The translations under genes were made by a program, and so were the position numbers. Under the pieces are notes generated by a model. That model was given only the letters and a program-made list of their open reading frames with translations, had not been told where the DNA came from and made no database searches. From assembly GCA_963662615.2 (NCBI GenBank), contig CAXXSR010000002.1, positions 160,001 through 224,000 of the forward strand: a stretch of DNA of 64,000 nt, in the 5' to 3' direction. Each line of letters begins with the position of its first letter. Positions within the stretch are counted from its first letter, which is position 1. Source of the DNA: Dehalococcoidia bacterium (lineage in GTDB: Bacteria; Chloroflexota; Dehalococcoidia; Bin125). Below, in pieces: positions 1 to 64,000 of the stretch.

Positions 1-1177
<1,177 letters not shown>

Positions 1178-1236
1178 TCACCTCATTTTCGCCGGCAGGT
1201 TTGCGCCGTCAGGTTGCCGCCGCCGGGTTTGCGCCG

Positions 1237-1434
1237 TCAGTGGCGCTGCTCCGGTCCGTAGGGTACGCCCTCGCCGCAGATGGGCCCAGCAGATGCGGGC
1301 TGCGGTCCGCTCGGCTGGGCGGCGGGGATCGATTGGGCGGCGGCGAAGTGGAGGGGTTCACCGTTGACGAGGACACTGTCGGCGAGGACACCGTCAACGA
1401 GGACACCGTCGAGGTCGCAGAGAAGGGCGGACAC
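1237..1434 (-). pseudogene. HAD-superfamily hydrolase N-terminal remnant
   Basis: LLCDLDGVLVD resembles HAD motif I, then breaks down into a 15-nt tandem triplication. Starts 3 nt after the atpG stop. Confidence 0.45.
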
Positions 1435-1437
1435 GGC

Positions 1438-2322
1438 CTACCCGACCAGGGCCTCGACGCCGCCGACGATGTCGAGGAGATCCGAGGTGACCTGCTCTTG
1501 GCGCGCCTTGTTGTAGGCCAAGGTGAGATCCTCCACCATCTCGTTGGCGGCGTCGGTGGCGTTGCGCATGGCGACCATGCGGGCGGACTGCTCGCTGGCG
1601 GCGGCCTCCAGGACGGCGTGGTAGATCTGCATCTCCACGTAGCGGGGCAAGAGCGCGGCGAGCACGTCTTGGGGGCTGGGCTCGAAGATGTAGTCCACTT
1701 CGCGCGCGGGGCGGTCGGTCGCCTGGGGCGCCTCCACGGGCAGGATCTGGATGCTGACGGGGCGCTGCTGCACGGTGCTGACGAAGGCGCCATAGACGAC
1801 CAGGACCCGATCAACATCGCCGCGGATGTAGTCGTCCATGGCGAGGCGCGCGATGGGGCGGGTGTCGGCGAGGCTGGGGTAGTCGCCGAGGCGCTGAAAT
1901 TCGCCGCGGAAGGGCACGTTGAAGCGGCGAAAGTAGTCCAACCCTTTGCGACCGACGGGAATCATGGAGACCTCGCCGCTGCGCTCGGGGCCCAGGACGA
2001 TCTCGCCGGCGCGGCGCTGGAGGTTGGAGACGAGGCCGCCGGTGAGGCCGCGATCCGGCGTGATCAAGATGAGGGTGGTCTCCTGAATCTCACGGCGCTC
2101 CAGGAGCGGATGGAGGGGGGCGTCGCTGTCGCCGTCGCGGGTGGCGACGCCGGCTAGGTTGGCGAGGACGGTGCGCATGCGCTCGGCGTAGGGGCGCGCC
2201 GCCTGGGCGCGCTCCTGCGCGCGGCGCATCTTGGAGGCCGACACCAACTGGACGGCATTGGTGATCTTGGCCGTGTTGCGGACGGAGCGGATTCGCCGCC
2301 GGATCTCGCGCGTGTTGGGCAT
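1438..2322 (-). CDS. atpG: F1 ATP synthase gamma subunit
   Basis: REIRRRIRSV..KIT..SASKM, ASEQSARMVAM.NATD, YNKARQ motifs. Confidence 0.98.
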   Translation of the reverse strand: MPNTREIRRRIRSVRNTAKITNAVQLVSASKMRRAQERAQAARPYAERMRTVLANLAGVATRDGDSDAPLHPLLERREIQETTLILITPDRGLTGGLVSNLQRRAGEIVLGPERSGEVSMIPVGRKGLDYFRRFNVPFRGEFQRLGDYPSLADTRPIARLAMDDYIRGDVDRVLVVYGAFVSTVQQRPVSIQILPVEAPQATDRPAREVDYIFEPSPQDVLAALLPRYVEMQIYHAVLEAAASEQSARMVAMRNATDAANEMVEDLTLAYNKARQEQVTSDLLDIVGGVEALVG

Positions 2323-2351
2323 GCCGCGACGCCTAGCTCCTCACCCGGGTC

Positions 2352-3881
2352 CTAGAAGGGGACGGTGTCCTTGAAGGTCTTCAGCGCCTCTCGAAGCGAC
2401 TCCGCGGTGGCGTCATCCAGGTCGCCGCTGGTGCGAATCGCTTCGAGGGGCTCGGGACGGCTGCTGCCCAAGAACTCGCGCAGGGCCGCGCTGAAATCCG
2501 AGATCTTGTTGACGGCGACGTCGTCCAGGAAGCCTTCATTGGCGGCGAAGAGCATGACGGCTTGCTCCGCCATGGGGATCGGTGCGTTCTCCGGCTGCAC
2601 CAAGAGGCGGCTGAGCCGCTGGCCACGGTTGAGCTGGCGGCGGGTGGCGGCGTCCAGGTCGCTGGTGCCGAACTGGGCGAAGGCCTGGAGTTCGCGATAC
2701 TGGGCCATGTCCAAGCGCAACTGGCCGGCGACCCGGCGCATGGCGGGGCGCTGGGCGGCGCCGCCGACGCGACTGACGGAGATGCCCGAGTTGATCGCCG
2801 GCCGCTGGCCGGCGTTGAAGAGGTCGGTCTCCAGGAAGATCTGGCCGTCGGTGATGGAGATGACGTTGGTGGGGATGTAGGCGGAGACGTCACCCGCTTG
2901 CGTCTCGATGATGGGCAGCGCGGTGATGGATCCGCCGCCGTGGTCATCGTTGAGCTTGGCGGCGCGCTCCAGGAGGCGGGAGTGGAGGTAGAAGACGTCG
3001 CCGGGGTAGGCTTCGCGCCCCGGCGGGCGGCGCAGCAGCAGGGAGATCTGGCGATAGGCCCAGGCGTGCTTGCTGAGGTCGTCGTAGACGATGAGGACGT
3101 CTTTGCCCTGCTCCATGAAGTATTCGGCCATGGCGACGCCGGCGTAGGGCGCCAGGTACTGCTGGGCGGCGGACTCGGCCGAGGAGGCGTTGACGACGAT
3201 GGTGTGGTCCATGGCGCCGTGTTCCTCGAGCGTGGCGACGACCATGGCGATCTTCGCCTGCTTCTGGCCAATGGCCACGTAGACGCAGAGGAGGTCCTGC
3301 CCTTTCTGGTTGATCATGGTGTCCACGGCGAGAGCCGTCTTGCCGGTCTGGCGGTCGCCGATGATGAGTTCACGCTGGCCGCGGCCGATGGGGATCTGCG
3401 CATCGATGGCGAGGACGCCGGTCTGCACGGGCGTGTTGACCGGCGCGCGCGCGACGACGTTGGGGGCGATGCGCTCCAGCGGCCGCCGCTCCGCGATGTT
3501 GATCGCCCCTTTGCCGTCAATGGACTCGCCGAGGGCGCTGACAACCCGGCCGATCAGAGCGTCGCCGACCGGGACCTCGGCCACGCGCCCGGTGGAGCGG
3601 ACCTCGTCGCCCTCTTCGATGGGGCGGAAGTCGCCGATGATGACGGAGCCGACGATCTCCTCTTCCAGGTTGAGGACCATGCCCATGACGGGGCGGCCGG
3701 CGGCGTCGGTGCGGGAGAACTCCAGGAGCTCGCCGGCCAGAGCGCCGCCGAGCCCGTAGATGCGGGCGATGCCGTCTCCCGCTTGGACCACGGTGCCAGT
3801 CTCGGCCGCGACCACGGCGGTGTCGAAGCCTTCGATCTGGCGGCGGATGATGGAGGCGATCTCTTCCGGTCGAACGGCCAT
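2352..3881 (-). CDS. atpA: F1 ATP synthase alpha subunit
   Basis: GDRQTGKT Walker A and [23 protein letters not shown]. Confidence 0.99.
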
Positions 3882-3895
3882 GGCGCGTTCCCCTT

Positions 3896-4432
3896 CTAGC
3901 TGGCGATGCTGCGCTTGAGCGTTGCCAAGCGCGTCCGCACGCTGCCGTCCACGACCCGATCGCCAATCTGCACAAGGGCGCCGCCCAGGATCTCCTGGTT
4001 GACGGCCTCCTCCAGACGGACCTCGCCGGCGCCGGTAGAGCGGCGGATGGCGTCGACGATGGTGGCGCGGCCCTGGTCGGTCAGCGGCGTGGCGGTCGTG
4101 ACGCGTGCCACGGCAACGCCGCGGGCGACGTTGCAGAGCTCGTCGAAGGCGAGGGCGATCTCGCCGGCGATGCGAGTGCGGCCCTTGCGGACGAGCAGCT
4201 TGGCGAGGCTGACGGCCTTGGCGTCGGCGTTGGGCAGCGCCTGTTCCAGCACCTCGAATTTGCGGCCCGCCTCCACCTTGCTGCTCTGGAGAAACTGCGC
4301 CACGGTGGGCTCCGCCATCAGCGCTGCGAGCGAGGCCAGGTCGTCCTGCCAGCGCTCCAGGGCGTCCTCGTCGCGCGCGATGGCGAAGACGGCCTGGGCG
4401 TAGCGCTTGGCGGCGACATCACGGACCGGCAC
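3896..4432 (-). CDS. atpH: ATP synthase delta subunit
   Basis: AKRYAQA N-terminus and ILGG...[10 protein letters not shown]-terminus; operon position. Confidence 0.96.
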
Positions 4433-4483
4433 GAGGCTGCCTCTTTTCTGCCATTAGGCGCGGCGGTTTTAGGCGCACTGGCT

Positions 4484-4990
4484 TTAGGCGCGCCGGCCGT
4501 CGCCGAAGGAGGACTCGGCGAGGACCTCGTCTAGGAGGCGCTCGTGGTCGGCGCGATCGAGCGAGCGGCCGATGACCCGTTCGGCGGCGTTGATGGTGAG
4601 GTCGGCAAACTCCGCGCGCAACAGCAGCAGGGCAACGTCTCGCTCCTGTTGGATCTCCTGACGTGCGCGCTCCAGCAGGCGCTCGGCGTCCTGCTGGGCG
4701 GCCTCGCGGCTGTCGCGCTGGACACGCTCGGCGATCTGCTGCGCCTGCGCCACGAGGGCCTGGCCCTCTTCGCGGCCGCGCTGGAGGGCGGCCTCCGCTT
4801 CGGCGGCGGCGGTGGTGGCCGCGGCCTGCGCGCGTTCGGAGGCTTTGAGGCCCTCTTCAATGCGGCGGCGGCGTTCGTCCAGGACGCGTCGGAGTGGTTT
4901 GTGCAGGAAGATCCAGAGGATTGCCAGCAAGACGCCGAAGTTCACGAACTGCGTGATCAAGCCGGGGAGGTTGATGCCAAGGCCTTCCAT
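4484..4990 (-). CDS. atpF: Fo subunit b
   Basis: N-terminal TM (QFVNFGVLL...KP) followed by coiled coil; operon position. Confidence 0.96.
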   Translation of the reverse strand: MEGLGINLPGLITQFVNFGVLLAILWIFLHKPLRRVLDERRRRIEEGLKASERAQAAATTAAAEAEAALQRGREEGQALVAQAQQIAERVQRDSREAAQQDAERLLERARQEIQQERDVALLLLRAEFADLTINAAERVIGRSLDRADHERLLDEVLAESSFGDGRRA

Positions 4991-5087
4991 CGCATCACTC
5001 CTTTCACCCCTGCCGCCGTCTCTGTTACCGCCTAGGCCCGCTGCGGCGGAGGCGGGGCCGGGGGGTCGCTCGCAAGCGGCCGCGTCG

Positions 5088-5411
<324 letters not shown>

Positions 5412-5422
5412 TCAGTAGGCCG

Positions 5423-6970
5423 CTAGGCGCCGCCCTCTAACTCTTCTTCATGCGGTTCCTCGTGCTCACCGTGGGAGACGGCCGTTACCGCGAACACGAG
5501 CGTGAGCATGGCAAAGACGAATGCCTGGATGAAGCCAACGAAGACTTCGAAGCCGTAGAAGACCGTCGCCACGAGGAAGGGCACCAGAAAGGCGGACATG
5601 AACAATACGATCTCTCCCGCAAGGATGTTGCCGAAGAGACGAAAGGTAAAGGAGACCACGCGGGCGAGTTCCGAGATGATCTCCAGGAAGCCCACGAAGG
5701 CGCCAATGGGCCCCTTGACCACGGCGGCTGACCCGACGCCCACGAAGCGACCGAAATTGGTGCGCAACCCCAGGCTTTGCACGCCCCAGAGCTGGACAAA
5801 GATGACCGCCCAGAGGGCCACGGCGAGCGTGAGGTTCAAGTCCGTGGCGATGGCACGGAAGAAGGGGAAGATCGCGCCGATGCCTTCCCCGGCGTCCAGC
5901 CCCTTCTGCTGGCGCTTGAGCACGATGCCAAGATGCGCGGTGTTGACGGTGATGGGCGCCTCAAGCTCGCCCGCATCGATGTTGGCGGGACGGTTCTCAA
6001 GGCCGGCGGATGCTGAACTGTCATAGAGACGGGCTCTCGCCGATGCAGCGTCCGCGTTGGTCGGCAGGATCACCCGCTCCACGAACGGGTCGTAGTCGAA
6101 GCCTTCGGCGCGGAGGGGGATGATGTTGACGCCGCCGCTGTTGATGACGGCGCCTTCCAACTCCGTCTCGCCTACCTCACTCGACGGCAGCGGCAGGTTG
6201 AGCGCAATCAGTTCTTCGATTTCGGCCTCGGCGATGCCGGCACGGCGGAGCCGTTCCTCAATGGCCCCTGGCAGGGCGCCGGCGGGCGTGTCCTGCGCGA
6301 TCGGGTTGGCGGCGAACTGCGCCCGAACGGCGGCGATGATTGGTTCCTCGCTGTCACCACGCAGCGCCTCCTCAATGAGCTTGTTGGCCTCTTTCTGGTC
6401 GTGCGCCGCAACGGGGATGTGGCCAAGAAAGGCCGCGCCGAAGGCGTCGTTGACGTCGGCGATGTAGGTAGTGCTAATCGACCCTTGTGGGAGGTCGTGG
6501 AGGAAATCTTCGGCGTCCTCCTCCAACTCTTCGAGATACTCGGCGCGGACGTCTTCGATCTTGCCAATGGCGTTGTTCCAGGGGAACAGGCCGAACCAGT
6601 TGCCAAAGAGGAGAAAGATGAAGATCGTGGCGACGACGGGGAAGAAGCGGCGTCCGTTCTTCTCGCCGGCGATCAGCGTGACGACGTCGGAGAACGCCTC
6701 CAGCAACGCTTCAATGACGTTCTGGAAGCCGCGGGGGACGAGGGCCTCCTCTACGTGGCGGAGCCGCCGATAGAGGATGAAGGTCAGGATGGCCATGAGG
6801 ACGATGACGACCCAGGCGGAGAGGATGGTGTTGGTGATGCTGTAGCCGCCGAGGTCAACGATCTCTTCCGCGGCGATGGAGATGACGGGAGTGGGCGCTT
6901 TGATCAGAAGGAAGCCGATGACGATGAAGGCGAGGGTGGCCGCGATGATGCCGTTGCGCCGACTGAACAC
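5423..6970 (-). CDS. atpB: Fo subunit a with large loop insertion
   Basis: ITNT, PRGFQN..E, SFTFRLFGNILAGE (catalytic Arg) and IQAFVF motifs; 515 aa. Confidence 0.95.
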   Translation of the reverse strand: MFSRRNGIIAATLAFIVIGFLLIKAPTPVISIAAEEIVDLGGYSITNTILSAWVVIVLMAILTFILYRRLRHVEEALVPRGFQNVIEALLEAFSDVVTLIAGEKNGRRFFPVVATIFIFLLFGNWFGLFPWNNAIGKIEDVRAEYLEELEEDAEDFLHDLPQGSISTTYIADVNDAFGAAFLGHIPVAAHDQKEANKLIEEALRGDSEEPIIAAVRAQFAANPIAQDTPAGALPGAIEERLRRAGIAEAEIEELIALNLPLPSSEVGETELEGAVINSGGVNIIPLRAEGFDYDPFVERVILPTNADAASARARLYDSSASAGLENRPANIDAGELEAPITVNTAHLGIVLKRQQKGLDAGEGIGAIFPFFRAIATDLNLTLAVALWAVIFVQLWGVQSLGLRTNFGRFVGVGSAAVVKGPIGAFVGFLEIISELARVVSFTFRLFGNILAGEIVLFMSAFLVPFLVATVFYGFEVFVGFIQAFVFAMLTLVFAVTAVSHGEHEEPHEEELEGGA

Positions 6971-7000
6971 GAGTTCAATCCCCCGCTTGGTCCCGCCCCG

Positions 7001-7225
7001 CTATTGCGGCCGGCGCGGCGGTCGCAGGACGCCCATCAGCATCCGATAGCCGCCGTAGCCCGCGGTTGCCAGCCCCAAACCGATGCCAAGCAGCGTGAAG
7101 AGCGGTTTGGTGTCCGCCTGCCCATCAAGCCACAGCCCCCCGACCACGCCCGCGATGATACAGATCGCGAAGTACCAGCCAATGCCAATCAAGCCGAGAG
7201 CCGGTTGCAGGTTGCGCATGGCCAC
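7001..7225 (-). CDS. atpI: AtpZ/AtpI family membrane protein
   Basis: G.WLD...T.P.FTL.G..LG motif; first gene of the atp operon. Confidence 0.85.
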   Translation of the reverse strand: MAMRNLQPALGLIGIGWYFAICIIAGVVGGLWLDGQADTKPLFTLLGIGLGLATAGYGGYRMLMGVLRPPRRPQ

Positions 7226-7416
7226 CGTTCCCGGGGGCCCCGTCAGACTTCGGGAAGGCTATCACAAGGCCTTGGCTGGGGCGAGATTGGCGGCAGTCGC
7301 GCCAGCGTGCGCGGCGACGCCACACGGCCACTGCTGACGGGCACCCCGATCGGCTCGCTGCGCCCGCGGGGAAGGGCCCGCGGGGAAGGGAAGGCGAGAG
7401 GGTGGGGCGAAGCGGC

Positions 7417-7950
7417 CTAGCGCTCGTCGAAGTCGTCGAGATCGAGGGTATCGATGAAGTCGCGGAAGGCGGACATCCGCTTCAACTCTTCCTCGTTGAC
7501 CGGCGCCGGCCGCTGCGATTGGCTTGGCTCGCCGGCGCTCTCGCCCGACTCGGTCAACTCCACGCCGGCCTGATCCAGCACGGCCTCCTCCACGAAAATG
7601 GGAGCGTCGCTGCGGACGGCAACGGCGATGGCGTCGCTGGGGCGCGAATCGATCTCGAGCGTGCGGCCGTCGACTTCGAGATGGATGCGGGCGTAGAAGG
7701 TGTCGTTGGCGAGGTCGTTGACGACGATGCGCACGACGCGGGAGCCGAACTCCTTGCAGAGGTTGGTCACCAGATCGTGGGTCATGGGCCGGGCGACCGA
7801 GACTCCCTGGAGACGGACGGCAATGGCGTCGGCCTCGGCCGCGCCGATCCAGATGGGGAGGTAGCGGCCGGAAGCCTTCTCCTTGAGCACCACAACCCGG
7901 TTGTAGTTCATCAAGGAAACGCGAATGCTCTCAATGGTCATCTCTTGCAT
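7417..7950 (-). CDS. Bifunctional nuclease family protein (DUF151)
   Basis: LPIWIG..EA, RPMTHDL and IDSRPSDAIA motifs. Confidence 0.93.
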   Translation of the reverse strand: MQEMTIESIRVSLMNYNRVVVLKEKASGRYLPIWIGAAEADAIAVRLQGVSVARPMTHDLVTNLCKEFGSRVVRIVVNDLANDTFYARIHLEVDGRTLEIDSRPSDAIAVAVRSDAPIFVEEAVLDQAGVELTESGESAGEPSQSQRPAPVNEEELKRMSAFRDFIDTLDLDDFDER

Positions 7951-7996
7951 GCGGCTCCCCGATCACGACCTGCCGGCCCTCCCGGCAAGCGGCGCT

Positions 7997-8017
7997 CCCC
8001 CCCCCCCCCCCCCCCCC
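7997..8017. repeat. Homopolymer tract C21 (G21 on the minus strand)
   Basis: 21 consecutive C counted directly. Confidence 0.9.
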
Positions 8018-8143
8018 GCCGACCCCGCCGAGCGGGGTGCACGGTCGCCCGCAGTCAGCATACGGCTTCGCGGCGGGCGGCGTCTCTGTGGGCGTCCGAG
8101 CGGGGTCCCGGGTCCCGACCGCGCGCGATGGCGGGAGGGGCGG

Positions 8144-9571
8144 TCAGCCATCGATCTCGAGCGAGAGGCTGCGGGGATCGGCGCGCGCTACGCTGCGACG
8201 GATGAGGACGCTGATACAAGCCATCAGCAGGATCAGCCCGGCGGTGGCAAAGAGCGCCGCCTGCACGTTGGCGGCGTCGGCGATGGCCCCGATGATCAGC
8301 AGCACCACCATGGAGGCGGCGTTGGCGAGCATCAGCTGCGCGGCGAAGATGCGCCCGCGAACCTCCGCGGGGGCGCGCTGGTGCAGCACCGTCTGAGCGG
8401 GCGCGTTGATCATGGCGTAGAAGATGCCCAAGGGGAAAGCGAACAAGAGCGTCACGAAGACGAGCAAGGAGACGCCGCCGACCTGATCCGGGCCCAGGGC
8501 GCCGAAGGGCTGTTCATCTTGCAGGAAGTCGACGAGGAACTCGATGCCGCTGAAGGCGACGATAGCGGCGGTGAGGCCGAAGAGGGCCACCGTAACGATG
8601 CCCGTTGGCGTATAGCGACGGCCCAGCGGCGGCAGAAAGCGGAGCGCCACGAGCGCGCCCACGCCGGTGGGCCAAAAGATGAAGACCGAGTTGTCCGCAG
8701 CCAGATCCAGCACGTCCTTGACGAAGCGCGGGACCAGGAGGGCGAACATGAACAGAAGGATGGCGCCGGTGGACAGCTGCAGCGTGGCCAGCGTGGTGAT
8801 GCGATCGGAGCGGATGACGTCCCAGGCGGCACGGAGTTCGCCCGGAACCGCTCCGAGCCGGTCGCGCCACGTTTCGCCGCTGTGATCGCGGGCGGGCCGC
8901 AGAGAGGGAAGGCGCGCGGTGATGGGCACGGTCGCCATGATCAGCGCTGCCGCGACGATGTAGGACGCGGTGAAGCCGAACGCCTTCAGCATGAGGGGCG
9001 CCAGCACGACCATGCCGATGAGCTGGGCAGCGGTAATGGTGACCTGAAAGACGGAGTTGGCCGCGAGCAGCTGGCCGCGCGGGATGAAGGCGGGGACGGC
9101 CGCATTGGCCGCCGGCAGATTGAACTGGCCCATGGTGGAGGTGAGAAAGGCGATGGCGAAGATGGAGGCCAGCGAGACGTCAGCCACGACGAGCAGGCCG
9201 GTCAGGACCGCGCGGACGGCGTTGGTCAGCATGAGGACCGAGCGCTTGTCCATGCGGTCCACGACGACGCCGGAGATGGGGCCGAAGATCACGGGGGGCG
9301 CGGCAAGGAAGATGATGAGGCCGGATCCGGCGATGCTGCTGCCGGTCTTGTCGACGATGAGGATGAGCAACACGAACTGCAACGCGGTGTTCACGGTCAG
9401 CGTGATGCCCTGCGACGCCCAGAGCGCCAGGAAGTCCGCGTTGGCGAAGAGGGATCGCTCGGCCTGCGGCAGCGGGGGGGCGATGCGGGCGCGCGGGCGC
9501 CAGGGGCGCCAGCGGAGCAGAGCGCGTCGCCGCGGAGCAGACGGCGGGCCCTCCAGCTCCGGTCGGCTCAT
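8144..9571 (-). CDS. MFS transporter (DHA3/macrolide-efflux-like)
   Basis: About 12 TM segments and motif A GVVVDRMDKR. ATG at 9571 overlaps the upstream stop (ATGA). Confidence 0.9.
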   Translation of the reverse strand: MSRPELEGPPSAPRRRALLRWRPWRPRARIAPPLPQAERSLFANADFLALWASQGITLTVNTALQFVLLILIVDKTGSSIAGSGLIIFLAAPPVIFGPISGVVVDRMDKRSVLMLTNAVRAVLTGLLVVADVSLASIFAIAFLTSTMGQFNLPAANAAVPAFIPRGQLLAANSVFQVTITAAQLIGMVVLAPLMLKAFGFTASYIVAAALIMATVPITARLPSLRPARDHSGETWRDRLGAVPGELRAAWDVIRSDRITTLATLQLSTGAILLFMFALLVPRFVKDVLDLAADNSVFIFWPTGVGALVALRFLPPLGRRYTPTGIVTVALFGLTAAIVAFSGIEFLVDFLQDEQPFGALGPDQVGGVSLLVFVTLLFAFPLGIFYAMINAPAQTVLHQRAPAEVRGRIFAAQLMLANAASMVVLLIIGAIADAANVQAALFATAGLILLMACISVLIRRSVARADPRSLSLEIDG

Positions 9572-10030
9572 TCGCCATGCCTCCGGACCAGGCGTTCCTG
9601 CCGCGCGGTGAACCGGCCCTGACGGCCCCACCGCGCCCAGCCCCAAGCGGCAAGCGGGAGGATGGGAGCGAGGCCCAGGACGACCGGCACATCGATCACC
9701 GGGGGCAGGGTGCCAGCGGCCAGCAAGGGAGCGCGCTCGTTGAGGGCGGCATTGGCGGCCACGTCGGCGAGCGAGAAGGCGAATCCCATAGGGAAGACGA
9801 TCAGCATGACGACCTGCGCCTTGGCGCCGACCTCAAGCGGGCCCATGTCCACGTTGGTGAGCGCGAGCGTTGGGCGCACAGTTGCATTGAGGAGGTCGAT
9901 CAGGGCCAGCGCAATCAAGCCGGCGATCAGGGGCAGGGTCGAGGCGAGCGAGGAGGGCAGGACCGCCGCCGCGGGGGTGGGGCCGGCGCGGTTGCGCGGC
10001 ATCGTCGATGCGGGCGTCGATGACGGGCAT
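9568..10030 (-). pseudogene. Internally deleted MFS transporter remnant
   Basis: VVMLIVFPMGFAFSLADVAANAALNERAP parallels VTLLFAFPLGIFYAMINAPAQTVLHQRAP of the neighbouring MFS. Only about 150 codons, split across frames. Confidence 0.55.
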
Positions 10031-10845
10031 CAGGCGCCCTCCGCCAAAATCGCGGCACGGGCGTCTTCAATGGCGTCGCGCAAGCGTTGCGCCTCGGCGC
10101 GGGCGGCGTCGGCGAAGTGGGGGCCGTCGGAGGCGAAGATGACGGAGCGCGAGGCGCTGACCAGGAGGCCGGCGCCTTCCTGGTCCAAGCCCGCGCGCAC
10201 GGATTCCGTGAGCCGGCCACCTTGGGCGCCGATGCCGGGCAGGAGGATGGGAAGATGGGGGCAGCGCTCGCGCACCGCTGCCAGCTGCGCCGGAGAGGTG
10301 GCGCCGACGACCAGGCCGGCGTTCCCGTGCGGGGCGGCCCATTGCTGCACCAGGCTGGCGACGCGGAGGTAGAGGGGCTCCCCCTCCACGATGAGGTCCT
10401 GAAGGTCTTGCGCACCGGGATTGGAGGTGCGACAGAGCACGAAGGCGGCGCGATCGGGGCGCTCCAAGAAGGGGCGCACGCCGTCGCCGCCGACGTAAGG
10501 GTTGATTGTGACGGCGTCGGCGCCGAGGAGATCGAAGCAGGCAGCGGCGTAGGCGTGGGCCGTATGCGCGACGTCGCCGCGTTTGGCGTCCAAGATGACA
10601 GGGATATCCTGGGGAACGGCGTCGATGGTGGCCTTGAGGGCGCGCCAGCCGTCGCTGCCTTGCGCCTCAAAGAAGGCGATCTGCGGCTTGAAGGCGCAGA
10701 CGAGGTCGGCGGTGGCGTCGATGATCGCGCGCGTGAAGGTGAGCACGTCCGCGACGGGGAGGCGATCGGCCTGTGGATCCAAGCCCACGCAGAGGAGCGA
10801 TCGGTTTCGGGCGACGGCGGCCCGCAGTTTGTCTTGGAATGACAT
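10030..10845 (-). CDS. pyrF: Orotidine-5'-phosphate decarboxylase
   Basis: LCVGLDP, FKPQ.AFFE, DAKRGD, RTSNPG and PGIGAQGG motifs. Confidence 0.97.
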   Translation of the reverse strand: MSFQDKLRAAVARNRSLLCVGLDPQADRLPVADVLTFTRAIIDATADLVCAFKPQIAFFEAQGSDGWRALKATIDAVPQDIPVILDAKRGDVAHTAHAYAAACFDLLGADAVTINPYVGGDGVRPFLERPDRAAFVLCRTSNPGAQDLQDLIVEGEPLYLRVASLVQQWAAPHGNAGLVVGATSPAQLAAVRERCPHLPILLPGIGAQGGRLTESVRAGLDQEGAGLLVSASRSVIFASDGPHFADAARAEAQRLRDAIEDARAAILAEGA

Positions 10846-10996
10846 GGACCCATCCTACCCCGGGGGTGGTTGCGCCGACTTCGCCGTACGGGCCCGGAAG
10901 CGGGCGCTGCCTTGTCCAGAACGGCGGCCGCGAGGGGGATGCGGGCGGAGGGCCTGGGGGGCTGCTTTCTCGTGCGACCGTGGAGGGTGAGGCGCT

Positions 10997-11794
10997 GTGA
11001 CTGAGGCCCCCGACCGCGCGCTGCAGGCGTTCTTCACGCCGCCCGAGCCCGCCGCCGTGGCGGGACGGACGTTGATCGTGGTGGACACGCTGCGGGCGAC
11101 GACGGCGATCACGACGCTGATCGCGGGGGGCGCCCTGGCCGTGTATCCGTGTTCATCGCATGAGGCGGCCAGACGCCTCGCCGCCGCCCTCCCCGGCAGC
11201 CGCCTCTGCGGCGAGACGAACGGGCTGCCGCCGCCCGGCTTCGATTTCGGCAACTCGCCGGTCGAGTTCGCGGCGTTGGACACGGAGGGCTGGACGGTAG
11301 TGCTATCGACCACGAACGGCACGCGGGCGCTGGCGCTAGCGGCGCAGGCGAGCGGAACGCTGGTGGGCTGCCTGCGCAATCGGGCGGCGGTGGCTGTGGC
11401 GGCGCAGGCGGTGTTCGGCGAGCCAGTGGCGGCGCAGGCGGTGTCCGGCGAACCGGCGATCGTGTGCGCCGGCGAGGAGGGCGGGACGGTCGCGTCCGTT
11501 GAGGACGCTTTCACGGCCGGGGCGGTGATCGAGCGGCTAATCGCGCTCGACCGGCGGCAGGAGCCGGAACCGGTCTGGCGGCTCAGCTCGGGAGCGCGCC
11601 TGATGCGACGCGCCTTTCTCGCCTACGAGGGGAGCGCGGAGGCGGCGTTCGCGGACTCTCCGCATGCCGGTGAGCTGCGCGCACTGGGCTTCGCCGCCGA
11701 CCTCACGTATGCAGCGGAGCTGGACGTGGAGACGTGCGTGCCGCGAGCGAGCATTGACGAGGCGGGGCGGGTCGTCGTGCGAGGCGGGAGCTAG
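10997..11794 (+). CDS. comB: 2-phosphosulfolactate phosphatase family protein
   Basis: VDTLRATT, GE..G..P.GFDFGNSP, STTNGT and ED..AG motifs. Confidence 0.9.
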   Translation: MTEAPDRALQAFFTPPEPAAVAGRTLIVVDTLRATTAITTLIAGGALAVYPCSSHEAARRLAAALPGSRLCGETNGLPPPGFDFGNSPVEFAALDTEGWTVVLSTTNGTRALALAAQASGTLVGCLRNRAAVAVAAQAVFGEPVAAQAVSGEPAIVCAGEEGGTVASVEDAFTAGAVIERLIALDRRQEPEPVWRLSSGARLMRRAFLAYEGSAEAAFADSPHAGELRALGFAADLTYAAELDVETCVPRASIDEAGRVVVRGGS

Positions 11795-11944
11795 CGAGTC
11801 GCGGCCGGGGCCGGTCGGGCCCCGAGCGTGAGAGCGAGGGGTTGCCGCCGCTCCCATAGCGTGGGAGGCTCCGCCGGAGGAGCGGAGCGCGGCGCGGCGG
11901 CGTGGGAAGGCCGTCACAGGCTCCACTGGCTCGAAGGGAGCGCA

Positions 11945-13222
11945 ATGCGCGCGGAGATCATCTCCATTGGCACGGAGCTGCTGCTGGGCGATATCCAGGA
12001 CACCAACTCGCGCTTTCTGGCGCAGCGGCTGCCGGCGCTGGGCATCGATCTGTACTTCATGCACCAGATCGGCGACAACCTGGACCGGCTGGCGGAGCTG
12101 TTGGGCATGGCGATGGGGCGCTCCGACCTGGTCCTGTGCAGCGGCGGGCTGGGCCCGACGGAGGACGACGAGACGCGGGCAGCCATCGCCAAGGCGCTGG
12201 GTGAGCAGCCGTACATCGTGCCCGAGCTGGAGGAGGAGTTGCGGGCCTTCTTCGCGCGTCGCAGCTATCCGATGCCGGAGCGGAACCTAAAGCAGGCGAC
12301 GTTGATCCCGTCGGCGGAAGTGATTCCGAACCCGCGCGGCACGGCGCCGGGCTGGTGGGTGGAAAAAGACGGCGCGATCATCGTGGCGATGCCGGGACCG
12401 CCGGCCGAGCTGTCGGGGATGTGGGCGAACGCGGTGGCGCCACGGCTGCGCGAGCGCAGCGACGGCGCCGTCATTGTCAGCCGAACGCTGAAAACCGTGG
12501 GCATCGGAGAGGGTGTGGTCGATGAGCTGGTGAGCCCCCTCCTGAAGAGCACGAATCCGAGCATTGGCGTGTACGCGAAGCCGGACGGCGTGCATCTGCG
12601 CTTGACGGCGAAGTGCCCGTCGGAGGCGGAGGCGCACAAGCTCATCAAGCCGGTGGAGGACGAGGTGCGTCGCATCTTTGGGACGGCGCTTTGGGGCACG
12701 GACGAGGAGACGCTGGCCGAGGCCGTGGGCGACCTGCTGAAGGAGAAGCGGTTGAGCGTGGCGGTGATGGAATCCTGCACGGGCGGCTTGGTGGCGAGCA
12801 ACCTGACCGACGTGCCCGGCTCCAGCGAATATTTCAAAGGCGGCCTGGTGACGTACACCGCGGAGGCCAAATTGCAGTACGGCGTGCCCGCGGAGACGAT
12901 CATTCAACACGGCGTCGTCAGTGAGGCGACGGCCCGGGCGATGGCCACGGCGGTGCGCAAGGAGATGGGGGCGGATATTGGCGTGGGGGTGACGGGTGTC
13001 GCCGGGCCCGAGCCGCACGAGGGCGAGCGGGTGGGCACGATGCACATTGGCATTGAGACGCCGGAGACGAGCGCGCACACCAGCTACGTGTTCGCCCAGA
13101 CGCGGGCGGCGATCAAGAACCGGGCGGTCACCACGGCGCTGCTGCTGATCCGTCGGGCGGCGCTGGGCGAGCTGACCGGAGGGTTTCAGCAGGCGCTGGG
13201 CGGGCGGCCGTCGCAGAGGTAG
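11945..13222 (+). CDS. cinA: Competence/damage-inducible protein CinA (MoCF-like domain plus PncC)
   Basis: IGTELLLG..DTN, GGLGPTEDD and ESCTGG motifs. Confidence 0.95.
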   Translation: MRAEIISIGTELLLGDIQDTNSRFLAQRLPALGIDLYFMHQIGDNLDRLAELLGMAMGRSDLVLCSGGLGPTEDDETRAAIAKALGEQPYIVPELEEELRAFFARRSYPMPERNLKQATLIPSAEVIPNPRGTAPGWWVEKDGAIIVAMPGPPAELSGMWANAVAPRLRERSDGAVIVSRTLKTVGIGEGVVDELVSPLLKSTNPSIGVYAKPDGVHLRLTAKCPSEAEAHKLIKPVEDEVRRIFGTALWGTDEETLAEAVGDLLKEKRLSVAVMESCTGGLVASNLTDVPGSSEYFKGGLVTYTAEAKLQYGVPAETIIQHGVVSEATARAMATAVRKEMGADIGVGVTGVAGPEPHEGERVGTMHIGIETPETSAHTSYVFAQTRAAIKNRAVTTALLLIRRAALGELTGGFQQALGGRPSQR

Positions 13223-13257
13223 GCGACGCCGGCGGGGCGGAGCGTCGCCAGCGCACC

Positions 13258-13312
13258 TTGACAAGTTCCTTAGAACGATCTAATAATTGGATTGTTCCAA
13301 CTTCGGGACGAT
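13258..13312 (+). promoter_or_regulatory. Sigma70-type promoter with putative PadR operator
   Basis: TTGACA-N17-TAATAA at 13258-13286, followed by the imperfect palindrome ATTGTTCC-N6-GGGACGAT. Confidence 0.7.
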
Positions 13313-13330
13313 CGAGAAAAGGGGGCGGCC

Positions 13331-13621
13331 ATGGCGCTGGCTCGGAATCAGCTGCGGGTGCTGGCTCACCTGGCAGCGCTTCACGTGGAGGTGGCGGGAA
13401 TCGCCGTGGCGGACGCGGTGGGAGAGCTGGGGCGCAGCAGCGTGTACGCCGCGCTGGCCGCGTTGCAGCGCGACGGGCTCATTGAGGCGCGCTGGGACCT
13501 CACCGCCTCGCACCCGCGGCGACTGCTCAGGATCAATCCTGCGGGGCGGCAAGCGTTGGCGGCGGAGCGGGAGGCGCTGGTGCGTGGACAGGTCATGGGC
13601 TCGACGGGCGGTGTGGCGTGA
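13331..13621 (+). CDS. PadR-family winged-helix regulator
   Basis: SSVYAALAALQRDGLIEARW...RRLLRI.PAG. Confidence 0.8.
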   Translation: MALARNQLRVLAHLAALHVEVAGIAVADAVGELGRSSVYAALAALQRDGLIEARWDLTASHPRRLLRINPAGRQALAAEREALVRGQVMGSTGGVA

Positions 13622-14439
13622 GCGCGGCTCCGGGGACGCAGCCGCCGGAGGCGACGGCGCCGCGGCTGCAGACGGCGCTGGGCTTCGTCACGCTCACGGT
13701 GCTGGGGCGGCCGTGGAGCGCGTTCTGGCTGTGGCTGTACCCGCAGGCGCGGCCCGCCGTGCTGTGGGCGCTGCATGACGAGGTGACCGCGGCGCCGGCC
13801 GGCGAGCGCTGGCGGCGTGGAGCGAGTTTTCTCCTTCGTCTGCCGTGGTTCGCGTCGGCGCAGGCGGCGGCTGAAGGGGAACCGGCGACGCGGACGGACG
13901 GGGATCCGCCCGAGCCGCCGTCCGAGCGCCCGGGCATCGGCGACGCCAGGAGGGCCGGACGGGTGGCGCTGGAGGCGCTGGGCTGGGTGGTAGCACTGCT
14001 CTTTATCGCCATCGCCGTGGTGATGTGGCTGCGCGCGTTCGGGACGCTCTTCGACCTGCTGGACGAGAGGCCGGTGCCCGGGGCGGCGGTGGGAGCGCTG
14101 GCGGTGATGATGGTGGTGGCGACGCTGCCGCTGGTGCTGGTGCACGAGCGTCGGCGGTTCGCCTGGACGCCACGATGGCGCGCCGGCACGGATCAAAGTG
14201 TGGTCGTCCGAATCGGATGGCGGCTGGCGCTGGTGGCGTTTGGCTTCCTCGCCTTCGTGGTCTGGCTGCGGGTGGTGGGGGGATACTTCGACGGCGTGGA
14301 GGACGGCGGCATCGTGACGATCGGTTTCTCCGCAGCGCTGGGGATGGGGGCGCTCGTGGTTCTGGCGGCGGCGCCGCTGCTCTACGTGGTCGTGCGCCGG
14401 CATTGGGTTGGGAATTCCCAACTAGACCGCGCGGGTTGA
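13618..14439 (+). CDS. PadR-associated multi-pass membrane protein
   Basis: GTGA overlap with the PadR gene; four hydrophobic segments. Confidence 0.7.
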   Translation: MSAAPGTQPPEATAPRLQTALGFVTLTVLGRPWSAFWLWLYPQARPAVLWALHDEVTAAPAGERWRRGASFLLRLPWFASAQAAAEGEPATRTDGDPPEPPSERPGIGDARRAGRVALEALGWVVALLFIAIAVVMWLRAFGTLFDLLDERPVPGAAVGALAVMMVVATLPLVLVHERRRFAWTPRWRAGTDQSVVVRIGWRLALVAFGFLAFVVWLRVVGGYFDGVEDGGIVTIGFSAALGMGALVVLAAAPLLYVVVRRHWVGNSQLDRAG

Positions 14440-14517
14440 TCGCCGAGCGGAGGACGATCTGCCGTCGCGGGCCCGTTGATTGCCTCCGGGCTCTGAAGGC
14501 GCAATTCTGAGCCCCGC

Positions 14518-15519
14518 ATGCTGACCGACGACGCCGTCCTGCCGATCGCGCTGGGGGACAACTGGATCTACGCGCTGCCGTCTTCGGCGGGGCTCGTCCT
14601 CATTGACGCGGGTCCGGACTATGAGGGGGCATGGGAAACGCTGGTCGCGCAGCTGGACGCGGCCGGCTTCGCCGCGTCCGATGTGCGCATCGTCGCGATC
14701 ACGCATGCGCACATCGACCACTGCGGGCTGGCCCGGCGCTGGCAGGAGGCCGGCGCAGTGGTCGCGGGCTGCGCGTCGGAAGCAGAGCGCTTCGCCCTGG
14801 GCGATCGCGTGGTGCGTTATCAGCAGGCCCTGGTCTTCCGCTTCTTCGCCGACTGCGGCGTGCCGGCGGCGCGCATTGAGGACGCGCGAGCGGGACGGCG
14901 CGCGGCCAGGCGTCGGCGGGAGCGCTGGCCGGGGCGGCTGCGTGGCACGCCCTTCACAGTGAACCGGGCGCTGGCGGATGGAGACGCGGTGGGGGTGGGC
15001 GAGCGACGGCTGCGGATGGTGGCGGCGCCGGGACACACGCCCGGCAACGCGGCCTTCTATGAAGAAGCGACGGGCTTGCTTTTCAGCGGCGACCAGCTCT
15101 TGCCCCAGACCACGGCGAGTCCCGGCATCCACTTCCAGGACGGCGGCGGGCGGCTGCGGAGCCTGCCGGCGTATTCGCGGTCGCTGGAGCGTATCCGCCA
15201 ACTAGGAGCGCGGCGGCTGTACCCGGGACACGGCGACTACGGCGGGGAGGTGGAGAGCGCCATCGCGTGGGCGCTGGAGCACCATCGGCGGCGGCAAGAG
15301 CGGCTGCTGGACTGCCTGCGGGAGCGAGCGTTGACTCCGTACGAAATGCTGGAGCGGCTGTTCCCGCGCCTGCCCGCGGCGCGGCTGTGGCAAGGGATGG
15401 CGGAGGTGGTGGGGCACATTGACGCGCTGGTGGAGCGAGGGGCGATCGTGGAGGAGCAGGGGGAGAACGGGGCGCTGCTGGTGCGCGTGGCTCCGCGGGA
15501 AGCAACTCCTAGCGCGTGA
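14518..15519 (+). CDS. Metallo-beta-lactamase fold hydrolase with C-terminal wHTH
   Basis: THAHIDH, PGHTPG, SGD and PGHG motifs. Confidence 0.92.
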   Translation: MLTDDAVLPIALGDNWIYALPSSAGLVLIDAGPDYEGAWETLVAQLDAAGFAASDVRIVAITHAHIDHCGLARRWQEAGAVVAGCASEAERFALGDRVVRYQQALVFRFFADCGVPAARIEDARAGRRAARRRRERWPGRLRGTPFTVNRALADGDAVGVGERRLRMVAAPGHTPGNAAFYEEATGLLFSGDQLLPQTTASPGIHFQDGGGRLRSLPAYSRSLERIRQLGARRLYPGHGDYGGEVESAIAWALEHHRRRQERLLDCLRERALTPYEMLERLFPRLPAARLWQGMAEVVGHIDALVERGAIVEEQGENGALLVRVAPREATPSA

Positions 15520-18500
15520 GGCGGCGGTAGAGGCTGGGCAGGCGGCGGGGGAGCTGCTCGATGTCGCCGACGACTTCATAGCCCATGTCCGCACACATCT
15601 GCTTGAGATAGTCGTGGCCGGCGCGGTCGACGGTGAGGCAGAAGGGGACCATGCCCTGTCGGCGGGCCTCGGTGAGGGCCATTTTGGTGTCGTGGATGGC
15701 GTACTCCTTTTCGGTGCGGTCGCGCCCGTAGCCGTGGTCCTGGGGGCGGCCGTCCGAGAGGAGGACGAGGATCTTCACACGGGCGTGGGCCTGGTCCAGC
15801 TTGTAAATGCAGTGGCGGATGGCCGGGCCCATGCGGGTGGAGCGCACCGGGGCGATCTTGTCGATGCGCTCCTTGACGCGCTCACTGAAGAGCTCATCGA
15901 GGTCCTTGACCACGTAGAACTCCACGTTGTCGCGGCCGTAGCCGCTGAAGCCGTAGACGCCGTAGGTGTCGCCGATGGTTTCCAGCGCCTCGATGAGGAG
16001 GACGACGGCATCCTTCTCCAAGTCGATGATGCGCTTGCTGGGGGTGCGCGCCTCCTGGGCGCGTTTCTGCGCCCACCAGCTGAGGTATTTACGCGGATCG
16101 TCTTGGATGCGGTCGTCGCCGGGCCCGGAGGGGCGCTGGCGGGCGATCTCTTCATCGGTGCTGGCGGACATGTCGAGAAGGAGGGCGACGGCGACGTCGC
16201 GCTCGACCTTGTTGCGACGGTAGTAGAGCTTGCCGTCCGTCACCGCCTGGGCCTTGCGCTGGACGATCCATTCGATCACGGCGTCGAGGTCGTAGTCCTC
16301 GCCGTCCGGCAGCCGCTTGATCTTGCGGAACATCTCAGGCTTGAGCTGCTCGAACTGGCGGCGCGTCTCGTTGACCAAGCTGGAGTGCTCGGCCAGGGTG
16401 CGGTCGTAGTACGCGGCGCTGCCGGCCTCCAGCCGCACCTCTTGCACGCGGCACCAGCGGGGCTTGTAGTCGTTGGCGCGGAAGTCCCATTCGTCGTAGT
16501 AGTAGGAGCCCGTCAGCTCCGCGAGGGGTTCGTCACCGTCGTCGCCGGTGCTGCTGTCGTCGCGGGTCTGCCCGCCCTCTTGCCCCTGCTGCTGCTGCTG
16601 CGCTTGCTGGACCTCCTTCATGAGGTTGTCGAGGAAGAGGCCGGAGGACTCGGCGAGATCGCCGTCGACGATGTCGTCAAGGTCAATCTCCACGCTCTTC
16701 TCCAGCAGCTCTTGCAACTGCTCCTTGGTGAGCGGCGGGCCGGCGCCCTCCTCCGCGCCTCCTTGTGACTTGAGCCGCATGAGCAGCTGCACGAGTTCCG
16801 GCTTGAAATCGCCGCGGAAGTCGACGGGGGCCGGGCTCTCGTAGGGCTGCTCGCCGCCGCTGGGCGTGTAGGGCATGAACGGCTCATCCGGGGAGGCGGC
16901 GCCACCGCCGGCGGGGAGCGTTGCGCCGTCCGGCTCGCCGCCCTCGGCGACGGTTTCCGCCACCTGGTTCCACTCCGAGGTCTCCAGCTCCACGTTGGGA
17001 ACGCGGGCCAGCCAGTGGTAGAGCAGGACGGTGGCTTCAGCCGCATCTTCGACGGTGGCATCCTGGTGGCGGACGCGCTCAAGCGTGCGCAAGGGCTCGC
17101 GCATGATGTCGTGCAGCTCCGCCGGCCAGCGGATCTCGGCGTGCTCGTCCAAGCTGGCGCGGAGCAGGTTCTCGACCATGGCCTGACGGGCGGGCATGGT
17201 CTCCACGGGTTTGCGCCGTTCGGTCGCATCGCGTTGCAGGCGATTGAGCGACTTGCGGATGCCGGCATACTCGCGCTTGATGGCGGTGTCGATGCGAGTG
17301 TCCTCCACGATGGTGAAGATGTCGTGAGCGAGGCGGCGGTCCTCAAAGAGGTCGAAGAAGCGTTCCATCTCCGTCAACGGCGCCGGCTCGCGGGAGGCCG
17401 GGCGGCCGGCGGCGCGGCCCTGGTCGCCCCAGAGCCGTCCCGGCCGCTCATAGTCGAAGCCAAAGGAGCCAAACTCCAGGCGAGCCGCTTGGTGGGTGGC
17501 GAAGACTTTGTAGACGGCGAAGTTCTCCTCCTTGGACCGGCTCTGCTCCACGCTGGGCGGCAGGTAGATGGCGGTGCCCTCCGTGGTGGGGCTGCCTCCG
17601 TCCACCCAGCCCACGCCCTTCTCCGCCAGGCGCTCCAGCGACTGGACGGCGACGTCCGTGCCGGTGAGCGCCTTGCAGTACATGCGGATCAGATCGCTGA
17701 TCCGTTCCAGATCCACACGGGAGGAGAGGGCGTCGATGATCTCTTCGCCCTTGGATGATTCCAGACGGAAGTAAGCTTCGCCGCCGTCGACGCTGGCGGT
17801 CAGGATGGCAAGTCCGGAGGCTTGCCACTGCGCCAGATCCTCTGTGCGCAGGCGTCGGAGCGCTTCCGGCGCCGATTTGATGAACTCGATCGCTGCGACG
17901 CCCGAGTAGGGGACCAGCTCTTCCGACAGCTCGAGCAGCTTCCGGTGGCTCTCGCGATCCACCTCGGTGAGGGCCTGGGCGGCTTCCATGAAATAGGGGT
18001 GGCCGAGGCGGCCGACGGCGAGGGCGACGCGGCCCGTGAGCATGAGGAAGCGGGCACGCTGCTGGGCTTGGACCTGCCGGAGCAGGCCGGGACCGCGCTC
18101 GAAGTACACGCGCGCGTCCACCCAGGCCGTGTTGGCGACCACGGCGCCGAACTCCAAGAAGGGGGCACGGTCGGGGCGATCCAGTGCAGCGAGCACCCGG
18201 GGGGCCATGGTCAGGCAGGCGCTGGCCAGCTCGTAGGAGTGGCCCGAGAGCGCATCGATCAGCTCCACGAGCAGGCGCGTCTGACCAACGGGCAGATGCG
18301 GGAGCAGATCGGGACTGACTTCGAAGAACTGGGCGGCCAGGGAGCCGGACTTCCACGTCCCCTTGTAGAGGGAGCGGCCCTGCCCGGCCCAATCGTGCGC
18401 CTGCGTCACGGACAGGAAAGGCAGGGCGGCGGGGCTGACCCGGAAGTAGGCGCCGGCCAGCGCCGGCGACGCCTCCGCGAGGTCCGCGCCAATCTGACTC

Positions 18501-18757
18501 CATTCGCGGAAGCGGTCGAAGGGCAAGCGTTCCAGGACGGCCGGGCTGACGCGGAAGAACTCGCGGGCCGCCTCCCACGAGCGCAGGGAGGCGGCGGCGA
18601 TGTGGAGGCCGTCATGGCTCCAACTGCGCAGTTGCGTCGTCGAGAGCACGTTGAGCAGAGCCGGATGCGCGGTCTCGAATTCGCGGAAGAGGGCCGGCGG
18701 ATACGCGCCCAGGGCCTCCCGCATGCGGGCCAAGGTCGCTTCGTAGGATTCGGTCAT
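15509..18757 (-). CDS. CbbO/NorD-like von Willebrand A domain protein
   Basis: YYYDEWDF...Y...WC, MIDAS DMSAST, STRMGPAIRH and LSDGRPQD motifs; adjacent to a CbbQ/NorQ ATPase. Confidence 0.9.
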   Translation of the reverse strand: MTESYEATLARMREALGAYPPALFREFETAHPALLNVLSTTQLRSWSHDGLHIAAASLRSWEAAREFFRVSPAVLERLPFDRFREWSQIGADLAEASPALAGAYFRVSPAALPFLSVTQAHDWAGQGRSLYKGTWKSGSLAAQFFEVSPDLLPHLPVGQTRLLVELIDALSGHSYELASACLTMAPRVLAALDRPDRAPFLEFGAVVANTAWVDARVYFERGPGLLRQVQAQQRARFLMLTGRVALAVGRLGHPYFMEAAQALTEVDRESHRKLLELSEELVPYSGVAAIEFIKSAPEALRRLRTEDLAQWQASGLAILTASVDGGEAYFRLESSKGEEIIDALSSRVDLERISDLIRMYCKALTGTDVAVQSLERLAEKGVGWVDGGSPTTEGTAIYLPPSVEQSRSKEENFAVYKVFATHQAARLEFGSFGFDYERPGRLWGDQGRAAGRPASREPAPLTEMERFFDLFEDRRLAHDIFTIVEDTRIDTAIKREYAGIRKSLNRLQRDATERRKPVETMPARQAMVENLLRASLDEHAEIRWPAELHDIMREPLRTLERVRHQDATVEDAAEATVLLYHWLARVPNVELETSEWNQVAETVAEGGEPDGATLPAGGGAASPDEPFMPYTPSGGEQPYESPAPVDFRGDFKPELVQLLMRLKSQGGAEEGAGPPLTKEQLQELLEKSVEIDLDDIVDGDLAESSGLFLDNLMKEVQQAQQQQQGQEGGQTRDDSSTGDDGDEPLAELTGSYYYDEWDFRANDYKPRWCRVQEVRLEAGSAAYYDRTLAEHSSLVNETRRQFEQLKPEMFRKIKRLPDGEDYDLDAVIEWIVQRKAQAVTDGKLYYRRNKVERDVAVALLLDMSASTDEEIARQRPSGPGDDRIQDDPRKYLSWWAQKRAQEARTPSKRIIDLEKDAVVLLIEALETIGDTYGVYGFSGYGRDNVEFYVVKDLDELFSERVKERIDKIAPVRSTRMGPAIRHCIYKLDQAHARVKILVLLSDGRPQDHGYGRDRTEKEYAIHDTKMALTEARRQGMVPFCLTVDRAGHDYLKQMCADMGYEVVGDIEQLPRRLPSLYRRLTR

Positions 18758-18941
18758 GGCCGCGATCTCAACTGCGACGCGCCTGCGGGCGCCGCGACAC
18801 CCTTGGCGATGATTACGCCTTCAGACATAGCTTCCCAACCAGCATATGCGCTGCGCGGGGGGGCCGGCGCACGGTGGCGGAGGGGGCAACGGTAGATCTC
18901 CGCTGGAGAAAGGGGACGGGACCGGTCAGCTAGGGGAGCGC

Positions 18942-19838
18942 TCATTCGAAGATGGAAGAGATGACCTCTTCAATGCTGCGCTGCACGTCGCTGTCGTCCG
19001 TGAGCGCCCAGGCGATCGCGACCTGGCAGGCGCGGCGGGGGGTGATCCCGGAGTTGATCAGCTTCCCGGCGTAGATGAGGAGGCGGGTGCTGGCGCCCTC
19101 GCTGAGGCCGTGCTCACGGAGGTGGCGCACCTTTTCACCCATCTTGGCGAGGTTGAGGGCATGATCGGCGTCGACGCCGGACTCGTGTGCGACGATCTCG
19201 GCTTCAACCTCGCGCGAGGGGTAGCGGAACTCAATAGCCACGAAGCGCTGGCGGGTGCTCTGCTTGAGGTCTTTGATGGCGCTCTGGTAGCCCGGGTTGA
19301 ACGAGATCACCAAGAGGAAGCCGTCCCGCGCTTGGATGATCTGCGACTTCTTCTCCACGGGCAAAATGCGGCGGTGGTCAGTGAGGGGATGGATGATGAC
19401 GGTGGTGTCCTTGCGCGCCTCCACCACTTCATCCAGGTAGCAGATGGCGCCCGCCTTGACGGCGCGGGTGAGGGGGCCGTCCAACCAGCGAGTTTCCTCG
19501 CCCTCCAGCAGATAGCGGCCGACCAGGTCGCTGGCGGTGAGGTCCTCGTGGCAGGCCACGGTGACTAGGGGCAGATTGCTCTCCTGTTCGATCTCCTTCT
19601 TGCCATCCCGGAACACCACGAGCGGGCGGGTGAGGTGGTAGGCCATGTACTCAATAAAGCGCGTCTTGCCGCAGCCGGTGGGGCCCTTGAGGAGAACGGG
19701 GATCTTGGACTCCCAGGCTGCCCGGAACAGCTCCACTTCGTCCCCAATGGGGACGTAGTAGGGCTCGGTCTCCAGGCGGAACTCTTCCACCGCCCAGGAG
19801 CGGTACTCTGCCAACACCTCGCCGGAAGTGGACGCCAT
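18942..19838 (-). CDS. CbbQ/NirQ/NorQ-family MoxR AAA+ ATPase
   Basis: [30 protein letters not shown] and STRLL motifs. Confidence 0.95.
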
Positions 19839-19853
19839 ATCCGCCGTCTCCGC

Positions 19854-20465
19854 CTAGCTCATCACCAGCAGCCGGCGCCGCAGGGCCCGCCAGGTTTCCA
19901 TCACTCGAACGCGCACTTCGTCTAGCGAGCAGTCCGTGCGGAGGACCACGTCGGCGTGGGCCTCACGCTCGGCGTTGGGCATCTGGGCCCGAATCCGGCG
20001 ATCCGCCTCTTCGTCGCTCCAGCCGTCGCGTTCCTTGAGACGCTCCCGTGCCACCGCGGGGGGGACGCTCAACACCCAAACCTCGTCCACCAGGTCGTAC
20101 CAGCCCGCCTCGATCAGCAGCGCGGCTTCCAACACCGCCACCTCCACTCCGCGACGGCGCAGCGCGGCGAGCTCCTCGGTCGCCAGTTTGCGGATAGCGG
20201 GCCAGACAAGGTCTGTCAATCGCCTCATCTGGTCCGGCCCGCCGAAGGCGAGGCCGCCCAAGGCCCGCCGATCGATGGCGCCGTCCGTGCCGACGATGCC
20301 GTCTCCGAAGGCATCGACGACGCGCCGGAACGTCTCGGTCCCCGGCGCATAGGCACGGTGCCCAAGCTGATCGGCGTCGATCACGGCGGCGCCGACTTCG
20401 GCGAGCATCGCGGTGACGGTGGATTTGCCGGAGGCGATGCCGCCGGTCACACCAACCGAGCGCAT
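19854..20465 (-). CDS. coaE: Dephospho-CoA kinase
   Basis: GVTGGIASGKS, IDAD and RIRAQM motifs. Real start is ATG at 20465; the ORF-track N-terminal extension is spurious. Confidence 0.95.
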   Translation of the reverse strand: MRSVGVTGGIASGKSTVTAMLAEVGAAVIDADQLGHRAYAPGTETFRRVVDAFGDGIVGTDGAIDRRALGGLAFGGPDQMRRLTDLVWPAIRKLATEELAALRRRGVEVAVLEAALLIEAGWYDLVDEVWVLSVPPAVARERLKERDGWSDEEADRRIRAQMPNAEREAHADVVLRTDCSLDEVRVRVMETWRALRRRLLVMS

Positions 20466-20599
20466 CAGACGATCCCGATCAGGCAACAAACGAGGCCCGA
20501 TCCTCGGGCCTCGGGGCCATGCTAACAAGCCGTGATCTAGGCGGTCAAGCAAGGTCCGTCCTGGTACGAGGCCAGGTAGGAGAGGGGGACCTCCCGCAC

Positions 20600-20681
20600 C
20601 ATTGTTGAGCAGCCATTGTTGCCTAGGCATTGTTGACTCGCACTGTTTACTCGCATTGTTGACTGGGCCTTGTTTACTAGG
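20600..20681. repeat. Six tandem 13-14 nt repeats, consensus CATTGTT(G/T)ACTNG
   Basis: Units read directly at 20600, 20614, 20628, 20641, 20654 and 20668. Confidence 0.85.
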
Positions 20682-20855
20682 AGGTCGGCGAGAGCGCGAA
20701 AGTTTGCTAGATTCGAGTGCAGGGCTTGGGGATGGGTCGCGCTTGGGGTCCGTCGCGATGGTGGAGGCTGCAGGTGGGTTTCGCCCCGGCGGACGGCCCG
20801 AACGGGACGAGCGTTTCGCGACAACGGCGCCGAGCAGCAGAGACGGGTCCAGGCG

Positions 20856-21329
20856 ATGACCGTTGAAGCGCAGAGCAGCACCGCCGACCTGGAAGAGGCG
20901 CGGGAAAAACTGATCCACAGCTTCGCTCCGCTTCCCGACGACCTCCTGGACGACGCGAACGTGGTGGGCACATGGAGCATCCACGAGTGTCTGGCACACA
21001 TCCTGGCCTGGGATGAGTGGGGCGAGAAAGCGCGGGGGGCGTTCGAGCGGGGCGAAGAGGCGGTCACCCCGGATGACGAGGCCATCAACGCAGCCGTGAA
21101 CGAGCGCCGCCGGCACTCCTCCGGCGCCGACGCGCAACGTCGCTTGCGGGCCGGGCGGCTGCCAATCGTGAGTTGGCTCGCGGCCATGAGCGACGCGGAA
21201 CGGTCGCAGCGGCGCTACGTGCTGGACCGACGGCGGATATCGGCGAACGACTTCGTTGACGGCTTCATTGAGCACGATCTGGAGCACGCCTGCGAGATCC
21301 GCGCCTGGCGCAAGACGAGAAGGCTGTAG
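20856..21329 (+). CDS. DinB/ClbS-like four-helix protein
   Basis: WSIHECLAHILAWD and EHDLEH metal-binding His pattern. Confidence 0.82.
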   Translation: MTVEAQSSTADLEEAREKLIHSFAPLPDDLLDDANVVGTWSIHECLAHILAWDEWGEKARGAFERGEEAVTPDDEAINAAVNERRRHSSGADAQRRLRAGRLPIVSWLAAMSDAERSQRRYVLDRRRISANDFVDGFIEHDLEHACEIRAWRKTRRL

Positions 21330-21383
21330 CCGCAGGCTGCCCGCCATCGCCGCAAGGGACAGCAGCCTCGCGGAGGCGCGGCC

Positions 21384-22376
21384 CTAACTCTTCGCCATAA
21401 CTTTCTTGAAGGCTTCCTCCAGCGCCGGCAGGACCTTCTTGTAATCGTCCACGAGGCCGAAGCGAGCGAAGCGGAAGATGTTGGCGCCGGGGTCCTTGTT
21501 GATCGCCAGGATGTTCTTGCTGCCGCTGCAGCCTGCCATGTGCTGACTGGCGCCGCTGATGGCGACGGCGATGTAGAGGTTGGGCGAGACGACGGTGCCG
21601 GTCAGGCCCACCTGCTGGCTGGGCGGATACCAGCCCAGGTCACAGGCAGCGCGACTGGCGCCGACGGCCGCGCCCAGGATGGCCGCCAGCCGCTCCAGGT
21701 CGCCGAATGCCTCCGGTGCGCCCAGGCCACGACCGCCGGAGACGACGATGTCGGCGTCTTCCAGGCGCACGCCCTCCGCCTCCGCCGTCACCTTCTCGGT
21801 GACTGTGGCGCGGGCCTTCGCGACTTCCACCTCGATCGCCTCCACGGCGCCGGTGCGACCGGGATCTTGCGAGAGCGGCTCCTGCGACTTGGCACGCACG
21901 GTGATGACCTGCGGGTCCGTCAGCACGCTGACGACTTGGCGCGCGTTGCCGCCGTAGCAAGCGCGCGTGACGCGGACCCGGTCGCCGGCGACCGCGAGGT
22001 CGAGCGCGTCCATGGCGGCGGCGCTATCCAGGCGCGTGGCGAGCCGCGGCGCCAGATCCCGGCCCATGCTGGTCTGGCCCAAGAGGATCACGGTGGGGGC
22101 GGCGCGGCGGGCGATCTCCGCGGCGATGGGGAGGTAGGTCTCGATCTGGTATTGCGCGAGGCTGACGTGATCGGCGACGTAGACGGTGTTGGCACCGGCG
22201 GCAATGGCCACCTTGGCCGGAGTCTCCAGGTCGGCGCCGATGAGGGCGCAGGCGACCTCTCCACCGAGATCCGCGCTGAGGCGCACGGCCGCGCCCAGCA
22301 GCTCTTTCGTGATCGCCGCGAGCGCGCCCGCGGTCTCTGCGGAGGTGGCTTCGCCAATGACCAGCACGCTCGTCAT
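21384..22376 (-). CDS. etfA: Electron transfer flavoprotein alpha subunit
   Basis: VSGGRG, GASRA, QVGLTG and ISGASQH motifs. Confidence 0.97.
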   Translation of the reverse strand: MTSVLVIGEATSAETAGALAAITKELLGAAVRLSADLGGEVACALIGADLETPAKVAIAAGANTVYVADHVSLAQYQIETYLPIAAEIARRAAPTVILLGQTSMGRDLAPRLATRLDSAAAMDALDLAVAGDRVRVTRACYGGNARQVVSVLTDPQVITVRAKSQEPLSQDPGRTGAVEAIEVEVAKARATVTEKVTAEAEGVRLEDADIVVSGGRGLGAPEAFGDLERLAAILGAAVGASRAACDLGWYPPSQQVGLTGTVVSPNLYIAVAISGASQHMAGCSGSKNILAINKDPGANIFRFARFGLVDDYKKVLPALEEAFKKVMAKS

Positions 22377-22422
22377 GTCTGCCGTCCTGCGCGCTCAACG
22401 GCGGTCAAGCCCGTCGGCGGCG

Positions 22423-23226
22423 CTAGAGAATCTTCGCTTCCCGAAGTTTGCGCACAAGCAGATCCGCCTGCGCCTCCGCCGTGTCGGCCTTTATGAACTC
22501 GCACTCGGTCTCCGTCTTGGGCTGATAGAGCGCCTCCATCTTTACCCGCGCCCCGGCGGCGCCCACCTGGTCCGTCGCCAGGCCCAGGTCGGCGGGGCCC
22601 CAGACGGTGACCTGCTTGCGGGCGGCCTGCATGATCTGGCGGAGCTGCGGGTAGCGGGGATCGCCGAATTCGTTGCTGATGGTGAGCAGGCAGGGAGCGG
22701 GCAGGCGGACCGTCTCGAAGCCGTCCGCCACGACGCGCGAGGCGACGATGTGCTCGCCCTCAAGGGCGACGGCACGCAGGACTGTTACCGAGGGCAGATC
22801 AAGCAGCTCCGCCACGACGCTGCCCACGGCGCCCTGGTCGAAGTCAGCGGCTTGACGCCCGCAGAGGATCACGTCGGGGACGCCGATCTTCTCGATGGCC
22901 TTGGTGAGCGCGAGCGCGGTGGTCCAGCCGTCGCCGCCGTCGAAGGCGGGGTCGCTGAGCTGGTAGCCCTCGTCGGCGCCCATGGCGAGGGCCTGCTTGA
23001 CGACGTCGCGGGCGGACTCCGGGCCCAAGGAGAGGATGCGGATGGCGCCTTGGCCGGCGGCGTCACGGAGCTGCAGGGCGGCTTCCACCGCCTGCGCGTC
23101 GAAGGGGTTGATGACGGGATCAATCCCCGGCGCAGGGAGGAGCTTCATCGCCGCTTCATCCACCTTGAAAGCGGAGGCGGGCGCTTCAGGGTCCGGCACC
23201 TGCTTCACACAGACGATGAAGTCCAC
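22423..23226 (-). CDS. etfB: Electron transfer flavoprotein beta subunit
   Basis: IVCVKQVPD, INPFD..AVE.A, ALAMGAD and GRQAAD motifs; GTG start at 23226. Confidence 0.95.
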   Translation of the reverse strand: MDFIVCVKQVPDPEAPASAFKVDEAAMKLLPAPGIDPVINPFDAQAVEAALQLRDAAGQGAIRILSLGPESARDVVKQALAMGADEGYQLSDPAFDGGDGWTTALALTKAIEKIGVPDVILCGRQAADFDQGAVGSVVAELLDLPSVTVLRAVALEGEHIVASRVVADGFETVRLPAPCLLTISNEFGDPRYPQLRQIMQAARKQVTVWGPADLGLATDQVGAAGARVKMEALYQPKTETECEFIKADTAEAQADLLVRKLREAKIL

Positions 23227-23401
23227 GCGGCAACCTCCTGGGGCCAAGAGGACCCGCTCCCGCGGGTCGTGGCGCTCGCCTGGGCGCGCGTATTCTCGGC
23301 GGGGAGCGGCGCTGACGCAATTGTGCGTGCGGTCCCGCGTGCGCGTGCGTCCGTCCCGGCCCTCAGGCCCGCTCCTCATCGCCTCCTGGGGCGGCTTTCC
23401 C

Positions 23402-25468
23402 TTAGGCGGGTTCCCCAGACGCGGGTTCTCCAGAAGCGGGTTCCCCGGACGTGACGGCGACTTCGAGGAGTTCGGCGACGTCGAAGACCGCCAGGCGGTC
23501 AGCCCCTTCCCGGCCTGCTTGCAGGCTGTCCACGCCGGCCTCCAGCATCTGGATGCAGAAGGGGCAGGCCGTGGCGACAGCGTCGGCGCCGGTGGCGATG
23601 GCTTCCTGGGTGCGGACTTCGTTGACGCGCTCGCGTCCGCCCTCGTCCATCCACATGGTGCCGCCGCCGGCGCCGCAGCAGAGGCCCTTTTCGCAGTTGC
23701 GCGGCATCTCGACGAGCGTGACGTTGGGGATGCGCTCCAGAACGCGGCGCGGCGGACTGTAGATGTCATTGTGGCGCCCCAGGTAGCAGGCGTCGTGGTA
23801 GGTGACGGTCCGCGCGACGCCGTTCTTGGGGACGAGCACGCCCTCCTGCATCAGCCGCTCCAGGAGCTGGGTGTGATGGATCACCTCGTAGGCGCCGCCG
23901 AGGTCAGGATATTCATTCTTGAACGTATTAAAGCAGTGGGGGCAGTTCGTGATGATCTTCTGGACGCCGCCCTCGTTGAACGTGGCGATGAGCTGCTGGG
24001 CGAGGATCTGGAAGAGGTATTCGTTGCCAAGGCGGCGGGCGGGGTCGCCGTTGCAGGTTTCCCCACCAGCGAGCACGCCGAAGGAGACGCCCGCCTGTCG
24101 CAGCAAGGTCGCGAGGGAACGCACCACGGGCTGGGCGCGGTCCACCAGCGCACCCGTGCAGCCGACGAAGTAGAGATACTCTTCCCGCCCCGTCCAGACG
24201 GGGACATCCAGCCCTTCCATCCAGGTCTCGCGCGTGAAGGGCGTCCCGCGCCAGGGGTGCCCTTGGCGCTCCAGCGTCTCGAGCGTGGCCTGCACGGTCT
24301 CGGGCATGCGCGCCTCATCCATGACGAGGTGGCGGCGCATATCGACGATGGTGGGGACGTGCTCAATGAAGACGGGACACGCCTCCATGCAAGCGCCGCA
24401 GGTGTAGCAGGCCCAGAGCTCCTCATCCGTGACAGCGTTGGGGATCATGGGCTGCGCCTCATCCGGGCTCAGGCGCGAGCGAAAGAGGCCGATGCCCTGC
24501 GGCTGCCGCTGCAGCTCCTGGCGCAGGTCATGCATGATCTTCTTGGGGGAGAGGGTCTTGCCGGTCATGCTGGCGGGACAGGCGTCCTCACAGCGGCCGC
24601 ACTCCGTGCAGGAGTAGGTGTCCAGCAACTGCTTCCAGGTGAAGTCATAGATGGCGCCGGCGCCGAACCGCTGCACGCTCTCAACATCGCCGCCCTGCAG
24701 GGCTGGGATGGGGAAGAGCGTGCCCGTGGGACGGAGGGAGCGGAGGTAAACGTTGGGCGCGGCGGTGATGACATGCAGGTGCTTGGAGAAGGGCAGGTAG
24801 GCCAGGAACGTCATCAAGATGAGAAGGTGGCTCCACCAGGCGACGATGTGGATCACGTCTAGGGCGCCGCGATCGATCCCGTCCAGGGCGCGGGAGATGG
24901 CGAAGCTGGCGTAGGAGGCCTCCTGCAGATCACGCCCGCCGAGGAGGGCGAGATCCGTTCCGTTGGTGAGGAGGTCGGCGATCATCAAGCCAGCGATCAG
25001 GCTGAGGATGCCGAGGGCGTCCCAGTTGAGCGTGAGGCGCGCCGGCTTCGTCACCAGCCTTCGGTAGAGGGCCATGGTGACGCCGACCAGCACCAGGACG
25101 TTGAAGGAGTCCATGACGGCGCCGTAGCCGGAGAAGACGTCGCCGAGGAGCGACTGCAACGAGGCGTCGCCATCGATGCCGTCGAGGAGGAAATTGATCG
25201 AGCGCAGGGCCAGGGTGACGAATCCCCAGAAGATTAGCGCGTGCAGGATGCCGCCATAGGGCTGGGTGAGCAGGCGTCGCTGGGCCAGGACGTAGACGAC
25301 GAACGCTCTGGCGCGCGCTCCAGGGTTGGCGAGGCGCGCGTCGGCTTTGGCGAAGCGGAAGAGGCCGAAGCGGTCGTAAAAGGCGAGCAAGAAGAGCGCG
25401 GCGAAGGCGAAGAGCGTGAGATAGAACAGCGCGATCTCTGGGAGTTCCTGCGTGGGGGCCGGGCTCAC
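23402..25468 (-). CDS. Membrane Fe-S oxidoreductase (NarI-like, 2x4Fe-4S, CCG domains); FadF/EtfD-type ETF:quinone oxidoreductase
   Basis: TM region with His ligands; CTECGRCEDACP, CYTCGACMEACP and CCGAGG motifs; adjacent to etfBA. Confidence 0.9.
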   Translation of the reverse strand: MSPAPTQELPEIALFYLTLFAFAALFLLAFYDRFGLFRFAKADARLANPGARARAFVVYVLAQRRLLTQPYGGILHALIFWGFVTLALRSINFLLDGIDGDASLQSLLGDVFSGYGAVMDSFNVLVLVGVTMALYRRLVTKPARLTLNWDALGILSLIAGLMIADLLTNGTDLALLGGRDLQEASYASFAISRALDGIDRGALDVIHIVAWWSHLLILMTFLAYLPFSKHLHVITAAPNVYLRSLRPTGTLFPIPALQGGDVESVQRFGAGAIYDFTWKQLLDTYSCTECGRCEDACPASMTGKTLSPKKIMHDLRQELQRQPQGIGLFRSRLSPDEAQPMIPNAVTDEELWACYTCGACMEACPVFIEHVPTIVDMRRHLVMDEARMPETVQATLETLERQGHPWRGTPFTRETWMEGLDVPVWTGREEYLYFVGCTGALVDRAQPVVRSLATLLRQAGVSFGVLAGGETCNGDPARRLGNEYLFQILAQQLIATFNEGGVQKIITNCPHCFNTFKNEYPDLGGAYEVIHHTQLLERLMQEGVLVPKNGVARTVTYHDACYLGRHNDIYSPPRRVLERIPNVTLVEMPRNCEKGLCCGAGGGTMWMDEGGRERVNEVRTQEAIATGADAVATACPFCIQMLEAGVDSLQAGREGADRLAVFDVAELLEVAVTSGEPASGEPASGEPA

Positions 25469-25549
25469 ATTCCGCTCCCTTCGCGAGCCGTGCCGACAGC
25501 GGAGTCGCGGTCGGTCCGGAGGGCGGCCCGGGGGGCGCTGCGCCGGGCG

Positions 25550-27112
25550 CTAGCGGTTGTCGGAGCGGCCATGCAGCTTGCGGAGATCATCCTTGAGCAC
25601 CTTGCCCATGTGGTTGCGGGGGAGCTCGCCGACGACGGTGAGGTACTGCGGCGTCTTGTAGCTGCCCAGCCGACTCTTGCAGTAGTCGCGGACGGTGTCC
25701 AAGGTGACGGTCATGCCGCGCGCGGGCACAATGACGGCCTTCACCACTTCGCCCCAGTCGGAGTCCGGCACGCCGATGACTGCGGCCTCTTCCACGCTGG
25801 GATGGTCCTCCAGGGCCTGCTCCACCTCACCGGGCGCAATGTTCTCACCGCCGCGAATGATGAGGTCCTTGGTGCGGCCGGTGATGAAGAGGTAGCCGTC
25901 CTCATCCAGGTAGCCGAGGTCGCCGGTGTGGAGCCAGCCGTCCTTGAGGACGTCGCGGGTGGCTTGGTCCTGCTTGTAGTAGCCCTTCATGACACGGCCG
26001 GAGCGGACGCAGATCTCGCCGGCGCGACCGGCGCCGAGGTGCGTCCCCTCATCGTCCTGAACGCTGAGGTCCACGTCGTCCATGATCTTGCCCACGGAGC
26101 GCAACCGATTGTCCTTCTTCGCGATCTCCTCGGGAGTGCCGACTAAGCGATGGTCGTCGGGGCCGAGGAAGCTGATCGACGAAGTGGATTCGGTCTGACC
26201 GTAGGCGTTGATGAGGTCGCAGTCGAAGGCGTCAATGGCGCGGCGGACGGTGTCGTAGGGCATGGGAGCGGCGCCGTAGGCGACCAGCTTGAGGGTGCGG
26301 CCGCTGAAGCGGTGGAAGTCGGGGTGGTCCATGATGCGCCTGAGCATGGTGGGCACCACCATGCTATGCGTGACGCCGTGTTGGTCCACCGCCTCCATCC
26401 AGGCTTCCGGGGAGAATTGTGGCAGGAGCACCAGCGTGCGCCCGCCCCAGACGGCCGAGACCATGGCGGTGACGCCGGCGATGTGAAAGAGCGGGACGCT
26501 GATGAGGATCGTGTCGTGATCCGAGGTGGGATCGGCCGGGGAGACCGTGTTGGTCACGTAGACCGTCAGGTCCTGGTACGTCACGACGACGCCCTTCGGC
26601 GCAGCGGTGGTCCCGGAGGTGAAAATGATGACGCTGGGGTCGTCGTCCTCGACCTCGGCGATGATGGAATTGTCGCTGCCCTGGAGGAGGAGGTCGTCGT
26701 AGTGGAGTTGACCGTCGACCCGGTTTTGCAGGGATACGGCGTGCTGGAGGGAGGGGAGGCGGGGCGAGATCTTGCCGATCAGATCCTGATAGCGGTCGGA
26801 GACGAAGAGGGCCGTGATCCCCGCCGTGTCCATCATGTAGGCGAGTTCGTCGCCGTTGGCGCGGTAGTTGAGCGGCACGAAGGTGAGACCCAACTTGGCG
26901 CAGGCGTAATAGATGATGACGTGCTGGGCGGAGTTGACGGCGATCACGCCCACGGCGTCGCCCTTGGCCAGGCCCAGCCCCCCGAGTGCGTTGGCCAGGC
27001 GGACGACCTCGTCGCTGGTCTCCAGGTAGGTCCGCGGGCGCTCGCCCTCGATCAGGGCGACGCGGTCGGGCAGGACGGCCGTGGACATATCCAGGAACTC
27101 GGCGGTGTTCAT
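25550..27112 (-). CDS. Long-chain acyl-CoA ligase (AMP-binding)
   Basis: FTSGTTAAPKG, YGQTE, GWLHTGD and GKVLK motifs. Confidence 0.95.
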   Translation of the reverse strand: MNTAEFLDMSTAVLPDRVALIEGERPRTYLETSDEVVRLANALGGLGLAKGDAVGVIAVNSAQHVIIYYACAKLGLTFVPLNYRANGDELAYMMDTAGITALFVSDRYQDLIGKISPRLPSLQHAVSLQNRVDGQLHYDDLLLQGSDNSIIAEVEDDDPSVIIFTSGTTAAPKGVVVTYQDLTVYVTNTVSPADPTSDHDTILISVPLFHIAGVTAMVSAVWGGRTLVLLPQFSPEAWMEAVDQHGVTHSMVVPTMLRRIMDHPDFHRFSGRTLKLVAYGAAPMPYDTVRRAIDAFDCDLINAYGQTESTSSISFLGPDDHRLVGTPEEIAKKDNRLRSVGKIMDDVDLSVQDDEGTHLGAGRAGEICVRSGRVMKGYYKQDQATRDVLKDGWLHTGDLGYLDEDGYLFITGRTKDLIIRGGENIAPGEVEQALEDHPSVEEAAVIGVPDSDWGEVVKAVIVPARGMTVTLDTVRDYCKSRLGSYKTPQYLTVVGELPRNHMGKVLKDDLRKLHGRSDNR

Positions 27113-27271
27113 ATGCGGCCCTCCCGTGCCGCGCCTGGAGCCGACCGGCCTTGGTGTCGGCTCGGGGGCGCCGACGCGGGCGCGCGCCGGGCACGCCCAA
27201 GCCGGACGGATCTCACCCGTAGGGTAGCGCGCACCGCAGCGATGGCTGGTTCAGGCCGGTGAGGCTGGGCT

Positions 27272-28045
27272 CTATTGCTCCCCGGGCAGCCGCTCCCGCG
27301 TCGTCCTGCCTGAAGTTTGGGCACGCTGGAGGAGGGCGGCCAAGGCATCGCGGGCGATGGCGGCATGGAGGGGCCCGTCGAGGCCGCGCCGGATCGCGTG
27401 CTTGGCCCGAACCAAGGTCGCCGTGTCGGCGGCGGCGAGGCGGCGCGCGAGAGCGGCGACGCTCTCGTCCAGCGACTCGTTCGGCACGACCTGACTGACC
27501 AAGCCCCAGGACAGCGCCTCGCGCGCGTCGATGCGGTCGCCGCTCAGAACGAGGCGCAGGGCGAGAGCGGGGGGGACGGAGCGCGGCAGCGTCTGGGTGC
27601 CGCCGGCGGAAGGGATGTAGCCCAAGCCGACTTCCGGCAGGGCGATGACCGTGTCCTCCGCGGCGATGCGAAGGTCGCAGAAGAGCGGCAGCTCAATGCC
27701 GGCGCCCAAGCAGAAGCCGTGCAGCGCGGCGATCGTGATGAGCGGGAGATCCTCGAGCAGCGCCCAGAGGTCGCGTTCGTGCCGGGCGCGGCGAGCCTCA
27801 ACCAAAGAAGGAGCGGCGCCGAACTCCGTCACGTCGGCGCCAGCGCAGAAGGCACGGGGCGAGTTGCCGTGGAAGGAGAGCACGCGAACGTCGGGGTCCT
27901 CAATGGCGGCGTGGAGGAACGTCCAGAGGTCGTCGCGCATTGCCAGGTTGATGGCGTTGAGCCTGTCGGGGCGGTTGAGCGTGATGCGGGCCAGGCCGGG
28001 CTCCGGCTTGTGGTAGAAGACGAAGGGTTCGCGAGAGGGGGCCAT
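27272..28045 (-). CDS. Enoyl-CoA hydratase/isomerase family protein
   Basis: ITLNRP..LNA, FCAGAD and GIEL..CDLRIA motifs. Confidence 0.92.
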   Translation of the reverse strand: MAPSREPFVFYHKPEPGLARITLNRPDRLNAINLAMRDDLWTFLHAAIEDPDVRVLSFHGNSPRAFCAGADVTEFGAAPSLVEARRARHERDLWALLEDLPLITIAALHGFCLGAGIELPLFCDLRIAAEDTVIALPEVGLGYIPSAGGTQTLPRSVPPALALRLVLSGDRIDAREALSWGLVSQVVPNESLDESVAALARRLAAADTATLVRAKHAIRRGLDGPLHAAIARDALAALLQRAQTSGRTTRERLPGEQ

Positions 28046-28057
28046 GTAAGCGGCGAC

Positions 28058-28801
28058 CTAGCGCCCCAGGAAACGGGGCGGGCGCTTCTCCCCAAAGGCG
28101 CGGACGCCCTCGGCGCGGTCGGCGGTGGCTTGGAGCAGCACTGTGAGGTCCGTCTCGAATCGCAAGGCCTCGGCCAGCGGCATTTCGAGACCGCGCCGCA
28201 GCGATTCCTTGGCCATGCGCGTGGCGATGGGGGCCCGCTCCGCAATGCGGCCCGCCAAGGCGCGGGCCTCGGCGCGGGCGGCGTTGGGCGCCGGGGCCGC
28301 CACCACGCTCGCGAGGCCCCATTGCAACGCGGTGGGCGCGTCGATGGGGGCGTCGGCAAGGAGCAGCTCCAAAGCGCGGGCGCGGCCGACGAGACGGCCC
28401 AATCGTTGCAAGCCTGCCGCGATGGGCAGAGCGCCCTGGGCGATGCCGGGCAGCGCGAAGGTGGCCGAGGCGGCGGCCACGCGGATATCGCCGCAGAGCG
28501 CCAGCTCCAGGCCGGCGTCGCGGACGGCGCCCTCCACCACGACGATCGTGGGTTGGGGCAGTGCGGCCAGAGGGCCGAAAGGGTCGCCCATCAGGCCAGC
28601 CTCATCGGCTCGCTCCCATGCCTCAACGCTCCAGCCCGCCCAGGTCTCCGCCGCCGCCTGCAGCACGAGCACGCGCACGGCGTCATTGACGCCGACCTGC
28701 TCGCAGGAGCGGCGCAGCCGATCGACGGAGGCGCGGTCCAGCGGCCCCGCGAGGGTCACGGTGGCGATCGTGTCATCGACAGCGAGGAGGGTTTCGGCCA
28801 T
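28058..28801 (-). CDS. Enoyl-CoA hydratase-like protein (degenerate)
   Basis: GLELALCGDIRVA and AF.EKRPP.F motifs; FCAGAD motif absent. Confidence 0.85.
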   Translation of the reverse strand: MAETLLAVDDTIATVTLAGPLDRASVDRLRRSCEQVGVNDAVRVLVLQAAAETWAGWSVEAWERADEAGLMGDPFGPLAALPQPTIVVVEGAVRDAGLELALCGDIRVAAASATFALPGIAQGALPIAAGLQRLGRLVGRARALELLLADAPIDAPTALQWGLASVVAAPAPNAARAEARALAGRIAERAPIATRMAKESLRRGLEMPLAEALRFETDLTVLLQATADRAEGVRAFGEKRPPRFLGR

Positions 28802-29000
28802 CGGCGGTCTCGATCTGCGGCTCTCGCGTCGCCGCACGCGCCTAGCTCGTGCGCGGGGTTCCGGCGCGGCGAACCGGGTCCCGAGCGTAGGCAGCGCGGC
28901 GGCGGCGCGTCAACGGGAGCGCCGGCAGCGTGTAATCTGGATAGAGCGGATCGGGGCCGCCGCGGCAGTCGCCGGCATGGCACGGAGGCGGAGAAGAGCG

Positions 29001-30278
29001 ATGGTTGGGGACGAGCGCCTACGGTGGCTGATGCGACGGGCGCTGCGCAGCGGTGGGTTGCTGATCGTGGCGGCGGCGCTCGCGGCGGCCGCCTGCGGCG
29101 GCGGCGATGATGACGCCACGACCGGAGATGGGCAGGAGCAGGCGGCCGATGCGCCCGCCGCCGCAGAGGCGGCCGTCGACGGTGAGGGCGCGGTAGCTCC
29201 GCCGCCGCCGGATCGTGCACGACAGCTGGAACCGGTCCCCGCGGATCCGGCCGCCGCCGGAGTCGCTGCCATCCAGAGCGGTCGCTTCAGCCTGGACGTG
29301 CAGCTGCAGTTGGATGAGGTCCCGACCCTTCCGGAGGAGCAGCAGTTCGTCCAGCCGCTCCTTGGCTTGCTGGAAGATTTGCACGCCGAGGGGGCATTTA
29401 ACGCCGCCGGTGATTTCGAGCTGGCGGCGGAGTTCGGCAGCGGCGCGCCGATTCCGTCGATCGAGCTCGTCTCCGCGGGCGGGGCGCTGTACACGAACAT
29501 CGGCTTCGGGTGGACGGAGGGCGCGGCGGGGCTGCCGGCGTTGCTGGGCGCGTTTGGACTCGACGCCGACGGTCTGGAGCTGAACCCCGCGGACTTGGAC
29601 CTGGGCGGCCTGGACATCGGTGATCTGGACTTTGGCGATCTCGACCTTGGCGGCTTGGGCGCCTTCGACGTGAGTGGAGGCGGCCTGGGGCTGTTCGGCG
29701 AGGACATCATTGGCGAGCTGACTGCGGCCGGGTTCGAGAAGGTCGGTGGGGAGACCATCGACGGGCGCGAGGCGGATCGCTGGCACGGGTCCGGCGACGC
29801 GCTGGCCGCGTTGCTAGCCGAGGAGGGCAACGCGACGATAGACGGGTTGGAGATCGATGTCTGGATCGACCGCGAGAGCAGTCAGCCACTGCAGGTCGAG
29901 GCGAGCGGGGAGGGCATCTCGATTGCGGACCCCGTCGATGGCACGACCGTCCGGATCGATGATCTTGACTTGGCGGTTGCTCTCGATCCGGCCACGCAGA
30001 CGCCGGTTTCCTTCAATCTGAGCATCAAGGGGATCGAGGTGATCTCCTTGGACCCCGTCGATGGCGGAACCGTGACGATCGACGAGGTCGCGGTGATGTT
30101 CGCGATCGACCCGGCGACGGAGACGCTCGTCCTGCTCGACATTAATCTCATTGGGCTGGACGCAACCGGCGCCCCGGACGACGCGCTCGCCGCCGCGCGA
30201 GGGGACGTGCGGGTGCGCTTCGCGCTAACGAATCTGAACGATCGCATCGCGATTGTGGCACCGCCGGTCACCTCCTAG
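29001..30278 (+). CDS. Lipoprotein (LppX/LolA-like fold) with internal repeats
   Basis: Lipobox LAAAAC-GGGDD; G.ETIDG..A..W and IDVWID motifs. Start at 29001 or 29031. Confidence 0.75.
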   Translation: MVGDERLRWLMRRALRSGGLLIVAAALAAAACGGGDDDATTGDGQEQAADAPAAAEAAVDGEGAVAPPPPDRARQLEPVPADPAAAGVAAIQSGRFSLDVQLQLDEVPTLPEEQQFVQPLLGLLEDLHAEGAFNAAGDFELAAEFGSGAPIPSIELVSAGGALYTNIGFGWTEGAAGLPALLGAFGLDADGLELNPADLDLGGLDIGDLDFGDLDLGGLGAFDVSGGGLGLFGEDIIGELTAAGFEKVGGETIDGREADRWHGSGDALAALLAEEGNATIDGLEIDVWIDRESSQPLQVEASGEGISIADPVDGTTVRIDDLDLAVALDPATQTPVSFNLSIKGIEVISLDPVDGGTVTIDEVAVMFAIDPATETLVLLDINLIGLDATGAPDDALAAARGDVRVRFALTNLNDRIAIVAPPVTS

Positions 30279-30342
30279 ACCGCCGCCGCAGGCCTGGTCC
30301 GTCCCGCAAGAGGAGTCCGCGCGGCCCAGGACCCGACGGGCT

Positions 30343-32781
30343 CTACGGCCCCGACGGCTGGAGCGTCAGCCGCTGGGCGCCGTCCGCCTGGATTGCGGCG
30401 CGGTCGGTAGGGAGGGGGCGGAGGCGGCCGTAGCGCCAGTCGTCCAGGAGGTCGTGGGCGTGGGCCGCTCCGCGCCAGCCGGACTGCCCGCCGGCAAGCG
30501 CGAAATGCGCTGTGGGCGGGTCCGTCATCTGCACGATGAGCCGGAGGGCCGGGATGGCGGTCACCGGGGCGAACGGATCGGTGGCGAGCGGGCTGCCCTG
30601 GCAGACGGTGTTGGCCTCTCCTCCGAAGGGAATGGGGCCGACGTTGAAGAGTCGCGCGAGCGCCGGCACTTGGCCCAAGCCGTGGACGAGCGTGAGCTGA
30701 TGGCAGCGCCCCCATGTCCAGCGTCGCTGGTCCTCGCCCAGACGCTCGCGCAGCAACGCCACGCCGTCACGGAAGGCGCGGGTGAGAGCGGCGATCCAGA
30801 CCCTGCGGCCCTCCACCGAGGGGCCGACGGGGCCAAACCAGTCCGCCGGTGCACGATTGAGCAGGCCGGTCAGGAGCGACGCGGCGCGACCGGCGATCAG
30901 GTTGACGTTGGGGATGGCGTGGCTGTTGCCGAGGTAGAGGGCCACGTCTTCGCCCAGCCGGGCTCGGAGCACCGCGTCGAGGAGCCGGCTGTAGGTGGCT
31001 GCCACGACCGCCGCGGCCACTGAGGCGGGCTCCATGCGGCCGTCCCAGCGGCGGATCAGCGCCAGCAGCGCGCGCTCCTGGTCGCCGGCGGGCGCGAGGG
31101 CGAGGAGATGGTCCCGGACGGAGAGGAGGGCCAGCGATTTCCGATCGGCCTGGAGCGCGCGCGCCGCCTCCACGCTGTGGGGCGCGGTGGCCGCCAAGGC
31201 CTGGCCAATTCGCGCCGCCCGATAGCCATCCAGAAATTCGCCGGCGAAGGGGAGTTGGTCCGCAGGTCGCGGAGGGTTGTTGGCGCTCCAAACGTGGCCC
31301 TCCGGCGGATGGAACTCATGGGGCAACTCTTCCCAGGGGATGTAGCCCTGCCAGTCGTAGGCGGCGTCCCAACCGGGCGCCGGCAGCCAGCCGGCGCCGG
31401 GGCGGCGGCGCGGGACGGGCCCGACGAACTGGATGCCGACGCGGCCATCGACGTCGGCGTAGGCCAAGGTCAGATTGTAGTCGTGAAAGCCGGCCGCGGC
31501 GCGGCGAAAGTCGTCGATGCTTGCCGCCGTGGGGAGCGCCAGAAGCGCGTCGGCGGAGTGCACGGGGTCCAGGACAGCGCTGCGCAAGGCGAGGGCCTGG
31601 CGGATACCGGGCAGCTCGGACGAAACCACGGGCCCGTGGCGGGTGATGCGCACACGGAGGGTCAGGGCGGGGTGGCCGCGTACCGCGATACGCTCCTCCG
31701 CGATTTCGGCGTCGCGCCAGCCGTCAGGGGCCCGGTAGCGGATGCCGTCATCCGCGAACTCTTCCACGAACAGCTCTTGCACAGAGGCGAGGCCGGCCGT
31801 GGGCCCCCAGGCGATGCGCCGATTGAAGCCCCAGGTGATGCCCGGGAGCCCGGCGAGGCCCGCACCGGCGACGTCAAACTCCGGGCAGTGGAGGTGAACG
31901 AAATAGGCGAAGGGAGGATTGGTGGCCGCCAGGTGTGGGTCGCAGGCGAGCAGCGCGTGGCCGTCGGCGCAGTGGTCGGCGTCGACGGCCCAGTTATTGC
32001 TGCCGGCCCCAGGGCCGCCCAGCCCCGTCGCCTGGACGATGGCCGCGTAGTCCTGGATGAGATCGCCGGCGAGAGCGCCGTAGGGAGCGCCGGGCGGAGC
32101 CATGACCGGGCCCTGGTGCGGATAGCCGGGGTCGACGGCCATGAGCGCGGGGAGGCCGACCGCCTCAACGAGTCGGGCGCGGATGATTTGGGCCTCCCAA
32201 GCCGGCGACAGCATGAAGCTGACCAGCTTGGACCAGATGATGGAGTCCTGCGGCCGCCAGGGCTCCGGCTGGTAGTCAAGGATGCGGATCTCCAGGGGCA
32301 GGGGCGTGGCAGCCATGCCCGCATTGATGCCGCCGAAGTACGGCTCCAGGCGACGCTGCAAGGCCGCGGGGGTGGCCGCCCAGGCGGCGGCGGCGGCGCG
32401 ATGCAGCCCCACGTGCCGCATCAGGCGATCGCTGGGGAGGGCCGTGGGACCCGCCACTTCCGCCATGCGACCGCCGCCGACGCGGCGGTAGAACTCCATT
32501 TGCCAGAAGCGGTCCTGCACGTGGACGAAGCCGAGGGCGAAGAGCGCGTCGTCCGGGTTGCGGGCGAAGATGTGGGGGATGCCGGAGCGGTCGCGGAGGA
32601 CGTCGACCGGCGCATGGAGCCCGTCGACGCGCTGCACCCCGTCCAGCGAGGGGCCGGGCGGGGAGCGGCGCATCTCCCCCGCCAGGGCGCGGAAGAAGGC
32701 GCCGCCTTGGACGGCGGAGAGGCGAAGCGAACGCCAGCGGCCGAGGAGCGGCCCCGCGCCCAGGTGTCTGCGCCTATCCAT
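30343..32781 (-). CDS. Penicillin acylase family (Ntn-hydrolase)
   Basis: RDRSGIPHI.A, QDRFWQM, GSNNW autoproteolytic Ser and DPHL motifs. Confidence 0.93.
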   Translation of the reverse strand: MDRRRHLGAGPLLGRWRSLRLSAVQGGAFFRALAGEMRRSPPGPSLDGVQRVDGLHAPVDVLRDRSGIPHIFARNPDDALFALGFVHVQDRFWQMEFYRRVGGGRMAEVAGPTALPSDRLMRHVGLHRAAAAAWAATPAALQRRLEPYFGGINAGMAATPLPLEIRILDYQPEPWRPQDSIIWSKLVSFMLSPAWEAQIIRARLVEAVGLPALMAVDPGYPHQGPVMAPPGAPYGALAGDLIQDYAAIVQATGLGGPGAGSNNWAVDADHCADGHALLACDPHLAATNPPFAYFVHLHCPEFDVAGAGLAGLPGITWGFNRRIAWGPTAGLASVQELFVEEFADDGIRYRAPDGWRDAEIAEERIAVRGHPALTLRVRITRHGPVVSSELPGIRQALALRSAVLDPVHSADALLALPTAASIDDFRRAAAGFHDYNLTLAYADVDGRVGIQFVGPVPRRRPGAGWLPAPGWDAAYDWQGYIPWEELPHEFHPPEGHVWSANNPPRPADQLPFAGEFLDGYRAARIGQALAATAPHSVEAARALQADRKSLALLSVRDHLLALAPAGDQERALLALIRRWDGRMEPASVAAAVVAATYSRLLDAVLRARLGEDVALYLGNSHAIPNVNLIAGRAASLLTGLLNRAPADWFGPVGPSVEGRRVWIAALTRAFRDGVALLRERLGEDQRRWTWGRCHQLTLVHGLGQVPALARLFNVGPIPFGGEANTVCQGSPLATDPFAPVTAIPALRLIVQMTDPPTAHFALAGGQSGWRGAAHAHDLLDDWRYGRLRPLPTDRAAIQADGAQRLTLQPSGP

Positions 32782-32855
32782 GCCGCGCGATTGTAGCCCG
32801 GCCGCTGCTATGCTGCGGCGGATCTGCTGCGGGTGAATCCGGGCTGGAGTGAGCA

Positions 32856-33635
32856 ATGGACCTTGGCCTGCGGGGGAAAGCTGCCTTGATCAGCGGGGCC
32901 TCTGAGGGAATTGGCAAGCATTGCGCGCTGGCGCTGGCGGCGGAGGGCGCCGACGTGGCAATCTGCGCGCGCCGCCCAGACCTCCTGGAGGCGGCACGAA
33001 CCGAGATTGAAGCCGCCGGCCCCGGTCGCGCCGTGGCGGTGGTGGCGGACGTGGCTCAGGGGGAGGACGTGGAGCGCGTGGTTGCCGAGACGGTGGCCAG
33101 CTTCGACGGCCTGGACATCCTGATCAACAACGTGGGGGTGTCAGCCCCCGGGGATGAAGACGACGTCTGGCAACGGATGTTCGAGGTCAACCTGCTGGCG
33201 ACGGTGCGGATGACCCGGGTCGCGCTGCCCCACCTGCGCGCCCGTGCGCAGCGGCCGAACGCCGACAGCAGCGTCATATTGCACATTGGCTCGATCTTCG
33301 GACGCGAAGCAGGGGGTATCTCGTCCTATAACGCCATGAAGGCGGGCGTTCACAGCCATGCCAAGGCGATGGCGCTGGCACTGGCGAAGGACAATATCCG
33401 CGTCAACTCGATCGCACCGGGCTCGATCGCGTGGCCCGGCAGCCGCTGGGAGCAGCGCTACAAGGCGGACCCCGAGACGATCCAACGCACCATCGTCGAT
33501 ACCATCGCGATGGGGCGCTTCGGGCGGCCCGAAGCGGTTGCGCAAGTGGTGACGTTCCTCGCCTCGCCGCGAGCGGAGTGGGTCACGGGCGTGTGCCTCA
33601 ACGTGGACGGCGGCCAGACGCGGTCGATCATTTAG
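32856..33635 (+). CDS. Short-chain dehydrogenase/reductase
   Basis: SGASEGIG, NNVG and YNAMK motifs. Confidence 0.95.
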   Translation: MDLGLRGKAALISGASEGIGKHCALALAAEGADVAICARRPDLLEAARTEIEAAGPGRAVAVVADVAQGEDVERVVAETVASFDGLDILINNVGVSAPGDEDDVWQRMFEVNLLATVRMTRVALPHLRARAQRPNADSSVILHIGSIFGREAGGISSYNAMKAGVHSHAKAMALALAKDNIRVNSIAPGSIAWPGSRWEQRYKADPETIQRTIVDTIAMGRFGRPEAVAQVVTFLASPRAEWVTGVCLNVDGGQTRSII

Positions 33636-33711
33636 CGCAGATGTCGATCATCTAGCGCAGATCGCGTCGGGCGGGGGGAGGTGGAGGCGGCGCGGGCGCG
33701 AGCGCGCGTGG

Positions 33712-34035
33712 CTAGGGCGCCTCCTCCACGATGGCCGACATGGAGCCACGGCAGCGCTCGATGCGGGGGTCCGCCCCGTTGCGGTGGATCATGCGCTGGT
33801 GTCGGGTTGCCTGCTCGTAGCCGGCCGTCTCCACGACGGCTTGGCCCTGGCTGTCGACGACGCCGGCGATGGCGTAGGCCTTCTCGCGCTCGTAGCCGAA
33901 GATGCGGCCCAGCATCTCAATGACGTACTCGTAACTGTGCTCGTCGTCGTCGAGGAGGCTGAGGTGGTAGCGCTTCTCGAGGCCGGTTTGGGGCGCCGTC
34001 TCGCGTCGAGTGGCGGTCTCGGATCGCTGCGTCAC
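33712..34035 (-). CDS. clpS: ATP-dependent Clp protease adaptor ClpS
   Basis: YHLSLLDDDEHSYEYVIEML..IF...A......VD..G.AVV; GTG start at 34035. Confidence 0.85.
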   Translation of the reverse strand: MTQRSETATRRETAPQTGLEKRYHLSLLDDDEHSYEYVIEMLGRIFGYEREKAYAIAGVVDSQGQAVVETAGYEQATRHQRMIHRNGADPRIERCRGSMSAIVEEAP

Positions 34036-34340
34036 GGAGGCATGATAGCGTGCCGGCGTCGGCGGCTCGGGGCGAGGCGTTGCTCTCGGCGAGGCCGGCG
34101 ATGGGCCCCCGGCGGAGAGATCGCGGTCGCTCGCGCTCCGTCCCCTGCGCGCGCGGCGAGGGTGTGTGCTGAGAGACATGCGGCGACGAGTCGCGGCTGC
34201 TCGGGACCTCCCCCAGGTGCGCGTGGCCAAACCCCTGATACTGATGGACCGTATTCCAACCGACCATCTAGATACGCAGACGGCGCACCCCTGCACGGGT
34301 AGCGGGGCGCGGAGATGCCGTGAGAGGCAGTGGTACAGCG

Positions 34341-34640
34341 ATGACCGAGCGCGTCCTCCCCTGGCCTCGGAAGCGGCCAGGCCCCGGCGTCATCTGCGCC
34401 TGGTGCAAGGCGGTCCTGGTCCACGGCAGCCTGCTGCCGAGCCACGGCCTCTGCGAACGCTGTCTGGAAGAGCGCTTCCAGGACGACGAGAAGATCATTC
34501 CCTTCCCGGGCTCGCAGGCCGAGGCCGAGAGGCCAAGGGCCCAGCGAGGAGGAGAGATGCTACGCCGACGACAGCGGGATGCGCGCTGGTTGCGGGCTGC
34601 GAGCTTTGCGCGCTGGCGTCGCTACCAGCGAGCGAGCTAG
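34341..34640 (+). CDS. Small putative Zn-binding protein (CAWC...SHGLCxxC)
   Basis: CxxC and HGLCxxC ligand pattern. Confidence 0.6.
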   Translation: MTERVLPWPRKRPGPGVICAWCKAVLVHGSLLPSHGLCERCLEERFQDDEKIIPFPGSQAEAERPRAQRGGEMLRRRQRDARWLRAASFARWRRYQRAS

Positions 34641-34735
34641 GGGGCCGGTCAGCTGGAGCCGTCGTGGGCGCCGGTCCGTCCATTATGGGCGCCAGCATTG
34701 CGGGCAAGACGGGCCAGAGGGCGCCCATGGGCCGG

Positions 34736-35629
34736 TCAGGGCTGGGCTCGTCCCTCCTGCACCTCGCGCCGCCGCCGATACTCCGGCGAGGCGCGACCGT
34801 CGCCGAACTTGCCGTCACGCCACTCCAGCGCGGCCTTCATGCCTTGCTCACGGCTGATGCGACGAAACTCCGCGACCGCCGGCGCCAAATGCGCGCGGGC
34901 GTCGTTCTCTGAGGCCAGCCGTTGCAGCGTGCGCGCTCCCATCAGCTCCAGCGCCAGGTTGGTGATCCGCTTGCCCGCGGCGAGCAGGTCAACGTCGATC
35001 ATCGCCATTCTGCCGGCGAGCTGATCGACGGCGTCGTCGAGCTCGTCGAAGGGGACGGCGAGGAGCACGAGGCCGATCGCGGCGGCATCGGCGCCGCTGA
35101 CGCTGTCGCCGGTGAGCAGGAGCCGCTTGGTCCACTGCGGACCGATGTGGTAGAGCCACATGTGGGCGGCCGCCGCGCCCATGGCGCGGACGGCCGGATA
35201 GCCGATAAGACAGTCCTCCGCGGCGATGACGATGTCGCAGAGGAGGGCCAGATCCGTGCCGCCGGCCAGGCAGTAGCCGTGGACCTTGGCGATGACCGGC
35301 TTGTGCATGTCCCAAATCGCCATGCGGAGCCGCTGGGCAAGCTCCAGCTGCCAGACGTCGTCCTCGAAGGTGACGTTGTGCCGAAAGGCGGCGCCGTAGG
35401 TCTCCAGCGGATCACGATCGCGGCCGCCGAGGTCGTAGCCGGCGGAGAAGGCGCGCCCGGCGCCCTGCAAGATCACGACGTGGACCGCGCTCTCATCGTC
35501 GGCTCGCCAGAGCGCGTCGCTGAGTTCGCGCTGCAGGGCGACCGAGAGCGCGTTCAGCTTGTCGGGTCGGTTGAGGGTGAGGTAGGCCTTGCCGTCTTCG
35601 ACGTGGTAGAGGATGTGTTCATACGGCAC
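34736..35629 (-). CDS. Crotonase/enoyl-CoA hydratase family protein
   Basis: TLNRPDKLNA, FSAGYD and GYCLAGG motifs. Confidence 0.93.
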   Translation of the reverse strand: MPYEHILYHVEDGKAYLTLNRPDKLNALSVALQRELSDALWRADDESAVHVVILQGAGRAFSAGYDLGGRDRDPLETYGAAFRHNVTFEDDVWQLELAQRLRMAIWDMHKPVIAKVHGYCLAGGTDLALLCDIVIAAEDCLIGYPAVRAMGAAAAHMWLYHIGPQWTKRLLLTGDSVSGADAAAIGLVLLAVPFDELDDAVDQLAGRMAMIDVDLLAAGKRITNLALELMGARTLQRLASENDARAHLAPAVAEFRRISREQGMKAALEWRDGKFGDGRASPEYRRRREVQEGRAQP

Positions 35630-35728
35630 CGCGTGCCTCCTTCCGACGGGCCGTCGCCGGCACGCGTCCTTCCGCGGGAAGGACCGCCGGCCGCGGCTAG
35701 CGGCGCCTCAAAACGCCGCCGGCTGCGG

Positions 35729-36541
35729 CTAGCGGCGCCTTAAGACGCCGCCGTCGATGGCGACGACCTGACCGTTCAGGTAGCCGCTGGCATTGGAGCA
35801 TAGATAGACCACGAGCGGCGCGACGTCGATGGCGCGGCCGAAGCGCTGGAGGGGGATGAAGCGTCGCAGGGCGTCCCGCTGGGCCTCGTCCGCTGCCGGG
35901 CCCGGAGCCTCCTCCATCCATCCCGTGACGATGGCGTTGACCGTGACGCCGCTGGGGCCGAACTCCTGCGACAGCGACCGCACCAGACCCAGCACGCCGG
36001 CCTGGGCGGCGGCGAGGGCGGAAGCGTTGGCGAGGCCGGCGAGCGCCACGCCGGAGAGCAGGGCCACGAGACGGCCGCCCTGGTTGCCGCGGACCAGCTC
36101 TCGGGAGGCGCTGCGGAAGACGTTGTAGGTGGCGGTGAGGTGACCGGCAAGCAGGCGCTGGAGGTCGACGTCGGTCGTTTTGGCGAGCGGCGCCGCCAAG
36201 GTTGAGGCGGGCAGCACGACGGCGCCGTCCAGGCCCGTCAACGCTTTTTGGAGCTTGCGGGTGGCGACTTGGACGCCGGTGGGGTTGCTCATGTCGACGG
36301 CCGCCGAGGGGCCGCCGGCGGCGACCTTCTTCAAGGCGAAGAGCGCCGTGCCGTCGGTGGTGGCGCTGGTAACCCCGACCGTGGCGCCCGCCTCGCGCAG
36401 AGCGTCGACGATGGCGCCGCCGAGGGGCGACTCCGCGCCGTAGACGATGAGGCGTCGCCCGCTGAGATCGAAGCCGCGCAGCTTCCCTTCGGCGACCGTG
36501 GGCGGCGGCAGAGGATTTTGGTGCGACTTTGCCGCGCTCAC
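35729..36541 (-). CDS. SDR family oxidoreductase (atypical)
   Basis: SDR fold C-terminus IPLQRFG...YLNGQ..IDGG; canonical YxxxK absent. Confidence 0.85.
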   Translation of the reverse strand: MSAAKSHQNPLPPPTVAEGKLRGFDLSGRRLIVYGAESPLGGAIVDALREAGATVGVTSATTDGTALFALKKVAAGGPSAAVDMSNPTGVQVATRKLQKALTGLDGAVVLPASTLAAPLAKTTDVDLQRLLAGHLTATYNVFRSASRELVRGNQGGRLVALLSGVALAGLANASALAAAQAGVLGLVRSLSQEFGPSGVTVNAIVTGWMEEAPGPAADEAQRDALRRFIPLQRFGRAIDVAPLVVYLCSNASGYLNGQVVAIDGGVLRRR

Positions 36542-36622
36542 TCCGCTTCCCCTTCGTTCTGGATTGGACGGCGCCGAGCGGGATGACGCCGTCGCGGCAC
36601 GTCCCTTCGATCAGAAGTTCGA

Positions 36623-37447
36623 TTAGAAGGCAGGGGCGCTCCCGGCGGCAGTCAGGTCCCAGTCGCCGGGCGTGAGGCCGCCCGCCATTGCGCCGCCGTC
36701 GATCACAAACGCCTCCCCCGTGACGTAGGACGAGGCCGCGGAGGCGAGATAGACGGCCAAGGGTCCGAGTTCCCAGGCCTCACCCAGGCGCCGAGCGGGG
36801 ATGGAGGCGCCGCGGCTGCGGGCGGCGCGGATGTCGGCCTGATCGCGGAGGGGGCGCTGGAGGATGAAGCCCGGCACGATGCAGTTGACGCGGATGTTGT
36901 CGGTCGCGAGCTGGGCGGCCAGCGACCGCGTGAGGGCGGCCACGGCGGCCTTGGCGGCGCCGTAGGCCAGCAGGCGCGGCTCGCCGCGCAGTCCCGCCGT
37001 TGAGGCCACGGTGATGATCACGCCGCCACCGCGCTCGCGAAAGTGGGGGACGACGGCGCGCGCGCAATAGAAGGCGCTGGAGAGGTTGAGGGCCAAGGCG
37101 TCGTCCCAATCGGCGTCGTTGATCTCGGTGACGTCCTTGAGGGAGGCGGAGCCGCCGCCGCCGGCATTGGCGATGAGCACATCGACGCGGCCCCAGGCGT
37201 CGAGAGTGTGTTGGACGAGCGTGTCGACGTCAGCGGAGCGGGTGACGTCGGTGGGCACGGCGAGGGCGCGCCGGTCCCGAGCGCGGATCTCCTCGGCCGT
37301 CTCCTCGATCTGTTCCGGGGTGCGGGCGGCGCAGGCGACGTCGGCGCCGGCGTCGGCGAGGGCGAGCGCCATCTCCTTACCCAGCCCGCGCCCGGCGCCG
37401 GTCACAATCGCGGTTTTTCCCCGCATGGAGATCTGTTCGAGCAGCAT
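36623..37447 (-). CDS. Short-chain dehydrogenase/reductase
   Basis: TGAGRGLG, ANAG and YGAAK motifs. Confidence 0.94.
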   Translation of the reverse strand: MLLEQISMRGKTAIVTGAGRGLGKEMALALADAGADVACAARTPEQIEETAEEIRARDRRALAVPTDVTRSADVDTLVQHTLDAWGRVDVLIANAGGGGSASLKDVTEINDADWDDALALNLSSAFYCARAVVPHFRERGGGVIITVASTAGLRGEPRLLAYGAAKAAVAALTRSLAAQLATDNIRVNCIVPGFILQRPLRDQADIRAARSRGASIPARRLGEAWELGPLAVYLASAASSYVTGEAFVIDGGAMAGGLTPGDWDLTAAGSAPAF

Positions 37448-37709
37448 GGGCCGCACCTCAGCCCCAGGAGAGCGCACATCTGCGGCCGACCGCGGGTGGC
37501 GCGTCCTTCTGTCGAAGGACGGGCCCCGGTATCGTAGCCGACGCTCGCGGGACGGCCGGCCCGGCCCCGCGTGGGAGCGTCGTGGCGGGCAGTGCCTGAA
37601 GCGCACTGGAGGGCGAAGGCGGGATCCGCTAGCCTGGCGGGCGCTTCGGCTGAAGGCGCGCGACGTGCGAGTCGCGGTCACGTGCGAGGGTCGCGCGGGA
37701 GAGACGCCC

Positions 37710-38840
37710 ATGGATCTTGGCCTGTCCGAAGAGCAGGAGATGCTCCGCAACTTCGCGCGGGACTTCCTGGAGAAGGAGTGCCCGGAGAAGCTGGTGCGCG
37801 AGATGGAGGAGGACGAGCGGGGCTACACCGACGCGCTCTGGCAGGGGATGGCCGCGCAGGGCTGGCAGGGGCTGATGATCCCCGAGGAGCATGGCGGCAA
37901 CGGCTTGCGTTTCCTGGACCTGTGCGTGCTGATGGAGGAGATTGGCCGGGCGCTGGTTCCGGGCCCGTTCCTGAGCACGGCGGTGTTGGGCGCGGTCCCC
38001 GTCCTGGTGGCCGGGAGTGAGCGGCAGAAGCGACGGATCCTGCCGAAGGTCGCGAGCGGGGAGCTGGTGATGACGCTGGCCTTCACGGAGCCGTCGGCGC
38101 GGTTCGACGCCGAGGGGGTGGAGCTGCGCGCGATCAAGGACGGCAAAGACTACGTCCTCAACGGGACAAAGCTGTTCATCCCCGACGCGCACGTGGCCGA
38201 CACGATGGTGGTGGTGGCGCGGACGAGCGGCGCCGGCGAGAAGGGGATTACGCTATTCCTGGTGGACGGCGGCGCGGCCGGGCTGAGCACGACGGTGCTG
38301 AAGACGATCGCGGCGGACAAGCAGTGTGAGGTCAAGTTCCAAGACGTGCGGGTGCCGGCGTCGGCGGTGTTGGGGCGGCGGGGCCAGGGCTGGGAGGTGA
38401 TGACGGCGGTGCGTCGCTACGCCACCGTCGCCTATTGCGCCTACTTGGTGGGGCTGGCCCAGCGCGACTTTGAGATCAGCCTGGACTACGCGAAAGAGCG
38501 CATCCAGTTCGACCGGCCGATTGGCTCCTTCCAGGCGATCCAGCACAAGGCGGCGGACATGGTCACGGACGTGGACGGGTCGCGCTTCATGATGTATCGG
38601 GCGGCCTGGGCGGTGACGGAGAACGAGCCGGACCAGGACCTGCAGGTGAGCATGGCGAAGGCCTGGTGCTCCGACGCGAGCCGTCGGGTGGTCGCCCACG
38701 GCCAGCAGATCCACGGCGGCATTGGCTTCACCAAGGAGTACGTGATCCAGCTCTACTTCCGCCGCCAGAAGATGGCCGAGCTGATGTGGGGCGACGGCGA
38801 CTACCATCGCGCGAGGGTGGCGCAACTGCTGGAGATCTAG
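37710..38840 (+). CDS. Acyl-CoA dehydrogenase family protein
   Basis: AFTEP, LNGTKLF, R.QF.RPIGSFQAIQH and QIHGGIGF motifs. Confidence 0.95.
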   Translation: MDLGLSEEQEMLRNFARDFLEKECPEKLVREMEEDERGYTDALWQGMAAQGWQGLMIPEEHGGNGLRFLDLCVLMEEIGRALVPGPFLSTAVLGAVPVLVAGSERQKRRILPKVASGELVMTLAFTEPSARFDAEGVELRAIKDGKDYVLNGTKLFIPDAHVADTMVVVARTSGAGEKGITLFLVDGGAAGLSTTVLKTIAADKQCEVKFQDVRVPASAVLGRRGQGWEVMTAVRRYATVAYCAYLVGLAQRDFEISLDYAKERIQFDRPIGSFQAIQHKAADMVTDVDGSRFMMYRAAWAVTENEPDQDLQVSMAKAWCSDASRRVVAHGQQIHGGIGFTKEYVIQLYFRRQKMAELMWGDGDYHRARVAQLLEI

Positions 38841-39186
38841 GGCTCAGCGGCGCATTTTCGGAGCGTGGTGGTGGGGTGGCCGGGGCCTCGGGAGGCCGGG
38901 GCGGCTTCACACGGTTTCACGGTTTTCTGTCCCGTTTGCGGCGCGCCGGAAAAAAATTTGGGGGAGGCGGGGCGCACCAGATAGGGGCGAGGCCGATCTG
39001 CTCGCTGCGCGACAGAATCCGTCACGGTTCCGGCAGCTTCTTGCACGGTTTGGACAGGAGTTCCCGGGAGGGTTCCGGGGTGGCTGGGGCAGGGCTGAGG
39101 GCGCGGTCTCCTATCAATCGATACGCGGAGTATAGCACGCGGGGTGCGGATTGGGAAAGGAGGGTGAGGGATCGGGTGGAAGATGG

Positions 39187-39222
39187 AGAGGCCCGTCCTT
39201 CCAGACGGAAGGACGGGCCTCT
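39187..39222 (-). terminator. GC-rich hairpin downstream of the Gly-rich peptide gene
   Basis: GAGGCCCGTCCTTCC-agac-GGAAGGACGGGCCTC inverted repeat. Confidence 0.7.
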
Positions 39223-39244
39223 TTACCGTGCTGGTTTCCGAGAG

Positions 39245-39406
39245 CTACGGGCCGCCACCACCGCCCCCGCCGCCTCCGCCCGCGGCACCGCCGCCCCCGC
39301 CGCCACCCGGGCCGCCGCTACCAAAGGGTGGCTAAGCAAAGGCCGTGCCGACGGCGGCGAGGGTCAGGAGGCCGGCTAGAAGTAGTGCGAGCAGCTTCTC
39401 GCGCAT
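39245..39406 (-). pseudogene. Secreted Gly-rich peptide with an in-frame TAG right after the signal peptide
   Basis: Manual translation MREKLLALLLAGLLTLAAVGTAFA*PPFGSGGPGGGGGGGAAGGGGGGGGGGP. Has an AAGGA RBS, a promoter box and a terminator. Confidence 0.7.
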
Positions 39407-39428
39407 GATTCGTTTTTCCTTTCAGTCC

Positions 39429-39459
39429 CTATATGGGTGAACCGGGCGGGATTGTTACG
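39429..39459 (-). promoter_or_regulatory. Putative alternative-sigma promoter CGTAAC-N16-CCCATATAG
   Basis: Same motif and spacing at 44798-44828 and 48483-48513. Confidence 0.65.
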
Positions 39460-39803
39460 GCGCGTCTCCAGATTGTGAGCCAAAAGGTTAGGGCGCTCCG
39501 ATAATCGGTCAACTCGCCAGTCGGGGGTGGGGCGCTCTTCATGCCCGTGGCCCATCGACGGGGAGCCCCCGCCCGGCGCCGAGGGGCTCCCACGCGGCCA
39601 TTTCAGCTCGACGAGGAGGACTTGGGCCTCGGTGTCGGCCACGTTCTCCGTGCTGGGCGGGACCGCGTCGATTGGCATCGGCATCGCGCTTCTCCAGAAT
39701 CGCGTGGAGCCGAAGAGTCTGCCTCAGCGGCGGCGGCAGAGAGGCCGCTGCGGCGAGCGGCCTCTCCAGGCGAACCTCTGTCAGAACCATGGACGCCTAC
39801 GAG

Positions 39804-42318
39804 TTATAGGCACTTCCGGTGGGTTGGGTGGCTGTCGCAGAAGCTGCCGCCGCCGCTGTCGCCGTTTCCGCCTTTGCCGCCCTTGGTCACATTGATGGTG
39901 ACCGTGGCGGGAGCCGAGTAAGCCGTGCCGTCGTTGGCCATGTACGTGAAGTAGTCCTTGCCGGTGAAGCCGGCATTCGGTGTGTAGGTGAAGGAGCCGT
40001 CCGCGTTCAGGGTGAGGGCGCCATTCGAGGGATCGCTGCCGAGCACGGCCGTCAGCGGGTCGCCGTTGGCGTCAGTGTCGTTGGCGAGGACGCCGGGGGC
40101 GGCGACGGTGAGGGTCTGTTCTTTCTTGACGGCGTAGCTGTCGTCCGCCGCGGTGGGTGCGACGTTGGTGTTGGGATCAGTGACCGTGACGACGACCGTG
40201 TCGCTCCCGGTTAGGCCGCCGTTGTCAGTGACGGTGCGGGTGACGGTGTGCGGGCCGACGGCCAAGCTGGGCGTGATGATGGCCGTGGTCCCGAGAACGG
40301 TCGCGCCCTCTTTCCACTCGAAAGTCACGATGAGCCCGTCAGGATCGGAGCCGGAGCCGCTGAAGGTGACGCTTTCGATGCCGTCATTATTGATATCGGG
40401 CAGCGACTGGTCGGGACCGGCGTTGGCGGTGGGTGACTGATTGGGAGCGACACCGACAAGGACGGTGTCAGTGTCCGTGGCGTTCGCGTCGTCGGTGACG
40501 ATGAGCGTGATGGAGTGATCACCCACGCTCAAGGTCACGGTTGGGTTGGGGCCGGTCGCGATCTCGACGCCGCTTTCCGACCACACATGGGAGGTGATCG
40601 ACCCGTCCGGATCGGTCGAGGCGGCGCCGTCTAAGGTTACCTGCTCGTTGCCACCATTGTCGACGTCGGTAACGGTCTGGTCGGGGCCGGCGTCAGCGGT
40701 GGGGGGATCGTTGACCGGCGCGACCGTCACGGCGACGGTGGCGGTAGCGGTCCCGCCCCTGCCGTCGCTCATGGTGTAGGTGAAGCTGTCGCTGGTGGTC
40801 TCGGAACCGTCGTGGGTGTAGGTGACGGCGGATCCGTCCTGGCTAACCGGGCCATGTGCGCCCTGAGAGACGGTGGTGATAGTGAGCGGGTCGCCATCGG
40901 GGTCGCTGTCATTGGAGAGGACGTCGATCGTGCCGTAGCCACCCTCGTCGACGGTGTAGGGGTCGTCGACGGCGGTGGGCGGGGTGTTGGTGGGGCCACC
41001 GGCCAGGTAGAGGAGGCCCTCGTGGTAGGCGTCGGGGTCGTTGGTGTTGGACGGGCCCCAGGCGCCCTGAGGCTGCGCGCCGTCGATGAGGGCCTGGCGG
41101 ATGGCGGCGACGCCGTCGGCGTCGGTGGCGCGGCCGTTGGCGGCGGCGTAGAGGGCTGCCGCGCCGGCCACGTGAGGCGAGGACATGCTGGTCCCGCTAA
41201 TGGTCGCATAGAGGCCGCCGGGATAGGTGGAGAGGACGTTCACGCCGGGAGCGGCGACGTCGATGGCCCTGCCCGGCGAGCTGACGGGGTTCCCTGCGAC
41301 CACACTGCGGCTGAAGTTGGTGTTCGAGTAGAAGGTGTCGTCGGCGCCGCGGCTGGTGGAGGGGCCGAGCCCGCCGGGCCGGCCGTCGGTATCGACCATC
41401 CCGGAGATCGTGGCGGCCTCGGGGTAGGCGGCGGGGATGGAGTCGTCGCTGGTGTTCAAAGTGCCGTCGTTGCCGTACACGTCCCGGGAGCCGTTGCCAG
41501 CCGCGACGACGTAGACCACGCCGGCGGCGACGCTGTTCTGAATGGCCAAGCGCAGGGAGTCGAGTTTCCCGATGCCGCCCAAGCTCATATTGACGACTTC
41601 GATCTGGCCGTTGCCCGTGACGAAATCTATGGCCTCGATAATGTCAGAGAAGCTGCCGGAGCCGTTCTTGTTGAGGACCTTGAGGGCCCACAAACGCGCT
41701 CCGTGGGGCGACGCCGACCACGCCGATGCCGTTGTCGATCGCGGCGGCGGTGCCGGCGACGTGGGTGCCGTGGTAGTTGTCGTCGTCGCCGGTGGCGGCG
41801 CCGTTGATGAAGCTCTGGTTGTAGAAGACGTTCAGGTCCGGGTGATCCAGATCGATGCCGGTATCGAGGATGGCGATGTCCACGTTCATGGGATCGGGGA
41901 CGCCGTCGATGTTGGCGGTGGCGTTCTGGTCCGCGTTGATGCGGTCTATGCCTGGGGGAAGGGTCTGGAAGTTGTTGCCGTGGAGGATGGCGTGCGCCTC
42001 CAGGTCGGGCTCCACGAAGGCGACGTTGGGGTTGTGGGCGAGGGCGGCGGCGGCCGTCGCGGAGAAGCGGACGGCGAAGCCGGTGAGGGCGTGCTGGTAG
42101 GTGTGCAGGAGGGCGCCGCCGTGGGCGCCCACGAGCGCGTTGGCCAGGCCGGGCGGGTCGGCTACGCCGTCATGGAAGACGACGATGTACTGGCCGGGGA
42201 TGACGCCGGGCGGAGACTGCGCTTGTGCGTCGGTGGGAGACAGGCTACCGCCCAGGGCGACCGCGAGGGCCGCGGTGACGCCAAGAGCGAGGGAGACGCG
42301 AAGGAGACATCGTCGCAT
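39804..42318 (-). pseudogene. Secreted S8 subtilase (I9 propeptide, catalytic domain, Ig/cadherin-like and PKD repeats, Cx8C tail), frameshifted
   Basis: Triad motifs ILDTGID and HGTHVAG lie in ORF 41644-42318; GTSMSSPH lies in ORF 39804-41693. Removing one base near 41703 restores GVAPGARLWALKVL. Confidence 0.88.
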
Positions 42319-42485
42319 GGCAGCGCCGCCTTCCTGGCGCTCAGCCAGCCAATTCTCCGGCCGGCCGTCACGGGACGCTGTCTTCGGCGTCTATAGGACG
42401 AGGGCCGTGCGTCTTGTCTTTCTGGCTGCCTGGGGAACGGGTGGCGGCAGTCAGGACGGCGGCCTTCGCCATTCGCGAGAATCGC

Positions 42486-42514
42486 AGATTAGGCCGGTGA
42501 GCGACCGCTGTCAA
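42486..42514 (-). promoter_or_regulatory. Sigma70-type promoter for the subtilase
   Basis: TTGACA-N17-TAATCT on the minus strand. Confidence 0.65.
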
Positions 42515-42625
42515 CCACACCGGGAGCGCGGGGCTGGGGCGTGGTGCGTCCGCGTCGGCGCCGAGCGAGCCCTCCAGACCGGCGTCACGGGCCCTGTTTA
42601 TGGCCGGGTACCCGGTACCCTGCGC

Positions 42626-42656
42626 GCCCCGTCCTTCCCGGAGGGACGGGCCTCTT
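42626..42656 (-). terminator. Hairpin downstream of lysyl oxidase, near-identical to the one at 39187-39222
   Basis: CCCGTCCTTCC-c-GGAGGGACGGG followed by CCTCTT. Confidence 0.65.
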
Positions 42657-42671
42657 CATCCGATCAGTGCG

Positions 42672-43553
42672 TCAGCCGCTGGACGTGTGGCGGCACACCC
42701 TGGCGTTCGAGTTCTTGCTGCAGTCGGGGCCGGGGCCACCCCCCGACGACCCGCAACTGCCTTTTTGCAGCGTGAGATTCGTGAAGTCGATGCAGAGCGC
42801 CGCCTGGCTGACGTTCGCGTGGACATTTTCGGTCGTTTCCTTGATCTCCCCGTCACCGCCCACAGGATCGACTTCGATGGTGAGGACGTAGTCGCGGTCG
42901 TTGGCGCCGTCGGCGTTGTTCTGGACCAAGTCGGTCACGTCGACCCACTGGCCGTCCAGGTAGTAGCTGTACTTGTCGCCCCAGCCCACCGACATGCCCT
43001 GGACTTCGCCGCCGCAGGTGCGATAGACGGCCCGCTTGGGCGCGCCGGGCAGTTTTCTGTCAATGCGAGTGGTGTCCATGATGCAGAAGGTGGTCTTGGC
43101 GCCGTGCGCCCTGACATTCTCCCGGTCATTGGGCCGGTGGAGGTCGTAGATGGCGTAGCCCTGAAAGTGGGTATGGTTGTGCCCGTCGTGATAGATGAAG
43201 GTGCCGGCGGGGCTGGCAAGGGTCTCCCAAGTGCCGTCGGCGAGGAGGACGCGCTGGTAGACCTTCTGCTTCTGCGATCCGTTCTGGACGATGATCTCCG
43301 GGTCGGCCCAGAGGTCGAGGGGGCCGTCGCCGCCATTGGCGCTGGTGGTGCTGAAGCGGAGGACGGTGCGCTGCTCCCCGTTGATGGTGACCGTGTCGAA
43401 GCGGAAGTCGGTGGCCGCCAGAGGGTAGAGGTCGGGGTAGAGCGACTGGGGGCTCGCGGCGGCGGGGGTCGGTTCGACGCCTCCGAGACCGGCGGCGAAC
43501 GCCGCGACGGCGCCAGCAATCACGAGGCCGCTAATGGCCGTCCAGGCACGCAC
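42672..43553 (-). CDS. Secreted lysyl oxidase family protein
   Basis: LRFS, Cu site YHDGHNHTHF, KTTFC..DT (LTQ Lys) and QGMSVGWGDKY (LTQ Tyr) motifs; signal peptide. Confidence 0.9.
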   Translation of the reverse strand: MRAWTAISGLVIAGAVAAFAAGLGGVEPTPAAASPQSLYPDLYPLAATDFRFDTVTINGEQRTVLRFSTTSANGGDGPLDLWADPEIIVQNGSQKQKVYQRVLLADGTWETLASPAGTFIYHDGHNHTHFQGYAIYDLHRPNDRENVRAHGAKTTFCIMDTTRIDRKLPGAPKRAVYRTCGGEVQGMSVGWGDKYSYYLDGQWVDVTDLVQNNADGANDRDYVLTIEVDPVGGDGEIKETTENVHANVSQAALCIDFTNLTLQKGSCGSSGGGPGPDCSKNSNARVCRHTSSG

Positions 43554-43662
43554 GCGGGATCCCTTCGCATCTAGAGTGCGAATTCGCCCTCGCACTCTAG
43601 CGGGGATCGAGCGCGTTGATCTGGCCGGTTTCCACGATGTCCACTGGATCGACAGAAGCGAC

Positions 43663-43689
43663 AGAGCCCGCTCTTGCGAGCGGGCTCTT
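43663..43689 (-). terminator. Hairpin downstream of the matrixin gene
   Basis: AGAGCCCGCTC-ttgc-GAGCGGGCTCT. Confidence 0.65.
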
Positions 43690-43718
43690 GATATCAGCAG
43701 GCTGGGGCGGCGCGGACG

Positions 43719-44603
43719 CTACTTGTTAGGATCGCAATTCGGGTGGTTGGGTTTCTTCGAACAGGGCGGGCCGCCGCCGCCGCCGCCGCCGTCTTCTTCT
43801 TCGCTGCCGCTGGAGGCAGGGTACAGCGCCTTGATCCCGTTCTTGTCGTCCCTGTCCAAATTCTGGTCCACGCCGAGATAGGCGAAATACATCACGGCTT
43901 TCCATTGGGGAGAGTGGCCGAGGCCAGCCACGTGGCCGTTCTCGTGGAGGAAGACGGACTCAACGTCGTAGGTGTTGGCAGCGCCATTGGTGGACCAGGA
44001 GAAATTGGTGTTCATGGCCATGTCGGCTTCGAACGGCGCTGCGGTCCAGTACCAGGTCACGCCCAGCGTGTTGGGGTCATCGAGTGCCATCCAGGCCACG
44101 TCGTTGAGGCCGTCGCGGGTCTGGTTGCCGCATTCGTAGACCGTTGAAGGACAGCGGTTGATGTTCAGATCACCGGCGGCCAGAACGAATGCGGAGCCCT
44201 GAACATTGCTCCACGTCGTGTGGGTTGCGGTTAGAGCCGCCGCGCCACCACCGCCAGTTGGATCGCCGGTGGGGTTGTAGTTCTGGGTTAGGAAATCGGT
44301 GGCGGGGTCACCGTCCGAGAATTGAGGCCAGACCACACCGGTAACGGAAAAGGGAGCGGAGATCGGCTGCGCGCCCTGACGGCGCACGGCTCGCTCGGCC
44401 ACTGCGCGCGCATCCTGGCCCGGGGGCACGACCACGGCGACGTGGACGATGACATCCTCCCCCTGAATCTGGGCGAGACCGAACGCCGATACGACTTGCC
44501 CCGCCAGCGGGCCCTGGGCCTCGGCGCCGTCCGAGCGCAGGCCGAAGGCCAGGCCTACGGCCAGGGCCGCTACTGCGACCGCCGCGATTGAGAATCGTTT
44601 CAT
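43719..44603 (-). CDS. Secreted matrixin (M10) zinc metalloprotease
   Basis: HENGHVAGLGH plus Met-turn AVMY; signal peptide. Confidence 0.92.
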   Translation of the reverse strand: MKRFSIAAVAVAALAVGLAFGLRSDGAEAQGPLAGQVVSAFGLAQIQGEDVIVHVAVVVPPGQDARAVAERAVRRQGAQPISAPFSVTGVVWPQFSDGDPATDFLTQNYNPTGDPTGGGGAAALTATHTTWSNVQGSAFVLAAGDLNINRCPSTVYECGNQTRDGLNDVAWMALDDPNTLGVTWYWTAAPFEADMAMNTNFSWSTNGAANTYDVESVFLHENGHVAGLGHSPQWKAVMYFAYLGVDQNLDRDDKNGIKALYPASSGSEEEDGGGGGGGPPCSKKPNHPNCDPNK

Positions 44604-44797
44604 GACAAAGCCGCCCTTTCGCACCAACTCGAAGCTAGTACTAGCATCGGCGTCCTTGCCCCGCCCTTGCCATCAGGGAATCCGCGCCACTCTAGACCGC
44701 GCGACCCTGGATCAACAACGTCGGACGGACCCTCGGCGGATGGATCCACTACTCCTCGGGCGCACGGATGCGCCCGTCGCAGAGGCCTTCCTACACT

Positions 44798-44828
44798 CTA
44801 TGAACGCAGAACTGCCGGAAACGTTACG
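44798..44828 (-). promoter_or_regulatory. Putative alternative-sigma promoter CGTAAC-N16-CGTTCATAG
   Basis: Same spacing as the copies at 39429 and 48483. Confidence 0.55.
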
Positions 44829-44918
44829 GGGTCCGCCCGAAACTTCGGCGAATTACCCCGGAGGCGCGGCACGCAGCCGTCGCTGAGCGCTGGTACGAAG
44901 CCCCTACTCGAAGACGCT

Positions 44919-46013
44919 CTACTCGAAAACGATGACGCCGCGGCCGTCCTCGCCGCGCTCCAGGGCGGCGAAGCCGTCGTTGATCTCATCCAGCGAGTAG
45001 CGGCGCTGGATCAGGCTATCCACGTCGATGCGGCCATCGACGTAGAGGCTCACCAGCGTCGCGAAGGTCTGGTGCGGGCTGGCAGAGCCGTAGTAGCTGC
45101 CCTGAAGCCGCTTTTGCTCACGGGTAAGGATGGCGACGTTGATGGGCGCGCGGTCCTCGAGGGGGGCCAGCCCGATGACGACGGCGGTGCCGCCCTTGCG
45201 AACCGAGTCGAGGGCCTGGGCGGCGATCTCGCCGCCGCCGATGGTGTCAAAGGCGAAGTCCACGCCGCCGCCGCTCAGTTCGCGCACGGCCGCGACCGGA
45301 TCGACCTTGCGAGCGTTGACGACGTCGGTGGCGCCGAAGCCACGGGCGAATTCCAGCTTGTGGTCGTGGACGTCGACGGCAATGATGCGCGAGGCGCTGA
45401 TGGTGCGCGCGCCCTGGACGGTGTTGAGGCCGACGCCGCCGCAGCCGAAGACGGCCACGGTGGCGCCGGGGCGAATGTCGGGCTGATTGACGATGCCGCC
45501 GAAGCCGGTGGTGACGCAGCATCCCATCAGCGCAGCGACCTCCGAGGGCACGGCGTCGGGGATGGGGAAGCAGGCCTGCTCCGGGACGACGATGCTCTCG
45601 GCGAAGACGCCGAGCTTGTTCATTTGCTGGATCTCGGTGCCCTCCGCATCGTGGAGGCGAACGGTGCCGTCGAAGAGCCGCGAGACGTCCTTGCGGTGCG
45701 CGTCGCAGAGCTGGGCGAGGCCGCTGCGGCACATAGGACACTGGCCGCAACTGGAGACGAAGGAGAGGATGCAGCGATCGCCGGGGTTGACGGCGGTGAC
45801 GCCGGGACCGATTGCCTCCACGACGCCCGCCCCCTCATGTCCCAGAACGGAGGGGAGCGGGAAGGCGATGGTGCCATGCATGATGTGATGGTCGCTGAGG
45901 CACAGTCCCGCCGCGCTTATGCGCACGAGGACCTCGCGCTCCCGGGGCTCGTCCTGGCTGAGCTCCTTCACCGTGAGCGGACTGTTGACCTCGTACAGTA
46001 CGGCGGCTTTCAT
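44919..46013 (-). CDS. Zn-dependent alcohol dehydrogenase (MDR, class III-like)
   Basis: CLSD, GHEGAG, CGQC..C...C and GCGGVG motifs. Confidence 0.95.
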   Translation of the reverse strand: MKAAVLYEVNSPLTVKELSQDEPREREVLVRISAAGLCLSDHHIMHGTIAFPLPSVLGHEGAGVVEAIGPGVTAVNPGDRCILSFVSSCGQCPMCRSGLAQLCDAHRKDVSRLFDGTVRLHDAEGTEIQQMNKLGVFAESIVVPEQACFPIPDAVPSEVAALMGCCVTTGFGGIVNQPDIRPGATVAVFGCGGVGLNTVQGARTISASRIIAVDVHDHKLEFARGFGATDVVNARKVDPVAAVRELSGGGVDFAFDTIGGGEIAAQALDSVRKGGTAVVIGLAPLEDRAPINVAILTREQKRLQGSYYGSASPHQTFATLVSLYVDGRIDVDSLIQRRYSLDEINDGFAALERGEDGRGVIVFE

Positions 46014-46186
46014 GTGCCCCTCCCTTGTGTGCCAGCGGCGTTGAATGGGGCCGTATGGTAATGCACTATCGAGAGGATGCCAACGGCGCTAGGGCCGAGC
46101 TGCGGTGGCCGAGCTGCGGTGACCGCGCTACAACGAGAGCGCCCCGGCCTGAGCCGGGGCGCAACTGTAGGGGCGGGCGACAGTCT

Positions 46187-48286
46187 CTACCTCTGTTTGG
46201 TGTAGAGGTTGAATGGCGTGAGGCCGTTCCAGGTCAATCCAGGAGCGTTCAGTTGAACGACGATCGTGGTGTAGGTCCCGCGCGGCGCGTTGCGGACAAA
46301 CCAGGTGACCGTGCCGTCGGCGCCCGTGTCAGCGGTGCCCTCGCCGATCCAGGCGTCCTCCAGGCGGAAGAGCCAGATAGTCACGCTCGCTCCGGCGACG
46401 GGGTTGCCAAGATCGTCCCTCAGAGTGACCGTCACGTTCAGGTCCTTGAAGCCGCGGCTGAGCCAGTAGCCGTCGATGCCGCTGGGCGTCGTGACGATGA
46501 CGCTGGTGGCGTCAACGACTTCCGAGGCAACGTTGAAGGCGGCCGAGCCAAGGCCACTGATGCCGCGGCCATCGGTGACGCTCACCTGCACGGTGTGCTG
46601 TCCCTCAGCGGGCAGGGCAAGATTCGCGGTGTACATTCCGGGCGTCGCGGTTGGGCCGAACGTCACCGCGGCAGGGGAGCCGTCAAGCGTCGTGGCGAAG
46701 GCGGCGGAGGCGAGCTGGTCGATGGCGGCGCCGTACTCGTCGGTGACGATGGCGGTGACGATCGCGGTGGTATCGGTCCCGATCAGGTAGTCGGACTTGT
46801 CCGTGCTGAGGGCGACAATGACGGCCGGAGGCGCAGCGGTAACGGTGAGGCTGCTGCCAGTGCTGACACCTTCGCTGGACGCGGTGATCGTCGCTGCGCC
46901 GACGGCAAGGCCCGTGGCCAAGCCCGCGGCATCCACGGTTGCGATAGCGCCGACAGAGCTGCTCCAGGCCACCACGGCAGTGACATCGCGGCTGGTGTCG
47001 TCGTCGAAGGTGCCCATGGCGGTGAACTGTTGGCTCTGGCCCACTTCGATCGATGCGCTGCTGGGCGTGACGTCGATGCCGGTCAGCGCGGCGTCGGTGC
47101 CGACGAAGAGCAGCAGGTTGGGCGTGTTCCCCACAGCACTGTAGGCGTGCAACGCGATCTTGCCGGCGCTGGCGTTGCTGGTGATGGCGGCGGCGACGTT
47201 GGCCGGGCTGGCGGATGGATTGGACTCGAGATAGAGCGCCGCGGCGCCGGCGACGTGCGGCGTGGCCATGGAGGTGCCGCTAATGGTCCTGGTGGACTTG
47301 GGGCCGTTCTTCCAGGCCGAGGTGATGTCGACACCGGGGCCGAGAATGTCCACGCAGGTACCGTAGTTCGAGAAGGAGGCCTCTCGGTCGGAGCTGTCGG
47401 TCGCGCCCACGGTGAGCGCGTCGGCAACGCGTGCCGGAGAGATGTTGCAGGCGTCTTCGGGGAAGCCGAAGAAGTTGCCGTTGCCGGCGGCGATGGCGTA
47501 GGTCACCCCGTCGGCGATGGAGTTTTCGACCGCGGTATCCAGCGCGACGCTGGCGGAACCGCCGAGGCTCATGTTGGCAACGGCGGGTTCGCCGGCGACG
47601 TGGTCGCCTGTGACCCAATCGATGGCGGCGATCACGCCACTGTCGCTGCCGCTGCCGCGGCAGTTGAGCACGCGCAGCGCGATCAGATTCACGCTCTTGG
47701 CGACGCCGTAGGTCGCGCCGCCGACCGTACCGGCCACGTGGGTCCCATGGCCGTTACAGTCGCTGGCGACGGCATCGTCGCTGACGAAGTCCCAGCCGTA
47801 GGAGGCGCGGCCCTGAAATTCCCGGTGGGTGATGCGGATGCCGGTATCGATGATGTAGACGTTGACCCCGAGGCCGGTGGGGTTGTGGGTGTAGGCGCCG
47901 TCGAGGGGCAGGTCGCGCTGATCGATGCGATCGAGGCCCCAGGGGGCGTCGGATTGCGTGTCGCTCGCCCAGACCACGCGGTCCGGCTCCACGAAGTCCA
48001 CATTGGGGTTGCGGGCGAGGGCGCCAGCCGCTTGCTCGGAAAGCGTAGCCGCGAAGCCGTTGAGGGCGTGTTGGTAGACGAAATGCAGCGAACCGCCGTT
48101 GGCACGGACGAGCCGATTCGCCAATCCGGGCGCGTCGCGGACGTCGTTGTTGAAGACGACGATGTAGCGGCCGGGGATGACGTCAGGGGGTTGACCCTGG
48201 GCCTCGGCGTCGCCGGATCCCAGGCTCACGCCCAGCCCGATGGCCACGGCCGCCAATGCGACCAGGGCGATGGAGAATCGTTTCAT
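46187..48286 (-). CDS. Secreted S8 protease, aqualysin/proteinase K type, with Ig-like domains
   Basis: [24 protein letters not shown] and GTSMATPH motifs; Big_2-like domain. Confidence 0.95.
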
Positions 48287-48482
48287 GTCAGTACCGCCTC
48301 CCCCTCCCCATGTCCGCGAACATGGGGCTCACAGCCGGCGGCACTCCCTGCCTCAAGCGTGCGCGGTCCCGGTCAACTCATAGACCCCCTCTGAAGGAGC
48401 GCCGTTATGCCCGGAGCACAGCCAGTGCACACCGACATGGGCGGCGGTGCGTCTCCGCAGACGGAAGCCCGACTTCTACCCT

Positions 48483-48513
48483 CTATATGGGGGGAAAGGG
48501 GGCATTTGTTACG
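48483..48513 (-). promoter_or_regulatory. Putative alternative-sigma promoter CGTAAC-N16-CCCATATAG
   Basis: Identical boxes and spacing to 39429-39459. Confidence 0.65.
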
Positions 48514-48618
48514 CGACGCCGCCGTGTGCTCCAGGTAACACTGGGTTGGTGATCCAGATAACGCCGGACGGGAGGCGGTGTGCCTGGCGATGCCGCTCCT
48601 GGCTCCGCCGAGGGGAGC

Positions 48619-49695
48619 TCAGGCCCCCAGCCGCCGTCGCCAGAGGGAGTAGGCAACGCCGACGAGAACGGCCGCGCCGGCGACGGCGCCGATCACACCC
48701 CAGACCCAGGCCGGCGGGTTGTCATCCACGTTGTCACCGCCGCTGCCGGTGGAGGGCAGCGCCTCGGGCGACACGGCCGGGGGTGGAGGCTGCGGTTGGG
48801 GTGGCGGTGGGGGTGGGGGTGGCGGTGGGGGCGGCAGGCCGGCGATGGTGGCGATGGCCGGGAAGCCCAAGATCTCGTTGAGCGTGGCCTCCACGGCGGG
48901 ATTTTCCGGCGCGTTGATCAGGATCACGATGAGGGCGCCCGGTCCCCAGATCGTCGCGTTGGCGGGCGGAGGGACGCCATCGTCGGCGCGGAAGCGATCC
49001 AAGGTCGCCTCCACGGCGGCGGCGCTCTCAAGCTGGTACGGCTCGATCGCGGCGGTACCCACGGGGATCCGCCCCGCGCTGGAAACGGGGATGCCATCGC
49101 GCTGGATGGCGATCTCCTGGAGGGCGGTGGGCAGGCCGGCGGCCGCCAGCGCCGTGAACAGCTCCGCCAACGTTGTGGGCCCTGCCACCGGCTCCGGCTC
49201 AATGACGGGCTCAGCGCGGGGCCCGCGCAGCGTCGCGCCGGGAGGGAGGGGCGCCTCTGGCACGGCGGCGGGCGACAGCTCGCCCTCAGCGAGGCGGAGG
49301 GAATCGCCGCGCAGGTCGGTGTGATAGCGGTAGGCGAGGGCACCGTCGCCGAGCCAGAGCGCCCAGCCGTCCACCAACACTTGGGCGCACAGCTCGCCGA
49401 CGTCGGCGGCTCCGAGACAGGCGTCATTCCAGGTGACCGCCTGGGCGCGGAGGAGCTGGATCGCGTCGGCCGCGGCGCCGCTGCGTTCGGCGAGATCGGC
49501 GGCGGCAGCGGCGAAGGCAGCGTCCGGCGGCTCCTGATTGCGCTGTGCCGAGACGAGGGAGGGCGCAAAGACGGCAAAGGCTGCCGCAAGCAGCAGCGCG
49601 AGGATGGATTGCGCGGCGAGCGATGGAAGGGGTCTCCGGTGCGGCGAGGCGGTTGCAAGGCCCCGGCCGGGCCGAGAGGGTCGATGGCCAGGCAT
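48619..49695 (-). CDS. Surface protein with poly-Pro linker and LPxTG sorting signal
   Basis: Signal peptide; W.DACLG....CAQV domain; LPSTG followed by a TM helix and RRR. Confidence 0.8.
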   Translation of the reverse strand: MPGHRPSRPGRGLATASPHRRPLPSLAAQSILALLLAAAFAVFAPSLVSAQRNQEPPDAAFAAAAADLAERSGAAADAIQLLRAQAVTWNDACLGAADVGELCAQVLVDGWALWLGDGALAYRYHTDLRGDSLRLAEGELSPAAVPEAPLPPGATLRGPRAEPVIEPEPVAGPTTLAELFTALAAAGLPTALQEIAIQRDGIPVSSAGRIPVGTAAIEPYQLESAAAVEATLDRFRADDGVPPPANATIWGPGALIVILINAPENPAVEATLNEILGFPAIATIAGLPPPPPPPPPPPPQPQPPPPAVSPEALPSTGSGGDNVDDNPPAWVWGVIGAVAGAAVLVGVAYSLWRRRLGA

Positions 49696-49882
49696 GCCCG
49701 CACCTTACTCTTCGTTGACTAGCGCTGAGCCGACATCCGCTGCCGTCCCTACACGATACCGCGCCGCTGAGCGAGTCGGTTCCGCTCCTTTCGCGTCCGA
49801 GCGGGGTGGGCGCGCGGTGGACGGCGCGCGCGGCGCGTGGGTAGGCTCCCGGCATGGCGAGCGACGAGATGAGCGCGACGGC

Positions 49883-50230
49883 ATGAGCGCCCCCGACTGC
49901 CTCTTCTGCAAGTTGGTCGCGGGCGACGTCGCCAGCGAGCGGCTGATGGAGAACGAGCAGGTCCTGGTGATTCGTGATATCCAGCCGCGCGCTCCGGTAC
50001 ACCTGCTCTTGATTCCGAAGGAGCACATTGCCGACGCCCGCGAACTGACGGTCGAGCACGGTCCTCTCCTGGGCCGGCTCTTCGTGGCGGCGGGGCAGGC
50101 GGCGCACCTGGAAAGGGTCGATGGGGACGGCTACCGGCTCGCCTTCAACGTGGGCGAGGCGGCGGGCATGACTGTGCCCCATCTCCATCTGCACCTGCTG
50201 GGCGGCCGGCGTCTGGGGCCCGAGGGGTGA
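49883..50230 (+). CDS. Histidine triad (HIT) nucleotide-binding protein
   Basis: DCLFCK and VPHLHLHLLGG motifs. Confidence 0.95.
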   Translation: MSAPDCLFCKLVAGDVASERLMENEQVLVIRDIQPRAPVHLLLIPKEHIADARELTVEHGPLLGRLFVAAGQAAHLERVDGDGYRLAFNVGEAAGMTVPHLHLHLLGGRRLGPEG

Positions 50231-50880
50231 CGGGCGGGGCCGCGACGACGGGGCGCGCGGAGCCGCCGCTGGTGCAACTTTTTCGCGAGCGCGCCGAACG
50301 GCTGCCCGCAGGGCTGCGTGAGCACGTGGTCCGCGTTGTGGGAGAGGCGCGGCGGTTGGCCCCGCTGTACGACCCTGACCTCTTTGAGCTGGACCTGGCA
50401 GGCGTGGAGGCTGCGGCCTGGGGGCACGATCTCTATCGGGCGCACGCCGACGCTGATCTCTTGGGGCTGGCGGAGCAGCTGGCGATCCCGGTGTCGGCGG
50501 CAGAGCACGCGGTACCGATGCTCCTACACGGGCCGGTGGCCGCCGTGATGGCGGAGGCTGAGTGGGGTGTGACCGACGCCGAGGTGCTGGAGGCGATTCG
50601 CTGGCACACGACGGGGCGCGCGGGCCTGTCGGCGCTGGCGATGACGGTCTTCCTGGCCGACAAGATCGAGCCGGAGAAGGTGCGGGCCGATCCGGGCTTG
50701 CTCCCGATCCGCCGCCTGGCCGAGCGCGGTCCCGAAGCGGCGCTGCTGGCGTACCTGGAGCGCCAGATCGCGCGGCAGATCAGCACGGGCGGCGTGCTGC
50801 ATCCCGCCAGCGTCGAGGCGCGCAACGCCCTCCTTCTGGCCCTGCAGAGCACGGGTCCGGCAGAGCACGACGGGGCGTGA
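50227..50880 (+). CDS. HD-domain hydrolase, YqeK-like (Ap4A hydrolase family)
   Basis: HDL, LLHG, RWHTTG and LADKIE motifs. Confidence 0.85.
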   Translation: MTGGAATTGRAEPPLVQLFRERAERLPAGLREHVVRVVGEARRLAPLYDPDLFELDLAGVEAAAWGHDLYRAHADADLLGLAEQLAIPVSAAEHAVPMLLHGPVAAVMAEAEWGVTDAEVLEAIRWHTTGRAGLSALAMTVFLADKIEPEKVRADPGLLPIRRLAERGPEAALLAYLERQIARQISTGGVLHPASVEARNALLLALQSTGPAEHDGA

Positions 50881-50907
50881 CGATGAGCGGCGCCGGCGCC
50901 GACGGGC

Positions 50908-52098
50908 TTAGCGAGGAGGATCGCGGTCGGGAGGGTTGCGGAAGGCGTCAATGCCGCCCGGTTTCTTGCGCCGTCGCAGGCGCGGCAGCCTCCGCCTACC
51001 GAGACCGGGGCGGAGCGAGAGCGGGCTCCGTATGCGCGCGCGTCGAGCGGGGGGAACCGGGAACTCTAGGAGGTTGGTGTCGGGAGTTGCGGTGGTATCG
51101 AGCGGGGGTGGGCGGTGGGGCTGGCGTTGGCTCTGGCGGTGGCGGCGCGCGCCGAAGCCGAAGCCGAAGCTGGGGGGCAGGTTCCAGGTGGGGCCGATGG
51201 CTCCGGCGGGCGCGCGCCAGCGGCCGATCAGGAAGGGGTAGATGAGAGCCATGCCGGCCACGAAGCCGCCGATGTGGGCGAACCAGGCGGTGCCGCCGCT
51301 GCCGACAGCATCGCCGGCGATGGAACCGACGCCGCTGATCAGGTTGAGGAGGAACCAGAAGCCGATCATGAGCGGCGCCGGAATGACCGCGGGGATAAAG
51401 AAGATGATGGGGATCAGGACCTGGATCATGGAGCGGGGGAAAAGGAGGAGGTAGGCGCCGAGGACGCCGGAGATGGCGCCGCTGGCGCCGATCATGGGCA
51501 CGAGGTCGCCGCTGTCGATCAAGATGTGGGCGGCGACGGCGGCGTACCCGATGACCATGTAGAAGAGGGCGAAGCGGACGTGGCCGAGGCGGTCTTCGAC
51601 GTTGTCGGCGAAGACCCAGAGGAAGAGCATGTTGCCAATGAGGTGCAGGAAGCCGCCGTGCAGGAACATGGCGAAGAGCGGCGTGAGGAGGAGGAGGATG
51701 AGGCCATCGAAGAGTTGGACGCCCTGCAGCTCCACCACGTCGTGGGACGTCGAATTGCCGTCGATCTCGCCGGTGATGAACTCGGGGACGGCACCGAACC
51801 GCAGCGTGAACTCGTCCCGCGGTGAAACGGGATAGCGGACGAACACGTCCGACCCTAGCCGACGAGGGAAGACGAACTCGCCGGCGCTTTCGAGACGCGG
51901 ATCCGCCGCGGCGATCGCCTCTGCTGCTTGGGGGCTTCCCGCTTCGGTGATGGCGGCGTCGTCGATGATGAAGACAGCGCGAGTCGGGGTATCGTTCATC
52001 ACGAACATCAGCAAGAAGACGAGGACGTTAATGACGATAAGCGCCCTGGTGACATAGGGCGTCGTGGTGCGCCACTGGCTGTCGCGGATGGGAATCAT
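50908..52098 (-). CDS. Rhomboid intramembrane serine protease
   Basis: MFLHGG..HL.GNM, GASGA and AHIGG motifs. Confidence 0.93.
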   Translation of the reverse strand: MIPIRDSQWRTTTPYVTRALIVINVLVFLLMFVMNDTPTRAVFIIDDAAITEAGSPQAAEAIAAADPRLESAGEFVFPRRLGSDVFVRYPVSPRDEFTLRFGAVPEFITGEIDGNSTSHDVVELQGVQLFDGLILLLLTPLFAMFLHGGFLHLIGNMLFLWVFADNVEDRLGHVRFALFYMVIGYAAVAAHILIDSGDLVPMIGASGAISGVLGAYLLLFPRSMIQVLIPIIFFIPAVIPAPLMIGFWFLLNLISGVGSIAGDAVGSGGTAWFAHIGGFVAGMALIYPFLIGRWRAPAGAIGPTWNLPPSFGFGFGARRHRQSQRQPHRPPPLDTTATPDTNLLEFPVPPARRARIRSPLSLRPGLGRRRLPRLRRRKKPGGIDAFRNPPDRDPPR

Positions 52099-52306
52099 GC
52101 GAGCCGGGACGCTCCCCTGCCGACGTGCGACGCGAGCGGTGTCATCTCATCGTAGCCGAGGCGGACGTCGTCCCGGCCGGCAGCGGGGCTTGGCATCGGG
52201 ACAACGGTGATGACCAGCGCCAGCGCCACTGCGACGGGAGAGCCGCTGGGGCGGGAGAGCCGACGTCGCGGGCGAAGCTGGCGGCGCGGTTCGGGCGGGG
52301 GCAGGG

Positions 52307-53224
52307 CTAGGCCGCCGAGGAGGGGTGAAGGCGAGCCGTCCCGGCCGAGGCGGTGTCCGCGAGCGGATCGGCGAAGATACGGGCAAGCACGTCGATGCCG
52401 TCGAAGGCGCGGGGCCCGGGACGACTGAACCAGGCGCCGGCGTCCACGGCCCAGACCGCGCCCTCCCTCACGGCCGGCAACTGTTGCCAGGACGGATTCG
52501 TCTCGAGTTGGCGCGCCTGCTGCACGACCTGAGGCTGGCTGAAGCCGCAGGGGAGCAGGATGACGACGTGGGGCTGCGTCTCGGCGATGGCATCCCAACT
52601 GGTCCGGGCCGACTTCTCGCCGGCGCGGCCGATGACGTCGATGCCGCCGGCGGCCTCGATCTGCTCCGGGACCCAGTGCCCCGCCGTGAAGGGCGGGTCC
52701 AGCCACTCCAGGGCAAGGACGCGTAGCAGCGGCTGCGGGGCAGTCGCGCGGGCGCGGGCGACGCGCGCGCGGAGAGCCGCCGTGACCTCCCGAGCCGCCT
52801 TGCCGCGGCCGGCGGCGTCGCCGACCTGTTCGATGGATTCAAAGATGCCCTCCAGGGTCAAGGGCGAGAGGGTGAGGACGCGCGCGCCCAGCTCCTCTTC
52901 GTGAGCGGCGCGGTGGACCTGGCTTTCGCTGACGGCGCAGACGTCGCAGAGGGCCTGGGTGAGGATGAGATCGGGGGCGAGGCGGCGCAGGAGGGGGGCG
53001 TCGATGGTGTAGGTGGAGCCGCCCTCGTGGAGGAGGGCGGCGACGGCACGGTCGATCTCGGCGGGGCGCATGTCCTGCATGTTGATGGCGGTGCGGGTCA
53101 GGACAGGGCGACCGACCACGGCCGGGGGGTAGTCGCACTCGTGGGAAACGCCGACGACTGCGTCGCCCAGTCCCAAGGCGAAGGCGATCTCGGTGGCGCT
53201 GGGGATGAGGGAGGCGATGCGCAT
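52307..53224 (-). CDS. Cobalamin/iron-siderophore binding (BtuF/TroA-like) protein
   Basis: RIASLIPSATE, GVSHECDYP and RPGPR motifs. Confidence 0.9.
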   Translation of the reverse strand: MRIASLIPSATEIAFALGLGDAVVGVSHECDYPPAVVGRPVLTRTAINMQDMRPAEIDRAVAALLHEGGSTYTIDAPLLRRLAPDLILTQALCDVCAVSESQVHRAAHEEELGARVLTLSPLTLEGIFESIEQVGDAAGRGKAAREVTAALRARVARARATAPQPLLRVLALEWLDPPFTAGHWVPEQIEAAGGIDVIGRAGEKSARTSWDAIAETQPHVVILLPCGFSQPQVVQQARQLETNPSWQQLPAVREGAVWAVDAGAWFSRPGPRAFDGIDVLARIFADPLADTASAGTARLHPSSAA

Positions 53225-53635
53225 TGCCGGCTCCTGGTAGTGGCGTCAGGAGGACCGCCCCGAGCATAGCGGTCGCGGGGAGATCCACTTCGCCCCCCTC
53301 TCTAGGGGCGGGCGATGGAGAGGGGACGCTGTGGGTCCGCCGGTGGAGCGCTGGCGACGCTGATGTCAGGGAGGTTCAGGACCGACATGGCGCCGCGGGA
53401 GCTTCGGGGGCGGGCGGCCGTGGCTGGGGGCTCTGGGTCCGGCAGGGAAGGGAGAGCCAAGACGAGATGAGACTCGCCAGCAGTAAAGCGGTCGTAAACT
53501 CCGTCACAATCGCTGTTGTAGTCGACAATATTGGCCACTTCTCGGTTGACAGCCTGATCAGCGCCCCTACACACTGTTCAGGAAATCACAAAGTGTGGCG
53601 GCGGTGGGATCGGTCGGTTACCGGGACCGCTCCCG

Positions 53636-53760
53636 CGCGATGTACCGAATCCTTCCAGCGGGAAGGACCGGGGGACCCGAGTCGGATGGGGTGAATTCCG
53701 CGCAGGCGGATAGGGCTCACCAGCCCGAACCCGGCAGCGAACCCCGGAGGCGCAGGCGGG
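53636..53760 (+). ncRNA. Cyclic di-AMP (ydaO/yuaA) riboswitch
   Basis: Conserved blocks in the expected order: GAATCC...GGA.CGGGGGACCC...TGGGGTGAAT...TAGGG...CCCGAACCCG.CAGC.AACCCCG.AGGC. Confidence 0.9.
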
Positions 53761-53812
53761 TGTGGGGCGGCGGCGAGCGACCGGGAGTTCGCGGAAAGAG
53801 AGGGCTCCGTCC

Positions 53813-54022
53813 ATGGCCGTGCTATCACCCCCCCACTGTCCCCGCTGTTCCGGATCCATGCTGTCAGAATCAGACGCGCACGGGGCGTACAGCAGCTGCC
53901 TGGCGTGCGGATACGTCTACGAAAGTCACGTCATCTCCGTCTTTGAGCTGGAGCAGGAGCAGACGGTTGAAGAGGGGCGCCAACGCCGCCGCCAGCCGTC
54001 GCACGGGAAGCTCCGTCTCTAG
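53813..54022 (+). CDS. Small zinc-ribbon protein (CPRC...CLACG) with basic tail
   Basis: Two CxxC pairs; purine-rich RBS; directly behind the riboswitch. Confidence 0.75.
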   Translation: MAVLSPPHCPRCSGSMLSESDAHGAYSSCLACGYVYESHVISVFELEQEQTVEEGRQRRRQPSHGKLRL

Positions 54023-54409
54023 CCGCGTCCCCCGTTGAGGTTCCTGTCTGGCCGGGGCTGCGATTGCCTTCCCAGTCGTTGCGGGGAGGGCGACCCTGTG
54101 GGTGCGCCGGCGGCGCCTGAGGCACTGTCTGAGGCGGTGCCTCAGACAGTGGCGGCTCGGACATGGCAGCGTCGAGAGAGTTCGCCTTGGGGGTCGCTGC
54201 GGGGGTCGGCCCGTGAGCCGAGCGGCCCAAGGGGGTTGCCGCAGTGGCGCATAGGGAGCCCAGGGGGCGGTTTTAGGAGGATGCACTAGGCGAGGTAGGC
54301 CGATCCCTGATATGCGACCGGGGGAGCGCCAGGGAGAATGGCGCTCAGACGGTCAGGGAAGACGCGGCCGAAATCGGCTGCGGGACCCCAGAGGAAAGGC
54401 TGCGTCACC

Positions 54410-54613
54410 ATGGTGCAATGCCGCCACTACTGGCTTCTTTCACCACCGCAGTCTGACAAGGTGATCGGCCACTGCAAGCGGTGCGATTCGGAGCGGATCT
54501 TTCCTGCTCGTCTGGACGACACGGACCGCAGCAATGACTACCTGGACCTGGCGGGGGGATCTGCCTCCTCAAGGGACCTGGCAGGGTCGTGGAGCGAGCG
54601 TGTCGCGTCGTGA
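54410..54613 (+). CDS. Small zinc-ribbon protein (CxHxW...CxxC)
   Basis: CRHYW...GHCKRC..ER.F; GAGGAAAGG RBS. Confidence 0.7.
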   Translation: MVQCRHYWLLSPPQSDKVIGHCKRCDSERIFPARLDDTDRSNDYLDLAGGSASSRDLAGSWSERVAS

Positions 54614-54725
54614 TGGCGCAGGCGCGCGCAAGGATTGCCGGCAGATTGGCCTGGGGGTAGAGTAGCGCTCCCATCAGGGGGCGGGCCCGGGACGAGCGGT
54701 CAGAGATCAGGGAGGCGTAAACGCA

Positions 54726-55463
54726 GTGGATACTCCGCAACCGACGAATGAGCCCGGCCTGAGCGCACCGCGACCGATCCGGGCGCGGGTTCGCGTGTTG
54801 ATCGTGGACGATCACGCGGTCCTGCGGCAGGCGTTGCGATTGCTGCTGGAGAGCCACGACGAGATTGAGGTTGTGGACGACGTGTCCAACGGGCGCGAGG
54901 CGGCGGCGGCGGCGGAAGAGCTGGACCCGGATGTGGTGCTGATGGACGTGGTCATGCCGGGCCTCAACGGCCTGGACGCCACGCGCCAGATTCGCAAGCG
55001 CTGCCCCAACACGCGCGTGCTGATCCTCTCCGGCTACGAAGAGGAGGAGCAGATCATTGAAGCGCTGCGTGCGGGGGCGAGCGGCTACCTGATCAAGGAA
55101 TCGGACATTGGCGAGCTGCTGCTGGCGATCCAAGCGGTGTCGCGCGGGAACACGTACTTCTCGTCGTCGCTGTCGGAGCGCGACGAGGGCAACGATTTTC
55201 TCCTGCGAGCGCGCAGCGGCGACGCGAAGGCGGGCTTCGATCGGCTCACCGATCGCGAGCGGGAGGTGCTGCAACTGATTGCGGAAGGCCATTCCAATCA
55301 GTCGATTGCGGATCAGCTGGTCATCAGCGTGAAAACGGTGGAGGCGCACAAAGCGCACATCATGAGCAAGCTGGGGGCTCGGAACCGCACGGACCTGATC
55401 CGGTACGCGATCCGGCGGGGCATCATTCGCTTGGACCCGGTGCCGCGGCTGCAAGCCGGCTAG
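54726..55463 (+). CDS. NarL/LuxR family response regulator
   Basis: VDDH, LMD and GYLIK receiver residues; LTDREREVL...SVKTVEAH HTH. Confidence 0.95.
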   Translation: MDTPQPTNEPGLSAPRPIRARVRVLIVDDHAVLRQALRLLLESHDEIEVVDDVSNGREAAAAAEELDPDVVLMDVVMPGLNGLDATRQIRKRCPNTRVLILSGYEEEEQIIEALRAGASGYLIKESDIGELLLAIQAVSRGNTYFSSSLSERDEGNDFLLRARSGDAKAGFDRLTDREREVLQLIAEGHSNQSIADQLVISVKTVEAHKAHIMSKLGARNRTDLIRYAIRRGIIRLDPVPRLQAG

Positions 55464-55481
55464 ATCCCCGAGCCGTCCCTC

Positions 55482-55778
55482 GTGAGCGATTCCAGGGCCG
55501 TTTCGATGCCGACTATCCTCATCGCCAGCGCCATGCCCGCGGGCTGGCTGGGCATCCAGCTGCGGCGCCTGGAGCGCTTGCTGTCGCTGCAGCGCGCCCA
55601 TGCGGAAGAGTTGAACGCGAGCGGGCACCGCCTCCTCCAGCAGGCCACGTTCACCACGTACATGGAGTGTCGCGAGCTGGGCGGGGAGCAGCTCGCCGCC
55701 GAGATGCTGGCGGCGCATCAGGCGAGCGTGGGAGCGGACCTCAAGTCCGGCGCGGCGCCCTCAGCGAGGAGCGGCTAA
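55482..55778 (+). CDS. Small hypothetical helical protein
   Basis: Codirectional ORF with typical codon usage between the regulator and flbD; start may be ATG at 55506. Confidence 0.55.
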   Translation: MSDSRAVSMPTILIASAMPAGWLGIQLRRLERLLSLQRAHAEELNASGHRLLQQATFTTYMECRELGGEQLAAEMLAAHQASVGADLKSGAAPSARSG

Positions 55779-56086
55779 CCGCTCCGCCTCAGCAACCACC
55801 GCCTTCGCCTTGTTGCCAACGCCCGGCCAGCCGGGCGCTTTTGATCTCTGCCGAGCGTTGCGGGGGAGCGCGGGGCGAGCCATTGGGGGCGCGCGCCAGA
55901 GCGGTCAGGGCACAGGGGCAAGAGCCTCGGGAATCTCCCAATGTGGAGGCGCAGGCACCCGCTCACATACTGATGGCATTGACGCTGATGACCTTGGCGC
56001 TGATGCCGTTGGTGGGGGCGACCGTGTGCTTGCGCGGAAAGACCGCCCCTGACTTGGCATGATTGCAGTGAAGTGCTGGAGGCGGC

Positions 56087-56323
56087 GTGATTGAGCTGAC
56101 GAGGTTCAACGGCGCGTCGGTCTGGGTGAATCCGGACCTCCTGCAGTACGTGGAGGCGAATCCGGACACGCGGATCACGCTGACGACGGGGACGAAGTTG
56201 GTGGTGCTGGAGGAGCCGGGAGTGATTGTCCAGCGAGTAGCCCTGTACCGGCGGTCGTTGTTGCAGGACCAGCTCAGTCCGGAAGCGGCATTCAAGTTGT
56301 TGCAACGGTCGGAGGACGCCTAG
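56087..56323 (+). CDS. flbD: Flagellar FlbD family protein
   Basis: MIELTR.NG....NPD...VE..PDT.ITL.TG.K.VV.E. Confidence 0.92.
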   Translation: MIELTRFNGASVWVNPDLLQYVEANPDTRITLTTGTKLVVLEEPGVIVQRVALYRRSLLQDQLSPEAAFKLLQRSEDA

Positions 56324-56326
56324 GCG

Positions 56327-57124
56327 ATGGATACGGCGACGCTGATCGGCCTGCTGCTGGGATTCGTTGGCGTTTTTAGCGGCAACATGATGGAGGGCGG
56401 CTCGCCGACGGCGCTGATCAACATGCCGGGGTTCCTGATCGTGGTGGTCGGATCGCTGGGGGCGGGGATCATGGCCGTGCCCATGGACACGGTCAAACGG
56501 CTGCCGAAATACATGGGCAAGGCGTTTAAAGAGCAATCGGTGGACACGGCCAAGATCGTGCCGCTGTTCGAGAAGATGGCGGACAAGGCGCGTCGAGAGG
56601 GCCTGCTCTCCTTGGAGGAGGAGGCCAACAACATTGATGACGAATTCACGCGCAAGGGGATGCAGCTGATCGTGGACGGGACGGACCCGGAGGCGCTGCG
56701 TGAGATCATGGAGACGGAGATCACCTCCATGGAGGAGCGCCACCACCAAGGCAGCGGCTTCTTTGAGATCATTGGCGGGTTCGCGCCGACGCTGGGGGTG
56801 CTGGGCACGATCATGGGGCTGATCTCGGTCCTGAGCCACTTGGACGACAGCGCGAACTTGGGGCACGGCATTGCCGTGGCCTTCGTGGCGTCGTTCTACG
56901 GCGTCTTCACCGCGAACCTGATCTGGTTGCCGCTGGCCAACAAACTGAAGCTGAAGAGCAAAAAGGAAGTGCAGATGCGGGAGGCGGTGCTGGAAGGCTT
57001 GATGGCGATTCAGGCCGGGGACAATCCGCGCATCGTCAAGGACAAATTGCAGGGCTACCTGGCACCGTCCGACCGGGGCGCCGCTGAGGAGGCAGAGACG
57101 GCGGCCAGCGCGGAGGCGGCGTGA
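56327..57124 (+). CDS. motA: Flagellar stator MotA
   Basis: ARREGLLSLE, APTLG.LGT..GL and ANL.WLP motifs. Confidence 0.96.
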   Translation: MDTATLIGLLLGFVGVFSGNMMEGGSPTALINMPGFLIVVVGSLGAGIMAVPMDTVKRLPKYMGKAFKEQSVDTAKIVPLFEKMADKARREGLLSLEEEANNIDDEFTRKGMQLIVDGTDPEALREIMETEITSMEERHHQGSGFFEIIGGFAPTLGVLGTIMGLISVLSHLDDSANLGHGIAVAFVASFYGVFTANLIWLPLANKLKLKSKKEVQMREAVLEGLMAIQAGDNPRIVKDKLQGYLAPSDRGAAEEAETAASAEAA

Positions 57125-57885
57125 GCAAGCGGGCCAAGAAGGCCGAGGCCCACGGCGGCGACGAGCGCTGGCTGATCACGTACGCGGACCTGGTGACCCT
57201 CCTGTTCGCGCTGTTCATTGTGCTCTTTGCCTCAGCCGAGCCGAACGGCGACAAGCTGGCGCGAACGGCGCAGTCGATCTCGGAAGCGTTCAACGTCGGC
57301 ATTCTCAGCGGCAGTGGCGGGGCCGGTTCCCTGTTCGACGAGGACGGTGGGACCGTGGCGCCGGATTTTGGCACCGTGGAGCGCAAGGAGTTCCAGCTGA
57401 TCAGCGACGAACTCACGGAGGCGGCGTTGGAGCTGCAGGTCTACGAGCAGGTGCAGGTGCGGTTGTCGGACGAGGGGATCGTGGTGTCGCTCTCCAACAA
57501 CCTGCTGTTCGCTCCGGCCAGCGCGGTGATGAACGACGACGCGCGCCCGCTCTTGGATCGCGTGGGGGCGACGCTGGCGGGTCTTCCCAACTTGATCCGG
57601 GTGGAGGGGCACACCGACGACATTCCGGTGAACTCGGGCGAATTCGCGAGCAACTGGGAGCTGTCCACGTCGCGGGCCACCGCCGTGTTGCGCTACTTGG
57701 TGGACACGAGCGGCGCGACGCCGAGCCGCATCCACGCGGCCGGGTACGCCCATTTTCAGCCGGTGGCCGACAACGCGACGCCGGAGGGGCGGGCGCAGAA
57801 CCGACGAGCGGACATTGTGATTCTGTACTCGACTGCGGCCATCGGCAGCGAGGCGGGGGCCAGCATCCCTGTGGGGGAGGAGTAA
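57121..57885 (+). CDS. motB: Flagellar stator MotB (H+-type FIVL signature)
   Basis: WLITYADLVTLL and OmpA-like GHTD...NWELS..RA...NRR motifs. Confidence 0.96.
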   Translation: MSKRAKKAEAHGGDERWLITYADLVTLLFALFIVLFASAEPNGDKLARTAQSISEAFNVGILSGSGGAGSLFDEDGGTVAPDFGTVERKEFQLISDELTEAALELQVYEQVQVRLSDEGIVVSLSNNLLFAPASAVMNDDARPLLDRVGATLAGLPNLIRVEGHTDDIPVNSGEFASNWELSTSRATAVLRYLVDTSGATPSRIHAAGYAHFQPVADNATPEGRAQNRRADIVILYSTAAIGSEAGASIPVGEE

Positions 57886-57888
57886 ACC

Positions 57889-58374
57889 ATGCTCGCAAAT
57901 CGCACGGTGCGCATGGGTCTGGTGGGCGTGCTGATCGTAGTGATCGGCTACATGTTCGTGCTGCCGCGGATGCAATCAAGCGACGCGGAGGCGGCCGTGC
58001 CGGAGCACCCGAACCCGGGACCCACGTACACGCTGGAGGCGAAGGTCTACAACTTGCTGACGCCGGCGGCGCAGACTCAGCGCTACTTGAAGGTGGGCAT
58101 GGTGTTCGAGTTTGAAGCGGAAGATCCAGCGTTCTTCGAACTGGAAGGGGAGGCGCTGGCCGTGGAGCTGGAACATTTCGCGGAGACGTTAGCGCCGAAG
58201 CGGCCGATCCTGGAGGACGCCGTGGGCGGCCTGGTCGCCAGCAAGACGCTGGACGATATTTCGACGGCGCTGGGGCGACAACAGTTCAAGGACGAACTGA
58301 GGGAGGCGGTGGGGGAGATTGTAGGGGAACCCCAGCTTCTGACCGTGTATCTGACCGAGTTCGTGTTCCAGTAG
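57889..58374 (+). CDS. fliL: Flagellar basal body-associated FliL
   Basis: N-terminal TM, NL....RYLK and VYLTEFVFQ motifs. Confidence 0.88.
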   Translation: MLANRTVRMGLVGVLIVVIGYMFVLPRMQSSDAEAAVPEHPNPGPTYTLEAKVYNLLTPAAQTQRYLKVGMVFEFEAEDPAFFELEGEALAVELEHFAETLAPKRPILEDAVGGLVASKTLDDISTALGRQQFKDELREAVGEIVGEPQLLTVYLTEFVFQ

Positions 58375-58376
58375 CC

Positions 58377-59495
58377 ATGGCCGACACCGACAACCTCAGC
58401 CAGCGAGAAATTGACAGCCTGCTGAAGTCCGGGCCCACGGATGCGGCGGACCAGCCGACCGCGCCGCGGCCGGGATCCCGTCTGGCCGGGCTGGCCAAGA
58501 CGGTGAAGCGCTATGACTTTCGGCGCCCGGACAAGTTCTCCAAGGAGCACCTGCGCACGCTGCAGGCGGTGCACGAATCGTTCGCACGGCTGGTGGCGTC
58601 CTCGCTGTCGAACCAACTGCGGACCGATGTGGAGATGAAGGTGGCGTCGATTGATCAAGGTCTCTACGAGGAGTACGTGGAGCAAACGGTCGGTCCGGTA
58701 TTCGTGGGCTTGGTGCGGATGGCGCCTCTGGACGGCTCAATTGTGATCGAGTTCGGGCAGGACCTGGGCTTGGTGATCGTGGACCGGCTCTTAGGGGGTC
58801 CGGGAGCGTTGTTGGAACACGGTCATGAGGTGACGGACATTGAACTGGAGTTGGTGCGCGGCTTCGGCGGCACGCTGGCGCGGAACTTGGGAGAGGCCTG
58901 GGAGAACCTGGCGAAGGTGGAGCCGACGATCTCCGATATGCACCAGGACATCCAGCAGGCGCGGCTGGCCCCGGCCTCCGAGGTGGTGATCATGGTCTTC
59001 ATGGAGGTCACGGTCGTGGGCGTGGTGGGGGGCATGAGCATCTGCACGCCGTTCAGCGTGCTGGAGCCCCTCCTGTCGCGCCTCACCGCGAACGTCTGGG
59101 TGGGGACGGGCGGCGCGAAGAACGTGCCGGCGGAGAGCCGAAAGAAGCTGCAGCGGCAACTTGAGCGGACGCCGACATCGATCGGGGTGGAACTGGGAAG
59201 CGCGGCGGTGCGCACCGCCGATCTGGCGCAGTTGCACGTGGGCGACGTGATCCGCTTGGAGGGGCTGGCGACGCGGCCAGTGGCGGTGAGCATGGGCAGG
59301 ATCCGCAAGTGGTACGGCCGTCCCGGCGTGGTCTCCGGGCGCGTTTCTGTGCAGTTGGAGGAGTGGGCGCCGGCGGAGGCGCCGAACCCCACGTCCGCGG
59401 ACGAGCCGGGGGCGTCCGCCGGGCCCAGCGAGGAGCCGGCGAACGTGGTCCCGCTGCCCGCGACACAGGAAAGCGAGGACGCCCGTGCCGCCTGA
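58377..59495 (+). CDS. fliM: Flagellar motor switch FliM
   Basis: LSQREIDSLL, YDFRRPDKFSKE and DRLLGG motifs. Confidence 0.95.
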   Translation: MADTDNLSQREIDSLLKSGPTDAADQPTAPRPGSRLAGLAKTVKRYDFRRPDKFSKEHLRTLQAVHESFARLVASSLSNQLRTDVEMKVASIDQGLYEEYVEQTVGPVFVGLVRMAPLDGSIVIEFGQDLGLVIVDRLLGGPGALLEHGHEVTDIELELVRGFGGTLARNLGEAWENLAKVEPTISDMHQDIQQARLAPASEVVIMVFMEVTVVGVVGGMSICTPFSVLEPLLSRLTANVWVGTGGAKNVPAESRKKLQRQLERTPTSIGVELGSAAVRTADLAQLHVGDVIRLEGLATRPVAVSMGRIRKWYGRPGVVSGRVSVQLEEWAPAEAPNPTSADEPGASAGPSEEPANVVPLPATQESEDARAA

Positions 59496-60534
59496 TCCGG
59501 CGATCTCTCCCGAGGCATTGATGGAAGACGAGACGTTCGTGGACTTCGGACGCCAACTGGGGGACGTGGCGCCGGTGGTGGCAGAGAGCGTGTTGAGCCG
59601 GCGTATCAGCTTCGCCAACGGCGCTTTGCGCCCGACGAGCGGAGCGGACATTGAGGAGGCGTTCGGCGCTCTGCCGCACGTGGCGGTGGAGACGCGCATT
59701 GCGCTGTCGGAGTCGGAGGCGTACCTGGGGACGGTGCTGCTGCCGCTGGCGACGGTGACGGCGCTGCTGGGCGCGGCGGGCGAGGCCGAGCCGGCGGCTG
59801 CCGACGAGGCCGCGGCCCTGCGAGAACAAATGGAAGCGAAGGCGCCGGAGTTCGTGAGCCTGCTCACGCTCATGCTCTTCACGGACTCACCGCTGCGTGC
59901 GGAGATCAGTGTGTCGGAGGTCCGCGGCGACTCCATTGAGGAGAGCGTGGGCATGCTGGTGGACAGCGCCGGCAATCCGACGTTGTACCGCTTGGACGCC
60001 GATCTGCAGTTTGGCGAGGACGAGCGGGGCGCGCTGACGCTCATTCTCCCGGCGGCGTTGCCGAGCGCCCTGGTGCGCGGGTTGACGGGCGCGGGCAAGA
60101 GCGCGGCGAACGCGAGTGGAACGCGGCCGCGCGACGAGGAAGGAAACGAACCAGCGCCGCGCCGGGCCATTGATCTGGATGACGACGAGGACGACGAGGA
60201 GTCCATCCCGATCTCGCCGTTGCAGTTCCCGAGCCTTCAGGCGGACGCGGGCGGCGGCGGTCCCCCGCAGCCGCTCGATCTCATCCTGGACGTCACGATG
60301 CGGGTCAGCGTGGAGCTGGGCAGGGCGACGCTGACGGTCCAGGAGATCTTGGCGCTGGGCCCGGGCTCCGTGGTGGAGCTGGACAAGCTGGCGGGCGAGC
60401 CGGTGGACATCCTGGTGAATGAGCGCCTGATTGCGCGGGGCGAGGTGGTCATGGTGGATGAAAACTTCGGCGTGCGGGTGACCGAGATCCTGTCACCGGG
60501 GGCGAACGCCGCCGCGATGAGGCGCGCCGCATGA
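59485..60534 (+). CDS. fliN: Flagellar switch FliN/FliY-like protein
   Basis: C-terminal LDV...VELG...GSVVELDKLAGEP...GEVV.VDENFGVR; long N-terminal domain. Confidence 0.9.
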   Translation: MPPDPAISPEALMEDETFVDFGRQLGDVAPVVAESVLSRRISFANGALRPTSGADIEEAFGALPHVAVETRIALSESEAYLGTVLLPLATVTALLGAAGEAEPAAADEAAALREQMEAKAPEFVSLLTLMLFTDSPLRAEISVSEVRGDSIEESVGMLVDSAGNPTLYRLDADLQFGEDERGALTLILPAALPSALVRGLTGAGKSAANASGTRPRDEEGNEPAPRRAIDLDDDEDDEESIPISPLQFPSLQADAGGGGPPQPLDLILDVTMRVSVELGRATLTVQEILALGPGSVVELDKLAGEPVDILVNERLIARGEVVMVDENFGVRVTEILSPGANAAAMRRAA

Positions 60535-61481
60535 ACGGCGGCGGGCGGCGGAGCATCAAGCCGATCTGGTTGGTGGGCGGGATCGTGGGCCTGGGCCTGA
60601 TCGTGCTGCTGGCCGGTCCCGTCTCCAGTGTCACCAGTGACCGCAGCGAGCCGCTCTTCGCCGAGCGCCCTGACAGCGATGAGCTGGAGCGGCTGGGCAC
60701 GTTCGCGGCGAACGAGAGCGGGGACGAGCGGTCTCTCGACGCTGCGGCGGGAGGAGACGGCGAGGCGTCATTGGTTGAGGCGGTGGGGGTTGAGACGGTG
60801 GGGGTTGAGACGGTGGCGGCGGCGGGCGCCGCGCAGGCCGCGGCGCCGGCGGGCGCCGGCGAGGGCGCGTCCGCGGAGACGGGGGCGGGGACAGACTCCT
60901 CCACTTCGATTATCGGCGCGAAAGTCGGCAGCTTTAGCACTGGCGATATTTTTGACCTGCTTTGGCGGTTGGCGCTGGTGGGCGGCATTATCTGGCTCTC
61001 CATCTTTCTGCTGCGGAAGTTCGTGGCGCGCAGCGGTCGGACGCAGAGCAATTCGGGCGCGCTGAAAGTGTTGGAGACGATTGGGCTGGCGAACAACCGG
61101 CTGATCTCCCTCCTGGAGGCGGGCGATCGGGTGCTGGTGGTGGGGAGCACGCCGACGCATGTGGCCCTGCTGGCCGAGCTGGACGACCCCGAGGTGGTCT
61201 CGGCGCTGCGCAGCGACGCGGATCGCACGAGTCCCAAGGTGGCGACGCTGGGGGAGATGATGCGGGGCTACGGCGAGCGGGCGGGCCATCAGTTCTCGCG
61301 GCGTTTCAGCCGTCCCCGCGCCGAGAGGAGCGCAGGGGCGAGCGAGCCGGGCGGCGATCTGACGCCCATCCTCCAGCAGCTCCTCAAGGCGCAGGCAGAG
61401 ATTGCGTTGAGCGCGGAGCGCTTGGAGCGGCCCTCAGCGGCGACGGCGGCGCCGTCGCCGGCCGGATCGGAGGGCGAGTGA
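60531..61481 (+). CDS. fliO: Flagellar biosynthesis FliO/FliZ family protein
   Basis: TM plus LKVLET..L.......L.E.G..VLVVG; position before fliP. Confidence 0.8.
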   Translation: MNGGGRRSIKPIWLVGGIVGLGLIVLLAGPVSSVTSDRSEPLFAERPDSDELERLGTFAANESGDERSLDAAAGGDGEASLVEAVGVETVGVETVAAAGAAQAAAPAGAGEGASAETGAGTDSSTSIIGAKVGSFSTGDIFDLLWRLALVGGIIWLSIFLLRKFVARSGRTQSNSGALKVLETIGLANNRLISLLEAGDRVLVVGSTPTHVALLAELDDPEVVSALRSDADRTSPKVATLGEMMRGYGERAGHQFSRRFSRPRAERSAGASEPGGDLTPILQQLLKAQAEIALSAERLERPSAATAAPSPAGSEGE

Positions 61482-62314
61482 CCAGATGGGCACAGATGCC
61501 GCTGCGGATCGGGCGGCCCCGTCTGTCGCGCCCGAGGGTCGCGGGGCGCTGGGGCAAGAAGCGCACGGTCGCGCTGCTGTTGGTGACGGTGGCCCTGGCG
61601 CTGACGAGCTGCGTGGAGGGCGACCCGGGCCTGAGCATTACGGTGGGCGGCTCCGGCGAAGAGGGCGTGGCCTCCGACGGCACCACGGTGGGCTTCAACA
61701 GCGTGCAGCTGTTGGGGCTGCTCACGGTCCTGGCGCTGGCACCAGCGTTCCTGATCATGGTGACGTCATTCACGCGGACGATTGTGGTGCTGTCGCTGGT
61801 GCGGAATGCGATCGGTGTGCCGCAGCTGCCCCCGCACCAAGTGCTGCTGGGCCTGGCGCTCTTTCTCACCATCTTTGTGATGGCGCCGACGTTCGAGGAG
61901 ATCAACGAGACGGCGTTGCAGCCGTACTTCCGGGGGGAGCTGTCGCAGGGGGAGGCGTTCAAGATCGGCCAGGAGCCGCTGCGCGAGTTCATGTTCAAGC
62001 AGACGCGCGAGCAGGATCTGGGCCTCTTCGTCAAGTTGAGCGGGATGGAGCGCCCGGGGACGCCGGCGGATGTGCCGACACACGTGCTGATTCCGGCCTT
62101 CATCATCTCGGAGCTGAAGGCGGCGTTTCAGATGGGCTTTATTGCCTTCGTGCCGTTTCTGATCATCGACATTGTGGTGAGCAGCGCGTTGCTATCGATG
62201 GGGATGATGATGCTGCCGCCGGTGCTGATCTCGCTGCCCTTCAAGATTCTGCTGTTCGTGCTGGTGGACGGTTGGTTCCTGATCGTGGGCTCGCTGGCGG
62301 GCAGCTTTAGCTGA
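61478..62314 (+). CDS. fliP: Flagellar export protein FliP
   Basis: TSFTR, PAF.ISEL and MGMMMLPP...SLPFK.LLFVLVDGW motifs; GTG start at 61478. Confidence 0.96.
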   Translation: MTRWAQMPLRIGRPRLSRPRVAGRWGKKRTVALLLVTVALALTSCVEGDPGLSITVGGSGEEGVASDGTTVGFNSVQLLGLLTVLALAPAFLIMVTSFTRTIVVLSLVRNAIGVPQLPPHQVLLGLALFLTIFVMAPTFEEINETALQPYFRGELSQGEAFKIGQEPLREFMFKQTREQDLGLFVKLSGMERPGTPADVPTHVLIPAFIISELKAAFQMGFIAFVPFLIIDIVVSSALLSMGMMMLPPVLISLPFKILLFVLVDGWFLIVGSLAGSFS

Positions 62315-62351
62315 GCGCGTATGGCCGGGAGGCCTGAGGAGGCGGAGAGGT

Positions 62352-62618
62352 ATGTCGGAGGAGTTCGTCGTAGCGCTGGGCAGAGACGCCGTGATGACGG
62401 CCTTGATGGTGGCCGCGCCCATCTTGGGCTTCAGCCTGGTCACGGGCTTGGTGGTGTCGATCTTCCAGGCGGTCACGCAGATCAACGAGATCACGTTGAC
62501 CTTCGTGCCCAAGATCTTGGCGGTGTTCTTGTCGCTGGCGCTGTTCGGCCCGTGGAGCATGGGCGTGATAGTGGGCTTCTCGGAGCGACTGTTGGGCAAT
62601 TTGGGCGCGGTGGCCTAG
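62352..62618 (+). CDS. fliQ: Flagellar export protein FliQ
   Basis: FQAVTQINE.TLTFVPK. Confidence 0.96.
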   Translation: MSEEFVVALGRDAVMTALMVAAPILGFSLVTGLVVSIFQAVTQINEITLTFVPKILAVFLSLALFGPWSMGVIVGFSERLLGNLGAVA

Positions 62619-62673
62619 GACGGCGCGCGCGGCGAGACGATGGATCGCAGGCAAGTGAACGGAAACGCAGCCC

Positions 62674-63447
62674 GTGCCCGAGCTGACCGAGCCGATGCTG
62701 CTCACGTACGTGCTGATTGTGGTGCGGCTGAGCACGGCGCTGGTGATCATGCCGATGTTCGGGGCGGTCGGCGTGCCACCCCACACGAAGGTTGGCCTGG
62801 CGCTGTTCATGGGGCTGATCCTGGTGCCGCTGGCGCCAGCGGTGGAGCTGGCGCCGGGCTTGGCGCCGCTGCTGGCCGCTGTCGCCTTGGAGGCGCTGGT
62901 GGGCTTCGCGGTGGGCTTCGCGGTGGTGCTGGTCTTCCAGGGGCTGGAGGCGGCGGGCGGCTTGGTGGGGATCCAGATGGGCATGGGGCTGGGCGAGATC
63001 CTGGATCCGATCTCCGGGGCCCAGTCCAATGTGCTGCGTCGCTTTTACGCCATGCTGGCGATCTTGATCTTCTTCATGGTGAATGCGCACCACCAGGTGA
63101 TTGTGGGGCTGTTCGCGACGTTCGATCTGGTGCCGTTGTCATCGGTGAACGCGGCCGATCTGGACGTGACCGCTCTGATCCGGCTTTCGGGGTCTCTGTT
63201 CATTGTGGCGGTGCGGATTGCGCTGCCGGTGCTGGCCGCGGTGTTCATCACGGATTTGTCTCTGGGCGTGATGGCGCGGACCATGCCGCAGCTCAACGTC
63301 CTCATTGTGGGGTTGCCGGTGAAGATCGTGGTGGGGCTGCTGGTGCTGTTCGCGGCGTTGCCGGCGACGACGTCGGTGATGGGCTTCACCTTCGGCAATG
63401 TGCTCAGCGACATGACGGCGGTGCTGACGCCGTCGGCGCAGGGATGA
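62674..63447 (+). CDS. fliR: Flagellar export protein FliR
   Basis: AGG..G.QMG...DP and R..PQLNV..VG.P motifs. Confidence 0.95.
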   Translation: MPELTEPMLLTYVLIVVRLSTALVIMPMFGAVGVPPHTKVGLALFMGLILVPLAPAVELAPGLAPLLAAVALEALVGFAVGFAVVLVFQGLEAAGGLVGIQMGMGLGEILDPISGAQSNVLRRFYAMLAILIFFMVNAHHQVIVGLFATFDLVPLSSVNAADLDVTALIRLSGSLFIVAVRIALPVLAAVFITDLSLGVMARTMPQLNVLIVGLPVKIVVGLLVLFAALPATTSVMGFTFGNVLSDMTAVLTPSAQG

Positions 63448-63455
63448 CGTAACGC

Positions 63456-64000
63456 ATGCCGGGAGAAAAGACCGAGGAAGCGACGCCCAAGCGGCGCGCG
63501 GAGACGCGGCGGCGGGGCCAGGTTGCGCGCAGCCAGGACTTGAGCGGCGTCCTGGTCTTGCTGGGCGGCGTGGTGTTGCTGCGGGTGCTGGGCCCGGGGA
63601 TGATTGACGGCTTCACGACCTTTATGACCGGAGCGTTCACGCACATTGGCGAGGCAAAGCTGACGCCGCAGGGCGTGCTGGGCGGCGACAGGCACGTGCT
63701 GATGGCGACGGCGCAGATCATGCTGCCTCTCCTGTTCGGCATTGCGCTGGTGAGCGTGGCCGCGAACGTCCTGCAGACGGGGCCGCTGTTCTCGGCCTAC
63801 CCACTGCGCCCACAGCTGAGCCGGATTAGTCCGAAGTCGGGGGTCAAGCGGATCTTGAGCAAGCAGAGCCTGGTGACGCTGGCCAAGAGCCTGGCGAAGT
63901 TGGCGATCGTGGGCGGGGTGCTGGCGCTGGCGCTGCGTGCGCGTCTGGGTGATTTCGTATCGCTGGGGAGCGGCAGCGCCGGGCAAGGGGCGAACCGCTT
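63456..64000 (+). CDS. flhB: Flagellar export protein FlhB (3' truncated by window)
   Basis: Manual translation MPGEKTEEATPKRRAETRRRGQVARSQDL; follows fliR. Confidence 0.93.
   Translation, partial: MPGEKTEEATPKRRAETRRRGQVARSQDLSGVLVLLGGVVLLRVLGPGMIDGFTTFMTGAFTHIGEAKLTPQGVLGGDRHVLMATAQIMLPLLFGIALVSVAANVLQTGPLFSAYPLRPQLSRISPKSGVKRILSKQSLVTLAKSLAKLAIVGGVLALALRARLGDFVSLGSGSAGQGANR

Follow-up and report, generated by a model that had tools for sequence, protein, structure and literature searches.

Why do three secreted enzymes of unrelated families, encoded side by side in a Dehalococcoidia bacterium, end in what looks like the same short tail? We analysed a window of 64,000 nucleotides (contig CAXXSR010000002.1, positions 160,001 to 224,000) in which the genes for an S8 subtilase, a lysyl oxidase and an M10 metalloprotease are mutually adjacent open reading frames, all on the minus strand. 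An initial annotation had pointed out that the three proteins share a tail, and all three tails are present in the sequence, on the minus strand. Each consists of a Gly-rich linker followed by a C-x8-C loop: at 39804..39890 for the subtilase (...TKGGKGGNGDSGGGSF-CDSHPTHRKC-L and stop, with linker GGKGGNGDSGGGSF), at 42672..42760 for the lysyl oxidase (linker GSSGGGPGPD, loop CSKNSNARVC, RHTSSG, stop) and at 43719..43810 for the M10 protease (...EEEDGGGGGGGPP-CSKKPNHPNC-DPNK and stop, with linker SEEEDGGGGGGGPP). Pfam assigned the catalytic domains to Peptidase_S8, Lysyl_oxidase and Peptidase_M10, which confirms that unrelated catalytic families carry the tail, and assigned no domain to any of the three tails. 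The N-termini are signal-peptide-like in 3/3 carriers; none of the three has a C-terminal hydrophobic stretch, and a membrane helix is absent from all three tails, as the annotation had said.

The subtilase gene (39804..42318, minus strand; ORFs and Pfam) encodes a signal peptide, an I9 propeptide, the S8 domain, cadherin-like, PKD and Big_9 domains and, last, the tail. A single surplus base around 41703/41704 breaks the gene in this assembly and leaves ORFs 41644..42318 and 39804..41693; the base is absent from the contigs of 4/4 other public runs, and the unbroken protein is P0241 (837 aa). The longest ORF of the lysyl oxidase gene (42672..43595, minus strand) encodes 307 aa and matches PF01186 with E 1.7e-13; the database form, P0121, has 293 aa, for which the start would be 43553. 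The M10 (matrixin-like) gene (43719..44603, minus strand; PF00413) encodes P0001, of 294 aa from an MKRF start. A second subtilase of the cluster (46187..48286, minus strand; ORF and Pfam) ends in an Ig-like module without a Cys-loop tail. This Ig-like end also terminates many M10 homologues, which gives a context for C-terminal module swapping.

Such tails are rare in the genome. A six-frame scan of its 2.66 Mb gave 18,416 stop-to-stop ORFs of at least 80 aa, of which only the three carrier ORFs have a genuine G-run plus C-x8-C end; every other match is an off-frame ORF rich in Arg. A secreted repeat protein of the genome, unrelated to these, ends in C-x12-C. A degenerate DNA pattern for the loop matched the window twice, at 39810-39851 (subtilase tail) and 43734-43775 (M10 tail), versus 0 matches expected from 100 shuffles. 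We also built a foreign-only profile from nine non-window tails and ran it over the 18,416 ORFs; it ranked the M10 tail first (E 2.8e-11), the lysyl oxidase tail second (E 0.068) and the S8 tail fourth (E 0.21; domain 0.041). The three window tails exceed chance expectation. By this measure the M10 tail can be regarded as a clear member of the module, and the S8 and lysyl oxidase tails as diverged ones.

The initial annotation had proposed a search beyond the genome, and both the DNA pattern and a tail profile found the tail on further secreted enzymes, bacterial as well as archaeal. Profile A3, searched against 1.84 billion cluster representatives, returned 23 proteins at the cut-off of E<=0.001, 21 of them genuine. 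With the DNA pattern, 3/5 loci in species genomes were genuine (two Nitrosopumilaceae MAGs and one Dehalococcoidia MAG), as were 10/11 loci in metagenomes, which reduce to seven distinct genes after duplicates. The cargo includes S8, M10 and lysyl oxidase enzymes, a reprolysin-like M12B protease with fn3, and a small protease of snapalysin/MMP fold; the module also follows PKD, Big_7, Big_9 and CarboxypepD_reg domains, and its carriers span bacteria and archaea with GC contents of 32% to 68%. Taken together, these matches show that the tail is a conserved, portable module of secreted enzymes in both domains. The tail was not convincingly found in a sample of 400 other Chloroflexota genomes; these and 300 genomes from the order of the Nitrosopumilaceae MAG gave two weak, chance-like matches only (E 0.0011, in a 22-aa frame, and E 0.0099). 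Among 120 lysyl oxidase homologues, the window protein alone has a C-x8-C tail. We found no match to the tails in Pfam, in NCBIfam or among PDB sequences, and a literature string search found the loop strings in no paper; the Cys-loop tail is apparently undescribed, in keeping with the earlier statement that it fits no named signal or domain.

Sequence comparison indicates that each tail is a copy of one short C-terminal module, about 25-30 residues long. The module opens with a flexible linker, in many cases acidic at first and Gly-rich later, whose last residues are GGP[PDN]; a ten-residue loop comes next, and the conserved core is GGP[PDN]-C-x-x-[KNH]-P-x-H-[PR]-x-C. Prolines adjoin both Cys (PP-C ... 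HP-x-C). The loop often opens C-[ST]-K, positions 2-3 vary (TA, NA, NE, DK, DQ, EK, DS), and the residue before the last Cys is commonly [NKR]; loop net charge is 0 to +3, and all 21 genuine profile matches have at least one His. Because the profile seeds were gathered with a pattern fixing P5, H7 and position 8, the invariance of these three positions is partly built in. Loops are looser in homologues found via their catalytic domains, which have CKKHPEREGC, CVPKGNGNNC and forms with C-x6-C or C-x9-C spacing. The lysyl oxidase tail is without the P-x-H-P core, and His is absent from its loop and from P0074.

Retention of the Cys spacing in orthologues had been suggested as a check, and C-x8-C is kept in the S8 orthologue P0242, which ends ...GDSSFCDTHLTHRKCL, as well as in the M10 relatives P0002, P0068, P0074, P0256 and P0257. 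Overall identity between P0241 and P0242 is about 57%, against 20 of 25 residues in the tail, which indicates that the tail is selected. The same figures bear on the idea that the tail has no specific function, being just a cap that adds stability or an inherited leftover (for example, from the C-terminal lariat of a small protease) that recombination has spread. The window M10 protease and the small protease P0243, though unrelated, share 16 identical residues, PPCSKKPNHPNCDPNK, an identity suggestive of module transfer, and the core motif is gone from the lysyl oxidase tail. However, a tail more conserved than its carrier, and kept on many cargo types across both domains and that range of GC content, makes a cap or remnant without specific function quite improbable.

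The cysteines themselves suggest how the loop may be held. The Cys count after residue 30 is even in 21/21 full-length carriers, and the mature protein of both S8 orthologues has no Cys besides the two in the tail; a disulfide between them that closes the ten-residue loop, as initially proposed, is therefore plausible. In an AlphaFold2 model of the M10 protease, pLDDT stays above 90 through the folded body, to about residue 262, falls below 50 in the linker (271-279) and is about 62 in the loop. In a model of the small protease, linker and loop lie below about 50 and are followed by a confident terminal strand (217-224). The loop structure is of low confidence throughout, and because linker and loop are modelled this way beside well-folded bodies, the tail is predicted to be tethered and exposed.

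Two other uses of these cysteines were weighed. They could form inter-chain disulfides in the style of an antibody hinge, joining homodimers or a hetero-assembly of S8, lysyl oxidase and M10, as might suit prolines beside both Cys after a flexible linker, three carriers co-located in one genome and an S8 protein whose only Cys are those of the tail. Since C-x8-C readily self-closes and single-copy genomes could give homodimers only, we consider a covalent hinge very improbable. Alternatively, the two Cys and the central His could bind Zn, Cu or Ni without a disulfide, either to deliver the ion to the metalloenzyme or to dock in a metal-dependent way. Within the conserved subfamily both Cys are invariant and a single His is nearly so, with prolines flanking, and the carriers are mostly metalloenzymes, with Zn in the M10, M12B and snapalysin-like families and Cu in lysyl oxidase. 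Putative metal-binding repeats of the MopE type occur in one carrier as well, and the small protease family has Gln for the first His of the usual HExxH (10/10 aligned). Even so, a metal site seems quite unlikely, given that the proteins are extracellular with even Cys counts in all carriers, that S8 carriers need no transition metal, that three ligands on a ten-residue loop are unusual, and that the His is missing from two tails and owes part of its invariance to the search pattern.

The position of the loop is informative about sorting. In 8/21 genuine matches the loop is internal, with 15-95 residues after it; all eight belong to the small snapalysin-like protease family, in which the extension measures 13-45 residues (more in one fragment only) and includes a docking strand. 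A free C-terminus is therefore not required. The initial annotation had entertained sorting; under a reading as a sorting or attachment signal, an enzyme would recognise the loop and cleave the protein or couple it to the envelope. Like the LPXTG/sortase, PEP-CTERM/exosortase, GlyGly-CTERM/rhombosortase and MYXO-CTERM/myxosortase signals and the T9SS C-terminal domain, the tail stands at the C-terminal end of unrelated signal-peptide proteins, and some of those signals follow Gly-rich or Cys-containing motifs. All three carriers belong to one cluster; about 2.6 kb past its last gene lies a gene for a rhomboid protease, and the genome has sortases and an LPXTG protein. Sortase, exosortase and rhombosortase systems cleave proteins or couple them to the envelope, and the tripartite signals have a membrane helix and a basic cytoplasmic end; the tail, by contrast, has neither, and it is far shorter than the T9SS domain. 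There are three copies in this genome and one in each of three other carrier genomes, and the Chloroflexota and order-mate samples gave nothing beyond the two chance-like matches. NCBIfam has no sorting-signal model that matches the tails, nor any model, rhombosortase included, that matches the neighbouring rhomboid. A co-occurring processing enzyme had been proposed as a check, but no conserved neighbour gene is common to five multi-kb loci around carriers. With low copy number, no helix, no shared neighbour and an internal position in one family, we judge a sorting signal decidedly unlikely.

The cargo raises the possibility of a loop directed at proteases: constrained by a disulfide and containing Lys, it would act as a Bowman-Birk-like inhibitor or pseudo-substrate that keeps co-secreted proteases latent, or protects the carrier from them, until clipped. 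Most carriers are proteases, of four families, and the window cluster places two subtilases and the M10 protease next to the lysyl oxidase. The short disulfide loop of Bowman-Birk inhibitors has the motif CTP1SXPPXC (PMC7760496), and frog relatives use a Cys6-Cys16 loop (PMC5408667); Bowman-Birk and ranacyclin loops are short, contain Pro and act outside cells on proteases, and a disulfide-closed tail, with its common C-[ST]-K start, would resemble them. However, the Bowman-Birk loop is C-x7-C, one residue shorter, with Ser after P1 and Pro-Pro, which the tail lacks; positions 2-3 of the tail vary and its conserved half is P-x-H-P-x-C. Bowman-Birk proteins are also free inhibitors, whereas this loop is attached to enzymes, one of them the non-protease lysyl oxidase. 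We regard this reading as unlikely.

We tentatively favour, with somewhat less than even confidence, a tail that serves as a protease-resistant, cationic display or binding loop and not as a cleaved sorting signal; on the whole the tail resembles a small binding loop on display more than it does a sorting signal. A precedent among secreted subtilases is the C-terminal extension of the archaeal halolysin SptA, also an add-on with two Cys, whose disulfide guards against autocleavage and proteolysis and which aids binding of protein substrates (PMC3158780). That extension is a folded, beta-jelly-roll-like domain with Cys303 and Cys338 35 residues apart and has no sequence match to the tails, in contrast to a ten-residue loop on a Gly linker without a domain fold. 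The 'CC loops' of peptide hormones are likewise very small disulfide loops, described as portable signals on secreted proteins (PMC8807871), but they act in eukaryotic secretory granules by self-aggregation and have no sequence relation to the tail, whose disulfide is itself putative. Some evidence sits less easily with a display loop: tight conservation of both Cys and P-x-H-P in bacteria and archaea alike fits a specific chemistry (metal, enzyme recognition) no less well than generic electrostatic binding, the apparent invariance of P5, H7 and position 8 comes partly from the seed pattern, catalytic-domain homologues have looser loops, and the lysyl oxidase and S8 tails match the foreign-only profile weakly.

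Homologues bear other C-terminal modules in the same place. Of 120 M10 homologues, at least 30 have the Ig-like end of the ..GLTWDG..TP.N..K type, and P0021, P0076, P0083 and P0089 have knottin-like ends after a Gly/Thr linker (that of P0076 with a weak UPF0506 match), which differ from the single two-Cys loop by their length of 30-40 residues and their knot-like arrangement of at least six Cys. Among several interchangeable modules of these enzymes, which also include Ig-like end domains, knottin-like Cys-rich ends and Gly/Asn-rich basic tails, the loop would be the smallest. In this organism, the three carriers probably arrived by lateral movement, either constituting a mobile set of secreted protein-modifying enzymes or travelling with one. 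Held out on its tether outside the cell, a small, net-basic loop rich in Pro, His and Asn would bind something extracellular, be it the polymeric or proteinaceous target of the enzyme, the envelope of the producing cell or a protein partner, and such binding would retain or aim the exoenzyme.

Three neighboring genes on the minus strand of the window encode enzymes of different families that close in a Gly-rich linker and a C-x8-C loop, which we call the Cys-loop tail. The subtilase (S8; 39804..42318, minus strand) ends ...GGKGGNGDSGGGSF-CDSHPTHRKC-L, the lysyl oxidase (42672..43595, minus strand) ends ...GSSGGGPGPD-CSKNSNARVC-RHTSSG, and the M10 metalloprotease (43719..44603, minus strand) ends ...GGGGGGGPP-CSKKPNHPNC-DPNK. 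All three tails are exact in the window sequence as the initial annotation gave them. Pfam agrees with its assignment of the enzymes to unrelated catalytic families (subtilase, lysyl oxidase, and M10), and its reading that there is no TM anchor is borne out by the absence of a hydrophobic C-terminal segment from all three proteins. Each has a signal-peptide-like N-terminus, and in the subtilase Big_9, PKD, and cadherin-like domains precede the tail (Pfam). One extra base at ~41703/41704 breaks the subtilase reading frame into two ORFs in this assembly. Because this base is missing from the contigs of all four of the other public runs (depth 2.4-3.7 each), and because an intact 837-residue subtilase with the same tail exists in the databases (P0241), we read the break as probably introduced in assembly or else private to the strain. 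In P0242, an S8 record from another assembly, the I9 propeptide region is an Arg/Pro-rich stretch unlike that of P0241 with identical flanks, apparently the product of two frameshifts that cancel each other out within this record.

We assessed the tails against the whole window genome, which consists of two contigs (2.008 Mb and 0.653 Mb, the window being on the smaller) and yields, over six frames, 18,416 ORFs that are 80 or more residues long. The three neighbors are the only real-looking ORFs in which a Gly run is followed by a C-x8-C end; the remaining matches are Arg-rich off-frame ORFs. A degenerate DNA pattern, GG-x-x-C-x-x-[KNH..]-[PL]-[NT]-H-[PR]-[KN]-C, matched the window twice vs. 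no match in 100 shuffles. With a profile built from nine tails outside the window genome, the M10 tail ranked first of the 18,416 ORFs (E 2.8e-11), the lysyl oxidase tail second (E 0.068), and the S8 tail fourth (E 0.21; domain E 0.041). This places the M10 tail unambiguously in a wider tail family. Because neither of the other two is individually significant to this profile, the S8 and lysyl oxidase tails are at best diverged members, and the case for them as relatives rests on shared architecture, exact spacing, and adjacency. Outside the window, on the large contig, C1 711737-712546 (minus strand) encodes a secreted low-complexity protein with five ~30-aa repeats (PGAQGQGQDDPSAGSQGQNDSGDHGKPVD), unrelated to the tails, whose end is a different loop (...ACKDSLGGYRNMGMCIN, C-x12-C).

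To see where else the tail occurs, we collected M10 and lysyl oxidase homologues through their catalytic domains and inspected the best 120 of each. A G-linker and C-x8-C end is present in four of the 120 M10 homologues, the window's own included; tails of this set are those of P0002 (...GGVPGYCKKHPEREGCP), P0068 (...GGGGGPPCSKNPTHPNCRP), and P0074 (...GGGGGGCVPKGNGNNCR). Two more of the M10 homologues end in a C-x9-C loop, and at least three, by a rough regex count, carry knottin-like multi-Cys end modules. Among the 120 lysyl oxidase homologues the tail is on the window's own only. Rough counts give 17 with Gly/Asn-rich basic ends (e.g., ...GNGNGRGNRPPR) and, by regex, six closed by other short Cys loops. 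The lysyl oxidases P0122-P0128, others, and that of locus L027 end in the same Gly/Asn-rich basic manner (...GPGNGNGRGNGRGPR and ...GPGNSNGRGGGRPF), and seem to represent a further kind of short C-terminal tail that has gone unannotated. The second subtilase of the window (46187-48286, minus strand) is without the Cys-loop tail and closes in an Ig-like end module. This module is also on at least 30 of the best 120 M10 homologues, Nitrosopumilus matrixins included, and its sharing is further evidence of C-terminal module swapping among these enzyme families.

Searches beyond these homologues extended the tail to other enzyme families and to archaea. Run over 185,579 species genomes, the DNA pattern returned five loci, three of them genuine: a 716-residue Nitrosopumilaceae subtilase (I9-S8-PKD-Big_7) ending ...GGGGGGVDCNAKPNHPKCR, a Nitrosopumilus PKD protein ending ...GGSGGGPDCTAKPNHPKCQ, and a Dehalococcoidia ORF ending ...GDKGGPPCSKNPNHPNCVPQNAV. 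The same kind of scan in metagenomes returned 11 loci, of which the 10 genuine ones represent seven distinct genes. These genes encode, among others, a reprolysin-like M12B enzyme that carries fn3 domains (...GGGGPDCTKNPNHRKCTGS), a subtilase of low GC that has MopE-type repeats and terminates exactly at ...KGGPDCNEKPNHPKC, and several small proteases of ~220 residues. The tail profile A3, built from 12 tail sequences, was run with HMMER against 1.84 billion cluster representatives (50% representatives) with 23 proteins reaching E ≤ 0.001. Of these, P0251 and P0259 are artefacts of repeats, and the 21 genuine matches are M10, S8, PKD, Big_9, CarboxypepD_reg, and small-protease proteins. In these 21, as in all three window proteins, C-x8-C directly follows a Gly-rich linker on a signal-peptide protein. 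Only five matches came from a word-index search that took the three window tails as its profile; this search depends on shared 5-mers and is therefore uninformative on rarity. Orthologues keep the Cys spacing: P0242 is ~57% identical to the window-type subtilase overall, with 20 of 25 tail residues identical, both Cys included, and the M10 relatives P0002, P0068, P0074, P0256, and P0257 keep the spacing as well. The M10 fragment P0257 ends ...GGPPCSKKPDHPNCDLNK.

The tail is not in the catalogues that we searched. Pfam places nothing on the three window tails, and carrier tails elsewhere are likewise without a Pfam or NCBIfam model. NCBIfam, run on whole proteins and on 39-aa tails at E up to 10, puts no sorting-signal or other model on the tails, and the tail profile has no match at E up to 10 among 177,635 distinct PDB sequences. 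In the literature that is searchable without subscription, no paper has any of six loop strings, we found no description of the tail, and lysyl oxidase combined with Thaumarchaeota gave nothing relevant. The initial claim that the tail matches no named sorting signal or described domain thus stands for Pfam, NCBIfam, PDB sequences, and the searchable literature. In kind, the tail belongs to a known category, the short C-terminal add-on modules of secreted enzymes; this one is real, conserved across domains of life, uncatalogued, and rare, and we infer its function below.

We compared the tails with each class of known sorting signal. The three tails have no LPXTG-type motif, hydrophobic helix, or basic residues, which excludes an LPXTG/sortase signal. 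The window genome encodes four sortase homologues, on its large contig, and 48619..49704 (minus strand) encodes a secreted poly-Pro protein without a Pfam or NCBIfam family whose ALPSTG motif, hydrophobic helix, and RRRLGA end mark it as a classical sortase (LPXTG) substrate. Because of these four homologues and this LPXTG protein, conventional anchoring is available in the genome, yet unused by the three enzymes. A GlyGly-CTERM/rhombosortase signal was rejected in turn: the Gly run is there, no helix follows it, and no GlyGly-CTERM-type model passes (the best, SVAGG, gives E 0.22 and 10.5 bits vs. a cut-off of 150). A rhomboid-family protease with a Pfam Rhomboid match lies ~2.6 kb past the cluster (50908..52098, minus strand); it matches no NCBIfam model, rhombosortase included, and we found no link between it and the tails. 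PEP-CTERM, MYXO-CTERM, and related exosortase/myxosortase signals fail on the absent helix and on curated models without a match. The T9SS C-terminal domain is a folded unit of roughly 70-100 residues; the tail is just 25-30 residues long, has no Pfam or NCBIfam match, and in the M10 protein lies in the part past residue 262 that is modeled without secondary structure.

The consensus tail is a linker that is often acidic and then Gly-rich, followed by GGP[PDN]-C-x-x-[KNH]-P-x-H-[PR]-[NKR]-C. Over the 21 genuine representative matches, every loop contains one or more His, and net charges range from 0 to +3. The second Cys lies 0-6 residues from the end in 13 of them; 15-95 residues follow the loop in eight, all small proteases, where this extension usually closes in a G-x-W-[IV]-T-V-[HD]-x-F-P-x-P strand. 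In the AlphaFold2 model of P0244, one such snapalysin-like protease, the body has pLDDT >90 and an MMP/snapalysin fold by Foldseek, the linker and loop fall below ~50, and a terminal strand (residues 217-224) is confident. The model of the window M10 protein is confident to ~residue 262 and has no secondary structure thereafter (linker 271-279 <50; loop ~62). Because of the low confidence of linker and loop and the internal position in small proteases, we take the loop to be a tethered, exposed element for which a free C-terminus is unneeded.

These small secreted proteases (~220 aa) form a family of their own (loci L013, L020, L022, L023, and L016; proteins P0243, P0244, P0247, P0253, P0258, P0262, and P0265). 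Six of the seven full-length proteins scanned have no Pfam match, and P0262 has a weak one to Reprolysin_2 (20.3 bits, cut-off 27). The zinc motif is QExxHxxGLxH, Gln replacing the first His in each of the 10 members aligned, and the Cys loop sits within a lariat ahead of the docking C-terminal strand. A snapalysin-like protease in the window genome as donor of the M10 tail was rejected, as tblastn found the 16-residue tail alone.

The chemistry of the loop bears on several explanations. The number of Cys after residue 30 is even in 21 of 21 full-length carriers examined, and neither subtilase orthologue has any Cys beyond the two of its tail; an intraloop disulfide would fit these counts. A Cys2-His metal site would suit the metalloenzyme cargo, but the even Cys counts speak against it, as do the location outside the cell and the existence of His-less variants. 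An inter-chain disulfide hinge and a remnant without function are both unlikely, though conceivable. We find a Bowman-Birk-like inhibitor or pseudo-substrate loop attractive, since most carriers are proteases and many loops start C-[ST]-K. The Bowman-Birk reactive loop, however, has nine residues, CTP1SXPPXC (PMC7760496), whereas the tail loop has ten, with neither Ser at P1' nor a Pro-Pro pair, and P1 would fall in its variable half.

The tail is sparsely distributed and has no constant neighbor. By profile, each of the three foreign carrier genomes has one copy. A sample of 400 other Chloroflexota genomes gave two weak matches only (E 0.0011, in a 22-aa frame, and 0.0099), which we take as chance, and 300 sampled genomes from the order of the Nitrosopumilaceae MAG held no further carrier. 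The M10 gene is present in four of 41 related genomes, the window's own counted, and the two relatives inspected (L002 and L003) are without the tail; the closest named M10 homologues are Nitrosopumilus matrixins (48-49% identity). Because the closest homologues are archaeal and few relatives have the gene, these comparisons suggest lateral movement of cargo between Chloroflexota and ammonia-oxidising archaea. In five foreign loci (L008, L010, L011, L018, and L022) the neighbors of the carriers are housekeeping genes, none of them recurrent, so the co-occurring processing enzyme for which the annotation had proposed a search did not emerge there. Around the window cluster are genes for a Zn-alcohol dehydrogenase, fatty-acid metabolism, and flagella, along with the tail-less subtilase and the rhomboid protease. 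We also rejected lysyl oxidase as an obligatory partner with tail Lys as substrate, for which there is no support: PF01186 was found in the window genome and in the Dehalococcoidia carrier, where the gene is far from the tail gene and has a different Gly/Asn-rich basic end, and was not found in the two small Nitrosopumilaceae MAGs (which may be incomplete). A partnership of lysyl oxidase with tail Lys is at most remotely conceivable.

Sorting was among the roles that the initial annotation proposed. The flexible tether, the tiny basic Pro/His-rich loop, the secreted cargo, the interchange of end modules, the tolerance of an internal position, the low copy number, and the absence of a partner gene point away from a cleaved sorting signal, which we disfavor, and lead us to prefer, tentatively, a small binding loop displayed on secreted enzymes. 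The flexible tether would hold a tiny, basic, Pro/His-rich, and probably disulfide-closed loop with a target, a partner, or the envelope as its ligand; closure by the disulfide would protect it from co-travelling proteases. The carriers are secreted enzymes, all acting on extracellular proteins, and at the same position the loop interchanges with Ig-like end domains, knottin-like ends, and basic Gly/Asn tails. A precedent is the C-terminal extension of the halolysin SptA, described as having a two-Cys disulfide that guards against proteolysis and as helping to bind protein substrates (PMC3158780); that extension is a full domain outside the tail family, whereas the tail is a tethered loop. The tight conservation of P-x-H-P and the two Cys, part of which is imposed by the search pattern itself, could equally reflect a specific chemistry. 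A bolder and rather unlikely version of the displayed loop is a cross-domain "mini-docking" tag, a 14-residue disulfide-stapled epitope (GGPx-C..KPNHP.C) that would dock protein-remodelling exoenzymes on one specific receptor (a surface protein, a matrix polymer, or a metal-bridged partner). Such a tag would put the subtilase, lysyl oxidase, and matrixin of the window genome on the same target, would move with its cargo between Chloroflexota and ammonia-oxidising archaea, and would be the smallest known exoenzyme targeting module.

For exoenzymes from uncultured bacteria and archaea, annotation usually stops at the catalytic domain, and the short ends are ignored or masked as low complexity. 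Here such an end of 25-30 residues is a conserved, exchangeable unit common to at least five enzyme families in bacteria and archaea and without an entry in the catalogues of domains, structures, and sorting signals that we searched, with a motif precise enough for a curated model. If it is inhibitor-like or metal-binding, the loop bears on the control of secreted proteases. Should it serve for binding or docking, the loop would offer a very small, heat-tolerant, protease-resistant tag for protein immobilisation, and in the organisms themselves it would keep exoenzymes near the cell or substrate with neither a membrane anchor nor a binding domain of full size.

Follow-up and report, generated by a model that had tools for sequence, protein, structure and literature searches.

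The riboswitches of the RF00379 class combine an aptamer with an intrinsic terminator and act as OFF switches, such that high c-di-AMP leads to less expression. Signaling to motility is normally the role of c-di-GMP, and in Clostridioides difficile a c-di-GMP riboswitch upstream of the flgB operon directly attenuates the flagellar genes. In Bacillus subtilis, DegU and SwrA act upstream of the fla/che operon, which carries the sigma-28 gene. The targets listed for the RF00379 class in PMC3766115 are transporters, osmoprotection genes, and cell-wall enzymes.

The window, by which we mean the whole 64-kb stretch of Dehalococcoidia DNA that was analyzed, carries a riboswitch of this class ahead of two miniprotein genes (zr1 and zr2), a NarL/FixJ-type response regulator, a small ORF (orf98), and a flagellar operon (Table 1). 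We lean towards an account in which the riboswitch targets zr1 directly, the regulator is the flagella-linked part of the locus, the flbD operon is transcribed from its own promoter, and any effect on motility is at most indirect.

Table 1. Features of the riboswitch-to-flagella locus, in positions of the window.
Feature	Position	Strand	Basis
Promoter-like element of the zr1 leader: TTGACA 53546-53551, 18 nt, CACACT 53570-53575	53546..53575	+	Read from sequence
c-di-AMP riboswitch aptamer (RF00379), predicted	53633-53767	+	Rfam model match
zr1, 69-aa Zn-ribbon miniprotein, CPRC...CLAC	53813-54022	+	ORF, alignment, predicted structure
Perfect 13-bp hairpin, 3-nt loop, no T-run, ~100 nt past the zr1 stop	54123..54151	+	Hairpin scan, fold
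zr2, 67-aa miniprotein, C-x-H...C-x2-C	54410-54613	+	ORF
NarL/FixJ-type response regulator (receiver + GerE HTH)	54726-55463	+	Pfam
orf98, 98-aa small protein	55482-55778	+	ORF
Terminator-like hairpin, 7 G-C pairs 55820-55837, then CTTTTGATCT	55820..55847	+	Terminator scan, own script
flbD promoter-like region: palindromic GGGAATCTCCC 55929-55939, 26 nt, CATACT 55966-55971	55929..55971	+	By eye
flbD, motA, motB, fliL, fliM, fliN-type, fliO, fliP	56087..62314	+	All over Pfam cut-offs
fliQ/fliR/flhB-sized ORFs, membrane-like sequence	After fliP to window end	+	Size and sequence character

The riboswitch aptamer and the zr1 leader

A sequence-only reading of this DNA had reported a clear ydaO/yuaA aptamer starting at 53636. 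The Rfam covariance search agrees, placing the start at 53633: the match to RF00379 has a score of 68.3 bits (gathering score 38) and an E value of 9.9e-14, covers model positions 1-134 of 134, and is the sole Rfam match within the window. R1, a model built in this analysis, gives the same RNA 100.2 bits. The genome also encodes a DAC domain (PF02457; G000:C1:627386, 140 bits), indicating that the host makes c-di-AMP, and the predicted aptamer would be expected to respond to it. Three further RF00379 copies are present in this genome, for a total of four; one of the three precedes a radical-SAM ORF, a putative KamA-like, osmolyte-type target.

The TTGACA of the promoter-like site upstream of the aptamer, and its spacing, are common to the same-family genomes G009, G004, and G008 (alignment A6), in which the second hexamer reads G/C/A-AGAAT; the site is absent from the output of a consensus promoter scan. 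Folding energy supports no claim of structure for the whole leader (53585-53850, z -0.33), the region 53760-53830, from the end of the aptamer into zr1, folds no better than shuffles (z -0.70), and no T-run terminator was found after the window aptamer.

The window riboswitch could be read as a decaying, non-regulating relic, in which case the conserved promoter would drive zr1 constitutively, the situation in most of the family, but we consider this quite improbable. It is the weakest of the four copies in its genome (68 vs. 75-97 bits), two of its P1 pairs are flagged as non-standard, the U-tract terminator is missing, and it is the only one of 28 distinct instances to carry G at the junction CAGC-U-AACC, where the other 27 have U. 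Relatives provide further signs of such decay: in none of 20 same-family loci did the search find a riboswitch ahead of zr1, even with the threshold relaxed to E≤1, R1 finds none in 55 family-like loci, an aptamer remnant in G004 is recognizable yet undetectable by the model, and G009 and G008 bear deletions. The window copy nevertheless lies 30 bits over the gathering score, spans the full model, and, the junction substitution apart, retains every column invariant in alignment A2 (11 riboswitch sequences, the window copy among them, so that its invariant columns are kept in this copy by definition). In addition, G010 of the same family retains an 87-bit copy that likewise has no T-run, so an alternative expression platform, such as RBS masking or Rho, may operate in this high-GC (68%) family.

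zr1 as the conserved target of the riboswitch

In relatives of the window, zr1 is the conserved target of the riboswitch. R1 finds the element directly upstream of zr1 in all 25 distant loci (L151-L175), and the Rfam model places it there in G010, G025, G026, G030, G034, and G039. A run of at least five T residues follows the aptamer in 23 of the 30 zr1 leaders that were read manually. In 16 of 23 stand-alone loci, a hairpin with a T-rich tail lies 20-66 nt past the stop codon of zr1; the same holds for five of the 13 flagellar-linked loci, and a sixth has such a hairpin at +193, while a crude detector registered no terminator after zr1 in the other seven of these 13. The riboswitch-zr1 unit is thus usually insulated by a terminator on each side, and those directly after zr1 can be strong (e.g., L237). 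Given the behavior of the class, the element would be an OFF switch in these relatives, with high c-di-AMP favoring the terminator and lowering zr1 expression.

In the window itself, neither the aptamer nor zr1 is followed by a canonical terminator, so read-through into the regulator may occur. The perfect hairpin that follows zr1 here may be a terminator or a stability element; the fold of 54100-54165 reaches -37.3 kcal/mol (z -3.1, with 0 of 200 shuffles folding as well), and the hairpin is not conserved in G009, G010, or G004.

Homologs of the zr1 protein fall into 86 clusters at E≤0.001 and share an invariant C-terminal tail, RQRRRQPSHGKLRL (alignment A1); a whole-genome search for this tail motif returned no believable frame elsewhere. 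The protein matches the TFIIB and RPB9 Zn ribbons weakly and under Pfam cut-offs (PF08271, at 23.5 bits vs. a gathering score of 29, and PF02150), and many of the homolog clusters bear a precomputed PF08271 label. The ribbon fold is supported by an AF2 model in which three strands form the ribbon (residue blocks 11-40 average pLDDT 86-92), followed by a helix and then a low-confidence tail. Searches with zr1 gave sub-threshold rows only in NCBIfam, chance-level rows only in a sequence-profile search of the PDB, and nothing at E≤0.001 in Foldseek against the PDB, where the top rows (ZifS and RNA-polymerase ribbon subunits) had E values of 0.07 or worse; a literature search on ZifS/TTHA0897 found nothing relevant. 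The earlier description of two Zn-ribbon ORFs therefore stands for zr1, on the predicted ribbon and the sub-cut-off Pfam matches. For zr2 it extends to the motif, with no match in Pfam or NCBIfam; residues C4, H6, C22, and C25 are kept in its paralogs, and a Zn ribbon is plausible for this protein. A search of the ESM Atlas returned unnamed Chloroflexota or viral clusters only.

Distribution of zr1 relative to flagella

zr1 is not specific to flagellated bacteria. Of 401 class genomes, 140 have a strong match, roughly one-third of the Dehalococcoidia sampled, and by our own count FlbD is absent from 112 of these 140; none of the counts given here is corrected for kinship. Within the same family, zr1 is found in 23 of 24 genomes and FliP in one, which for zr1 is the pattern that the sequence-only reading had named as counting against its proposal. 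Even among the 28 flagellated genomes that bear zr1, 13 have it either on a different contig from flbD or at a distance of over 100 kb. This pattern, together with the osmolyte-type reading of the copy ahead of the radical-SAM ORF, would also suit an account in which zr1 belongs to a general osmotic/K+ regulon of c-di-AMP and sits beside the regulator and the flagellar genes through inherited gene order, devoid of functional meaning. We regard that account as somewhat unlikely, as the block persists in three families despite changes in its flanks, and as orf98 accompanies zr1 in some genomes and the regulator in others (e.g., G030 and G034), which ties the members of the cassette together.

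The NarL regulator and its cassette

The regulator matches Response_reg (PF00072, 106.4 bits) and GerE (PF00196, 82.2 bits) and lies below every NCBIfam equivalog cut-off. Its translation shows an acidic pair (IVDDH) and the Asp of LMDV, and its phospho-acceptor residue is presumably that of the NarL/FixJ family. The window encodes no HisKA_3 kinase, the nearest lying at G000:C2:112173, so the regulator is locally an orphan, as had been supposed.

Among 41 relatives, orthologs of the regulator track the flagellar genes. In 21 of 35 further flagellated genomes they precede flbD in the same orientation (49-84% identity), and the regulator has this position also in G000 (the genome of the window), G039, and G030. 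No ortholog was found in 21 of 23 same-family genomes without FliP (21 of 24 overall had no match at E≤1e-45). The regulator is kept without detectable FliP or FHIPEP in G010 (84% complete) and G025 (91% complete), and the non-flagellated G004 contains it as fragments only. From this association, flagellar promoters would be its predicted targets.

Fifteen of 38 flagellated genomes, from families f1, f16, and f38, have the order riboswitch-zr1-(zr2)-regulator-flbD; these are G000, G039, and 13 of the 35 further genomes, in which R1 finds the riboswitch upstream of zr1 in the flagellar locus. The linkage to flagellar genes noted earlier is thus conserved and not a one-off, while the upstream flanks of the riboswitch have no genes in common, even a weak PBP2 match occurring in only one of 13 loci. 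In G004, G009, G010, and five loci of family f38, an ortholog of zr2 is found between zr1 and the regulator, and in G030 one lies upstream of the regulator; three zr2 paralogs are present in the window's own genome, and a homolog search returned two clusters only. A block just upstream of zr2 is conserved in G000, G009, and G004 and could be an internal promoter.

The orf98 protein is modeled by AF2 as three helices (block-mean pLDDT 94-98). Neither Pfam nor NCBIfam offers a family for it, and Foldseek against the PDB gives no fold match at E≤0.001. Of 24 stand-alone riboswitch-zr1 loci, 20 encode orf98 downstream of zr1 and in the same orientation, as detected by an HMM built from alignment A3, and the remaining four have less than 1.7 kb of sequence downstream. 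A complex prediction for orf98 (A5) with zr1 (A1) gave a score of 0.00, which carries no weight for or against an interaction.

These arrangements bear on the model of the sequence-only reading, in which the riboswitch heads a single zr1-zr2-regulator-orf98 transcript, so that c-di-AMP would gate motility via the amount of the flagellar regulator. We consider this model unlikely. It would account for the common strand of the four genes, for a T-tailed terminator-like site that appears only after orf98, for the pairing of zr1 with orf98 in the stand-alone loci when zr2 and the regulator lie between them here, for the spacing of 18 nt between regulator and orf98 (in G009 the two frames overlap by 4 nt), and for the recurrence of the order through changing upstream flanks. 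It is harder to reconcile with the strong terminators directly behind zr1 in kin, with the -37 kcal/mol hairpin in the gap after zr1 in the window, and with the possible internal promoter before zr2. Two genomes also dissociate the parts: G009 has the same cassette and flagellar genes without any riboswitch, and in G030 the riboswitch-zr1 unit is located more than 1 Mb from the zr2-regulator-orf98-flbD locus.

The flagellar operon and its promoter region

The + strand order that had been read from zr1 and zr2 through the regulator and the small ORF to flbD-motAB-fliLMNOP is upheld, and the gaps given as about 300-390 nt measure 387 nt (zr1-zr2) and 308 nt (orf98-flbD). A FliA/WhiG sigma gene lies past the window at G000:C2:229186. 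The hairpin at 55820 is the only terminator-like site on either strand of 53000-57000, where shuffles yield a mean of 2.0, making the scan alone weak, and its fold (-14.7 kcal/mol, z -0.95) is no better than shuffles.

By eye, most flagellated loci show a GGGG-nn-TTCCCC-GATAAC-like element followed by TAnnnT at 60-130 nt before flbD, some of them without the regulator nearby; a whole-genome regex for the motif gave scattered, mostly non-flagellar matches. The GGGG-nn-TCCCC palindrome was considered as an operator of the regulator and rejected, being inseparable from a sigma-factor promoter element because the motif is also present in flagellated loci that have no regulator close by.

The hairpin at 55820-55837 and the promoter-like region separate the cassette from flbD, and zr1 is mostly insulated in kin, contrary to the suggestion of a c-di-AMP-gated tier for motility. 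Taken together with the spread of zr1 beyond flagella, these features make gating of motility at best indirect; any link is probably an indirect one.

A proposed role for the locus

In the reading that we favor, the RNA at 53633-53767 would be a c-di-AMP riboswitch that acts on the zr1 gene directly. The genes zr1, zr2, the regulator, and orf98 would form an old Dehalococcoidia cassette that heads the flbD-mot-fli operon in flagellated lineages. Where flagella are lost, the regulator and zr2 would be lost too, one pseudogene stage having been seen, and zr1 and orf98 would stay, suggesting that the regulator is linked to flagella and that zr1 and orf98 have a wider role. The flagellar operon of the window most likely starts at its own promoter behind the terminator-like hairpin, and its genes would not be attenuated by c-di-AMP directly; an effect on motility, if any, would be mediated by the zr1 protein or by read-through that reaches zr2, the regulator, and orf98. 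A more specific idea, which we offer tentatively and hold to be doubtful, is that zr1 is a small, c-di-AMP-repressed regulatory protein that docks on a conserved partner via its basic tail and, in flagellated Dehalococcoidia, acts with the adjacent NarL regulator, and perhaps zr2 or orf98, on flagellar expression.

A riboswitch class known for K+/osmolyte transport and cell-wall genes here has a regulatory-looking miniprotein family as its conserved target, and the regulator is a concrete candidate for a flagellar regulator of Chloroflexota. The recurring cassette offers a testable route from c-di-AMP to motility, and if the zr1-regulator idea is true, this would be a c-di-AMP-to-motility pathway operating through a riboswitch. 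Motile Tepidiforma isolates exist (PMC10284905), so that knock-outs and transcript mapping may be feasible. Among the papers covered by our literature searches, none describes these findings.

Comparison with known systems

The locus resembles described members of the RF00379 class in its full-length model match, in having kin with an aptamer and intrinsic terminator, and in the DAC cyclase of its host. Unlike the targets named in PMC3766115, the controlled gene encodes a Zn-ribbon protein of 69 residues that belongs to no named family, and the window copy differs from the class in having no terminator and one unique junction substitution. As predicted, zr1 is similar to the ribbons of TFIIB, RPB9, and TFS and to ZifS (PDB 8yoz) in its four Cys in two knuckles and its three-stranded ribbon, but its invariant basic tail has no counterpart there, and all matches to these proteins are below thresholds. 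By analogy, the position of a NarL-family regulator and small proteins ahead of a flagellar operon recalls DegU and SwrA at the B. subtilis fla/che operon; here the regulator adjoins flbD, the FliA/WhiG gene lies downstream, and no sequence resemblance to SwrA is apparent in zr1, zr2, or orf98. Like the flgB operon of C. difficile, the locus has a cyclic-dinucleotide riboswitch at the head of flagellar genes, but unlike that system, the riboswitch is of the c-di-AMP class, a miniprotein is its direct target, and the flagellar operon has a promoter-like region of its own.

Riboswitch and gene order

A covariance-model search bore out the c-di-AMP riboswitch call of the sequence-only reading, returning a full-length match to RF00379 that scores above the gathering score and is the sole Rfam match anywhere in the 64-kb window. 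Two miniproteins (zr1 and zr2), a NarL/FixJ-type response regulator and a 98-aa ORF (orf98) follow on the same strand, and then flagellar genes. ORFs 3' of fliP have sizes that would suit fliQ, fliR and flhB. No HisKA_3 kinase was found within the window, and a FliA/WhiG sigma gene lies 5 kb beyond its end (G000:C2:229186, on the second contig of the source genome).

Riboswitch, cassette and flagellar genes in the window
Feature	Position	Strand	Description
c-di-AMP riboswitch RF00379	53633-53767	+	full model length, 68.3 bits vs gathering score 38 (Rfam)
zr1	53813-54022	+	69 aa, Zn ribbon, CPRC...CLAC
zr2	54410-54613	+	67 aa, C-x-H...C-x2-C
regulator	54726-55463	+	Response_reg+GerE
orf98	55482-55778	+	98-aa ORF
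FlbD, MotA, MotB, FliL, FliM, FliN-type, FliO, FliP	3' of orf98	+	each above Pfam cut-off

The source genome (G000; two contigs, 2.01 and 0.65 Mb, 68% GC) encodes a DAC-domain cyclase and carries three further RF00379 copies. One of these (locus L002, G000:C1:64650, 92.6 bits) is followed by about 1 kb without an obvious gene, with four scattered copies of a 36-nt repeat (64-100% identity) at locus positions 1986-2666. Another (locus L003, G000:C1:1599952) precedes a radical-SAM ORF (1663-3117) scoring 29.1 bits, slightly under the Pfam cut-off of 29.5; presumably this ORF resembles enzymes of the lysine-2,3-aminomutase type and would then fall among the conventional osmolyte-type riboswitch targets.

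The zr1 family as a probable riboswitch target

Homologues of zr1 form 86 clusters, a family without a name, in which a Zn ribbon is followed by an acidic linker and the invariant C-terminal tail RQRRRQPSHGKLRL. AF2 models the ribbon with confidence and the tail as floppy, and the best rows of a fold search were ZifS and RNA-polymerase ribbon subunits, every one below significance. In six relatives, drawn from other genera or families, the Rfam model locates a riboswitch immediately 5' of zr1. A covariance model built from 11 instances, R1, was run on 80 loci chosen by zr1 similarity. All 25 loci whose zr1 shares 61-72% identity gave a riboswitch hit some 50 nt ahead of the gene; the 55 loci of the same family type as the window gave none. 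An Rfam scan at E<=1 likewise detected none in 20 same-family loci.

Of 30 leaders, 23 carry a GC hairpin plus five or more consecutive T on the 3' side of the aptamer, the predicted form of a classic OFF platform; the T-run is missing in the window, G010, G034, G025 and three others. Of 23 stand-alone loci, 16 have a second terminator-like hairpin, 20-66 nt past the stop codon of zr1. Together these hairpins, after the aptamer and after zr1, argue that zr1 is a putative monocistronic unit under riboswitch control in most relatives.

Cassette make-up and probable erosion

An orf98 HMM detected this gene 3' of zr1, in the same orientation, at 20 of the 24 stand-alone riboswitch loci; the remaining four have less than 1.7 kb of downstream sequence. 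The interval between them may hold nothing, a SAM methyltransferase, zr2 and the regulator (window, G009, G010), or the regulator alone (G025). In the relative G004, for which searches recovered neither FliP nor FHIPEP, all that is left of the regulator between intact zr2 and orf98 is a pair of fragments (matches of 57 and 64 aa, L066 2552-2869), apparently a pseudogene stage in the erosion of the cassette; eight other same-family genomes retain zr1 and orf98 alone. An ancestral, later eroded cassette fits the ancestral flagella with many losses described for the class in the accessible text of the Tepidiforma paper (PMC10284905), in which the terms "response regulator", "LuxR", "c-di-AMP" and "riboswitch" do not occur.

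Structure prediction gave a confident three-helix bundle for orf98, with no fold match in the structure search. Matching no named family, zr2 belongs to a multi-copy small-ORF family (C-(H/K)-H-(H/Y)-W ... G-x-C-(K/R)-x-C-G ... F) with several copies per genome, both in the source genome (G000:C1 674362-674469, 979422-979550 and 1468602-1468709) and in many relatives. At L237 (family f16), the zr1 terminator and the regulator are separated by an ABM-domain (antibiotic biosynthesis monooxygenase-like) ORF at 3527-3931.

Association with flagellar genes

The expectation that the miniproteins would be scarcer in non-motile relatives failed for zr1: in raw genome counts uncorrected for kinship, as are all those for flagella, zr1 and the regulator, zr1 occurs in 23 of 24 same-family genomes and FliP in one (8 of 41 relatives overall). 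Across 401 class genomes, FlbD was found in 39 (38 above cut-off) and a strong zr1 match (E<=8.7e-25) in 140, the figure left once 55 weak matches are taken from the 195 at E<=1e-8; the unpublished genome G259 is among the 140. Of the 39 FlbD genomes 28 carry zr1, which leaves 112 of the zr1 genomes without FlbD; zr1 is not a flagellar gene.

Of 24 same-family genomes, 21 gave no regulator match at E<=1e-45. Five FliP-positive relatives have orthologs with at least 57% identity, and so do G010 (84% complete) and G025 (91% complete), in neither of which FliP or FHIPEP turned up. In 35 further FlbD genomes the 7 kb upstream of flbD were examined: 21 have a co-oriented regulator ortholog (49-73% identity) there, and 13 (families f16 and f38) have the complete series of riboswitch, zr1, (zr2), regulator and flbD. 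Adding G000 and G039 brings the series to 15 of 38 flagellated genomes, and the proposed linkage to flbD is thus conserved. Genes 5' of the riboswitch are not common to the 13 loci (a weak PBP2 match in one only). The relative G009 has the cassette and flagellar genes and no riboswitch, and in G030 the riboswitch-zr1 unit lies far from zr2-regulator-orf98-flbD. FHIPEP (FlhA) was not found in G009 (91% complete), though FlbD through FliP adjoin its cassette, an absence that may reflect partial loss or a gap in the assembly.

Transcript structure and state of the aptamer

In the window, a perfect 13-bp hairpin lacking a T-run follows zr1 (z -3.1), and the only T-tailed terminator-like site stands after orf98. 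The sequence-only reading had the riboswitch head a single mRNA running through the regulator, an arrangement that we regard as unlikely. Between the terminator-like site and flbD is a two-part motif (55929-55971; GGGAATCTCCC, 26 nt, then CATACT), whose counterparts, judged by eye, occur upstream of flbD in most flagellated loci whether or not the regulator is nearby. The motif pairs a palindrome GGGG-nn-TTCCCC, which GATAAC often follows, with a TAnnnT box some 26 nt further on, and stands 60-130 nt 5' of flbD in loci L083, L091, L093 and L206-L240. We read it as a candidate promoter region of the flagellar operon's own; its GATAA part resembles the -10 element of sigma-28 promoters. Just upstream of zr2, a hairpin at 54316-54354 (-29 kcal/mol, z -4.1, 0/200 shuffles) holds in its loop a GAGAATG block conserved in G000, G009 and G004, and could be a regulatory element or internal promoter region.

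A conserved promoter-like site (53546-53575) is present in the zr1 leader. The aptamer there is the lowest-scoring of the four G000 copies, carries a G at a position that is U in 27 of 28 instances, and belongs to a decay series within the family (G010 intact, G000 deviant, G004 relic, G009 and G008 deleted). Because of these features and the missing T-run, some weight is due to a decayed riboswitch with constitutive zr1 expression, which we nevertheless hold to be distinctly improbable.

Conclusions

The account that we consider reasonably probable is that c-di-AMP would act via the riboswitch on zr1 only, that the regulator would be a flagella-linked transcription factor receiving its own input, and that any c-di-AMP influence on motility would be indirect. 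No description of a zr1-type target or flagella-linked placement of a c-di-AMP riboswitch was found in the literature searched, including the accessible part of PMC3766115; the class's original descriptions and supplementary gene lists were outside that search and may already list a hypothetical gene of this kind. The riboswitch class itself is already known; what appears to be new is its zr1 target and its conserved placement beside a flagella-linked regulator.
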